From contig CAXHJY010001389.1 of the NCBI GenBank assembly GCA_964016885.1, positions 113,372 through 177,371 on the forward strand: a stretch of DNA of 64,000 nt. Reading direction: 5' to 3'. Under the pieces are notes generated by a model. The model made no database searches and had not been told where the DNA came from. It saw nothing but the letters and a program-made list of their open reading frames with translations. The stretch comes from Eledone cirrhosa (taxonomy: Eukaryota). A program made the translations under genes and the position numbers. Of this stretch, positions 1-64,000 are shown in pieces. Numbering within the stretch: the stretch's first letter is position 1; the number at the start of each line of letters is the position of its first letter.

Positions 1-5
1 GCTGA

Positions 6-416
6 TCAAATGGCTCTCGCATGAGTCCTCATCTGCTGAAGGTGAGACTGGCGTTCCTCTTCAGAGTGACCTGCTCCACTGGCTCTCGCATGAGTCCTCA
101 TCTGCTGAAGGTGAGACTGGCGTTCCTCTTCAGAGTGACCTGCTCCACTGGCTCTTGCAGGAGTCCTCATCTGCTGAAGGTGAGACTGGCGTTCCTCTTC
201 AGAGTGACCTGCTCCACTGGCTCTTGCAGGAGTCCTCATCTGCTGAAGGTGAGACTGGCGTTCCTCTTCAGAGTGACCTGCTCCACTGGCTCTTGCAGGA
301 GTCCTCATCTGCTGAAGGCGTCGTTCGTGATCATATTCAGACTCTGCTGCTCTAGTAACATTTTTTTCTTCTGGAAAATCGGATCTAGCGGACAGGCCGG
401 ACTTTTTTGGTGGCAT
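6..416 (-). pseudogene. N-terminal part of an ORF with 23-aa STPR-like repeats, probably the start of a Helitron Rep/helicase gene
   Basis: ATG at 416 gives MPPKKSGLS..., then about 4.5 repeats of HSEEERQSHLQQMRT(P/H)ARASGAG (23 aa), resembling the STPR unit ETSEERAARLAKMSAYAAQRLAN. TGA at 6-8. Helitron-type ends lie just upstream. Confidence 0.55.
11..320. repeat. 69-bp tandem repeat, about 4.5 copies, encoding the 23-aa unit on the minus strand
   Basis: Unit tggctct(c/t)gca(t/g)gagtcctcatctgctgaaggtgagactggcgttcctcttcagagtgacctgctccac starts at 11, 80, 149, 218 and 287. Confidence 0.97.
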
Positions 417-742
417 ATCGGCAGTAACAATGATTGTTCGAACAGGGTCATGTTTGCTCTTTATATAGGTGTTATTCAGGGGAGGGTGATGCATAGAAAT
501 CGAATAACCAATCAAGTTATGAGGGGTCAATCATGACTGATAGTGATTGGCTTCAGTTAAAATGTGTTTGCATGCGCGTGTGACAAAAGGTCAAAGGGGG
601 CATTGTGTTGTTTAGTGAGATTGGTGGTGCTAAACTGTATGCCAGCTACATGGGAAGATGAGAAAGGCCAGCTCTATCGATTTCATTCAATAAATCCACC
701 ATTGGTGTGTTCTACGGCATCCATATATATATATATATATAT

Positions 743-1483
743 ATAGCTGACGTACCTAGCTTCGCTTGGATAAACAGGCGATAAGCCGTCTGTGGTTTCA
801 TACAGGCGAACTAAATGTAAACAAATCGCTGCGTAGTTAACAAAATAAATACAATGTTTATATTTTATTTTTGTAGTTCTGTTTTCCGGTGTATTTTGTG
901 TTTTTGTATGCAAAATATTTGTACACGAATATATAATTATATATATATAATTAATTAAAAGTTGGTTACAAGCGAAGTCAATGCAGACAGCCAGACATAC
1001 AGACAGATATTATAAGTGCGCGACAGATATTATAAGCGTGCTATGTATCTATCTAAAATGACAGAGTAAAAGAGAGAGAGTAATGTCATATATATATTAT
1101 ATATAATAAAGTACCAGTAATGTACTCCTCATTTTACATACGGCCGTAGGCTTTATTAATCTAGATAGAGATTGACAATATACACAGAAATTTAATCCAT
1201 GATACATTAAGAAAAAAGACGATATTATATATAAACTGCAAAATATATGAATGGTTATTGAAGCGATCGCTAACCGGAAATGTTGATATTTGAAAATTTT
1301 AAAGAAGTGAATCTTTAAATAAACAATAAAATATCTTTAATCAAGAACGATATTTAGTAGACAAAAATACCCTCACTGTCTCCCTTGGAAAACGTAACAT
1401 CTATGGTGCAAATTTGGTGCCGTCTGGTCCAGCCGTTTGGCCAAAAGTTTGTTACATACGGCCGTCAGCTTTACTAATATAGA
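743..1483 (-). mobile_element. Non-autonomous Helitron-like element
   Basis: Minus strand begins A|TCTATATTAGTAAAG (1483) and ends with hairpin CCAAGC-GAA-GCTAGG (769-755) followed by TACGTCAG-CTAT (CTRR-like, 743). A second 5' end, TCTAGATTAATAAAGCCTACGGCCGTATGTAA, starts at 1165. Confidence 0.6.
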
Positions 1484-1642
1484 TTTCTACACATCATTGT
1501 ATTTTGTTAATTATTATGTCATTATTTTCTCTTTCTAGCTATTATAAACAAATACGTAGCTGTCATGAGGATAACAGATGTAATACAGATGACGAATATT
1601 ATGAATTTCTAGAGTGTGGTAAGCAATTGATTTCTTCTTATG

Positions 1643-4600
1643 CAACTGTAGCCTATCTCTACTGTCCAGTGTACATCTGTAGCCTATCTCTACTGTCTAG
1701 TGTACATCTGTAGCCTCTCTCTACTGTCCAGTGTACATCTGTAGCCTGTCTCTACTGTCTAGTGTACATATGTAGCCTCTCTCTACTGTCCAGTGTACAT
1801 CTGTAGCCTGTCTCTACTGTCTAGTGTACATCTGTAGCCTCTCTCTACTGTCTAGTGTACATATGTAGCCTCTCTCTACTGTCCAGTGTACATCTGTAGC
1901 CTTCTAGTGTACATTTGTAGCCTATCTCTACTGTCCAGTGTACATCTGTAGCCTGTCTCTACTGTCTAGTGTACATCTGTAGCCTCTCTCTACTGTCCAG
2001 TGTACATCTGTAGCCTATCTCTACTGTCCAGTGTACATCTGTAGCCTCTCTCTACTGTCCAGTGTACATCTGTAGCCTATCTCTACTGTCTAGTGTACAT
2101 CTGTAGCCTCTTTCTACTGTCCAGTGTACATCTGTAGCCTATCTCTACTGTCTAGTGTACATCTGTAGCCTATCTTTACTGTCCAGTGTACATCTGTAGC
2201 CTATCTCTACTGTCTAGTGTACATCTGTAGCCTATCTTTACTGTCCAGTGTACATCTGTAGCCTATCTCTACTGTCCAGTGTACATCTGTAGCCTATCTC
2301 TACTGTCTAGTGTACATCTGTAGCCTCTCTCTACTGTCCAGTGTACATCTGTAGCCTTCCAGTGTACATCTGTAGCCTATCTCTACTGTCCAGTGTACAT
2401 CTGTAGCCTATCTTTACTGTCCAGTGTACATCTGTAGCCTATCTCTACTGTCCAGTGTACATCTGTAGCCTATCTCTACTGTCCAGTGTACATCTGTAGC
2501 CTATCTTTACTGTCCAGTGTACATCTGTAGCCTATCTCTACTGTCCAGTGTACATCTGTAGCCTCTCTCTACTGTCCAGTGTACATCTGTAGCCTATCTC
2601 TACTGTCTAGTGTACATCTGTAGCCTCTCTTTACTGTCCAGTGTACATCTGTAGCCTCTCTCTACTGTCCAGTGTACATCTGTAGCCTATCTTTACTGTC
2701 CAGTGTACATCTGTAGCCTCTCTCTACTGTACAGTGTACATCTGTAGCCTATCTTTACTGTCCAGTGTACATCTGTAGCCTATCTCTACTGTCCAGTGTA
2801 CATCTGTAGCCTCTCTCTACTGTCCAGTGTACATCTGTAGCCTATCTCTACTGTCTAGTGGACATCTGTAGCCTATTTCTACTGTCCAGTGTACATCTGT
2901 AGCCTCTCTCTACTGTCCAGTGTACATCTGTAGCCTCTCTCTACTGTCCAGTGTACATCTGTAGCCTATCTCTACTGTCCAGTGTACATCTGTATCATCT
3001 CTCTACTGTCCAGTGTACATCTGTAGCCTATCTCTACTGTCTAGTGTACATCTGTAGCATCTCTCTACTGTCCAGTGTACATCTGTAGCCTATCTCTACT
3101 GTCCAGTGTACATCTGTAGCCTCTCTCTATTGTCCAGTGTACATCTGTAGCCTCTCTCTACTGTCCAGTGTACATCTGTAGCTTCTCTCTACTGTCCAGT
3201 GTACATCTGTAGCCTGTCTCTACTGTCCAGTGTACATCTGTAGCTTCTCTCTACTGTCCAGTGTACATCTGTAGCCTATCTCTACTGTACAGTGTACATC
3301 TGTAGCCTATCTCTACTGTCCAGTGTACATCTGTAGCCTATCTTTACTGTCCAGTGTACATCTGTAGCTTCTCTCTACTGTCCAGTGTACATCTGTAGCC
3401 TATGTATACTGTCCAGTGTACATCTGTAGCCTGTCTCTACTGTCCAGTGTACATCTGTAGCCTGTCTCTACTGTCCAGTGTACATCTGTAGCCTCTCTCT
3501 ACTGTCCAGTGTACATCTGTAGCCTCTCTCTACTGTCCAGTGTACATCTGTAGCCTATCTCTACTGTCCAGTGTACATCTGTAGCCTATCCATACTGTCC
3601 AGTGTACATCTGTAGCCTCTCTCTACTGCCAAATGTACATCTGTAGCCTATCTCTACTGTCTAGTGTACATCTGTAGCCTATCTTTACTGTCCAATGTAC
3701 ATCTGTACCCTATCTCTACTGTCTAGTGTACATCTGTAGCCTATCTTTACTGTCCAGTGTACATCTGTAGCCTCTCTCTACTGTCCAGTGTACATCTGTA
3801 GCCTTCCAGTGTACATTTGTAGCCTATCTCTACTGTCCAGTGTACATCTGTAGCCTATCTTTACTGTCCAGTGTACATCTGTAGCCTATCTCTACTGTCC
3901 AGTGTACATCTGTAGCCTATCTCTACTGTCTAGTGTACATCTGTAGCCTATCTTTACTGTCCAGTGTACATCTGTAGCCTATCTCTACTGTCCAGTGTAC
4001 ATCTGTAGCCTATCTCTACTGTCCAGTGTACATCTGTAGCCTCTCTTTACTGTCCAGTGTACATCTGTAGCCTCTCTCTACTGTACAGTGTACATCTGTA
4101 TCCTTCCAGTGTACATCTGTAGCCTATCTCTACTGTCCAGTGTACATCTGTAGCCTATCTTTACTGTCCAGTGTACATCTGTAGCCTATCTCTACTGTCT
4201 AGTGTACATCTGTAGCCTATCTTTACTGTCCAGTGTACATTTGTAGCCTCTCTTTACTGTCCAGTGTACATCTGTAGCCTCTCTCTACTGTACAGTGTAC
4301 ATCTGTAGCCTATCTTTACTGTCCAGTGTACATCTGTAGCCTCTCTCTACTGTCCAGTGTACATCTGTAGCCTATCTCTACTGTCTAGTGTACATCTGTA
4401 GCCCATCTCTACTGTCTAGTGTACATCTGTAGCCTATCTCTACTGTCCAGTGTACATCTGTAGCCTCTCTCTACTGTCCAGTGTACATCTGTAGCCTCTC
4501 TCTACTGTCCAGTGTACATCTGAACCAATCTCTATTGTCCAGTGTACATCTGTAGCCTCTCTCTACTGTCCAGTGTACATCTGTAGCCTATCTCTACTGT

Positions 4601-7600
4601 CAAGTGTTCATCTGTAGCTTCTCTCTACTGTCCAGTGTACATCTGTAGCCTCTCTCTACTGTCCAGTGTACATCTGTAGCCTCGCTCTACTGTCCAGTGT
4701 ACATCTGTAGCCTCTCTCTACTGTACAGTGTACATCTGTAGCCTATCTTTACTGTCCAGTGTACATCTGTAGCCTCTCTCTACTGTCCAGTGTACATCTG
4801 TAGCCTATCTCTACTGTCTAGTGTACATCTGTAGCCATTTTTCTACTGTCCAGTGTACATCTGTAGCCTCTCTCTACTGTCCAGTGTACATCTGTAGCCT
4901 CTCTCTACTGTCCAGTGTACATCTGAACCAATCTCTATTGTCCAGTGTACATCTGAACCAATCTCTATTGTCCAGTGTACATCTGTAGCCTCTCTCTACT
5001 GTCCAGTGTACATCTGTAGCCTATCTCTACTGTCAAGTGTTCATCTGTAGCTTCTCTCTACTGTCCAGTGTACATCTGTAGCCTCTCTCTACTGTCCAGT
5101 GTACATCTGTAGCCTCGCTCTACTGTCCAGTGTACATCTGTAGCCTCTCTCTACTGTACAGTGTACATCTGTAGCCTATCTTTACTGTCCAGTGTACATC
5201 TGTAGCCTCTCTCTACTGTCCAGTGTACATCTGTAGCCTATCTCTACTGTCTAGTGTACATCTGTAGCCATTTTTCTACTGTCCAGTGTACATCTGTAGC
5301 CTCTCTCTACTGTCCAGTGTACATCTGTAGCCTCTCTCTACTGTCCAGTGTACATCTGAACCAATCTCTATTGTCCAGTGTACATCTGTAGCCTCTCTCT
5401 ACTGTCCAGTGTACATCTGTAGCCTCTCTCTACTGTCCAGTGTACATCTGTAGCCTATCTCTACTGTCTAGTGTACATCTGTAGCCTCTCTCTACTGTCC
5501 AGTGTACATCTGTAGCCTTCCAGTGTACATTTGTAGCCTATCTCTACTGTCCAGTGTACATCTGTAGCCTAACTTTACTGTCCAGTGTACATCTGTAGCC
5601 TAACTCTACTGTCTAGTGTACATCTGTAGCCTATCTTTACTGTCCAGTGTACATCTGTAGCCTATCTCTACTGGCCAGTGTACATCGGTAGCCTATCTCT
5701 ACTGTCTAGTGTACATATGTAGCCTATCTTTACTGTCCAGTGTACATCTGTAGCCTATCTCTACTGTCTAGTGTACATCTGTAGCCTATCTTTACTGTCC
5801 TGTGTACATCTGTAGCCTATCTCTACTGTCCAGTGTACATCTGTAGCCTATCTCTACTGTCTAGTGTACATCTGTAGCCTCTCTCTACTGTCCAGTGTAC
5901 ATCTGTAGCCTTCCAGTGTACATTTGTAGCCTCTCTCTACTGTCCAGTGTACATCTGTAGCCTATTTCTACTGTCCAGTGTACATCTGTAGCCTCTCTCT
6001 ACTGTCCAGTGTACATCTGAACCAATCTCTATTGTCCAGTGTACATCTGTAGCCTCACTCTACTGTCCAGTGTACATCTGTAGCATCTCTCTACTGTCCA
6101 GTGTACATCTGTAGCCTATCTCTACTGTCCACTGTACATCTGTAGCATCTCTCTACTGTCCAGTGTACATCTGTAGCCTATCTCTACTGTCCAGTGTACA
6201 TCTGTAGCCTCTCTCTATTGTCCAGTGTACATCTGTAGCCTCTCTCTACTGTCCAGTGTACATCTGTAGCCTATCTCTACTGTCCAGTGTACATCTGTAG
6301 CCTCTCTCTACTGTCCAGTGTACATCTGTAGCCTATCTCTACTGTCCAGTGTACATCTGTAGCTTCTCTCTACTGTCCAGTGTACATCTGTAGCATCTCT
6401 CTACTGTCCAGTGTACATCTGTAGCCTATCTCTACTTTCCAGTGTACATCTGTAGCCTATCTCTACTGTCCAGTGTACATCTGTAGCTTCTCTCTACTGT
6501 CCAGTGTACATCTGTAGCCTGTCTCTACTGTCCAGTGTACATCTGTAGCCTGTATCTACTGTCCAGTGTACATGTGTAGCTTCTCTCTACTGTCCAGTGT
6601 ACATCTGTAGCCTCTCTCTACTGTCCAGTGTACATCTGTAGCCTCTCTCTACTGTCCAGTGTACATCTGTAGCCTCTCTCTACTGTCCAGTGTACATCTG
6701 TAGCCTGTCTCTACTGTCCAGTGTACATCTGTAGCTTCTCTCTACTGTCCAGTGTACATCTGTAGCCTCTCTCTACTGTCCAGTGTACATCTGTAGCTTC
6801 TCTCTACTGTCCAGTGTACATCTGTAGCCTATCTCTACTGTACAGTGTACATCTGTAGCCTATCTTTACTGTCCAGTGTACATCTGTAGCTTCTCTCTAC
6901 TGTCCAGTGTACATCTGTAGCCTATCTCTACTGTCCAGTGTACATCTGTAGCCTGTCTCTACTGTCCAGTGTACATCTGTAGCCTGTCTCTACTGTCCAG
7001 TGTACATCTGTAGCTTCTCTCTACTGTCCAGTGTACATCTGTAGCCTCTCTCTACTGTCCAGTGTACATCTGTAGCCCCTCTCTACTGTCCAGTGTACAT
7101 CTGTAGCCTGTCTCTACTGTCCAGTGTACATCTGTAGCCTGTCTCTACTGTCCAGTGTACATCTGTAGCTTCTCTCTACTGTCCACTGTACATCTGTAGC
7201 CTCTCTCTACCGTCCAGTGTACATCTGTAGCCTATCTCTACTGTCTAGTGTACATCTGTAGCCTATCTTTACTGTCCAGTGTACATCTGTAGCCTATCTC
7301 TACTGTCCAGTGTACATCTGTAGCCTGTCTCTACTGTCTAGTGTACATCTGTAGCCTCTCTCTACTGTCCAGTGTACATCTGTAGCCTTCCAGTGTACAT
7401 TTGTAGCCTATCTCTACTGTCCAGTGTACATCTGTAGCCTATCTTTACTGTCCAGTGTACATCTGTAGCCTATCTCTACTGTCTAGTGTACATCTGTAGC
7501 CTATCTTTACTGTCCAGTGTACATCTGTAGCCTATCTCTACTGTCCAGTGTACATCTGTAGCCTATCTCTACTGTCTAGTGTACATCTGTAGCCTATCTT

Positions 7601-10600
7601 TACTGTCCAGTGTACATCTGTAGCCTATCTCTACTGTCTAGTGCACATCTGTAGCCTATCTTTACTGTCCAGTGTACATCTGTAGCCTATCTCTACTGTC
7701 CAGTGTACATCTGTAGCCTATCTCTACTGTCTAGTGTACATCTGTAGCCTCTCTCTACTGTCCAGTGTACATCTGTAGCCTTCCAGTGTACATTTGTAGC
7801 CTATCTCTACTGTCCAGTGTACATCTGTAGCCTATCTTTACTGTCCAGTGTACATCTGTAGCCTATCTCTACTGTCCAGTGTACATCTGTAGCCTATCTC
7901 TACTGTCTAGTGTACATTTGTAGCCTATCTCTACTGTCCAGTGTACATCTGTAGCCTATCTCTACTGTCTAGTGTACATCTGTAGCCTCTCTACTGTCCA
8001 GTGTACATCTGTAGCCTTCCAGTGTACATCTGTAGCCTATCTCTACTGTCCAGTGTACATCTGTAGCCTATCTTTACCGTCCAGTGTACATCTGTAGCCT
8101 ATCTCTACTGTCCAGTGTACATCTGTAGCCTATCTTTACTGTCCAGTGTACATCTGTAGCCTCTCTCTACTGTCCAGTGTACATCTGTAGCCTATCTCTA
8201 CTGTCTAGTGTACATCTGTAGCCTATCTTTACTGTCCAGTGTACATCTGTAGCCTATCTCTACTGTCCAGTGTACATCTGTAGCCTCTCTCTACTGTCCA
8301 GTGTATATCTGTAGCCTCTCTCTACTGTCCAGTGTACATCTGTTGCCTATCTCTACTGTCCAGTGTACATCTGTAGCCTCTCTCTACTGTCCAGTGTACA
8401 TCTGTAGCCTATCTCTACTGTCCAGTGTACATCTGTAGCTTCTCTCTACTGTCCAGTGTACATCTGTAGTATCTCTCTACTGTCCAGTGTACATCTGTAG
8501 CCTATCTCTACTGTCCAGTGTACATCTGTAGCCTATCTTTACTGTCCAGTGTACATCTGTAGTTTCTCTCTACTGTCCAGTGTACATCTGTAGCCTATCT
8601 CTACTGTACAGTGTACATCTGTAGCCTGTCTCTACTGTCCAGTGTACATCTGTAGCCTGCCTCTACTGTCCAGTGTACATGTGTAGCTTCTCTCTACTGT
8701 TCAGTGTACATCTGTAGCCTCTCTCTACTGTCCAGTGTACATCTGTAGCCTCTCTCTACTGTCCAGTGTACATCTGTAGCCTGTCTCTACTGTCCAGTGT
8801 ACATCTGTAGCCTGTCTCTACTGTCCAGTGTACATCTGTAGCTTCTCTCTACTGTCCAGTGTACATCTGTAGCCTCTCTCTACTGTCCAGTGTACATCTG
8901 TAGCCTCTCTCTACTGTCCAGTGTACATCTGTAGCCTGTCTCTACTGTCCAGTGTTCATCTATAGCCTGTCTCTACTGTCCAGTGTACATCTGTAGCTTC
9001 TCTCTACTGTCCAGTGTACATCTGTAGCCTCTCTCTACTGTCCAGTGTACATCTGTAGCTTCTCTCTACTGTCCAGTGTACATCTGTAGCCTATCTCTAC
9101 TGTACAGTGTACATCTGTAGCCTATCTTTACTGTCCAGTGTACATCTGTAGCCTATCTCTACTGTCTAGTGTACATCTGTAGCCTATCTTTACTGTCCAG
9201 TGTACATCTGTAGCCTATCTCTACTGTCTAGTGTACATCTGTAGCCTATCTTTACTGTCCAGTGTACATCTGTAGCCTATCTCTACTGTCCAGTGTACAT
9301 CTGTAGCCTATCTCTACTGTCTAGTGTACATCTGTAGCCTCTCTCTACTGTCCAGTGTACATCTGTAGCCTTCCAGTGTACATTTGTAGCCTATCTCTAC
9401 TGTCCAGTGTACATCTGTAGCCTATCTTTACTGTCCAGTGTACATCTGTAGCCTATCTCTACTGTCCAGTGTACATCTGTAGCCTATCTCTACTGTCTAG
9501 TGTACATCTGTAGCCTATCTCTACTGTCCAGTGTACATCTGTAGCCTATCTCTACTGTCTAGTGTACATCTGTAGCCTCTCTACTGTCCAGTGTACATCT
9601 GTAGCCTTCCAGTGTACATCTGTAGCCTATCTCTACTGTCCAGTGTACATCTGTAGCCTATCTTTACCGTCCAGTGTACATCTGTAGCCTATCTCTACTG
9701 TCCAGTGTACATCTGTAGCCTATCTTTACTGTCCAGTGTACATCTGTAGCCTCTCTCTACTGTCCAGTGTACATCTGTAGCCTATCTCTACTGTCTAGTG
9801 TACATCTGTAGCCTATCTTTACTGTCCAGTGTACATCTGTAGCCTATCTCTACTGTCCAGTGTACATCTGTAGCCTCTCTCTACTGTCCAGTGTATATCT
9901 GTAGCCTCTCTCTACTGTCCAGTGTACATCTGTAGCCTATCTCTACTTTCCAGTGTACATCTGTAGCCTCTCTCTACTGTCCAGTGTACATCTGTAGCCT
10001 ATCTCTACTGTCCAGTGTACATCTGTAGCTTCTCTCTACTGTCCAGTGTACATCTGTAGTATCTCTCTACTGTCCAGTGTACATCTGTAGCCTATCTCTA
10101 CTGTCCAGTGTACATCTGTAGCCTATCTTTACTGTCCAGTGTACATCTGTAGCTTCTCTCTACTGTCCAGTGTACATCTGTAGCCTATCTCTACTGTACA
10201 GTGTACATCTGTAGCCTGTCTCTACTGTCCAGTGTACATCTGTAGCCTGCCTCTACTGTCCAGTGTACATGTGTAGCTTCTCCCTACTGTTCAGTGTACA
10301 TCTGTAGCCTCTCTCTACTGTCCAGTGTACATCTGTAGCCTCTCTCTACTGTCCAGTGTACATCTGTAGCCTGTCTCTACTGTCCAGTGTACATCTGTAG
10401 CCTGTCTCTACTGTCCAGTGTACATCTGTAGCTTCTCTCTACTGTCCAGTGTACATCTGTAGCCTCTCTCTACTGTCCAGTGTACATCTGTAGCCTCTCT
10501 CTACTGTCCAGTGTACATCTGTAGCCTGTCTCTACTGTCCAGTGTTCATCTATAGCCTGTCTCTACTGTCCAGTGTACATCTGTAGCTTCTCTCTACTGT

Positions 10601-13600
10601 CCAGTGTACATCTGTAGCCTCTCTCTACTGTCCAGTGTACATCTGTAGCTTCTCTCTACTGTCTAGTGTACATCTGTAGCCTATCTCTACTGTACAGTGT
10701 ACATCTGTAGCCTATCTTTACTGTCCAGTGTACATCTGTAGCCTATCTCTACTGTCTAGTGTACATCTGTAGCCTATCTTTACTGTCCAGTGTACATCTG
10801 TAGCCTATCTCTACTGTCTAGTGTACATCTGTAGCCTATCTTTACTGTCCATTGTACATCTGTAGCCTATCTCTACTGGCCAGTGTACATCTGTAGCCTA
10901 TCTCTACTGTCCAGTGTACATCTGTAGCCTATCTCTACTGTCTAGTGTACATCTGTAGCCTCTCTCTACTGTCCAGTGTACATCTGTAGCTTCTCTCTAC
11001 TGTCCAGTGTACATTTGTAGCCTCTCTCTACTGTCCAGTGTACATCTGTAGCCTATTTCTACTGTCCAGTGTACATCTGTAGCCTCTCTCTACTGTCCAG
11101 TGTACATCTGAACCAATCTCTATTGTCCAGTGTACATCTGTAGCCTCTCTCTACTGTCCAGTGTACATCTGTAGCCTATCTCTACTGTCCAGTGTACATC
11201 TGTAGCATCTCTCTACTGTCCAGTGTACATCTGTAGCCTATCTCTACTGTCCACTGTACATCTGTAGCATCTCTCTACTGTCCAGTGTACATCTGTAGCC
11301 TATCTCTACTGTCCAGTGTACATCTGTAGCCTCTCTCTATTGTCCAGTGTACATCTGTAGCCTCTCTCTACTGTCCAGTGTACATCTGTAGCCTATCTCT
11401 ACTGTCCAGTGTACATCTGTAGCCTCTCTCTACTGTCCAGTGTACATCTGTAGCCTATCTCTACTGTCCAGTGTACATCTGTAGCTTCTCTCTACTGTCC
11501 AGTGTACATCTGTAGCATCTCTCTACTGTCCAGTGTACATCTGTAGCCTATCTCTACTGTCCAGTGTACATCTGTAGCCTATCTCTACTGTCCAGTGTAC
11601 ATCTGTAGCTTCTCTCTACTGTCCAGTGTACATCTGTAGCCTATCTCTACTGTACTGTGTACATCTGTAGCCTATCTTTACTGTCCAGTGTACATCTGTA
11701 GCTTCTCTCTACTGTCCAGTGTACATCAGTAGCTTCTCTCTACTGTCCAGTGTACATCTGTAGCCTCTCTCTACTGTCCAGTGTACATCTGTAGCCTCTC
11801 TACTGTCCAGTGTACATCTGTAGCCTGTCTCTACTGTCCAGTGTACATCTGTAGCCTGTCTCTACTGTCCAGTGTACATCTGTAGCTTCTCTCTACTGTC
11901 CAGTGTACATCTGTAGCCTCTCTCTACTGTCCAGTGTACATCTGTAGCTTCTCTCTACTGTCCAGTGTACATCTGTAGCCTATCTCTACTGTACAGTGTA
12001 CATCTGTAGCCTATCTTTACTGTCCAGTGTACATCTATAGCTTCTCTCTACTGTCCAGTGTACATCTGTAGCCTATCTCTACTGTTCAGTGTACATCTGT
12101 AGCCTGTCTCTACTGTCCAGTGTACATCTGTAGCCTGTCTCTACTGTCCAGTGTACATCTGTAGCTTCTCTCTACTGTCCAGTGTACATCTGTAGCCTCT
12201 CTCTACTGTCCAGTGTACATCTGTAGCCTCTCTCTACTGTCCAGTGTACATCTGTAGCCTGTCTCTACTGTCCAGTGTACATCTGTAGCCTGTCTCTACT
12301 GTCCAGTGTACATCTGTAGCTTCTCTCTACTGTCCAGTGTACATCTGTAGCCTCTCTCTACCGTCCAGTGTACATCTGTAGCCTATCTCTACTGTCTAGT
12401 GTACATCTGTAGCCTATCTTTACTGTCCAGTGTACATCTGTAGCCTATCTCTACTGTCCAGTGTACATCTGTAGCCTATCTCTACTGTCTAGTGTACATC
12501 TGTAGCCTCTCTCTACTGTCCAGTGTACATCTGTAGCCTTCCAGTGTACATTTGTAGCCTATCTCTACTGTCCAGTGTACATCTGTAGCCTATCTTTACT
12601 GTCCAGTGTACATCTGTAGCCTATCTCTACTGTCTAGTGTACATCTGTAGCCTATCTTTACTGTCCAGTGTACATCTGTAGCCTATCTCTACTGTCCAGT
12701 GTACATCTGTAGCCTATCTCTACTGTCTAGTGTACATCTGTAGCCTATCTTTACTGTCCAGTGTACATCTGTAGCCTATCTCTACTGTCTAGTGTACATC
12801 TGTAGCCTATCTTTACTGTCCAGTGTACATCTGTAGCCTATCTCTACTGTCCAGTGTACATCTGTAGCCTATCTCTACTGTCTAGTGTACATCTGTAGCC
12901 TCTCTCTACTGTCCAGTGTACATCTGTAGCCTTCCAGTGTACATTTGTAGCCTATCTCTACTGTCCAGTGTACATCTGTAGCCTATCTTTACTGTCCAGT
13001 GTACATCTGTAGCCTATCTTTACTGTCCAGTGTACATCTGTAGCCTATCTCTACTGTCTAGTGTACATCTGTAGCCTATCTCTACTGTCCAGTGTACATC
13101 TGTAGCCTATCTCTACTGTCTAGTGTACATCTGTAGCCTCTCTACTGTCCAGTGTACATCTGTAGCCTTCCAGTGTACATCTGTAGCCTATCTCTACTGT
13201 CCAGTGTACATCTGTAGCCTATCTTTACCGTCCAGTGTACATCTGTAGCCTATCTCTACTGTCCAGTGTACATCTGTAGCCTATCTTTACTGTCCAGTGT
13301 ACATCTGTAGCCTATCTCTACTGTCCAGTGTACATCTGTAGCCTCTCTCTACTGTCCAGTGTACATCTGTAGCCTATCTCTACTGTCTAGTGTACATCTG
13401 TAGCCTATCTTTACTGTCCAGTGTACATCTGTAGCCTCTCTCTACTGTCCAGTGTACATCTGTAGCCTATCTTTACTGTCCAGTGTACATCTGTAGCCTC
13501 TCTCTACTGTACAGTGTACATCTGTAGCCTATCTTTACTGTCCAGTGTACATCTGTAGCCTCTCTCTACTGTCTTGTGTACATCTGTAGCCTATTTCTAC

Positions 13601-16600
13601 TGTCCAGTGTACATCTGTAGCCTCTCTCTACTGTCCAGTGTACATCTGTAGCCTCTCTCTACTGTCCAGTGTACATCTGAACCAATCTCTATTGTCCACT
13701 GTACATCTGTAGCCTCTCTCTACTGTCCAGTGTACATCTGTAGCCTATCTCTACTGTCCAGTGTACAACTGTAGCATCTCTCTACTGTCCAGTGTACATC
13801 TGTAGCCTATCTCTACTGTCCAGTGTACATCTGTAGCCTCTCTCTATTGTCCAATGTACATCTGTAGCCTCTCTCTACTGTCCAGTGTACATCTGTAGCC
13901 TATCTCTACTGTCCAGTGTACATCTGTAACCTCTCTCTACTGTCCAGTGTACATCTGTAGCCTATCTCTACTGTCCAGTGTACATCTGTAGCTTCTCTCT
14001 ACTGTCCAGTGTACATCTGTAGCATCTCTCTACTGTCCAGTGTACATCTGTAGCCTATCTCTACTGTCCAGTGTACATCTGTAGCCTATCTTTACTGTCC
14101 AGTGTACATCTGTAGCTTCTCTCTACTGTCCAGTGTACGTCTGTAGCCTATCTCTACTGTACAGTGTACATCTGTAGCCTATCTTTACTGTCCAGTGTAC
14201 ATCTGTAGCTTCTCTCTACTGTCCAGTGTACATCTGTAGCCTATCTCTACTGTCCAGTGTACATCTGTAGCCTGTCTCTACTGTCCAGTGTACATCTGTA
14301 GCCTTCCAGTGTACATCTGTAGCCTATCTCTACTGTCCAGTGTACATCTGTAGCCTATCTTTACCGTCCAGTGTACATCTGTAGCCTATCTCTACTGTCC
14401 AGTGTACATCTGTAGCCTATCTTTACTGTCCAGTGTACATCTGTAGCCTATCTCTACTGTCCAGTGTACATCTGTAGCCTATCTCTACTGTCCAGTGTAC
14501 GTCTGTAGCCTGTCTCTACTGTCCAGTGTACATCTGTAGCTTCTCTCTACTGTCCAGTGTACATCTGTAGCCTCTCTCTACTGTCCAGTGTACATCTGTA
14601 GCCCCTCTCTACTGTCCAGTGTACATCTGTAGCCTGTCTCTACTGTCCAGTGTACATCTGTAGCCTGTCTCTACTGTCCAGTGTACATCTGTAGCTTCTC
14701 TCTACTGTCCACTGTACATCTGTAGCCTCTCTCTACCGTCCAGTGTACATCTGTAGCCTATCTCTACTGTCTAGTGTACATCTGTAGCCTATCTTTACTG
14801 TCCAGTGTACATCTGTAACCTATCTCTACTGTCCAGTGTACATCTGTAGCCTATCTCTACTGTCTAGTGTACATCTGTAGCCTCTCTCTACTGTCCAGTG
14901 TACATCTGTAGCCTTCCAGTGTACATTTGTAGCCTATCTCTACTGTCCAGTGTACATCTGTAGCCTATCTTTACTGTCCAGTGCACATCTGTAGCCTATC
15001 TCTACTGTCTAGTGTACATCTGCAGCCTATCTTTACTGTCCAGTGTACATCTGTAGCCTATCTCTACTGTCCAGTGTACATCTGTAGCCTATCTCTACTG
15101 TCTAGTGTACATCTGTAGCCTCTCTCTACTGTCCAGTGTACATCTGTAGCCTTCCAGTGTACATTTGTAGCCTATCTCTACTGTCCAGTGTACATCTGTA
15201 GCCTATCTTTACTGTCCAGTGTACATCTGTAGCCTATCTCTACTGTCTAGTGTACATCTGTAGCCTATCTTTACTGTCCAGTGTACATCTGTAGCCTATC
15301 TCTACTGTCCAGTGTACATCTGTAGCCTATCTCTACTGTCTAGTGTACATCTGTAGCCTATCTTTACTGTCCAGTGTACATCTGTAGCCTATCTCTACTG
15401 TCTAGTGCACATCTGTAGCCTATCTTTACTGTCCAGTGTACATCTGTAGCCTATCTCTACTGTCCAGTGTACATCTGTAGCCTATCTCTACTGTCTAGTG
15501 TACATCTGTAGCCTCTCTCTACTGTCCAGTGTACATCTGTAGCCTTCCAGTGTACATTTGTAGCCTATCTCTACTGTCCAGTGTACATCTGTAGCCTATC
15601 TTTACTGTCCAGTGTACATCTGTAGCCTATCTCTACTGTCCAGTGTACATCTGTAGCCTATCTCTACTGTCTAGTGTACATTTGTAGCCTATCTCTACTG
15701 TCCAGTGTACATCTGTAGCCTATCTCTACTGTCTAGTGTACATCTGTAGCCTCTCTACTGTCCAGTGTACATCTGTAGCCTTCCAGTGTACATCTGTAGC
15801 CTATCTCTACTGTCCAGTGTACATCTGTAGCCTATCTTTACCGTCCAGTGTACATCTGTAGCCTATCTCTACTGTCCAGTGTACATCTGTAGCCTATCTT
15901 TACTGTCCAGTGTACATCTGTAGCCTCTCTCTACTGTCCAGTGTACATCTGTAGCCTATCTCTACTGTCTAGTGCACATCTGTAGCCTATCTTTACTGTC
16001 CAGTGTACATCTGTAGCCTATCTCTACTGTCCAGTGTACATCTGTAGCCTCTCTCTACTGTCCAGTGTATATCTGTAGCCTCTCTCTACTGTCCAGTGTA
16101 CATCTGTAGCCTATCTCTACTGTCCAGTGTACATCTGTAGCCTCTCTCTACTGTCCAGTGTACATCTGTAGCCTATCTCTACTGTCCAGTGTACATCTGT
16201 AGCTTCTCTCTACTGTCCAGTGTACATCTGTAGTATCTCTCTACTGTCCAGTGTACATCTGTAGCCTATCTCTACTGTCCAGTGTACATCTGTAGACTAT
16301 CTTTACTGTCCAGTGTACATCTGTAGCTTCTCTCTACTGTCCAGTGTACATCTGTAGCCTATCTCTACTGTACAGTGTACATCTGTAGCCTGTCTCTACT
16401 GTCCAGTGTACATCTGTAGCCTGCCTCTACTGTCCAGTGTACATGTGTAGCTTCTCTCTACTGTCCAGTGTACATCTGTAGCCTATCTCTACTGTACAGT
16501 GTACATCTGTAGCCTCTCTACTGTCCAGTGTACATCTGTAGCCTTCCAGTGTACATCTGTAGCCTATCTCTACTGTCCAGTGTACATCTGTAGCCTATCT

Positions 16601-19600
16601 TTACCGTCCAGTGTACATCTGTAGCCTATCTCTACTGTCCAGTGTACATCTGTAGCCTATCTTTACTGTCCAGTGTACATCTGTAGCCTCTCTCTACTGT
16701 CCAGTGTACATCTGTAGCCTATCTCTACTGTCTAGTGTACATCTGTAGCCTATCTTTACTGTCCAGTGTACATCTGTAGCCTATCTCTACTGTCCAGTGT
16801 ACATCTGTAGCCTCTCTCTACTGTCCAGTGTATATCTGTAGCCTCTCTCTACTGTCCAGTGTACATCTGTAGCCTATCTCTACTTTCCAGTGTACATCTG
16901 TAGCCTCTCTCTACTGTCCAGTGTACATCTGTAGCCTATCTCTACTGTCCAGTGTACATCTGTAGCTTCTCTCTACTGTCCAGTGTACATCTGTAGTATC
17001 TCTCTACTGTCCAGTGTACATCTGTAGCCTATCTCTACTGTCCAGTGTACATCTGTAGCCTATCTTTACTGTCCAGTGTACATCTGTAGCTTCTCTCTAC
17101 TGTCCAGTGTACATCTGTAGCCTATCTCTACTGTACAGTGTACATCTGTAGCCTGTCTCTACTGTCCAGTGTACATCTGTAGCCTGCCTCTACTGTCCAG
17201 TGTACATGTGTAGCTTCTCCCTACTGTTCAGTGTACATCTGTAGCCTCTCTCTACTGTCCAGTGTACATCTGTAGCCTCTCTCTACTGTCCAGTGTACAT
17301 CTGTAGCCTGTCTCTACTGTCCAGTGTACATCTGTAGCCTGTCTCTACTGTCCAGTGTACATCTGTAGCTTCTCTCTACTGTCCAGTGTACATCTGTAGC
17401 CTCTCTCTACTGTCCAGTGTACATCTGTAGCCTCTCTCTACTGTCCAGTGTACATCTGTAGCCTGTCTCTACTGTCCAGTGTTCATCTATAGCCTGTCTC
17501 TACTGTCCAGTGTACATCTGTAGCTTCTCTCTACTGTCCAGTGTACATCTGTAGCCTCTCTCTACTGTCCAGTGTACATCTGTAGCTTCTCTCTACTGTC
17601 TAGTGTACATCTGTAGCCTATCTCTACTGTACAGTGTACATCTGTAGCCTATCTTTACTGTCCAGTGTACATCTGTAGCCTATCTCTACTGTCTAGTGTA
17701 CATCTGTAGCCTATCTTTACTGTCCAGTGTACATCTGTAGCCTATCTCTACTGTCTAGTGTACATCTGTAGCCTATCTTTACTGTCCATTGTACATCTGT
17801 AGCCTATCTCTACTGGCCAGTGTACATCTGTAGCCTATCTCTACTGTCCAGTGTACATCTGTAGCCTATCTCTACTGTCTAGTGTACATCTGTAGCCTCT
17901 CTCTACTGTCCAGTGTACATCTGTAGCTTCTCTCTACTGTCCAGTGTACATTTGTAGCCTCTCTCTACTGTCCAGTGTACATCTGTAGCCTATTTCTACT
18001 GTCCAGTGTACATCTGTAGCCTCTCTCTACTGTCCAGTGTACATCTGAACCAATCTCTATTGTCCAGTGTACATCTGTAGCCTCTCTCTACTGTCCAGTG
18101 TACATCTGTAGCCTATCTCTACTGTCCAGTGTACATCTGTAGCATCTCTCTACTGTCCAGTGTACATCTGTAGCCTATCTCTACTGTCCACTGTACATCT
18201 GTAGCATCTCTCTACTGTCCAGTGTACATCTGTAGCCTATCTCTACTGTCCAGTGTACATCTGTAGCCTCTCTCTATTGTCCAGTGTACATCTGTAGCCT
18301 CTCTCTACTGTCCAGTGTACATCTGTAGCCTATCTCTACTGTCCAGTGTACATCTGTAGCCTCTCTCTACTGTCCAGTGTACATCTGTAGCCTATCTCTA
18401 CTGTCCAGTGTACATCTGTAGCTTCTCTCTACTGTCCAGTGTACATCTGTAGCATCTCTCTACTGTCCAGTGTACATCTGTAGCCTATCTCTACTGTCCA
18501 GTGTACATCTGTAGCCTATCTCTACTGTCCAGTGTACATCTGTAGCTTCTCTCTACTGTCCAGTGTACATCTGTAGCCTATCTCTACTGTACTGTGTACA
18601 TCTGTAGCCTATCTTTACTGTCCAGTGTACATCTGTAGCTTCTCTCTACTGTCCAGTGTACATCAGTAGCTTCTCTCTACTGTCCAGTGTACATCTGTAG
18701 CCTCTCTCTACTGTCCAGTGTACATCTGTAGCCTCTCTACTGTCCAGTGTACATCTGTAGCCTGTCTCTACTGTCCAGTGTACATCTGTAGCCTGTCTCT
18801 ACTGTCCAGTGTACATCTGTAGCTTCTCTCTACTGTCCAGTGTACATCTGTAGCCTCTCTCTACTGTCCAGTGTACATCTGTAGCTTCTCTCTACTGTCC
18901 AGTGTACATCTGTAGCCTATCTCTACTGTACAGTGTACATCTGTAGCCTATCTTTACTGTCCAGTGTACATCTATAGCTTCTCTCTACTGTCCAGTGTAC
19001 ATCTGTAGCCTATCTCTACTGTTCAGTGTACATCTGTAGCCTGTCTCTACTGTCCAGTGTACATCTGTAGCCTGTCTCTACTGTCCAGTGTACATCTGTA
19101 GCTTCTCTCTACTGTCCAGTGTACATCTGTAGCCTCTCTCTACTGTCCAGTGTACATCTGTAGCCTCTCTCTACTGTCCAGTGTACATCTGTAGCCTGTC
19201 TCTACTGTCCAGTGTACATCTGTAGCCTGTCTCTACTGTCCAGTGTACATCTGTAGCTTCTCTCTACTGTCCAGTGTACATCTGTAGCCTCTCTCTACCG
19301 TCCAGTGTACATCTGTAGCCTATCTCTACTGTCTAGTGTACATCTGTAGCCTATCTTTACTGTCCAGTGTACATCTGTAGCCTATCTCTACTGTCCAGTG
19401 TACATCTGTAGCCTATCTCTACTGTCTAGTGTACATCTGTAGCCTCTCTCTACTGTCCAGTGTACATCTGTAGCCTTCCAGTGTACATTTGTAGCCTATC
19501 TCTACTGTCCAGTGTACATCTGTAGCCTATCTTTACTGTCCAGTGTACATCTGTAGCCTATCTCTACTGTCTAGTGTACATCTGTAGCCTATCTTTACTG

Positions 19601-22600
19601 TCCAGTGTACATCTGTAGCCTATCTCTACTGTCCAGTGTACATCTGTAGCCTATCTCTACTGTCTAGTGTACATCTGTAGCCTATCTTTACTGTCCAGTG
19701 TACATCTGTAGCCTATCTCTACTGTCTAGTGTACATCTGTAGCCTATCTTTACTGTCCAGTGTACATCTGTAGCCTATCTCTACTGTCCAGTGTACATCT
19801 GTAGCCTATCTCTACTGTCTAGTGTACATCTGTAGCCTCTCTCTACTGTCCAGTGTACATCTGTAGCCTTCCAGTGTACATTTGTAGCCTATCTCTACTG
19901 TCCAGTGTACATCTGTAGCCTATCTTTACTGTCCAGTGTACATCTGTAGCCTATCTTTACTGTCCAGTGTACATCTGTAGCCTATCTCTACTGTCTAGTG
20001 TACATCTGTAGCCTATCTCTACTGTCCAGTGTACATCTGTAGCCTATCTCTACTGTCTAGTGTACATCTGTAGCCTCTCTACTGTCCAGTGTACATCTGT
20101 AGCCTTCCAGTGTACATCTGTAGCCTATCTCTACTGTCCAGTGTACATCTGTAGCCTATCTTTACCGTCCAGTGTACATCTGTAGCCTATCTCTACTGTC
20201 CAGTGTACATCTGTAGCCTATCTTTACTGTCCAGTGTACATCTGTAGCCTATCTCTACTGTCCAGTGTACATCTGTAGCCTCTCTCTACTGTCCAGTGTA
20301 CATCTGTAGCCTATCTCTACTGTCTAGTGTACATCTGTAGCCTATCTTTACTGTCCAGTGTACATCTGTAGCCTCTCTCTACTGTCCAGTGTACATCTGT
20401 AGCCTATCTTTACTGTCCAGTGTACATCTGTAGCCTCTCTCTACTGTACAGTGTACATCTGTAGCCTATCTTTACTGTCCAGTGTACATCTGTAGCCTCT
20501 CTCTACTGTCTTGTGTACATCTGTAGCCTATTTCTACTGTCCAGTGTACATCTGTAGCCTCTCTCTACTGTCCAGTGTACATCTGTAGCCTCTCTCTACT
20601 GTCCAGTGTACATCTGAACCAATCTCTATTGTCCACTGTACATCTGTAGCCTCTCTCTACTGTCCAGTGTACATCTGTAGCCTATCTCTACTGTCCAGTG
20701 TACAACTGTAGCATCTCTCTACTGTCCAGTGTACATCTGTAGCCTATCTCTACTGTCCAGTGTACATCTGTAGCCTCTCTCTATTGTCCAATGTACATCT
20801 GTAGCCTCTCTCTACTGTCCAGTGTACATCTGTAGCCTATCTCTACTGTCCAGTGTACATCTGTAACCTCTCTCTACTGTCCAGTGTACATCTGTAGCCT
20901 ATCTCTACTGTCCAGTGTACATCTGTAGCTTCTCTCTACTGTCCAGTGTACATCTGTAGCATCTCTCTACTGTCCAGTGTACATCTGTAGCCTATCTCTA
21001 CTGTCCAGTGTACATCTGTAGCCTATCTTTACTGTCCAGTGTACATCTGTAGCTTCTCTCTACTGTCCAGTGTACGTCTGTAGCCTATCTCTACTGTACA
21101 GTGTACATCTGTAGCCTATCTTTACTGTCCAGTGTACATCTGTAGCTTCTCTCTACTGTCCAGTGTACATCTGTAGCCTATCTCTACTGTCCAGTGTACA
21201 TCTGTAGCCTGTCTCTACTGTCCAGTGTACATCTGTAGCCTTCCAGTGTACATCTGTAGCCTATCTCTACTGTCCAGTGTACATCTGTAGCCTATCTTTA
21301 CCGTCCAGTGTACATCTGTAGCCTATCTCTACTGTCCAGTGTACATCTGTAGCCTATCTTTACTGTCCAGTGTACATCTGTAGCCTATCTCTACTGTCCA
21401 GTGTACATCTGTAGCCTATCTCTACTGTCCAGTGTACGTCTGTAGCCTGTCTCTACTGTCCAGTGTACATCTGTAGCTTCTCTCTACTGTCCAGTGTACA
21501 TCTGTAGCCTCTCTCTACTGTCCAGTGTACATCTGTAGCCCCTCTCTACTGTCCAGTGTACATCTGTAGCCTGTCTCTACTGTCCAGTGTACATCTGTAG
21601 CCTGTCTCTACTGTCCAGTGTACATCTGTAGCTTCTCTCTACTGTCCACTGTACATCTGTAGCCTCTCTCTACCGTCCAGTGTACATCTGTAGCCTATCT
21701 CTACTGTCTAGTGTACATCTGTAGCCTATCTTTACTGTCCAGTGTACATCTGTAACCTATCTCTACTGTCCAGTGTACATCTGTAGCCTATCTCTACTGT
21801 CTAGTGTACATCTGTAGCCTCTCTCTACTGTCCAGTGTACATCTGTAGCCTTCCAGTGTACATTTGTAGCCTATCTCTACTGTCCAGTGTACATCTGTAG
21901 CCTATCTTTACTGTCCAGTGCACATCTGTAGCCTATCTCTACTGTCTAGTGTACATCTGCAGCCTATCTTTACTGTCCAGTGTACATCTGTAGCCTATCT
22001 CTACTGTCCAGTGTACATCTGTAGCCTATCTCTACTGTCTAGTGTACATCTGTAGCCTCTCTCTACTGTCCAGTGTACATCTGTAGCCTTCCAGTGTACA
22101 TTTGTAGCCTATCTCTACTGTCCAGTGTACATCTGTAGCCTATCTTTACTGTCCAGTGTACATCTGTAGCCTATCTCTACTGTCTAGTGTACATCTGTAG
22201 CCTATCTTTACTGTCCAGTGTACATCTGTAGCCTATCTCTACTGTCCAGTGTACATCTGTAGCCTATCTCTACTGTCTAGTGTACATCTGTAGCCTATCT
22301 TTACTGTCCAGTGTACATCTGTAGCCTATCTCTACTGTCTAGTGCACATCTGTAGCCTATCTTTACTGTCCAGTGTACATCTGTAGCCTATCTCTACTGT
22401 CCAGTGTACATCTGTAGCCTATCTCTACTGTCTAGTGTACATCTGTAGCCTCTCTCTACTGTCCAGTGTACATCTGTAGCCTTCCAGTGTACATTTGTAG
22501 CCTATCTCTACTGTCCAGTGTACATCTGTAGCCTATCTTTACTGTCCAGTGTACATCTGTAGCCTATCTCTACTGTCCAGTGTACATCTGTAGCCTATCT

Positions 22601-25600
22601 CTACTGTCTAGTGTACATTTGTAGCCTATCTCTACTGTCCAGTGTACATCTGTAGCCTATCTCTACTGTCTAGTGTACATCTGTAGCCTCTCTACTGTCC
22701 AGTGTACATCTGTAGCCTTCCAGTGTACATCTGTAGCCTATCTCTACTGTCCAGTGTACATCTGTAGCCTATCTTTACCGTCCAGTGTACATCTGTAGCC
22801 TATCTCTACTGTCCAGTGTACATCTGTAGCCTATCTTTACTGTCCAGTGTACATCTGTAGCCTCTCTCTACTGTCCAGTGTACATCTGTAGCCTATCTCT
22901 ACTGTCTAGTGCACATCTGTAGCCTATCTTTACTGTCCAGTGTACATCTGTAGCCTATCTCTACTGTCCAGTGTACATCTGTAGCCTCTCTCTACTGTCC
23001 AGTGTATATCTGTAGCCTCTCTCTACTGTCCAGTGTACATCTGTAGCCTATCTCTACTGTCCAGTGTACATCTGTAGCCTCTCTCTACTGTCCAGTGTAC
23101 ATCTGTAGCCTATCTCTACTGTCCAGTGTACATCTGTAGCTTCTCTCTACTGTCCAGTGTACATCTGTAGTATCTCTCTACTGTCCAGTGTACATCTGTA
23201 GCCTATCTCTACTGTCCAGTGTACATCTGTAGACTATCTTTACTGTCCAGTGTACATCTGTAGCTTCTCTCTACTGTCCAGTGTACATCTGTAGCCTATC
23301 TCTACTGTACAGTGTACATCTGTAGCCTGTCTCTACTGTCCAGTGTACATCTGTAGCCTGCCTCTACTGTCCAGTGTACATGTGTAGCTTCTCTCTACTG
23401 TTCAGTGTACATCTGTAGCCTCTCTCTACTGTCCAGTGTACATCTGTAGCCTCTCTCTACTGTCCAGTGTACATCTGTAGCCTGTCTCTACTGTCCAGTG
23501 TACATCTGTAGCCTGTCTCTACTGTCCAGTGTACATCTGTAGCTTCTCTCTACTGTCCAGTGTACATCTGTAGCCTCTCTCTACTGTCCAGTGTACATCT
23601 GTAGCCTCTCTCTACTGTCCAGTGTACATCTGTAGCCTGTCTCTACTGTCCAGTGTTCATCTATAGCCTGTCTCTACTGTCCAGTGTACATCTGTAGCTT
23701 CTCTCTACTGTCCAGTGTACATCTGTAGCCTCTCTCTACTGTCCAGTGTACATCTGTAGCTTCTCTCTACTGTCCAGTGTACATCTGTAGCCTATCTCTA
23801 CTGTACAGTGTACATCTGTAGCCTATCTTTACTGTCCAGTGTACATCTGTAGCCTATCTCTACTGTCTAGTGTACATCTGTAGCCTATCTTTACTGTCCA
23901 GTGTACATCTGTAGCCTATCTCTACTGTCTAGTGTACATCTGTAGCCTATCTTTACTGTCCAGTGTACATCTGTAGCCTATCTCTACTGTCCAGTGTACA
24001 TCTGTAGCCTATCTCTACTGTCTAGTGTACATCTGTAGCCTCTCTCTACTGTCCAGTGTACATCTGTAGCCTTCCAGTGTACATTTGTAGCCTATCTCTA
24101 CTGTCCAGTGTACATCTGTAGCCTATCTTTACTGTCCAGTGTACATCTGTAGCCTATCTCTACTGTCCAGTGTACATCTGTAGCCTATCTCTACTGTCTA
24201 GTGTACATCTGTAGCCTATCTCTACTGTCCAGTGTACATCTGTAGCCTATCTTTACTGTCTAGTGTACATCTGTAGCCTCTCTACTGTCCAGTGTACATC
24301 TGTAGCCTTCCAGTGTACATCTGTAGCCTATCTCTACTGTCCAGTGTACATCTGTAGCCTATCTTTACCGTCCAGTGTACATCTGTAGCCTATCTCTACT
24401 GTCCAGTGTACATCTGTAGCCTATCTTTACTGTCCAATGTACATCTGTAGCCTCTCTCTACTGTCCAGTGTACATCTGTAGCCTATCTCTACTGTCTAGT
24501 GTACATCTGTAGCCTATCTTTACTGTCCAGTGTACATCTGTAGCCTATCTCTACTGTCCAGTGTACATCTGTAGCCTCTCTCTACTGTCCAGTGTATATC
24601 TGTAGCCTCTCTCTACTGTCCAGTGTACATCTGTAGCCTATCTCTACTGTCCAGTGTACATCTGTAGCCTCTCTCTACTGTCCAGTGTACATCTGTAGCC
24701 TATCTCTACTGTCCAGTGTACATCTGTAGCTTCTCTCTACTGTCCAGTGTACATCTGTAGTATCTCTCTACTGTCCAGTGTACATCTGTAGCCTATCTCT
24801 ACTGTCCAGTGTACATCTGTAGCCTATCTTTACTGTCCAGTGTACATCTGTAGCTTCTCTCTACTGTCCAGTGTACATCTGTAGCCTATCTCTACTGTAC
24901 AGTGTACATCTGTAGCCTGTCTCTACTGTCCAGTGTACATCTGTAGCCTGCCTCTACTGTCCAGTGTACATGTGTAGCTTCTCTCTACTGTTCAGTGTAC
25001 ATCTGTAGCCTCTCTCTACTGTCCAGTGTACATCTGTAGCCTCTCTCTACTGTCCAGTGTACATCTGTAGCCTGTCTCTACTGTCCAGTGTACATCTGTA
25101 GCCTGTCTCTACTGTCCAGTGTACATCTGTAGCTTCTCTCTACTGTCCAGTGTACATCTGTAGCCTCTCTCTACTGTCCAGTGTACATCTGTAGCCTCTC
25201 TCTACTGTCCAGTGTACATCTGTAGCCTGTCTCTACTGTCCAGTGTTCATCTATAGCCTGTCTCTACTGTCCAGTGTACATCTGTAGCTTCTCTCTACTG
25301 TCCAGTGTACATCTGTAGCCTCTCTCTACTGTCCAGTGTACATCTGTAGCTTCTCTCTACTGTCCAGTGTACATCTGTAGCCTATCTCTACTGTACAGTG
25401 TACATCTGTAGCCTATCTTTACTGTCCAGTGTACATCTGTAGCTTATCTCTACTGTCTAGTGTACATCTGTAGCCTATCTTTACTGTCCAGTGTACATCT
25501 GTAGCCTATCTCTACTGTCTAGTGTACATCTGTAGCCTATCTTTACTGTCCATTGTACATCTGTAGCCTATCTCTACTGGCCAGTGTACATCTGTAGCCT

Positions 25601-28600
25601 ATCTCTACTGTCCAGTGTACATCTGTAGCCTATCTCTACTGTCTAGTGTACATCTGTAGCCTCTCTCTACTGTCCAGTGTACATCTGTAGCTTCTCTCTA
25701 CTGTCCAGTGTACATTTGTAGCCTCTCTCTACTGTCCAGTGTACATCTGTAGCCTATTTCTACTGTCCAGTGTACATCTGTAGCCTCTCTCTACTGTCCA
25801 GTGTACATCTGAACCAATCTCTATTGTCCAGTGTACATCTGTAGCCTCTCTCTACTGTCCAGTGTACATCTGTAGCCTATCTCTACTGTCCAGTGTACAT
25901 CTGTAGCATCTCTCTACTGTCCAGTGTACATCTGTAGCCTATCTCTACTGTCCACTGTACATCTGTAGCATCTCTCTACTGTCCAGTGTACATCTGTAGC
26001 CTATCTCTACTGTCCAGTGTACATCTGTAGCCTCTCTCTATTGTCCAGTGTACATCTGTAGCCTCTCTCTACTGTCCAGTGTACATCTGTAGCCTATCTC
26101 TACTGTCCAGTGTACATCTGTAGCCTCTCTCTACTGTCCAGTGTACATCTGTAGCCTATCTCTACTGTCCAGTGTACATCTGTAGCTTCTCTCTACTGTC
26201 CAGTGTAGATCTGTAGCATCTCTCTACTGTCCAGTGTACATCTGTAGCCTATCTCTACTGTCCAGTGTACATCTGTAGCCTATCTCTACTGTCCAGTGTA
26301 CATCTGTAGCTTCTCTCTACTGTCCAGTGTACATCTGTAGCCTATCTCTACTGTACTGTGTACATCTGTAGCCTATCTTTACTGTCCAGTGTACATCTGT
26401 AGCTTCTCTCTACTGTCCAGTGTACATCAGTAGCTTCTCTCTACTGTCCAGTGTACATCTGTAGCCTCTCTCTACTGTCCAGTGTACATCTGTAGCCTCT
26501 CTCTACTGTCCAGTGTACATCTGTAGCCTGTCTCTACTGTCCAGTGTACATCTGTAGCCTGTCTCTACTGTCCAGTGTACATCTGTAGCTTCTCTCTACT
26601 GTCCAGTGTACATCTGTAGCCTCTCTCTACTGTCCAGTGTACATCTGTAGCTTCTCTCTACTGTCCAGTGTACATCTGTAGCCTATCTCTACTGTACAGT
26701 GTACATCTGTAGCCTATCTTTACTGTCCAGTGTACATCTATAGCTTCTCTCTACTGTCCAGTGTACATCTGTAGCCTATCTCTACTGTCCAGTGTACATC
26801 TGTAGCCTGTCTCTACTGTCCAGTGTACATCTGTAGCCTGTCTCTACTGTCCAGTGTACATCTGTAGCTTCTCTCTACTGTCCAGTGTACATCTGTAGCC
26901 TCTCTCTACTGTCCAGTGTACATCTGTAGCCTCTCTCTACTGTCCAGTGTACATCTGTAGCCTGTCTCTACTGTCCAGTGTACATCTGTAGCCTGTCTCT
27001 ACTGTCCAGTGTACATCTGTAGCTTCTCTCTACTGTCCAGTGTACATCTGTAGCCTCTCTCTACCGTCCAGTGTACATCTGTAGCCTATCTCTACTGTCT
27101 AGTGTACATCTGTAGCCTATCTTTACTGTCCAGTGTACATCTGTAGCCTATCTCTACTGTCCAGTGTACATCTGTAGCCTATCTCTACTGTCTAGTGTAC
27201 ATCTGTAGCCTCTCTCTACTGTCCAGTGTACATCTGTAGCCTTCCAGTGTACATTTGTAGCCTATCTCTACTGTCCAGTGTACATCTGTAGCCTATCTTT
27301 ACTGTCCAGTGTACATCTGTAGCCTATCTCTACTGTCTAGTGTACATCTGTAGCCTATCTTTACTGTCCAGTGTACATCTGTAGCCTATCTCTACTGTCC
27401 AGTGTACATCTGTAGCCTATCTCTACTGTCTAGTGTACATCTGTAGCCTATCTTTACTGTCCAGTGTACATCTGTAGCCTATCTCTACTGTCTAGTGTAC
27501 ATCTGTAGCCTATCTTTACTGTCCAGTGTACATCTGTAGCCTATCTCTACTGTCCAGTGTACATCTGTAGCCTATCTCTACTGTCTAGTGTACATCTGTA
27601 GCCTCTCTCTACTGTCCAGTGTACATCTGTAGCCTTCCAGTGTACATTTGTAGCCTATCTCTACTGTCCAGTGTACATCTGTAGCCTATCTTTACTGTCC
27701 AGTGTACATCTGTAGCCTATCTTTACTGTCCAGTGTACATCTGTAGCCTATCTCTACTGTCTAGTGTACATCTGTAGCCTATCTCTACTGTCCAGTGTAC
27801 ATCTGTAGCCTATCTCTACTGTCTAGTGTACATCTGTAGCCTCTCTACTGTCCAGTGTACATCTGTAGCCTTCCAGTGTACATCTGTAGCCTATCTCTAC
27901 TGTCCAGTGTACATCTGTAGCCTATCTTTACCGTCCAGTGTACATCTGTAGCCTATCTCTACTGTCCAGTGTACATCTGTAGCCTATCTTTACTGTCCAG
28001 TGTACATCTGTAGCCTATCTCTACTGTCCAGTGTACATCTGTAGCCTCTCTCTACTGTCCAGTGTACATCTGTAGCCTATCTCTACTGTCTAGTGTACAT
28101 CTGTAGCCTATCTTTACTGTCCAGTGTACATCTGTAGCCTCTCTCTACTGTCCAGTGTACATCTGTAGCCTATCTTTACTGTCCAGTGTACATCTGTAGC
28201 CTCTCTCTACTGTACAGTGTACATCTGTAGCCTATCTTTACTGTCCAGTGTACATCTGTAGCCTCTCTCTACTGTCCAGTGTACATCTGTAGCCTATCTC
28301 TACTGTCTAGTGTACATCTGTAGCCTATTTCTACTGTCCAGTGTACATCTGTAGCCTCTCTCTACTGTCCAGTGTACATCTGTAGCCTCTCTCTACTGTC
28401 CAGTGTACATCTGAACCAATCTCTATTGTCCACTGTACATCTGTAGCCTCTCTCTACTGTCCAGTGTACATCTGTAGCCTATCTCTACTGTCCAGTGTAC
28501 AACTGTAGCATCTCTCTACTGTCCAGTGTACATCTGTAGCCTATCTCTACTGTCCAGTGTACATCTGTAGCCTCTCTCTATTGTCCAATGTACATCTGTA

Positions 28601-30554
28601 GCCTCTCTCTACTGTCCAGTGTACATCTGTAGCCTATCTCTACTGTCCAGTGTACATCTGTAACCTCTCTCTACTGTCCAGTGTACATCTGTAGCCTATC
28701 TCTACTGTCCAGTGTACATCTGTAGCTTCTCTCTACTGTCCAGTGTACATCTGTAGCATTTCTCTACTGTCCAGTGTACATCTGTAGCCTATCTCTACTG
28801 TCCAGTGTACATCTGTAGCCTATCTTTACTGTCCAGTGTACATCTGTAGCTTCTCTCTACTGTCCAGTGTACGTCTGTAGCCTATCTCTACTGTACAGTG
28901 TACATCTGTAGCCTATCTTTACTGTCCAGTGTACATCTGTAGCTTCTCTCTACAGTCCAGTGTACATCTGTAGCCTATCTCTACTGTCCAGTGTACATCT
29001 GTAGCCTGTCTCTACTGTCCAGTGTACATCTGTAGCCTTCCAGTGTACATCTGTAGCCTATCTCTACTGTCCAGTGTACATCTGTAGCCTATCTTTACCG
29101 TCCAGTGTACATCTGTAGCCTATCTCTACTGTCCAGTGTACATCTGTAGCCTATCTTTACTGTCCAGTGTACATCTGTAGCCTATCTCTACTGTCCAGTG
29201 TACATCTGTAGCCTATCTCTACTGTCCAGTGTACATCTGTAGCCTATCTCTACTGTCTAGTGTACATCTGTAGCCTATCTTTACTGTCCAGTGTACATCT
29301 GTAGCCTCTCTCTACTGTCCAGTGTACATCTGTAGCCTATCTTTACTGTCCAGTGTACATCTGTAGCCTCTCTCTACTGTACAGTGTACATCTGTAGCCT
29401 ATCTTTACTGTCCAGTGTACATCTGTAGCCTCTCTCTACTGTCCAGTGTACATCTGTAGCCTATCTCTACTGTCTAGTGTACATCTGTTGCCTATTTCTA
29501 CTGTCCAGTGTACATCTGTAGCCTCTCTCTACTGTCCAGTGTACATCTGTAGCCTCTCTCTACTGTCCAGTGTACATCTGAACCAATCTCTATTGTCCAC
29601 TGTACATCTGTAGCCTCTCTCTACTGTCCAGTGTACATCTGTAGCCTATCTCTTCTGTCCAGTGTACAACTGTAGCATCTCTCTACTGTCCAGTGTACAT
29701 CTGTAGCCTATCTCTACTGTCCACTGTACATCTGTAGCCTCTCTCTATTGTCCAATGTACATCTGTAGCCTCTCTCTACTGTCCAGTGTACATCTGTAGC
29801 CTATCTCTACTGTCCAGTGTACATCTGTAACCTCTCTCTACTGTCCAGTGTACATCTGTAGCCTATCTCTACTGTCCAGTGTACATCTGTAGCTTCTCTC
29901 TACTGTCCAGTGTACATCTGTAGCATCTCTCTACTGTCCAGTGTACATCTGTAGCCTATCTCTACTGTCCAGTGTACATCTGTAGCCTATCTTTACTGTC
30001 CAGTGTACATCTGTAGCTTCTCTCTACTGTCCAGTGTACGTCTGTAGCCTATCTCTACTGTACAGTGTACATCTGTAGCCTATCTTTACTGTCCAGTGTA
30101 CATCTGTAGCTTCTCTCTACTGTCCAGTGTACATCTGTAGCCTATCTCTACTGTCCAGTGTACATCTGTAGCCTGTCTCTACTGTCCAGTGTACATCTGT
30201 AGCCTGTCTCTACTGTCCAGTGTACATCTGTAGCTTCTCTCTACTGACCAGTGTACATCTGTAGCCTCTCTCTACTGTCCAGTGTACATCTGTAGCCTAT
30301 CTCTACTGTCCAGTGTACATCTGTAGCCTTTCCATACTGTCAGTGTACATCTGTAGCCTCTCTCAACTGCCAAATGTACATCTGTAGCCTCTCTTTATTA
30401 TCCAGTCGACTTCTATAGCCTCACTTTACTGTCAGTGTACATCTGTAGTCTCTCTTTACTGTACAGTGTACATCTGTAGCCTCACTCTACTGTACAGTGT
30501 ACATCTGTAGCCTCTCTTTACTGTCTAGTGTACAACTGTAGCCTATCTCTACTG
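1643..30554. repeat. Satellite DNA, 31-bp monomer CTGTAGCCTATCTCTACTGTCCAGTGTACAT, roughly 930-940 copies
   Basis: Period of 31 read directly (agcct at 1681 and 1712). Recurrent 21-bp (ctgtagccttccagtgtacat) and 29-bp deletion variants. Monomers decay at the right edge (30330-30554). Confidence 0.99.
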
Positions 30555-31470
30555 GAATACTGACTGATTTACAGGTGTATCTATAGCTCAATGCAGTTAC
30601 ACAGAGTTATTATCCATCAATGGGTTACACAGAGTTATTATACATTAAGATTTAAAGCATTTTCAAATTGACAACTGTTTCTACCTTTAGAGAGTGACAG
30701 GTTTCATCAGAGTGTATTAAAACACTATTAATTCATATAGAAAATCATTAGGAACATCATATACATAAAATCACTTTAATGTTTTTCTGTGTGAATTAAT
30801 AGTAATAGTTTTAATAAACTCCTATGAAAGTTGTGGCTCTATACATCTAGAAACAGATGTCAGTTTAAAATTGCTTTAAATCTTTGGTGTCATTTAAATT
30901 TTAATGTATTTATTGTGGGTGATCCCATTATTAGGAGGATCAAGCCAGTTAGCTGTGTTGGGAGCTATATTGCTCATAGTGGAACCATGTCTTTGGTTGG
31001 GATTTCATGGCTGCTGCATGCCTTTCCTAAGCACATATTTTATATATATATATATACAATACACTTTACACATATATATACACACATATATAAAAGACAC
31101 ACACACACACGCACACACACAATGAAATACCAATGACGGTTGGCAAATCACTGATGAGGGACTAATTTTATAATATGTAATCCATGTGCAACCATGCAGT
31201 ATTCTTCTCCCCTTGTTTTTCATATATATATATATATATATACATACACTAGCTGTTGCCCGATATAGGTTTGTTATTTTTATTGATTTATTACTTTAAA
31301 TCGAGTCAGGCAAACCATATTGTTTTAAATCAGTATTTTTTCAACCTAGCTAACTTGGTCATTTACAATTAGAACACATGTATACTTGTATCAGTGTTCT
31401 TCCCTCTCATATATTCAATTGTATATATATATATATATATATATATACATACAATTGAATATATATATAT

Positions 31471-31856
31471 CATCATCATCATCATCATTTTACGTCCGCT
31501 TTTCCTTGCTTGCAAGGGTGGGACGGGAACTGATTCTGGCTTGATTTCTACAGCTGGATGCCCTTCCTAACACCAACCTCATCTACAGTGAGTGCTGGGT
31601 GCTTTTTTTCTGTGGCACCTCCACGACCACTTTACAGTGTGGGCTGGGTGCTTTTTTGCCATGGCATCTCCACGACCACTTTGCAGTGGAATGATAGGGA
31701 CCCCAATCCCATCATCTCATTTCTACAGCTGACTAAACTGGAGCAATGTGAAATAAAGTGTCTTGCTCAAGGAAACAACACATCACCCGGTCTGAGAATT
31801 GAACTCACAACCTTTTGAGTACAAGGCCAATGCTCTAACCATTAAGCCACGTGCCT
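31471..31856 (-). mobile_element. tRNA-derived SINE with CORE-like domain and RTE-type (ATG)n tail
   Basis: Minus strand has A-box TGGCTTAATGG, B-box GAGTTCAATTC, CORE-like CCTTGAGCAAGACACTTTA and tail ...GCGGACGTAAAATGATGATG. The tail is shared with the RTE fragment at 33.6 kb. Confidence 0.8.
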
Positions 31857-32316
31857 ATATATATGCCCATACATTACAAATCCATACATATAACATATAT
31901 AAAGATATATATACATATATATATCTATATATTATATTACATATATGCCCACATCTGCTCCATGCAGTTGTTTTTAATCAGTTACTGACTTCCTTCATGT
32001 GTTACCTTCACTAGGGTTTGTGGAGCCCACGTCTTCACCCTAACCATAACTTTACTTTACTTGGGGAAACAGCGGCCCCCAGAATAACAATCAACGTTGG
32101 CGGTGTTACAGGGGAGGTGAGTGAGTAAAGACAGAGAAGGAGAGGTTGAGGGGGTAGGAGAGGTGAGTGGGGGAAAGAGAGAGGTGGGGCAGTTAGCGTA
32201 GGTGAGTGAGTAAAGACAGAGAGGGAGGGGTTGGGGGAGGTGATGGGGAAAGAGAGGTGGAGATATTGTGGAAATGAGGAAGGATAGAAGGCAATGTCAG
32301 CTAAAACTACCAACTA

Positions 32317-33000
32317 GAAGGTAGGGGATAGGGGATGGGAAGGGGGTTTGTGGGGTCAGCCATGAAGGTAGGGGATAGGGGATGGGAAGCGGGTTTGTGG
32401 GGTCAGCCATGAAGATAGGGGATGGGAAGGTGGTTTGTGGGGTCAGCCATGAAGGTAGGGGATAGGGGATGGGAAGGGTGTTTGTGGGGTCAGCCATGAA
32501 GATAGGGGATGGGAAGGGGGTTTGTGGGGTCAGCCATGAAGATAGGGGATGGGAAGGGGGTTTGTGGGGTCAGCCATGAAGGTAGGGGATAGGGGATGAG
32601 AAGTGGGTTTGTGGGGTCAGCCATGAAGGTGGTGGATAGGGGATGGGAAGGGGGTTTGTTGGGTCAGCCATGAAGGTGGTGGATAGGGGATGGGAAGGGG
32701 GTTTAGGGGTCAGCCATGAAGGTGGTGGATAGGGCATGGGAAGGGGGTTTAGGGGTCAGCCATGAAGGTAGGGGATAGGGGATGAGAAGGGGGTTTGTGG
32801 GGTCAGCCATGAAGGTAGGGGATAGGGGATGGGAGGGTGGTTTGTGGGGTCAGCCATTAAGATGGTGGATAAGGGATGGGAAGGGTGTTTGTGGGGTCAG
32901 CTATGAAGGTGGTGGATAGGGGATGGGAAGGGGGTTTGTGGGGTCAGCCATGAAGGTAGGGGATAGGGGATGGGAAGGGGTTTTGTGGGGTCAGCCATGA
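32317..33000 (+). repeat. G-rich minisatellite, about 47-bp unit with shorter (about 39-40 bp) variants, about 15 copies
   Basis: GAAGGTAGGGGATAGGGGATGGGAAGGGGGTTTGTGGGGTCAGCCAT repeated; most units have 4-5 G-runs. Confidence 0.95.
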
Positions 33001-33578
33001 AATAAGCGAATAAGTCTCAGACGGAAAAAGAAATCAAATAAACATTGAGATGTTAAAATTATGGAAAGAAATTTTACTGACTGGAGTAATTAATTCAAAA
33101 TATAGGTAAAAATAATAAGTAAAGAAAAACGAAAAAGAAACTTATGTTTCCTTCATAGGTAGAAATAAGAAGATGTATCTTTCCTATCATGACTGGTCTT
33201 GAGAATAGCGGGCATTGCTCTAGGGTGGGCATGTGTGTGTCTGTGTAAACATTAAGCAAATAGGACTGTGAAACACTGAAATATCAATGTAGATATATCT
33301 AGAATAAATGTAAAGTAATCATTAAATGTCCTTATATGTAAATAATACATTCTGGAAACAAAACCAACAATAAACACTCACTCTAAATACCAGTATGGGG
33401 GAGACAGACTTTTTCGAGCTGCATCTGTCATATTATGCAGTTTCTGTGTAAGAATAAACAAGAAACAATATCTATTGTCATCTGCAGGGAGCAAATAGAC
33501 CCAAGGGACGAACAGATAATTTTATTGAAAAATACTGGAGTGCCGTCCCACCTAACAAACCAAAATAAACAATATATG

Positions 33579-34000
33579 TCATCATCATCATCATCATCAT
33601 CACCGTTTTACGTCCGTTCTTCCACGCTAGCATGGGTTAGACGGGTTGTCCTGTTGTGGGCAGTGTCTGGTCAGCTGACCATGCCTTGCTCATACAGGAA
33701 CTGATCTGGCTTGATTTCTACAGCTGGATGCCCTTCCTAACACCAACCTCATTTACAGTGAGTGCTGGGTGCTTTTTCGTGGCGCCTACACGTCCACTTT
33801 ACAGTGTGGGCTGGGTGCTTTTTTGCCGTGGCACCTCCACGACCACCTTGCGGTGGTGGTGGTGGGGGGGAGGCATATTGTTTATATGCTTCAGCATGTA
33901 CCCATGGGAGGTCGGGTACCCTGTATTACTGCGTGACGCCAGAAGTCACGGTCGTGTGTCATTGACTTTGAGAGGTGTAGTTGGGTAAGGTCGGCTTTTA
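33579..34000 (-). mobile_element. 5'-truncated RTE-clade LINE 3' end
   Basis: Minus strand translates to KADLTQLHLSKSMTHDRDFWRHAV (RTE C-terminal D-R-x-x-W-R motif), followed by a 3' UTR and a (TGA)n tail. Confidence 0.75.
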
Positions 34001-35696
34001 ATGTCTAAATATAAAATATTAAATAAAAAAATAACCTGAAATAATTCAAAAGTCCAATAAATTTATTTTCCATGTGCTTCTATTTTGGCTTACCTAAAAA
34101 TATATAAACTATTCTTTTGTAGGTGCCGCAGGCCTGAGTGGAATGTTCTCCTTGATAATTTCAGTTTTGTTAACTGTTCAGATGTCAGAGAGATATATTT
34201 CTGTTTGATAAACATCAATATCATTGATAAAAATACAAATTTATTATATACATCTTTATTATTTGCAATTACTTAAACTCCTTAGTTAATTATCATACAC
34301 ACATATGACTCTCATAGGATTACATATAACAAATTAACACTTCTTTAACTGCATCCTCATCAATTGATACATATTTTGACATGCTTCACTGTTAACTTAC
34401 CTTTTACAATTTTTCTAATGTTTAACAAGTTTAACCCTTCAGCATTTACATTCCTCTATAATAACTATTGTATTTTCATGGCAAAGGATTTATCTCACAT
34501 AATATAAATCTTCAAGATGTTGATATTATTTATATTGAGAACAATATCTTAACATAAGTATGAGCAACCAGTTATGGCTGGTTTGAACAGAAAGAAGTGA
34601 GAGAATACTGTCAGCATATGGCTGGTTTAAATGATAGAGGATTAAATATAGTTTCAACTAAAACTTATTTACTAATAGATATGAAATAATCTATAACTTA
34701 CTTGAAACATTTTCATCGATTGAATAAATAAATATTTACTACTAAAACGAGTTGAAGATCGAATTTTTACTTGCTTACATAGTATCAAGCTCTTATTCAT
34801 TAACTATAACAGGTAATTTAGAATTGAGAAAATGATTTCAGTTTTACTTTGTTCAAATTAATAAAGGTTTATATAAACACATATACAATATGTTTATATA
34901 TAATAAACATAAATATAGTCTCACTGTGAGTATTTTAAACTGTGATTATGTCACAGCTTCATCAGTATTCAGGTAAGAGCATGATATATGTATTTTAAGA
35001 TTCATGAATCCCTCATCAACAGATGCTTGTTTACTATGAGATACTTATACATAAACATACTATATATGTGACTATATACATCTTTAGTCTGACTTTATGC
35101 TGTATTAGTACTATTGCTAATTGGTTCAAATGGAAGGTGTTCATACTGCCATAGTATTTCATCAGGTATTATCTTCTCAGACCTGCTTATGGTCATTTAA
35201 CATCACTGTCTATATAATATTTATAATGTTCTAGATGATCCAATTTGGTGAATCTTTGAAGGAAGATCAATATCATTGATCTATATACAACATCTCTTTA
35301 GTTCGATCACTTAACAATTCTGAACAACAATTATTTTTTTGTTTTGTTTTACTCTCTTCTAATGTCTTATAAAATATTATAAATAAATAAAAAAATGTTA
35401 CAATATATACTAAACTCTTTATTCATTAATTCGTTGACTTCTTGATTTTATTTGTTGGAATTTTTGTCAGGTCTTGTAAATAAGGTACCATACAAAAAGG
35501 GTACCATACAAAACAAGGATATCCCTGAAAATGGCCTTTAGAAGCAAAATATTACAAATACAAATAAAAAACAACAAAAATATTTTTCTTTTCCAGCCTT
35601 TGCTAAATTTTCTTTCGTAGCTATCAGAGCAGCACACATGCCCCCCCCCCCACATATATGTATATATACATAGATAGATACATACATATATTGTCG

Positions 35697-36592
35697 AAAC
35701 TGCATGCGGTGGATGAAGTGTTGTATGTGTCTCACTAATTCTTTAGGATTGCACATGCGGGACACGTTCCTCATCAGTTTTACTAAATCCGTTGAATTTC
35801 ATGTTATCCGAAATGGCTGAGGTTTGGTGGATCAGGTATTTGGAGGTCATGGGTTTGGTATAATGAGAATGGAGTATTTGTGTTCTATTATTAATAGTTT
35901 CTAACCTGAGTTCTGTTTCTAGTACAGGTAATCTATGGTTAAGGTCTTTATTTGGGTAGTCTATAGTAACTTTAATACTCTGGTGGATGGAGTTAGCTAT
36001 TTGCTGGATACTTTCCATGGTGTTCTTCTCTAATTCCTGACGTCCTCCTGTGGGGGTGTTTTCTCTATGATCATTATGTCATCTACATAGCGGGAGTACA
36101 TAGTTAGGGTTATAAAATTCTCAACTAAGCGTTCCTTAAGTCTTCTGTCCCACCATATCATAAGGAGGTTAGCTATGTCATCTGCAGTGCTGACGCCAAT
36201 GGCTTCCTCCTCCTCTTGAGCATATGTTTTGCCATTAAACTTAAACATATGTTCCTTAAGGGTTAGTTTTATACTGGCCCCCACCGCATGAGCGATCGTT
36301 TTCTTTACTTCATTGTGGTATTCGGGGGTCTGTATGGTTCTGGTCCACCCGCTCTATCTTTCTGTGTGGGCCTTCTTAGCCATTCCGGTAATGGTAGGTG
36401 GTCTGCTGCTCTCTGGCCTTCTGAGGAAGAGGTTGCTAAGGTTTTGTGTGGTGTGTGTAAATAATCCTTATTGTGTGTACGTTTAAGTAGGAGTCCCAGC
36501 TAACTGGTATCAATCCCACTGAATTCCACATCGCTCTCACTCATCATTTTTACGCATTTTTCCACAACAAAATCAACTTCGATGGTATAGAA
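35697..36592 (-). pseudogene. Penelope-like RT fragment, older copy and target of the hAT insertion
   Basis: Frameshifted pieces ...AIGVSTADDIANLLM...YSRYVDDI...IANSIHQSIKVTIDYP...HFIHRMQF, homologous to the PLE at 43-45 kb. Confidence 0.9.
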
Positions 36593-37209
36593 CAAAGGTT
36601 CTCAAACCATTAAGGCCAAATGCCTCCTTTTGCCCCTCGAAATCACGAAACGCCCCCCCTACCTTTTTTTTTCTCAATTTTTCAATATACTACTGATTTT
36701 GATATCAGTAGATTACTAAAAAATTGATTAACATTATTCCAAAGATACCATTGCAGGCAGTTGAAAGTATAAATACATTCCTTGAAAGGAAGTATATAAA
36801 TTTCAAAAAAAGGAACATAAATGTTCTTTTTTATGAATAAGGACCAGTTGAATTTGTTATATTCCCACCAGACGATACCAACTATTTTGAACATTTATAC
36901 AAGAGCAACTCTGTCTATCCAAAGAGTGCTCTTATCTGGAGGAAGGTGGCAATTGTATTATTTCAAAGCTTTCCAATGTTCCCTTTAATGAAACGGACAG
37001 AATAAATGTTGATATCTTATTTGATGTCCCCCCCCGCTTTGTGTGCTTAGAGACCACGGAAGAGGATTTTCATGACCACGTAACAGGGTATATTCATTAG
37101 TAAACGGTAAAACATATACAACAAATGAGTAAGTGAATTGTGGTAGATGGTTTCCAGTCCAGTCAGACTGCAACTACAAATAAAAAAATCGACTTACTTT
37201 GACCTCGTA

Positions 37210-38760
37210 TCAATGGGACCCTTGAGCTTCATGGAGTTTAGCTAACTCTTTGACGTCAGGCTGGATTTTCGTGAGCTGTAGCCGGAGATCTCCACGTGCA
37301 ACCACATTGTAGCGGTTGCGAGACTTACTATGCAGTCTAGAAACAACGCCAAACCCCCTCTCGACTAAGTATGAGCTAGGAAAAGGCAAAGCAAATCTCT
37401 TAGCCTCTGCTTGTAGGAGTGGAAATCGACGCTGAATTTCCTCTTGCATCCAAAAAAAGGGGTTCAGCTATTTTGAAAAATTTTATTTTGATAATGTCAT
37501 CCGTCTGATGTTCAATTAATTCTTCCTGAAAGTTAACATCGAAATCGTCGACGTTAACTATGAAGGGATCTGCTATCCACATTGGGATGTCCATCTGCAA
37601 AAGGTCGACAAACCGTTCTCTCATGTTGTCTTGTAGTGCACGGAGGTGCGCGGTATAAATTTGGAGTTGGTCATCGCTTACAATGTTTTGAACATTGGCG
37701 ACACTAGGAAAATTATAGAATTCCCGTCGACAAAGATTCTTTTCGATGACTTTCAATTTGGCCAGGAATATTTTCACAGCATTCCTTGCTTTAAACAAGG
37801 TGATCTTCTCCCCCTGCAAAGCTATAATGAGGCTATTGCATTTGTCGAAGATGTCGGCGAGGTAGGCGCAGTCTTGCCTCACATCGAGGTTTTTTTATAC
37901 AGTTCTGTGTTGCGTCCTCGAAGAAATTCAATGATAGAGTCGAACAGTTCAAAGAAGCGAGTAAAGCACTTGCCCTTTGAAAGCCACCTCACTTCAGTAT
38001 GAAGGAACAACTCGACGAATTCTTCGTCATTATCTTCGCACAGATGCCGGAAAATTCGTTCATTGAGGGCATGGCGTTTGATATAATTGATGACATCAAT
38101 GGCTACCTGCAAAGACTTGCTCAGCGGCTCGCTGAGTTTCTTCGCAAGTGTTGTCGATGAATGACACGATGAAGAGCAAATACAGATGGATTTTTCCCTC
38201 TTCAGAAGAGAGACGAAACCCTTATGTTGGCCGACCATTGATCTTGCGCCGCCCGTAGCACATGATACAATATTGTTAAGAGGTATCTCTTTTTCTTCGA
38301 GGTATCCCTTGACAGATTCAAAGATGGTGGCACCTTTAGTATCTGTGGTTAGATTCAGAGTGAAGAGAAGCTCCTCATGCATTTCGTTTTGGTGGAAAAA
38401 TCGCACGTATCCCAGTAGTAAGGACTGATTCCCGGAAAGTGTGCTTTCATCAAATTGCAAAGCCAATTGTGTCGATTTCAAGATGTTGCATAATTGTTGT
38501 TCAACATTTTCCGCCATTTCGTCGCTGCGTCTCCTTATTGAGTCGTTACTCAACGGAATACATTTCAAGGTCTTTAACGGGTTTTGATGTAGTACTGTTG
38601 AAAGATCTTCTGAGATGACAGGGGCTACCAATGTTTCACCCAAGGACTCCTTGCAAAGTAAACACATGGGTGACAGGTGGTTCGACGGCGATGGGATGAA
38701 TCCGAACCGTAAGTAATCAATGCTGTACTGCCTGCATTTTTTCTTCATTGCTGAGGCCAT
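37210..38760 (-). pseudogene. Buster/Charlie hAT transposase (ZBED5/FAM200/SCAND3-like), frameshifted
   Basis: KKCRQYSIDYLRFGF...PMCLLC (truncated BED finger), LQFDEST, CATGGA (the usual TDGA aspartate is lost), HTEVRWLSKG, FPSSYLVERGF. Split over three ORFs. Confidence 0.92.
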
Positions 38761-39498
38761 TTTCTGTTTATCGAATGTGTTTGGTAAAGTTACGCAAAGA
38801 TTTGCCTATATAAGCCTATAAACTTATGTATAAGGAACTTACTATAATGAGTCCTATTCCAGTATGATAAAGTTTTAAGTAATGTTCTGGGATAACACTT
38901 TGTAATAAACAAAACTGCAATGAAAAACACAAATACTGTCATTAATTAACCAAGTCGAGACAAGTTATATATGAAGATTAACCAGTCTTTTATGTAGGAA
39001 TAGTAATAACTTAGCTTGAGGGAATTAAGGTGGCAGACTCAATAAAGGATCAACGAGGCAACGAGTTCAAGAGAACTTAATGCAAGAATGACTAGTAATG
39101 TGTTATTTTGAAATGGAATTCATCAATTAGGCACGTAGTGATAAGACGCGATAATACTAAGTTAAGACATTACTTATTAGTCAGAGTTACTCAAATTATC
39201 GCCCTTACCTTAATGCATCACTGTGATATTCTTGTAATGGTGCTGCAATTATAATGGATGATTGTTGAAGACTACAAAAGCATTTCCTTAAACCCAAGGC
39301 TATAACAAGACTTGATTGTAGTATAAACAGTCAGTTTATATAGGAATAGCAACAACCTAGTTATAGAATAAATGATGTGGAAATGCAATGAAGATAAGAT
39401 GGGGTCAAGCAAACCGAATGTTAGTAAGAATGAGCTGAAGTATCAAGGTCAAGCTGATCACGGTGATGAACGGGTCAGTGAATAATGTTGCTCTTTTC

Positions 39499-40210
39499 CA
39501 GGGACCTCGTTTGCCTTAAAAATGTGAGGGGGACAAACCAACATTTGTTGGAGCATTTTAGTATTACTTATGGTATCTTTCCTGAACCCTATCACATAAG
39601 TAAACATTTCTTTACGCTAATTAAATTTTATATATTCAAATGAAGTTCAGATATAAAAAAAAAATAAGCTTAAAAAGTATTTATTATATCAAATAAACAA
39701 AAAATAAAACATAGACGTTTGAATAAAAATCATATAAAGTAAATTTATTGTCTTTTAGAACTTTCCAAATGTATCATATCTCGCATCAATGCTGTCAATA
39801 AATAATTTAGCAACTTCTTCACAACTAATCTTTTTCAAAACATCTTTATGAACGTCTCATATTAGAATATGATTCAACCTTTGCTGAGACATGGTCGATC
39901 GCAACCAAGTTTTGAGTCTCTGCAGAGTGTTCAAAGATCTTTCAGCTTCACAAGAACTGGTTGGAAACATTAAAAGTAGCCTGAGCAATCGCTCAACATT
40001 TCGAAACATGCGATGGACATCTGGTTGCATTTCACCGAATATTTTATGATGATTCTTGAGAGATGATCCACTATGATGATTTCTATAAAAAAAGTATTTC
40101 ATTCCTTAAAGAAAATTCATCAATCTCTGGATACTGCATGATCACTTCAGCACAAACATTTCCATTGAGTAAAATATTGCTCAGTTTTTCATAGTATGCT
40201 AAATCCTGTG
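39499..40210 (-). mobile_element. 3' fragment of a second hAT (Tip100/ZMYM1-like) with dimerisation domain
   Basis: ORF 39857-40102 reads LLRLLLMFPTSSCEAERSLNTLQRLKTWLRSTMSQQRLNH. Possible terminus CAGGGACCTCG at 39499; the other end was not found. Confidence 0.75.
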
Positions 40211-40466
40211 AAAAAAAAAAATCTTTCAAATTTGATATTGCAGTATATTATATATAGTACTGTAATTCTCGCTTTACATCACCACTTGTGTTTAGTTTTA
40301 GTTTTTGCATTGGACTATATTTGTAATATGGTTCAAAATGTTATTCCCTTCCTTAGCAATTTTTACTTGATAATATTTACTTGATAATTTTCCTATGCTT
40401 TAATGTATGTATACTCCATATTCTTCTGAGTTTTTGGCTTGTATTGGCCGATAGTGCTTCTTATAG

Positions 40467-40520
40467 CTTTACTTGCCCTGATGAGTCCTTAATAGGACGA
40501 AACATTGTTGGCTAATAAAG
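40467..40520 (+). ncRNA. Type-I hammerhead ribozyme (PLE pLTR remnant)
   Basis: ctttacttgcc-CTGATGA-GTCCT taat AGGAC-GAAA-CATTG-TT-ggctaataaag. Stem I pairs 9/11, stem II is 5 bp, and AATAAA overlaps the 3' arm. Confidence 0.85.
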
Positions 40521-40557
40521 ACTTTTGATGTATTGAAGGCTTCTTTGGTTTATTTTC

Positions 40558-40618
<61 letters not shown>

Positions 40619-40804
40619 AATATATATATTACACACACACACATATATATATTTATATATATTTACATATACGTATGTATATAGCCATGCATTTATACAT
40701 TTGTATATATACATGCATTTATATTTAAGTGTGTAAGGTTATATATATATATATAAATGAAGTAACAGGAGGCTGGACTGGTGTAAATCCTTGAAAGGTT
40801 TATT

Positions 40805-40862
40805 ATACTATGATCATTTCAATGACCGGGTTCCATATGAATTCGGTGATATCATCAGGTAT
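40805..40862 (-). ncRNA. Type-I hammerhead, family B
   Basis: Reverse-complement copy of 41762-41819. Confidence 0.8.
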
Positions 40863-41761
40863 TGGAATATAAAAAGGAATATGTAAAAAGCCATGGGTCC
40901 GAAAAACCATGAGTCCGAGAAACCAGAGACAGAGAGGGCGGCTGACCAACTAGCTTCACAGCCAGCCACCCTCAAAGTGTTGGCAACCGAAAACTACCAG
41001 TGAATATCTGGTAAGGGGGCGCGTTAATAAACCCCTAATGTGTGATTTAAAAGTATTCGTGGTATAGACGATGGCCTGTCGAAATTGTGGGGTTCCCGCT
41101 AGCGATCCCGGGGCCATTGTTAACTACGTTCCTAGAGTACTCGGAGAAATTAATTTCCATTTCTTTCGCTGGACGATACCACTCGAGACTGGCTGACTCA
41201 CGGTGGTGGGTGTGCTGGCTGGGACTCCCAATCGAAATCTTTACTCTATATCCCATCCTAATATCTTATCGAGTTAAACATTTTTTTCATACAAGACTCT
41301 CTCCGTAAGCTCGTTAAATAAATAAATCTCGCTACCTCTATTTTTCAATTTACCATTTTGCAATATAATATTTTTAATTTAATTTATTTCATCCTATAAC
41401 TGGCAACATAAGTTTAGCGTTCCAATCTTTGGTTCACACATTAGACCATACAGACACCCACTATAGATTCTTTGGGTAGCATTTTTTTTTTCGCGGCATT
41501 TTCTAACATGAATGTAGTTTGACCCTTACACTACACTTCTTTCTCCCTTTCTTTCCTCCCCCTCTTCTTTGACGGAGTGGTGGTAGTACATGATAGGCCT
41601 GCGCCCCCTTACCAGATATTCACTGGTAGTCTTCGGTTGCCAACACTTTGAGGGTGGCTGGCTGTGAAGCTAGTTGGTCAGCCGCTCACTCTGTCTCTGG
41701 TTTCTCGGACTCATGGCTTTTCGGACCCATGGCTTTTTACATATTCCTTTGTTATATTCCA

Positions 41762-41819
41762 ATACCTGATGATATCACCGGATTCATATGGAACCCGGTC
41801 ATTGAAATGATCATAGTAT
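41762..41819 (+). ncRNA. Type-I hammerhead, family B
   Basis: ATAC-CTGATGA-[tatcACCGGattcatatggaacCCGGTcatt]-GAAA-TGATCA-TA-GTAT. Palindromic stem-loop III (UGAUCA), AUA cleavage site, AATAAA follows. Confidence 0.82.
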
Positions 41820-42011
41820 AATAAACGTTTCAAGGATTTACACCAGTCCAGCCTCCTGTTATTTCATTTATAATTAACTCCGTATTCGCACCACCAACTA
41901 CACAAACGAAGATGGGTGAACTGCATTGCGTTGAGTACTCTTCACAATATTACACCAGGATTGACCATACGGAATGACCAGTTCTATCCAGTGGTGAACC
42001 AACAAACCTTA

Positions 42012-42072
<61 letters not shown>

Positions 42073-42411
42073 CATTTATATTGTACATTTTAACCATTCT
42101 GCTCTGATGATACAGTGGTCACAGCATTTGATAATTGAGTTTTGCAAATAGTTGTAAATTTGCACGTAGCATAACTAGGCTGTACAACCACCGTGGAAAC
42201 ATTTGTAAGCACACGGAATAAATTACCTTTTTATGATGTCTACCTGTTATTATTCATTCTTCATATATATATATATATATATATATATAACCTTACACAC
42301 TTAAATATAAATGCATGTATATATACAAATGTATAGATGCATAGCTATATACATACGTATATGTATGTATGTATGTAGATTTATATATATAGATATGTAT
42401 GTATGTAGATT

Positions 42412-42471
<60 letters not shown>

Positions 42472-42667
42472 TCGTTTCTGAATTTGTTTAGCAAGATTCT
42501 TTATCTGAAAACCTGCGTTGAAACCGATATTGTTATACTTTGGGAGGGTCATGTTGCCAATAAGAAACACACGCACTTCAGTTTATTATAATAAATTTAT
42601 AAATTTATAAATTTATAAATTTCCAGTTGGTTGCTTGGTTCCACAACCAGATGATTGTTTATATATT

Positions 42668-42710
42668 CTCAAAGTTCTTTCGTCACACATTATGTGACCT
42701 CTTCAGTGAC
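42668..42710 (-). ncRNA. Type-I hammerhead, family A, intact core
   Basis: GUCA-CUGAAGA-G-GUCACA uaaug UGUGAC-GAAA-GAAC-UU-UGAG. Confidence 0.8.
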
Positions 42711-42899
42711 TGGGGATTCTTTTCTTTGTTTTTGTGCCTCTCTTTTGTTCTGTCCTACGCCATTTTGTTTTTTTATGTGTGTTGTGTGCTTATTTTGCGT
42801 ATGTGTTATACCCGGGTGTCTGTGTGTGTTTATATTTGTTTATTTACATGTTACTGGTTGGTTGTTTGTTCTATGTGCGTGTGTGTTTTCATTTTGTCC

Positions 42900-45800
42900 T
42901 TAATTGTAAGTTGTGATGTTGCTGTTCCATTCATGTTTTCTATTTAATTTTGGTTGGAGTCCATTTATGTTTATTGCCTCTGTGATTTGTCAAAACATTG
43001 CGTCTTTTCTGTGTGTAGATTCTATTTTTATTTCTATGTTCTCTAATTTACCCTTATGTTCTATTTTAGAATGTTGATAGAGTACAGATGGTTCTTTACT
43101 ATCTTGAAGGTCTCGCCAGTGTTCATTTATCCGTTCCCCTATACTACGAGCTGTCTCACCTATGTACACTATATTTTTATCTCTACATTGTCCTTCAGTA
43201 CATCTTATGCTATATACTACATTTCTAGTTTTACAGTTAATATGGGGGCTTAATTTACAGATTATACATTTCTTATCTATACAGGGAGGTCTTTGAAAAG
43301 GGTATGTATTGCTAATAAGTGTTTTTATTGGTCTTTCTACTATCTTAATATTAATTTTATGTTTATCTAGGGCCCTTCTAAATTTGTAAGCTAATTCACC
43401 TCTAGGGGTTGTATCGATGAACATTACACTCTGGTATTTATTGCTATCTTACCATGAGTTTATTCTATTAGCCTTATTCCTAGTTCTTTCTATTCTATTC
43501 CACAATTTGCTCCTATACAAGGGGCAGGTCCCATTTGTGTCATTATTTACCATTTATTCCCATTTGGTTCTGGCTCCTCTATATACTCTGATTTTATCTC
43601 TCTGATTGTAACCAGAGAACTGCATACGGTGGATGAAGTGTTGTATGTGTCTCTCTAGTTCTTTGGGGTTGCACATGCGGGACACGTTTCTCATCACTCG
43701 TACCAAATCCGCAATCAGTATGTTGATTATGGTATGGGCCAAACCAGCTGAGTTTCGGTGGATCAGATATTTGGAAGTCATGGGTTTTGCATAATGGGAA
43801 TGGAGAATTTGTTTTTTGTTATTAATGGTATCTAACCAGAGCTCTGTGTCTAGTACAGGTAATCGATGGTTGGGGTGTTTGCTTGGGTAGTCTATAGTAA
43901 CTCTAATACTCTGGTGGATGGAGTTAGCTATTTGCTGGATGCTTTCCATTGTGTTTTTCTCTAATTCCTGACTGTTCTCTAGTGGGGGTGTTTTTACTAC
44001 GATGTTTATATCATCAACGTAGCGGGAGCACATTATCAGGGTTAAGGGTATTCTAATTGTTCTTTAAGTTTAAGTCTACTGTCCCACCATACCATAAATA
44101 GGTTAGCTATGTCGCCTGCAATGCTAACACCAATGGCTTCTCCCTCCTCTTGGGCATATGTTTTTCCATTAAATTTGAACATATGTTCCTTAAGGGTTAA
44201 TTTTATACTGGCCCCCACCGCATGTGCAATCATTTTCTTTAGTTCATCTTGGTTTTCGGGGGTCCGTATGGTTCTGGTCCACCCGTTCCATCTATCTGTG
44301 TGGGTTTTCTTGGCCATTGAGGTAATGGTATGTGGTCTGCCTCTTGCTGGTCTTGTAGGGCACAGGTTGCTAAGGCCATATGTATCTAGATAATCATTAC
44401 TATAGGTAAGTTTAAGTAGGAGTCCCAGCTCACTGGTATCAATCCCACGGAATTCAACATTGTTCTCACTGATCATTTCTATGCATTTCTCCACAGCAAA
44501 ATCCACGTCAATAGATGGATACAGGGACACAACATCCATACTACCTATTATACAGTTTGTTAGGTCCCTAGATCGGTTACTCTCGCCGATTCTGCTGAGG
44601 AGGTCCTTCGTGCTGTCACATACATCTGGGGACATTTCAATGATGGGGCGTATGATCAGGGAGAGGAAGTAGGACAGTCTGTAGTTACTAGCAATGTTAG
44701 CTCCACAGACTGGCCGTGTTGGTGGTCCTGTGACAGGGTCACTGCTCGTTTTATGGTCTTTTCGAAGCCCATACAACGCTGGCACGTCATTGTTCCAGGC
44801 CTGGAAGTTGTTGGCAGTCCTTTTGTTGGGCTGCATTATATTTGTCCACATCATCATATGAGCATTGAGGGCTTTTTCCCTATCCTCATGCTCTTGTGGT
44901 GTTACTTCTTTTGTGTTAGTGATGTGGGGTTGCATTGCCTGGATGTAGTTTGGCAGACTGTCAACCGACATTCTGCCAGACTTGTCTGTTGGAAAGCATG
45001 CTATCTCTCCATTACGCGAGCGCTGCATGAGCTTACGTAAGCCATTTGCAGATTTTTCTCCCAGTTGCTGGGCCTCCATTCTATTATGCTTCTTGCTATA
45101 CTGTTCTATAATATTTCTAAGTTTAGATCTAGCTATACTAAATTGTGCTTCTGTTTGTTCATCGACCCGCGACGGCAATTGCGTGCGTTTGTTAAAAGCC
45201 AAAGTCGTGGCGTGGACTCGTCGCAGGTCGAACGACTTATCGGAAGGATTATAAAATGTAGAGTTCCAGGCTGCTGATTTACTAGTGCTATTGTTATTGT
45301 TAGTTGTGTTGTTTCTATTTCTATTTCCACCAACAGCCTCATGGTTGTTTCTATGTATCTCATTATTACTCCTGTCTCTTTCCTCTGGCTCATTGTTATT
45401 ATCTACTCTATTTTGTGTGTCTGTGTGTTCGTCCTGGTTATTTTCTCTGTCCATAGTCTCTCTTCTCCTTTCAATCCTATTACCTTCCCTTATTTCTGTG
45501 CTACTATCATTACCTGTTTTCTGTGTCTGTGTGTTTGTTAAGATTGTGGTGGTGGTGAGAGGCATTGAATGTGTGTGTGTTGTTGTTGTTGTTGTTGATG
45601 TGTGCTGTTGTTGATGTGTGTTGTTGTTATTGTCTTCGTGTATGTTATTATTTTTGTGTGTGTTGTTATTGTTGTTTGTGTCTGCGTGTCTGTTGTTGTT
45701 GTTTCTGAGTATGTTATTATTGTTGATGTGTGTGTTGTTGTTATTGTTGTTCGTGCCTGTGTGTCTGTTGCTGTTGGGATATGTGTTGTATATGTGTGTC

Positions 45801-46611
45801 TGTGTGTGTGCGTATGTTGTTACTTTTGTTTTTGTTTTTGAGGCTCCAACGTAATTTTGTAAATGATTTTTCTATCTCTGACAAACATTTAATCATATTT
45901 ACCTTATTAAATGTGGCATACTTAGGTGGTTGTTGTAATACTGATAATTCATCAGAGTCGACCGTAGTGTTGCCGTATATATTTGTGTTGTTGTTGTTGA
46001 ATTCATCTGTTAATGAGATGTCGGCCATATTTATACCGTCAATTTTGTCGGGATATCTATTGATATTCTCTAAAGTATCTTGATTTAGTTTTATCTGTTT
46101 GAGCCACTTTAGTTTCTTGTTAAAGTGCTTGTCACATTCTTGAACAATTTACTTTTCTTCAGGACGTATAAGGTTTATAAATATAATTTTTCTCTTGGTG
46201 TGGTGATCTTACTTATTTCTTGTAATAGGTTACGCTTATGTTTTTCTTGATGACTTAATTCTCTATAAATCTTCTTTTTCATGTTTAGAATTAGTGTTCG
46301 TTTTAGCCTATCTGCTTGCTTTTTGGTGAGCTGTAATCTTCTTACATCGGTGTTGATGGTGTTGGTGTAAATTCAGGACGAGGCACATTCTTTTATGAAG
46401 TGTAGTTGTCGAGATGTTATTGTTTTTCGAGACAACAGAACATGGTGGTTTTCAGTATCTTGTTAGCCTGGCTAAGGCTTACGATATTTCGTTTCTGAAT
46501 TTGTTTAGCAAGATGCTTTATCTGAAAACGTGTGTTGAAACCGATATTGTTATACTTTGGGAGGGTCACATTTAGGAATTTATAAATTTCTGGTTGGTTG
46601 GTTGGTTCCAC
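42900..46611 (-). pseudogene. PLE polyprotein: N-terminal domain, RT, Cys-rich linker and GIY-YIG endonuclease, disrupted
   Basis: YGLRKDHK...PTRPVCG, DVVSLYPSID, AIGVSIAGDIANLFM, RYVDDI, PCIDKKCIIC, NVVYSIRC...YIGETARSIGERINEH. Contains frameshifts and stops, plus a low-complexity N/T/H insert at about 45250-45840. Confidence 0.93.
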
Positions 46612-46634
46612 AACCAGATGATTGTTTATATATT

Positions 46635-46677
46635 GTCAAAGTTCTTTCCTCACACATTCTGTGACCACTTCAGTGAC
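46635..46677 (-). ncRNA. Hammerhead, family A, decayed (A9U)
   Basis: GUCA-CUGAAGU-GGUCACA gaaug UGUGAG-GAAA-GAAC-UU-UGAC. Confidence 0.65.
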
Positions 46678-46896
46678 TGGGGATTCTTTTCTTTGTTTTT
46701 GTGCCTCTCCTTTGTTCTGTCCTACGCCATCTTGTTTTTGTGTGTGTGTTGTGTGCTTAGATTGCGCATGTGTTACATCCGGGTGTCTATGTGTGTTTAT
46801 ATATATATATGTATATATGTATGTATGTATGTAGATTTATATATATATATATGTGTGTGTGTATGTATGTATATTTATATATATATATATATGTAG

Positions 46897-46960
<64 letters not shown>

Positions 46961-47172
46961 TTTCTGAATTTGTTTAGCAAGATCCTTTATCTGAAAACGT
47001 GTGATGAAACTGATATTGTTATGCTTTGGGAGAGTCATGTTGCCAATAAGAAACACACGCACCAGTTGCTTTCACTCCAATTTATTATAAATTAAATTTA
47101 TAAATTTAAGAATTTATAAATTTCCGGTTGGTTGGTTGGTTGGTTCCATAACCGGACGGTTGTTCATATATT

Positions 47173-47215
47173 GTCAAAGTTCTTTCATCACACATTCTGT
47201 GACCTTTTCAGTGAC
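47173..47215 (-). ncRNA. Hammerhead, family A, decayed (G8A)
   Basis: GUCA-CUGAAAA-GGUCACA gaaug UGUGAU-GAAA-GAAC-UU-UGAC. Confidence 0.65.
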
Positions 47216-49184
47216 TAGGGATTCTTTTCTTTGTTTTGTGCCTCTCCTTTGTTCTGTCCTACGTCATCTTGTTTTTGTGTGTGTTGTGTGCTTAGTTTGC
47301 GCATGTGTTACATCCGGGTCTCTGTGTGTGTTTTTATTTGTTTATTTATATGTTTATTTACATGTTACTGGTTGGTTGTTTGTTCTATGTGTGTGTGTGT
47401 TTTCATTTTGTCCTTAATTGTAAGTTGTGATGTTGCTATTCCATTCATGTTTTCTATTTAATTTTGGTTGGAGTTCATTTATGTTTATTGCCTCTGTGAT
47501 TTGTCTAAACATTGCGTGTTTTCTGTGTGTAGATTCTATTTTTATTTCTATGTTCTCTAATTTGCACTTATGTTCTATTTTAGCATGTTGGTGGAGATTT
47601 GATGAATCTTTTTTATCTTAAAGTTCTCGCCAGTGTTCATTTAACCGTTCTCCTATACTACGAGCTGTCTCACCTATGTACACTATATTTTTATCTCTAC
47701 ATTGTCCTTCAGTACATCTTATGCTATATACTACATTTCTAGTTTTACAGTTAATATGGGGGCTTAGTTTACAGACTATGCATTTCTTATCTATAGAGGG
47801 AGGTCTTTGAAAAGGGTATGTATTGCTAATAAGTGTTTTTATGGACGTACCTGGTCTTTCTACTATCTTAATATTAATTTTATCTAGGGCCCTTCTAAAT
47901 TTGTAAGCTAATTCACCTCTAGGGGTTGTATTGATGAACATTACACTCTGGTATTTATTGCTATCATACCATGAGTTTAATCTATTAACCTTATTCCTAG
48001 TTCTTTCTATTCTATTCCAAAATTTGCTCCTATACAAGGGGCAGGTCTCTTTTGTATCATTATTTACCATTTTTTCCCATTTGGTTCTGGCTCCTCTATA
48101 TACTCTGATTTTATCTCTCTGTAACCAGAGAACTGCATACGGTGGATGAAGTGTTGTATGTGTCTCTCTAGTTCTTTGGGGTTGCACATGCGGGACACGT
48201 TTCTCATCACCCATACCAAATCTGCAATCAGTATGTTGATTTTGGTGTGATCCGAAAGAGCTGAGTTTCGGTGGATCAGATATTTGGAAGTCATGGGTTT
48301 GGCATAATGGGAATGGAGGATTTGTTTTTTGTTATTAATGGTTTCTAACCAGAGCTCTGTGTCTAGTACAGGTAATCGATGGTTGGGGTGTTTGCTTGGG
48401 TAGTCTATAGAAACTCTAATACTCTGGTGGATGGAGTTAGCTATTTGCTGAATGCTATCCATGGTGTTTTTCTCTAATTCCTGACTGTTCTCTAGTGGGG
48501 GTGTTTTTACTACGATGTTTATATCATCAACTTAGTGGGAGTACATTATCAGGGTTAAGAGGTTGCTGTCTTCTAATTCTTCTTTAAGTTTAAGTTTAAG
48601 TCTATTGTCCCACCATACCATGAATAGGTTAGCTATGTCACCTGCAATGCTAACACCAATGGCTGCTCCCTCCTCTTGGGCATATGTTTTTCCATTAAAT
48701 TTGAACATATGTTCCTTAAGGGTTAATTTTATACTGGCCCCCACCGCATGTGCAATCATTTTCTTTAGTTCATCGTGGTTTTCGGGGGTCCGTATGGTTC
48801 TGGTCCACCCGTTCCATTTTTTTGTGTAGGTTTTCTTGGCCATTGGATAATGGTAGGTGGTCTGCCTCTTGCTGGTCTTGTAGGGCACAGGTTGTTAAAA
48901 TCATATGTATCTAGATAATCATTACTATAGGTAAGTTTAAGTAGGAGTCCCACGGAATCCAACAGAATTCAACATTTCTCTTACTGATCATTTCTACGCA
49001 TTTCTCCACAGCAAAATCCACGTCAATGGATGGATATAGGGACACAACACCCATACTACCTATTATACAGTTTGTTAGGTCCCTAGATCGGTTACTTTCG
49101 CTGATTCTGCTGAGGAGGTCCTCCGTGCTGTCACATATATCTGGGAACAAAGGAGAGGCACAAAAACAAAGAAAAGAATCCCCA

Positions 49185-49227
49185 GTCACTGAAGAGGTCA
49201 CAGAATGTGCGAGGAAAGAACTTTGAC
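49185..49227 (+). ncRNA. Hammerhead, family A, in the inverted pLTR
   Basis: GUCA-CUGAAGA-GGUCACA gaaug UGCGAG-GAAA-GAAC-UU-UGAC; stem II weakened. Confidence 0.72.
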
Positions 49228-49529
49228 AATATATGAACAACCGTCCGGTTATGGAACCAACCAACCAACCGGAAATTTATAAATTCTTAAATTTATAAAT
49301 TTAATTTATAATAAATTGGAGTGAAAGCAACTGGTGCGTGTGTTTCTTATTGGCAACATGACCCTCCCAAAGCATAACAATATATATATATATATATATA
49401 TATAAATATATAAATCTACATACATACATATATACATACATTTATATTTAAGTGTGTAAGGATGTTGATATGATCTATGTCTTCTTTTTTTGGTAAGGAG
49501 AACATTAACATCAATAACTAACGCCGGCC

Positions 49530-49560
<31 letters not shown>

Positions 49561-49632
49561 ATGTATGTGGATATAAGTGTGTGTGTGTATGTATGTATGT
49601 ATGTATGTATGTATGTATGTATGTATGTATGT

Positions 49633-50075
49633 ATGGCCATCCAAAATCACCGGGAGAGATGACCCCTTAGCCTTTGTTAAGGCAGAATTCTAGGAGAAGG
49701 AAAACTCTGATATAACACCTGCAACCCTGATGGTATCCAATGATGTTGACTTGTTCTTCTTTTTTGTAAATATCATCTTGGTTAAGAGAGTGGGACTGGC
49801 TTTGTGCAGTGCCTTTGCTCACTATAAAAGCTTCACGGCACAGGCATTGCTTTATATCTGGAGATCTCTCTGCACTTGTCGTCACATGGTAACATGGGCC
49901 CAGCAATGTGTCACTAATTGTCACAAGTGTAGTGTTTGTACCAGAGTTTTCAAGTCGCTGGCTGGACTAAAAAGTCACACTCGTTCAGCGCATCGGTAGG
50001 GGTTCTCCTACATGGATATAAAGTAGTGGCCGTACTCGAAAACGAGTTGGCAGCCACCATGTATGTATGTATGTG
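49633..50075 (+). mobile_element. Short RTE-derived element (5'-UTR-like part plus 3' end with C2H2 finger) inside a (GTAT)n tract
   Basis: CTAGGAGAAGGAAAACTCTGA resembles an RTE 5' UTR motif. HKCSVCTRVFKSLAGLKSHTRSAHR* resembles the RTE C-terminal zinc finger. (ATGT)n on both sides. Confidence 0.6.
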
Positions 50076-50410
50076 TGTGTATGTTCACCATCATTGCTTC
50101 TTCTTGTCATTTCTGTTGAAGGAGTCCTTACTTTCATTCTCTTTGATTTCTTTTGATTTTCTTTTATCTCCCTAGGGAATTCGTTGACAAGCTTCTTTTA
50201 TTTATTTTCTTCGTTTTCTTCATTCAAATCACTGACTGTCTAAGGGACGTACAAATATGACTTATAAAACTTACCAAACTAAAGGGGCTTCTAGCGCCCT
50301 CAAAGTTTCAAACGCCCCCTTACTGCATAACGCCTCCTTGGAGCTACGAAACGCCCCCCGGGGTGGCATATGCCCCCCCCCCCTCCCCGTTGGGAACCTT
50401 TAATATAGAA

Positions 50411-50740
50411 CATAACAAAGCAGAGACACAAAATAAGACATCAGTCACTGAAAGGCTCACAGAATGTGAGACGAAAGAGCTGTGACCCCCCCCCCCCCCA
50501 GTGACTGATATCCTATTTGGTGTCTCTCCTGTGTTATGTTATATACCATGGAAGTTGATTTTGTCGTGGAAACCCATGACCTCCAAATATCTGATCCACC
50601 GAACCTCAGCCATTTCGGATAACATGAAATTCAACATACTGATTGCGGATTTAGTAAGAGTGGTGAGGAACGTGTCCCGCATGTGCAATCCTAAAGAATT
50701 AGTGAGACACATACAACACTTCATCCACCGCATGCAGTTC
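50411..50740. mobile_element. Rest of the fold-back PLE split by the hAT: pLTR piece, poly-C, mirrored pLTR/RT arm
   Basis: 50499-50572 is the reverse complement of 36559-36592 joined to 50411-50450. 50573-50740 is the reverse complement of about 35697-35855. Confidence 0.85.
50444..50486 (+). ncRNA. Degenerate hammerhead, family A-related
   Basis: GUCA-CUGAAAG-GCUCACA gaa UGUGAGAC-GAAA-GAGC-UG-UGAC; core and cleavage site are altered. Confidence 0.5.
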
Positions 50741-50742
50741 TC

Positions 50743-51163
50743 TTTTTCCGTGCTAGCATGGGTTAGACGAATTGTCCTGTTGTGGGCAAAGCCAAGTCAA
50801 GTGACCATGTCTTGCTCATATAGAACTGATTTTGGCTTGATTTCGACAGATGGATGTACTTCCTAACACCAAGCTCATTTACAGTGTGGACTGGGTGATT
50901 TTTTGTCGTGACACCTACACGACCACTTTACAATGGGAGGGGGTGCAGCATACTGTCTATATGCTCCAGCTTCGGCTTGTACCCATGGGAAGTGGTGTAT
51001 CACCACGTAACGCCAGATGTCTTGGCCCCGTGTCATCACCTTTCAGAAGTTCAATTGGGCAAGATCGGCTTTTATCACCTCATCCTAGTCTTATTCGGTG
51101 TCCCCCACTCCAAGGTTTGCATCGACTTTGAGTGCTCTGCACCATTTTATTCAGTTGTCATCC

Positions 51164-51168
<5 letters not shown>
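50743..51168 (-). mobile_element. RTE-clade LINE 3' fragment
   Basis: Homologous to 33579-34000. Minus strand reads MKDDN*IKWCRALKV...EVIKADLAQL...DIWRYVV with disruptions. Confidence 0.75.
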
Positions 51169-51225
<57 letters not shown>

Positions 51226-51339
51226 TAAGAGGAATTCCAACTTTGTCTGATTTACTCGTTTTATTTACAATCCTTTAAAATATATATAATGGTATTATAA
51301 TGAAATAGTATGATAGAATATTAAATTCTAAGTGTTAAT

Positions 51340-51378
51340 TGAACAAGTACTTTCATGCTTTCGCAATCTTCAGGTTCA
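51340..51378 (-). ncRNA. Minimal type-I hammerhead, mirror copy
   Basis: Reverse complement of 51452-51490. Confidence 0.85.
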
Positions 51379-51451
51379 TGATATGTGGTGACAGTCGAGT
51401 TTGCAATTTTCAACTGTGGAAAATTGCAAACTCGACTGTCACCACATATCA

Positions 51452-51490
51452 TGAACCTGAAGATTGCGAAAGCATGAAAGTACTTGTTCA
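51452..51490 (+). ncRNA. Minimal type-I hammerhead (39 nt)
   Basis: UGAAC-CUGAAGA-uUGC gaaa GCAu-GAAA-GUAC-UU-GUUCA. Stem I is 5 bp, stem II has a GNRA loop, loop III is the palindrome GUAC. Confidence 0.85.
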
Positions 51491-51849
51491 ATTAACACTT
51501 AGAATTTAATATTCTATCATACTATTTCATTATAATACCATTATATATATTTTAAAGGATTGTAAATAAAACGAGTAAATCAGACAAAGTTGGAATTCCT
51601 CTTATTAATATAATCTTCTATACACAATCATACACACCCGTGTATATTTACCTATCTATATCTATATATATATATATATATATATATACGTATAAATTAC
51701 TTCGAGTATTTGTAGTTAATTACCGACACTTCAGTATACAGGATAGAGCACTCGACGAAGTGCACAGGTGGGTCTGTTTACTCCAGAGTATATTTATAAA
51801 CATGAAGTACAAATCAACAGGTTAAGATTAACTTCGTTCAATCATAGTC

Positions 51850-51908
51850 GCTGTTATATATATTTCGGTGATAACCATTATGCAACAGCTATTACCTCAT
51901 CAGACAGC
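51850..51908 (-). ncRNA. Type-I hammerhead
   Basis: GCUGU-CUGAUGA-GGUAAUAGC...GUUAUCACC-GAAA-UAUAUA-UA-ACAGC. Perfect stem I and palindromic stem-loop III. Confidence 0.87.
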
Positions 51909-52326
51909 TAGAATTTGAAACAGAAAATAACGGAAAACCGTAAAGATGGAACAAAGTTTACTTCTGTTGTTTTGCTTCATTGATATGCTCCTGACTGAAA
52001 TTTGATGTTACTTTCTCAATGTACCGGTAGCATATGATTTAGAATGAAGAAACTTATAGCATCAGTAGAAGTAACACCTTCCTATTGGTCAGATTTAGCC
52101 CTAATACAAATTACTAATTGATGCTGGGCTGAGAGCTCATAAACATAATTGGAATTAACACATATTAGTATAGATTAATACACATTAATACACCACCACC
52201 AACACACATGTATAAATATATACATAAGATATGTTGAAATATATAGCAAGAAAAATAACTCTTTGTATTAGTTATTATAAGTTATTTCCCTTTGACAATG
52301 TTTTTTTTGCGGAATTGCGTCATAAT

Positions 52327-52331
52327 GCACA

Positions 52332-52398
<67 letters not shown>
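52327..52398. repeat. (GCAC)n microsatellite
   Basis: About 17 copies, read directly. Confidence 0.95.
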
Positions 52399-52855
52399 GT
52401 ATATAGTAATATATATGTATAAATAAAGACAGTAAATCTCATGTCTAAAATTACGAGGGTATAAGATACCACTAATGTTTTAAAAATGTAATCTTAACCA
52501 TACAGTATGATATATTAATTTTATACTGACCGTATCAAACACATTTCATCTCTCGGACAGATTTTAGACTCAATCTGTTTCTCCCTGAAAAAATTGTGTT
52601 TGTAACAGATAATCTGTAGGCTAGCATCAGCGAGAGATAGATCAAATGAAAAAAAGCCCCCTAACAGCAATTTGAGGACCAAAGATATGTCCCTCGTGGT
52701 CTGCACGCTATACGTGGTATGAGTAGTTATGCGAGAAATAATAGCCTTATCCCACTCAGTTTATAAGCTCACCCATTCAAGGAGCCGAAATGCAAATAAA
52801 ATATAGAGTTATTACCTCTAGATAACGTTTATTTATACATCTATATTAACATATA

Positions 52856-53020
52856 ATTGTTTCTACTTTAGGCACAAGGCCAGCAATTACCCAGTGCATT
52901 ACTGGTACTTTATTTTATTGACCCCGTAAGGATGAAAGGCAAAGTCAACCTCGGCGGGATTTGAACTCAGATCGTAAAGGGACGTAACTATGCTGGAAAG
53001 CATGGCGTCCGACCCTCTAT
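52856..53020 (-). mobile_element. tRNA-derived SINE with Deu/Nin-like domain
   Basis: Minus strand has B-box GAGTTCAAATCC, then GCCTTTCATCCTTACGGGGTCAATAAAATAAAGTACCAG. Confidence 0.75.
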
Positions 53021-53104
53021 ATTACTATATAATGCTCAGTATTTATACTTTGAGCTTGCTTTAATTGCAGGGTACCTATATGAGTTAATAACTCTATATT
53101 TTAT

Positions 53105-55196
<2,092 letters not shown>

Positions 55197-55248
55197 TATA
55201 ATGAAATGACAGGAGGCTGGATTTGTGTAAATCCTTGAAAGGTTTATT

Positions 55249-55306
55249 ATACTATGATCATTTCAATGACCGGGTTCCGTATGAATCCGGTGGTATCATC
55301 AGGTAT
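55249..55306 (-). ncRNA. Type-I hammerhead, family B
   Basis: Mirror of 55421-55478 with one substitution in stem II. Confidence 0.8.
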
Positions 55307-55420
55307 TCGAAATATAATACGTGAATGTAATAGGTAAAATCCATGGGGCTTCGAGACCCGAGGGCGACCGCTATTCTGTTCCTTCAATTTTACGTATTAC
55401 ATTCACGTATTATATTTCGA

Positions 55421-55478
55421 ATACCTGATGATATCACCGGATTCATACGGAACCCGGTCATTGAAATGATCATAGTAT
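55421..55478 (+). ncRNA. Type-I hammerhead, family B
   Basis: ATAC-CTGATGA-[tatcACCGGattcatacggaacCCGGTcatt]-GAAA-TGATCA-TA-GTAT, then AATAAA. Confidence 0.82.
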
Positions 55479-55674
55479 AATAAACCTTTCAAGGATTTAC
55501 ACAAATCCAGCCTCCTGTCATTTCATTATAATATTTAACTCCGTAATAGCACCACCAACTACAAAAACAAAGACGGTTGAACTGCTTTACGTTGAGTACT
55601 CTCTATATTATTGCATTACGATTGACCATACGGAATAGACCATCTCTATACAGTGGTGAACCTCAAACCTGAAT

Positions 55675-57516
<1,842 letters not shown>

Positions 57517-58420
57517 TAATATAAGATCAAAAGATGGTTAAAGGAGTTCCTTGTATTTTTATTATGCGCATTTCAAAAACAAACATCATCATGCAATAAT
57601 ATTTGTGTTTTCATCAGATAAAACAGGAGAACATGATATGAAGGCTAAAAAACACTTGTGGATAGTGCAGTTTTAAATCAACATATGAAAAGTGGTTTTA
57701 GATTGATGTGTGATATTGGGAAAAATATTTATTTAGAGAGGGGGGGGGGGGGTGGAAAGAATGAAAAGGGAAGGAGATGAGAGGGAGAGATGGGTGATAG
57801 AGAGAAAGAGATAGTTTTTATAACGGAGAGGAGATATATTGTTTTACATAGAGAGGTTGAAAACCGTTGGAAGATAATGTATAAATTAAAAATTTTGAAA
57901 ATAAACGATGGGAATTTATGTATGAAGATAGAGAGAAAAAATAATAATTGTGGATGAATATTCGAACGTCAAAAAAAGAAATGTATGTATTGTGGCAATT
58001 TCAAAATTAACGAAGAGAAAAATTATTAAGGTTTGTGTGTAGAAGGATTTGAGAAAAAATAATGTGAAGTTAAAGTTTGTATATTGAAGGAATTGATAAT
58101 ATATGCGAATAAAGAGTTAATATGTATTAATAATGAGTTCGTTGATGGGGAGAAAAAAATAATAAATTAAGGATGAAATTGAGATTAAAAAGATTTATGA
58201 TAGAGAGAAAAAAATAATAATGATTGCGGATGAATATTCTAACGTCAAAACAACAAAATGTATATGTTATGATTTTACAAGGTGAAGATAGATGAGGGTA
58301 ATGAGTAAACAAGTATTATAGAGTGTATAATGCCCTTTAAAGTAAGGTAGATGGGTATATTTTTAAAGAGGTGTATGTATATGTGCCTTTGAGAAAAGAT
58401 TCTAAATTGATAAAGAATTG
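57517..58420 (-). mobile_element. Degenerate island, probably a PLE 3' end
   Basis: Unique island between (TA)n fields with a hammerhead near its 3' end. Internal direct repeat at about 57935-57990 and 58207-58267. No clear protein motif. Confidence 0.5.
57557..57623 (-). ncRNA. Type-I hammerhead
   Basis: UUUUAU-CUGAUGA-AAACACAAAUA...UGUUUGUUUUU-GAAA-UGCGCA-UA-AUAAAA. Stem I is 6 bp, stem II is long, and UGCGCA is palindromic. Confidence 0.87.
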
Positions 58421-60031
<1,611 letters not shown>

Positions 60032-60302
60032 TATATTTAGAAACACACAGATACATGCGGACACACACATATATACATGAATGCATCCGCACCCAACTTA
60101 CTCATACTTCTACCCTTCTTCACCACCTCTTCTGCGGCCTCGATATGAATACCCCCTCCGCCTCTGTGGTATTTTCTTCGTGGTTATAAGAGGCTTAGCT
60201 CTGTTTCTCGACCGTTATATCGCGTGACTATCTCCCCCTCCGCCTTTTGGGATTCTTTCTCACGTCGTGTAGAAGCGTTCTTGAGACTAGTAAAATGAGG
60301 TA

Positions 60303-60392
60303 TCCTCTTGATAAGTCGGCAGACCTCGCAGGGACTCTATATCCTTATGATATATTGTTTTTGTTTATGCCACGAAACTACGTAGTCGAGGA
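60303..60392 (+). ncRNA. Type-I hammerhead with U3-A8 core variant and extended stem II
   Basis: UCCUC-UUGAUAA-GUcGGCA...(59-nt domain II)...UGCCAC-GAAA-CUACGUAG-UC-GAGGA. GUC cleavage site and palindrome CUACGUAG. Lies in the island 60032-60462. Confidence 0.75.
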
Positions 60393-60462
60393 ATTTAGGA
60401 GCAGTTTAGGTATGATACATTTTATTACTAATTATATCTAAATGTTTCTTCTCTCTTCATTA

Positions 60463-62420
<1,958 letters not shown>

Positions 62421-63990
62421 AGATCTCCTTAATGAAAGCTCCATAGACCTCATCATGTACTCTCGTTATGTAGACGATATCAATATAGTTATAAGAACAC
62501 CCCCACTAGAGAGCACTAACAAGTTTGATTTAGAACGTAGCACGATGGAAAGCATCCAGCAGATAGCTAATTCCCATACACCAGAGTATAACTGTAACTA
62601 TAGACTTCCCTTCCAAACACCCTAACAATAGACTACCTGTATTAGACACAGAACTCTGGATTAACACTATAGACGAGAGAGCCCAAATTCTCCACTCACA
62701 CTATGCTAAACCCATGGCCTCCAAATACCTGATACTCAAAAACTCAGCAATGTCCAGTAGTGCTAAGTTTAATATTCTGATCGCAGATTTGGTACGAGTG
62801 ATGAAGAATGTGTCCAGCATGTGCGACCCAACAGAAATGGAAGGACACATCCAACACTTCATCAACCGCATGCAGTTCTCTGGCTACAACCAAAGAGACA
62901 GAGTCAGAGTATACGAAGGAGCCATGGAAAAAGTATAAGACCCTCATAGAACTGGACATGAAAGGAATTTGCCCACTATACAGGAGCAAATCATGGAATA
63001 GCTTAGATAGGGCTAGACATAAGATAGGGAAGGCCACATCATGGTTACGACAACCAGAGATATCAGAGTGTGTTTGTGGACGCCACCCCTGGAGGGAAAT
63101 TAGCTAACCAGTGTAGAAAGGCCCTGAGAAAGACCCACTTAAAAATAAAGGTGGTAGAAAAGCCAGGAACCACCATAAAATCCCTGATCAGCAAAACCTA
63201 CCCTTTTAAGAAAACCCACTGTACCAATAGGAAATGTATCATATGTAAGGTGAACCCCCGGATAAACTGTAAAACTAGAAACGTAGTCTATAGCATAAGA
63301 TGTACAGAGGGTACTTGCAGAAACACGACAACAACATACATAGGTGAGACAGCTCGTAGCATAGGTGAAAGGATAGACCAACACTGGGGGGAACTAAAAG
63401 GACGAAAAAACGGGTCAGTACTATACGAACATGCTAGACAACATCATGACGGTAACATAGACAACATAGAAATTAGAATAATATCTAAACATAGGAATGA
63501 CCCAGCAGATAGGCAAATCAGAGAGGCCAGTGAAATAGAAATTAGAAGACCAAAGCTAAACAGAAAGAATGAGTGGAACAACAACAACACCCAAACAAAC
63601 AACACTGACCTAAGAGAAGTATAAATAAATAAGTAAATTAAATTAAATAAAAAAAAAAAAAAAAAAATAAAAAAAATAAAAAAAAAATAAAATAAGATAA
63701 ATAAATACATACACAAGCACATAAACACACACTAGTCACCCAGCAGACACAACACTATACACACTAGTCACACATCACACATAACACTATACACACACGC
63801 AAGCGCATGCGCAAAGAAGACAAATTAAAATAAGATAAACAAACAAGCAAATAAATAAATAAATATATAGACAGACTGAACAAAAAAAAAAAAAAAATGG
63901 CGTAGACATACAACACAACAGGAGGAACAATGAATATAACACCACTGACGATGTTGCAGATGTGCAACGAAAGATTTATGTAAACTATAT
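62421..63990 (+). mobile_element. 5'-truncated Penelope-like element, diverged relative of family A
   Basis: [12 protein letters not shown]...HFINRMQFSGY...CTNRKCIIC...NVVYSIRC...YIGETARSIGERIDQH...RQIREA, with frameshifts. The 3' UTR contains a hammerhead. Confidence 0.93.
63942..63981 (+). ncRNA. Type-I hammerhead in the PLE 3' UTR
   Basis: cCA-CUGACGA-U-GUUGCA gaug UGCAAC-GAAA-GAUU-UA-UG. Perfect 6-bp stem II, weak stem I. Confidence 0.72.
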
Positions 63991-64000
63991 ATATATGTGT

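Follow-up and report, generated by a model that had tools for sequence, protein, structure and literature searches.

We consider it likely that the 1.26-kb repeat at positions 40752-42012 of the 64,000-nucleotide stretch analysed here (the window) is a recent insertion into (TA)n that holds one hammerhead-bearing 3' end twice, in opposite orientations, and that it was written by the reverse transcriptase (RT) and GIY-YIG endonuclease of a Penelope-like element (PLE) encoded elsewhere. The PLE source of this family, here called family B, is probably in the Hydra clade. Family B is classed purely by structure: it shows the testable features of a PLE insertion, namely an inverted, 5'-truncated copy with variable inner ends, a one-sided tail and a type I hammerhead within the repeat. 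We do not file it as an autonomous PLE, because the insertion at 40752-42012 holds no single ORF with a PLE reverse transcriptase and GIY-YIG domain, and we do not assign it to the Hydra clade. The tie of family B to PLE machinery rests on anatomy, and no RT or endonuclease is linked to it in the data examined.

Results

Anatomy of the insertion

The insertion consists of two inverted arms around a spacer, with a tail on one side. Its features, and those of a second copy in the window, are as follows.

40739-40755, no strand: left (TA)n target flank; TATA overlap with the arm end
40752-41022, minus strand: left arm, a tail-less inverted copy of the element 3' end; 264 of 272 columns match the right arm; ends with a 4-nt TATA overlap onto the (TA)n flank
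40799-40804, minus strand: left-arm AATAAA, immediately 3' of stem I
40805-40862, minus strand: left-arm hammerhead motif; a G-to-A difference breaks one stem II pair
41023-41600, no strand: 578-nt spacer; single copy in the window, without detectable coding trace
41305-41600, plus strand: putative intron-like stretch within the spacer, with GTAAG at 41305, CTAAC near 41503, a 35/36 pyrimidine run from 41536 and several AG ahead of the right arm
41601-41872, plus strand: right arm, a direct copy of the 3' end, pLTR-like
41762-41819, plus strand: right-arm type I hammerhead motif with a 4-bp stem I, U/U at the base of a long stem II and a palindromic 8-nt stem III
41820-41825, plus strand: right-arm AATAAA
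41873-42012, plus strand: 140-nt one-sided tail, common to the second copy, with an identical end point
42014-42069, no strand: right (TA)n target flank
55190-55673, plus strand: second family-B insertion, within (TA)n, with arms at 55190-55340 and 55387-55537, a 46-nt spacer and the same tail
55249-55306, minus strand: second-copy hammerhead, left arm
55421-55478, plus strand: second-copy hammerhead, right arm

A preliminary description of this DNA gave inverted arms of about 270 bp around a spacer of about 580 bp, and this is borne out: the arms are 97% complementary (97.06% over 272 columns with blastn; 264 matches, 7 substitutions and 1 gap in a global alignment) and the spacer between them measures 578 nt. 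It also placed one hammerhead motif in each arm, each then followed by AATAAA, and both were found, at 41762-41819 (+) and 40805-40862 (-). The tail of about 140 bp that it saw on the right only is likewise real, as 41873-42012 is unmatched on the left side (141 nt lead to the first TA run), and at 140 nt it does exceed known Penelope tails, for which 30-40 bp has been published. The hammerheads on both strands are a single motif duplicated in inverted orientation and not an ambisense RNA; the motif is counted once, and likewise AATAAA.

The whole repeat is embedded in a TA microsatellite, with (TA)n on both sides. These flanks would mask any target duplication around both family-B copies, and none is readable. 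Neither copy has a poly(A) stretch (longest A run 3), and a head-to-tail partial tandem (direct pLTR) is absent from both copies in the window. Tandem arrays within the element are of 16-bp units only, and the unit length of family B is more than 990 nt or open-ended.

A short TA-rich segment occurs three times, at 40640-40738 (+), 42290-42390 (-) and 49439-49461 (+). Two of its copies form an inverted pair that encloses the insertion plus 190 nt of unique DNA; over about 80 nt of their less repetitive part, they differ at 2 positions. The segment is also found downstream of the 3' ends of the coding PLE family described below. A transduced flank and an inverted target duplication are candidate readings of it.

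Comparison with the second copy

The second copy is 87% identical to the first over 265 columns (blastn), and the two share both outer 3' ends, that is, the tail-less left end and the tail end. Their inner parts differ: arm length is 272 nt in the first copy versus about 142-151 nt in the second, the spacer 578 versus 46 nt, and the inversion point lies about 35 nt upstream of the hammerhead core in the second copy versus 165 nt in the first. Within a copy the arms differ by 7 substitutions in 272 columns (first) or 2 in 142 (second). They are far closer to each other than the copies are, as would follow if a single template gave rise to both arms of a copy in one event.

The hammerhead is the best-preserved part, identical at 57 of 58 nt between copies. 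The tail is about 83% identical (118 matches, 21 substitutions and 3 gap columns against 55533-55673), so that 1 of 58 hammerhead positions is substituted versus 21 of 139 in the tail (Fisher p=0.005, a single post-hoc test on two copies). Similarity between copies drops directly upstream of stem I, and nhmmer with 41601-41761 left the second copy unmatched at E<=1. Local alignment in this region retains about 45 nt, in the left arm of the second copy, with a score of 27 that exceeds all of 300 shuffles. In the second copy, then, it is the tail-less arm that is the longer one, and its inner edge continues the family sequence. Given that similarity fades upstream of stem I, the conserved unit runs from the hammerhead through the tail end.

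Neighbouring Penelope-like insertions

Family B is not the only such insertion nearby. A coding PLE copy at about 46960-49383 has RT and GIY-YIG sequence between its inverted arms; hammerheads lie on both of its strands, and its one-sided tail measures 54 nt. The window also contains a third family, at 51218-51662, which is a near-perfect palindrome with 197-nt arms, a 1-nt gap, a hammerhead in each arm and a 50-nt right tail; its hammerheads also have U opposite U at the stem II base. The layout of family B is ordinary for Penelope-like insertions, and these two other families within 10 kb share it. The coding PLE sequence in this neighbourhood is from a family that is unrelated to family B and has another hammerhead. 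Decayed copies of that coding family lie at 46960-49383, 42470-45871 (-), 35700-36580 (-) and 62430-63620 (+), with 42-59% identity to P0003 over the main matches.

Tail and ends

Two features depart from the PLE descriptions consulted, the 140-nt tail and the long non-coding region upstream of the hammerhead. No PLE tail near 140 nt was found in the literature searched; Repbase or Dfam, supplements and subscription papers could hold one. Given the 50-54 nt tails of its neighbours, tail length appears to be a family trait. The family-B tail is without a significant fold overall (z -0.87 and -0.65 in the two copies), and none of its 35 predicted pairs has a double-sided change between the two sequences. 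A stem-loop with an AC-rich loop is common to both tails, with z -2.46 in one copy and -0.49 in the other.

At the opposite end, the tail-less arm terminates in a 4-5 nt TA-alternating overlap (TATA or ATAT) in all four inverted insertions examined. Such runs make up 2-4% of template positions. The flank at the tail-less junction of the second copy is irregular.

Hammerhead motif

The right-arm motif comprises stem I (ATAC at 41762-41765 and GTAT at 41816-41819), the core CTGATGA at 41766-41772, a 31-nt irregular stem II region, GAA and the palindromic stem III ATGATCAT at 41807-41814. The cut is predicted after A41815, and AATAAA (41820-41825) adjoins stem I. The minimal features of a PLE type I hammerhead are present, that is, the CUGANGA and GAAA core, a short stem I, a long stem II and a palindromic stem III. 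Dinucleotide shuffles of 41023-42012 satisfied the motif rule in 0 of 3000 cases with a 4-bp stem I and in 1 of 3000 with a 3-bp stem I. The G10.1-C11.1 pair at the stem II base, highly conserved in PLE hammerheads (PMC4209133, Cervera and de la Pena 2014), is absent, and U stands opposite U instead. At gathering score, Rfam gave no match across the whole window. At E<=10 it gave 49 matches in 40300-42300, none of them by a hammerhead model on the family-B arms; the sole hammerhead match in that interval is a neighbour at 40462-40532, with 29.1 bits versus a threshold of 52.

Folding predictions favour inactive structures. The monomer is predicted at -13.9 kcal/mol in an inactive fold versus -3.0 in the active one (monomer z-scores -0.19 to -1.33), and the double hammerhead, or dimer, at -35.4 versus -22.6 kcal/mol. 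The stem III self-duplex is predicted at -7.2 kcal/mol, and the left-arm hammerheads of both family-B copies have a stem II change. In the predicted read-through RNA of 40752-42012, 267 of 271 left-arm bases pair with the right arm, and the motif is buried. This copy is probably inert as a ribozyme, because its read-through RNA would fold into a long hairpin. Activity of the hammerhead would be confined to a tandem master, where it could work as a dimer or with protein assistance; copies on opposite strands cannot dimerise in cis.

Spacer and search for a gene

The spacer (41023-41600) has no other copy within the window. Neither strand of the roughly 740 nt upstream of the hammerhead looks coding. 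The PLE protein panel comprised 12 pieces, 5 from a database and 7 from the window, all relatives of the neighbouring coding family and without a Hydra-clade protein; with these 12 queries, tblastn gave a best E of 0.029 on the family-B element, and the control, the window's coding family, was matched down to 1e-127. An HMM of the 5 database proteins found no domain in the element (control 7e-73). Pfam on six read-through frames returned one sub-threshold match (DUF2197, E 0.022), NCBIfam on 8 ORFs one match (E 0.28), and a PDB search with the longest ORF (85 aa) three matches, all with E>=0.46. A word search with the 63-aa arm ORF gave no candidate, and nine short PLE motifs had 0 matches inside the element. 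A GIY-YIG stretch match at 41059-41172 (+) was rejected, with E=0.6 and the YIG missing.

Stop codons on the plus strand of these 740 nt are at chance level (counts as low in 960 of 1000 shuffles). One frame of the minus strand is marginally short of them (8 stops; 44 of 1000 shuffles as low, uncorrected), and the coding-family control reached 0 of 1000. In the neighbouring coding family the ORF ends about 200 nt from its hammerhead. The translated search of the spacer for a PLE endonuclease, proposed in the preliminary description, was negative by tblastn, HMM, Pfam, motifs and NCBIfam alike. Of the claim that the element is a truncated insertion of a PLE family with its master outside the window, the PLE anatomy and the lack of a coding master in the window stand, but truncation of a coding element is unsupported so far.

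Repeats between the spacer and the tail or arm score no better than shuffled sequence, as 31-238 of 300 shuffles did equally well. From its splice-like signals, 41305-41600 (+) is a candidate intron. None of 2000 shuffles produced a pyrimidine run to equal its 35/36, and PLEs are known to retain introns.

Discussion

A model for the insertion

The model proposed here starts from direct observations: the anatomy, two 3' ends common to both copies, inversion points that differ, a conserved hammerhead and no detectable ORF. The endonuclease would nick both strands of (TA)n, and each nick would prime a cDNA. We suspect that the RNA template was neither cut by the hammerhead nor polyadenylated at AATAAA, because the two family-B 3' ends, 140 nt apart, sit 57 and 197 nt past the predicted cut. 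AATAAA cannot have terminated the templates that were copied. The two cDNAs would start at fixed internal sites 140 nt apart, of which the inner one, TATA, could pair with the target; two fixed starts would give one tailed and one tail-less arm. Both cDNAs may then end prematurely, at points that vary, before they are joined head to head; the stretch common to both would form the inverted repeat, and whatever the longer cDNA has in addition would form the spacer. Such a two-cDNA mechanism would explain why the outer ends are shared and the inner ends vary, why the tail is on one side and why hammerheads lie on both strands.

Comparison with known systems

Hydra-clade proteins are marked by RWK, DKT, a CxCX5C linker and an endonuclease without CCHH. 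Family B has no ORF and is likened to this clade by its non-protein features. Hydra-clade PLEs such as Penelope-13_HM and Hydra-1_cRog have, like family B, a (TA)n target, a type I hammerhead near the 3' end and a near-palindromic stem III (PMC8557442, Craig et al. 2021); the irregular 31-nt stem II region of family B sets it apart. Insertion in (TA)n and a hammerhead near the 3' end, both found in family B, are typical of the Hydra clade but not exclusive to it. The same paper describes a (TA)n preference for Hydra families and, for Penelope-13_HM, an inverted 5'-truncated copy with a hammerhead on both strands and G-U at the stem II base. By our own count, 14 of the 26 rows for the Hydra clade in its File S2 (25 families) have U opposite U at that base, against 0 of the 8 Chlamys/PLE-X rows; the count covers these groups only, and Poseidon, Neptune or Nematis hammerheads may have U/U as well. 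The supplement of PMC8557442 lists one Octopus Hydra family, with a hammerhead that differs from that of family B, and nine 12-18 nt family-B motifs are absent from this supplement.

PLE insertions are described as an inverted 5'-truncated copy with a 30-40 bp tail at one end (PMC8557442). For the Poseidon element PAc of Anolis carolinensis, this tail spans the interval from one internal RT start to the other, and the RNA used in vitro is mainly uncut (PMC11167929, Frangieh et al. 2024). PAc resembles family B in having its tail downstream of the hammerhead and AT-rich targets. However, its tail is 30-40 bp and lies inside the ORF start, whereas the family-B tail is 140 nt without a conserved reading frame. 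In addition, RT starts in PAc at sites non-homologous to the cut DNA (PMC11167929), in contrast to the inner end of family B, which overlaps its target by TATA.

Penelope of Drosophila virilis and Adineta vaga shares with family B the inverted pLTRs, an optional one-sided tail, a palindromic stem III and hammerheads on opposite strands (PMC3846280, Arkhipova et al. 2013; PMC4209133). A further possible likeness is unrelated DNA captured between pLTRs (PMC3846280). The rotifer Penelope insertions described there have inverted pLTRs, a 31-bp tail (Pen2a_Av), target duplications of 8-10 bp and captured spacers, and the hammerheads in PMC4209133 are dual minimal motifs 100-700 bp apart on opposite strands, with a palindromic stem III and low activity. 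Family B differs from these elements in a tail about four times longer, a (TA)n target without visible duplication and the lack of G-C at the stem II base. Fixed target-site duplications would be a weak argument against a PLE, because rotifer Penelope insertions carry such 8-10 bp duplications and (TA)n masks them in family B.

Chlamys-dependent MRC1 and the animal non-LTR retrozymes are, like family B, without protein, carry PLE 3'-end or pLTR sequence and are thought to be moved in trans (PMC8557442; PMC7229834; bioRxiv 10.64898/2026.07.22.740005). They form head-to-tail arrays (retrozyme units of 150-450 bp), whereas family B is present as inverted, truncated, tailed insertions only. In O. 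vulgaris, Penelope-like elements make up 6.83% of the genome, in 190 families (PMC13282606); should the host be an octopus, insertions of this kind would be frequent. Family-B motifs are absent from the supplement of that paper, which contains no repeat library. DNA relatives of family B were found in neither plasmids nor phages, an exact family-B 23-mer had 0 occurrences in bacterial and archaeal genomes, and bacterial promoter and terminator scans were at chance level. A gapped family-B pattern hit 5 prokaryote loci, all within ORFs and with 14-nt matches only, which were taken as chance.

Alternative explanations

For the spacer, the reading that we favour, at somewhat short of an even chance, is a non-coding, non-autonomous template moved in trans. 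It would instead be the 3' untranslated region of an ordinary coding PLE if that region exceeded 740 nt and the copy was truncated ahead of the ORF, which we regard as rather unlikely. PLE copies are indeed strongly 5'-truncated (PMC8557442), a Hydra-type relic could escape an endonuclease panel composed of relatives of the neighbouring family, and the minus-strand frame with 8 stops (44 of 1000 shuffles) points the same way. However, all six frames are without a coding match (the tblastn best E of 0.029 and the HMM, Pfam and motif nulls), in the neighbouring family about 200 nt separate the ORF end from the hammerhead, and the two family-B copies diverge sharply directly upstream of the hammerhead. 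Capture of host DNA or another transcript between two pLTR copies, which would put the spacer outside the family, has a precedent in rotifer Pen1, with unique captured host spacers of 0.9-1.5 kb, and in the unrelated sequence between solo pLTRs (PMC3846280). The single-copy state of the spacer in the window and its intron-like signals on the plus strand are consistent with capture, but the left arm of the second copy runs on into family sequence, so the spacer may be the excess of the longer cDNA, and we hold capture to be slightly less likely still. A non-autonomous template or captured DNA fits the spacer as well as or better than a truncated coding element.

Another reading of the whole insertion is a cut-and-paste DNA element inserted at TA, such as a MITE, with the 270-bp arms as its terminal inverted repeats; the long inverted arms, TA-rich flanks and lack of coding capacity speak for it. 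This reading is largely refuted by the second copy: 140 nt found in both copies fall outside the right arm, the arms vary in length and in their inner ends where a MITE would have inverted repeats of fixed length at its very ends, and the best-conserved part is a hammerhead motif. We give it next to no probability. Very improbable too is an origin as a non-LTR retrozyme or as an integrated viroid-like RNA that has a ribozyme on each polarity. The type I hammerhead and the absence of protein would suit it, and retrozymes have been proposed to be non-autonomous PLE derivatives (bioRxiv 10.64898/2026.07.22.740005). But retrozymes are direct tandem repeats of 150-450 bp units (PMC7229834), each with a hammerhead, and family B has tandem arrays of 16-bp units only and a unit of more than 990 nt or open-ended. 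Moreover, its two hammerheads are one sequence in inverted duplication, and the pairing of 267 of 271 left-arm bases in the read-through RNA would hide the motif.

Implications

The preferred reading, a PLE insertion with a non-autonomous template, can be extended to a doubtful but specific form, in which family B would be a protein-free, SINE-like parasite of Hydra-clade PLEs with a cis unit of 250 nt that reaches from the hammerhead to the end of the tail. The parasite would retain an intron, and RT would start at sites 140 nt apart, at the inner one via TATA pairing with the microsatellite. If so, the RNA would determine tail length, rather than any fixed geometry of the enzyme dimer, which could be tested in families with tails of 35, 50 and 140 nt. 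If the template is non-autonomous, family B would also represent a dispersed, non-tandem type of PLE parasite alongside the retrozymes.

With its 140 nt, the tail extends the published range, and tail length is relevant to the choice of the two RT starts of a PLE, a process so far reconstituted for a single element (PMC11167929). From the perspective of annotation, non-coding inverted PLE copies are easily mistaken for MITEs. Rfam misses the family-B hammerhead, and a descriptor that allows U/U and a long stem II would improve repeat annotation.

Other repeats in the window

Three further unrelated hammerhead motifs lie at 40478 (+), 51903 (-) and 57617 (-), each 83-215 nt ahead of a (TA)n run, which brings the total to at least six hammerhead families within about 17 kb. 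Broken pieces of a hAT-type transposase occupy 37210-40105 (-), of which 39860-40105 matches Pfam Dimer_Tnp_hAT (E 1.9e-05). Short dispersed repeats at 31460-31860, 33570-34000 and 50740-51070 presumably resemble octopus SINEs, which would fit an invertebrate host, perhaps an octopus. A satellite with a 31-bp unit in about 945 copies extends over 1646-30554, and its recurring variant units suggest a higher-order structure.

Follow-up and report, generated by a model that had tools for sequence, protein, structure and literature searches.

Inverted arms of a Penelope-type element inserted in TA repeats of Eledone cirrhosa: defined outer ends, variable inner joints and candidate insertion mechanisms

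A short non-coding piece of a Penelope-type element lies inside a TA repeat at positions 55197-55676 of the DNA analysed here, a stretch of 64,000 nucleotides from Eledone cirrhosa hereafter called the window. It consists of an inverted arm, a spacer, a direct arm and a one-sided tail (Table 1), and belongs to a family, termed B, found only twice in the window by masked self-BLAST. Both copies share their outer ends and differ at their inner joints, a layout that two-ended target-primed reverse transcription by a Penelope-like element (PLE) protein with RT and GIY-YIG domains could have produced; we regard this reading as the most likely of those considered, yet evenly balanced between right and wrong. 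The window, a piece of animal DNA, abounds in TA microsatellites and contains several decayed retroelements and a large 31-bp tandem satellite of strong strand skew (about 300-30600, about 29 kb). A repeat search of the whole window was swamped by this satellite and by the TA runs, and masked self-BLAST was used instead.

Table 1. Positions, in window coordinates, of family B and of the elements compared with it.
Feature	Position	Strand	Remarks
Copy 1 inverted arm	40752-41022	-	264/271 identical to 41601-41872, 1 gap
Copy 1 spacer	41023-41600	not assigned	578 bp, non-coding; T-rich like the sense arm, a weak hint of orientation
Copy 1 direct arm and tail	41601-42013	+	arm to 41872; tail 41873 to about 42013
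Copy 1 hammerhead-like motif	41762-41819	+	own motif scan
Family A copy 2 (A2)	46958-49383	-	5'-truncated RT/GIY-YIG element 46958-49149; inverted arm 49145-49383
Family C (51.2-kb palindrome)	51218-51660	+	arms 51218-51411 and 51419-51612; hammerhead-like motif 51452-51490
Copy 2 inverted arm	55197-55340	-	without tail; outermost 4 nt, TATA, common to the TA array
Copy 2 mirror motif	about 55249-55306	-	one helix II change; missed by the scan
Copy 2 spacer	55341-55386	-	46 bp; probably the inverted arm continuing into upstream family sequence
Copy 2 direct arm	55387-55530	+	5'-truncated 3' end of the element; 142/144 identical to 55197-55340, ungapped (pairwise alignment)
Copy 2 type-I hammerhead-like motif	55421-55478	+	own motif scan; predicted cut after 55474
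Copy 2 one-sided tail	55531-55676	+	140-146 nt; AAACCT ends at 55670; TA array next

The arms of copy 2 had been recognized in the initial annotation with a length of 136 bp, a figure that stops at the first inner mismatch; the arms are real and their true length is 144 bp. The left junction of this copy is an imperfect TA array, and TA arrays flank both sides of both copies. The spacers do differ, as was reported, with 46 bp in copy 2 versus 578 bp in copy 1, and the latter gave no other match in the 64-kb window (masked self-BLAST) and no PLE protein match. In copy 1, the tail measures 137-141 nt with AAACCT ending at 42009, and alternating TA starts 4 nt past this motif (6 nt in copy 2). 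Since the tails are identical at 121 of 145 aligned bases and differ at 24, the two copies stem from different source elements. Beside TA arrays of the window, a short AT-rich unit is repeated (40655-40739, 42290-42374, 49428-49461), an inverted pair of which (94%) brackets copy 1. Decayed transposase-like frames, the longer one without Pfam match, lie on the minus strand at 37400-38805 and are presumably hAT/Buster-like. Long TA arrays at 53050-62420 switch between C- and G-interrupted segments, the GC skew changing sign, which suggests inverted array blocks.

The initial annotation placed the start of the inverted arm at the same position in both copies, and this was borne out: each arm begins at the same TATA, right after CAT(T), within about 3 nt, the precision being limited by an indel of 1-2 nt that sits exactly at the outer arm end. 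Likewise, both tails end at the same AAACCT, with 4-6 nt further to the TA array. The shared region holds seven TATA/ATAT runs in each copy. By rough arithmetic, two starts falling within about 3 nt would have a chance of a few per cent if starts were uniform over ~280 nt, and the chance of a shared start would be about 1 in 7 if starts were confined to these runs; for a sample of n=2, we read the coincidence as suggestive rather than strong. The outer arm end is supported as a defined site within a PLE-like layout, and the TATA at the arm ends could be part of either element or array. With its arms unlike at some positions and its layout repeated in a second copy, family B is unlikely to be an assembly artefact.

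The sense strand of family B is set as plus by a type-I hammerhead-like motif, and the arms accordingly stand head to head with their 3' ends outward. This motif combines a 4-bp helix I, a long bulged helix II with U-U at its base and a short palindromic helix III, and it is identical at 57 of 58 positions between copies, above the 121/145 of the tail. Our own scan for type-I hammerhead cores gave seven matches in the window, including three of the four B arms and both arms of the 51.2-kb palindrome; it is incomplete, as it misses the family A motif and an Rfam match at 40462. In Rfam itself, no hammerhead lies within B among the best 150 of 202 matches at E<=1, nor among the four matches of copy 2 at E<=10; the miRNA matches were rejected as hairpin or TA artefacts below gathering scores. 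The G10.1-C11.1 pair at the base of helix II is replaced by U-U in families B and C, and the predicted MFE fold of the B motif as a monomer differs from the hammerhead fold. Because folding of the tails and hammerhead regions gave a significant z-score in none of seven segments (the B tail having no significant or conserved predicted fold, z about -0.9), no structured RT start site is claimed. Scanning bacterial and archaeal genomes for an exact motif yielded 0 matches, which is uninformative for an animal repeat. Further hammerhead-like motifs occur near TA arrays at 40462-40532 (+), 51850-51908 (-) and 57557-57623 (-), without inverted partner in self-BLAST; the first matches Rfam Hammerhead_HH9 with E 0.0018, below the gathering score.

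Regarding coding content, neither B copy has an ORF of at least 100 aa apart from TA-repeat frames, and six-frame translation and tblastn revealed no coding remnant. With relatives of the family A RT as queries (the best 120 of 132), tblastn gave one weak match in copy 1 (E 0.03), none in copy 2 and 72 in the family A control. Family B is hence not filed as an autonomous EN+ Penelope-like element, the predicted frames including no RT + GIY-YIG ORF, a result that truncation would also give. In both copies, an inverted 5'-truncated copy lies beside the 5' end (orientation being taken from the hammerhead strand), the repeat carries the predicted hammerhead motif (core and three helices in our own scan), the insertion is in (TA)n and the tail is one-sided. 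In our proposal, family B corresponds to the 3' end (pLTR region), with its hammerhead, of a truncated or non-autonomous Penelope-type retroelement and would work like a PLE-mobilised pLTR with a putative ribozyme and a presumed mobilising protein. Identity with a retrozyme was rejected, masked self-BLAST of the window having revealed no head-to-tail tandem B copies.

Two other families of the window can be compared with B. The 51.2-kb palindrome shares the layout, as the initial annotation stated, with a hammerhead-like motif of its own, yet it belongs to a different family (C, without BLAST match to B): its arms are identical at 194 of 194 positions, with a 7-nt loop and a one-sided tail of 40-50 nt, and this perfect palindrome may be an assembly artefact. 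The A2 element has a body of ~2.2 kb and an arm of about 240 bp that is without the ~55-nt tail. Family A is Neptune-like by its motifs (cf. the part of PMC8557442 available); Pfam gave a GIY-YIG match for family A copy 1 (A1), one of five proteins being matched, and the closest named relatives of the family A RT, among the best 120 of 132 matches, are labelled Octopus vulgaris (69% identity). Recently active PLEs have been catalogued in an octopus genome, according to the accessible part of PMC13282606. A second coding PLE family, 5'-truncated and about 70% identical to family A, lies at 62448-63624 (+). At 50404-50545, a family-A-like hammerhead region has 47-bp inverted arms in the opposite, tail-to-tail arrangement and turns just after the ribozyme, at a C run. 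An old head-to-head palindrome at 30647-30884, with arms about 75% identical and, by eye, a decayed hammerhead-like core per arm, is probably a fifth inverted PLE end.

Throughout the four elements of these three families (both B copies, C and A2), the inverted arm is without the tail, and arms separated by spacers of 578 bp and 2.1 kb are still 97-98% alike. Moreover, 4-5 nt of alternating TA are common to element and TA array at all four arm ends (per-site chance 0.05-0.10). With the two family A 3' ends included, the overlap is found in five of six by a strict count, in which the A2 3' end is a miss, its 4-nt overlap existing only through a mismatch; the per-site chance is then 0.03-0.10 and the product over the three independent families 2e-4. 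Joints with TA arrays may show such overlaps in general: at the only 5'-truncated end open to this comparison, 5 nt are likewise common to element and array when A1 serves as reference (none with A2).

The arms group by copy and not by side. Among the 149 columns of the family B quartet, 119 are invariant, 24 set copy against copy, 6 are singleton or other and none sets left against right; 18 of the 24 copy-grouping columns lie in a poorly aligned inner stretch and 6 in a clean block, to which the sites quoted earlier for within-copy likeness belong, confirming that likeness. Clustering of left arms with left arms, named in the initial annotation as the pattern that would contradict it, has no column in this quartet. 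Similarly, in the family A quartet (70 gap columns set aside), six sites group by copy, none otherwise, and 15 are singleton or other; compared with its own direct copy, the A2 arm has 5/238 differing sites, and compared with A1, 11/174 and 17/224. Sites within one quartet are linked. The alignments support arms that would have been made per insertion or per lineage and not inherited as a fixed left terminus, and arm pairing by copy does not choose among insertion mechanisms. Hence, of the earlier proposal that each arm was copied from its own element from a defined start, the defined outer end and the per-insertion arms stand; second-strand copying from the own element is not established, because the same pattern is predicted if a single source RNA gave rise to two cDNAs, or if gene conversion acted later. 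The direct pLTRs of A1 (42471-42830, 46488-46797) differ from each other at 11/174 sites plus a ~65-bp gap and, unlike the inverted arms, are no closer to each other than to the A2 arm (11/174); direct pLTRs may have arisen by another route, or may be of greater age.

The inner joints are variable: A2 has a 5-nt overlap with one mismatch, C its 7-nt loop and copy 2 no visible overlap, and the arm of copy 1 ends at a self-complementary GCGC. When the spacer of copy 2 was anchored to the upstream sequence of copy 1, the inverted fit reached p<0.05 in 7 of 10 scoring/reference settings and the direct fit in 0 of 10 (in the first run, p=0.005 inverted vs 0.73 direct). This test is scoring-dependent (p 0.001-0.19); the inverted fit drops to 3 of 10 settings once the 7 nt beside the arm are removed, and unanchored local alignment of the spacer to copy 1 was not significant either way (p=0.62 and 0.53). 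The inverted arm of copy 2 seems to extend beyond the point where the direct copy ends at its 5' side, by up to 46 nt. If real, such family sequence absent from the direct copy argues against copying from the inserted DNA, and a simple fold-back cannot supply it; an identical spacer would nevertheless result if the centre of a fold-back palindrome had later been trimmed by deletion on one side. The left product of copy 2 is longer than the right one and the direct product of A2 is much the longer, and two independent cDNAs allow either.

Two-ended target-primed reverse transcription would proceed as follows. The endonuclease would cut both strands of the TA array; the right-hand 3'-OH would prime a cDNA at an outer start site, corresponding to the tail end, and the left-hand 3'-OH a second cDNA at an inner start, the TATA that lies about 140 nt further upstream; the template of this second cDNA would be the same RNA, or else a sister RNA from the same source locus. 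Both cDNAs would stop early at variable points and join head to head before repair fills in, the inverted arm being then a second first-strand cDNA and not a second strand. Extension of both cut ends would, by geometry, yield a head-to-head inversion with a one-sided tail. LINE-1 twin priming likewise starts a cDNA inside the RNA from the second target end and yields a 5' inversion with a short-overlap joint; we know of no L1 inversion with sequence duplication or a fixed inner start, whereas family B duplicates 144-271 bp from a fixed site. The apparent fit of the copy 2 spacer to inverted upstream family sequence favours two separately primed cDNAs, and the overlap at the inner joint of A2, the TA overlaps at the four arm ends and the existence of a coding RT and GIY-YIG element with the same layout also speak for them. 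Against them stand the scoring dependence of the spacer test, the joint of copy 2 without overlap and the TA overlap at a 5' end, as well as the lack of a B ORF linking the family to a PLE protein. Two B copies cannot settle the mechanism.

In a fold-back second strand, a single cDNA would be primed at the tail end, and its 3' end would snap back or jump and copy toward the tail, the endonuclease then cutting at a target-like TATA and the end being joined to the left flank; self-priming (PMC3846280) and 'EN-mediated resolution' (PMC8557442) are kindred ideas in the portions of these papers available. We find this explanation plausible, yet less likely than not. The perfect 194-bp palindrome of family C with its short loop fits it better than two-ended priming, the A2 arm lies wholly inside its own direct copy with the overlap at the joint, and the GCGC at the arm end of copy 1 is in line with it; a TA-preferring nuclease would also place ends at TATA/ATAT. 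Palindromes at inverted junctions have been reported (PMC3846280, in the part available), and 5-9-bp repeats are able to drive snap-back in yeast mutants (PMC7999016). However, fold-back needs an extra later deletion to account for the 46 nt by which the copy 2 arm seems to exceed the direct copy, and the cut that it invokes is not required, as the tail boundary is an RT start in vitro (PMC11167929).

The elements could also have been shaped after insertion, gene conversion evening the arms, microsatellite slippage or TA-guided end joining trimming the ends as far as TA motifs and central deletions setting the spacer. Arm gene conversion and palindrome instability are documented in general, and both the TA overlap at a 5' end and the imperfect array at the left junction of copy 2 agree with such a history, which we nevertheless consider quite unlikely: it accounts neither for the tailless inverted arm of all four elements nor for the fact that one and the same TA run, out of seven, forms the end of both B arms, and arms with 578-bp and 2.1-kb spacers have stayed 97-98% alike. 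The arms might also be inherited termini, fixed ends of a master element, a reading for which the resemblance of TA-flanked inverted repeats to TA-targeting TIR elements speaks. It is very improbable: inherited fixed termini are ruled out by the 0 left-with-left columns in the B and A quartets, the arm length differs (144 vs 271) and a hammerhead-like motif is present. MITE/TIR or DIRS termini were rejected since the right repeat is not terminal, the length is variable and the arms group by copy.

According to the available text of PMC8557442 and PMC8969392, the layout standard for PLEs combines an inverted, 5'-truncated copy with a tail of 30-40 bp on one side only; that of PMC3846280 deals with self-priming, palindromes at junctions and inverted pLTRs of shorter length. 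Like EN+ PLEs (PMC8557442, and Pen2a_Av in PMC3846280, each in part), family B has the inverted 5'-truncated copy, the one-end tail, the hammerhead in the repeat and a (TA)n target, for which an insertion bias is described in Neptune, Naiad and Hydra, and neither has a readable target-site duplication (PMC8557442, PMC3846280). In contrast to the 30-40 bp of described EN+ PLE tails (PMC8557442), the B tails reach about 140 nt (137-146 nt over both copies); described tails overlap the ORF start, whereas no frame is conserved between the B tails and up to about 1 kb of copy 1 is without ORF. Metazoan PLE minimal type-I hammerheads have the same short helix I, long bulged helix II and small palindromic helix III, with a conserved G10.1-C11.1 in place of the U-U of B, and hammerhead pairs on opposite strands, 100-700 bp apart, were noted (PMC4209133, in part). 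Axolotl HHR_Amex2 provides an example of a U-U variant (PMC7229834). With the non-LTR retrozymes of metazoans, B shares the lack of coding sequence, a type-I hammerhead and a probable dependence on PLE proteins for movement; retrozymes form head-to-tail tandem repeats of 150-450 bp, whereas the arms of B face head to head in a single unit that, in copy 1, is longer (PMC7229834, available part).

Of particular relevance, and in favour of two-ended priming, is PAc (Poseidon of Anolis carolinensis), which in vitro cuts and extends both target strands, starting at two sites that bound the tail with no strand difference, and which is a predicted dimer (PMC11167929, whose main text does not discuss inverted copies). 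PAc and B have in common two defined end points bounding the tail, an AT-rich target and an AC-rich stretch close to the inner of these points, which reads CACCACCAACTACA in both B copies (PMC11167929). The comparison would link the in vitro reaction to the genomic inversions. By contrast, PAc starts are reported as non-homologous to the cut DNA, which counts against two-ended priming of B, whose ends overlap the array by 4-5 nt, and the B tail, unlike that of PAc, is without significant or conserved fold. A more specific version for (TA)n-targeting PLEs, which we hold to be doubtful, is that the inverted pLTR would be a second first-strand cDNA from the other cut end and that both starts would be set where the TA end of the target pairs with 4-5 nt of AUAU/UAUA in the element RNA, the tail length being the distance between these sites (about 45, 55 and 140 nt in the three families) and B a non-coding, hammerhead-bearing passenger family.

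The layout of family B is already described for PLEs, and its 'fixed outer end' is their known tail signature: because the tail boundary is an RT start in vitro (PMC11167929), the end that had been taken for a readable trace of the second-strand mechanism is a published boundary and not a new trace. The new details are the long tail and the 4-5-nt TA overlaps at all four arm ends; in the PLE literature searched (the main text of PMC11167929 and the available portions of the other papers), neither two-ended priming for inverted pLTRs, nor TA overlaps at tail boundaries, nor tails near 140 nt are stated. The origin of tandem and inverted PLE ends is still called undefined in the accessible text of PMC8557442, and the second-strand steps of PLEs still await validation (PMC11167929). 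A cheap genomic test of two-ended priming versus fold-back is offered by short inverted copies lying in TA arrays, the discriminating features being arm sequence absent from the direct copy and ends on TA motifs. The window provides one suggestive case and a table of four elements, and the whole genome would supply many more; the copy 2 locus alone adds only the long tail and a testable hint. If true, pairing of the TA ends with the element RNA would join the two-strand result obtained in vitro to the genomic inversions, would differ from the homology-independent start of PAc and would give family B a tail about four times longer than those described.
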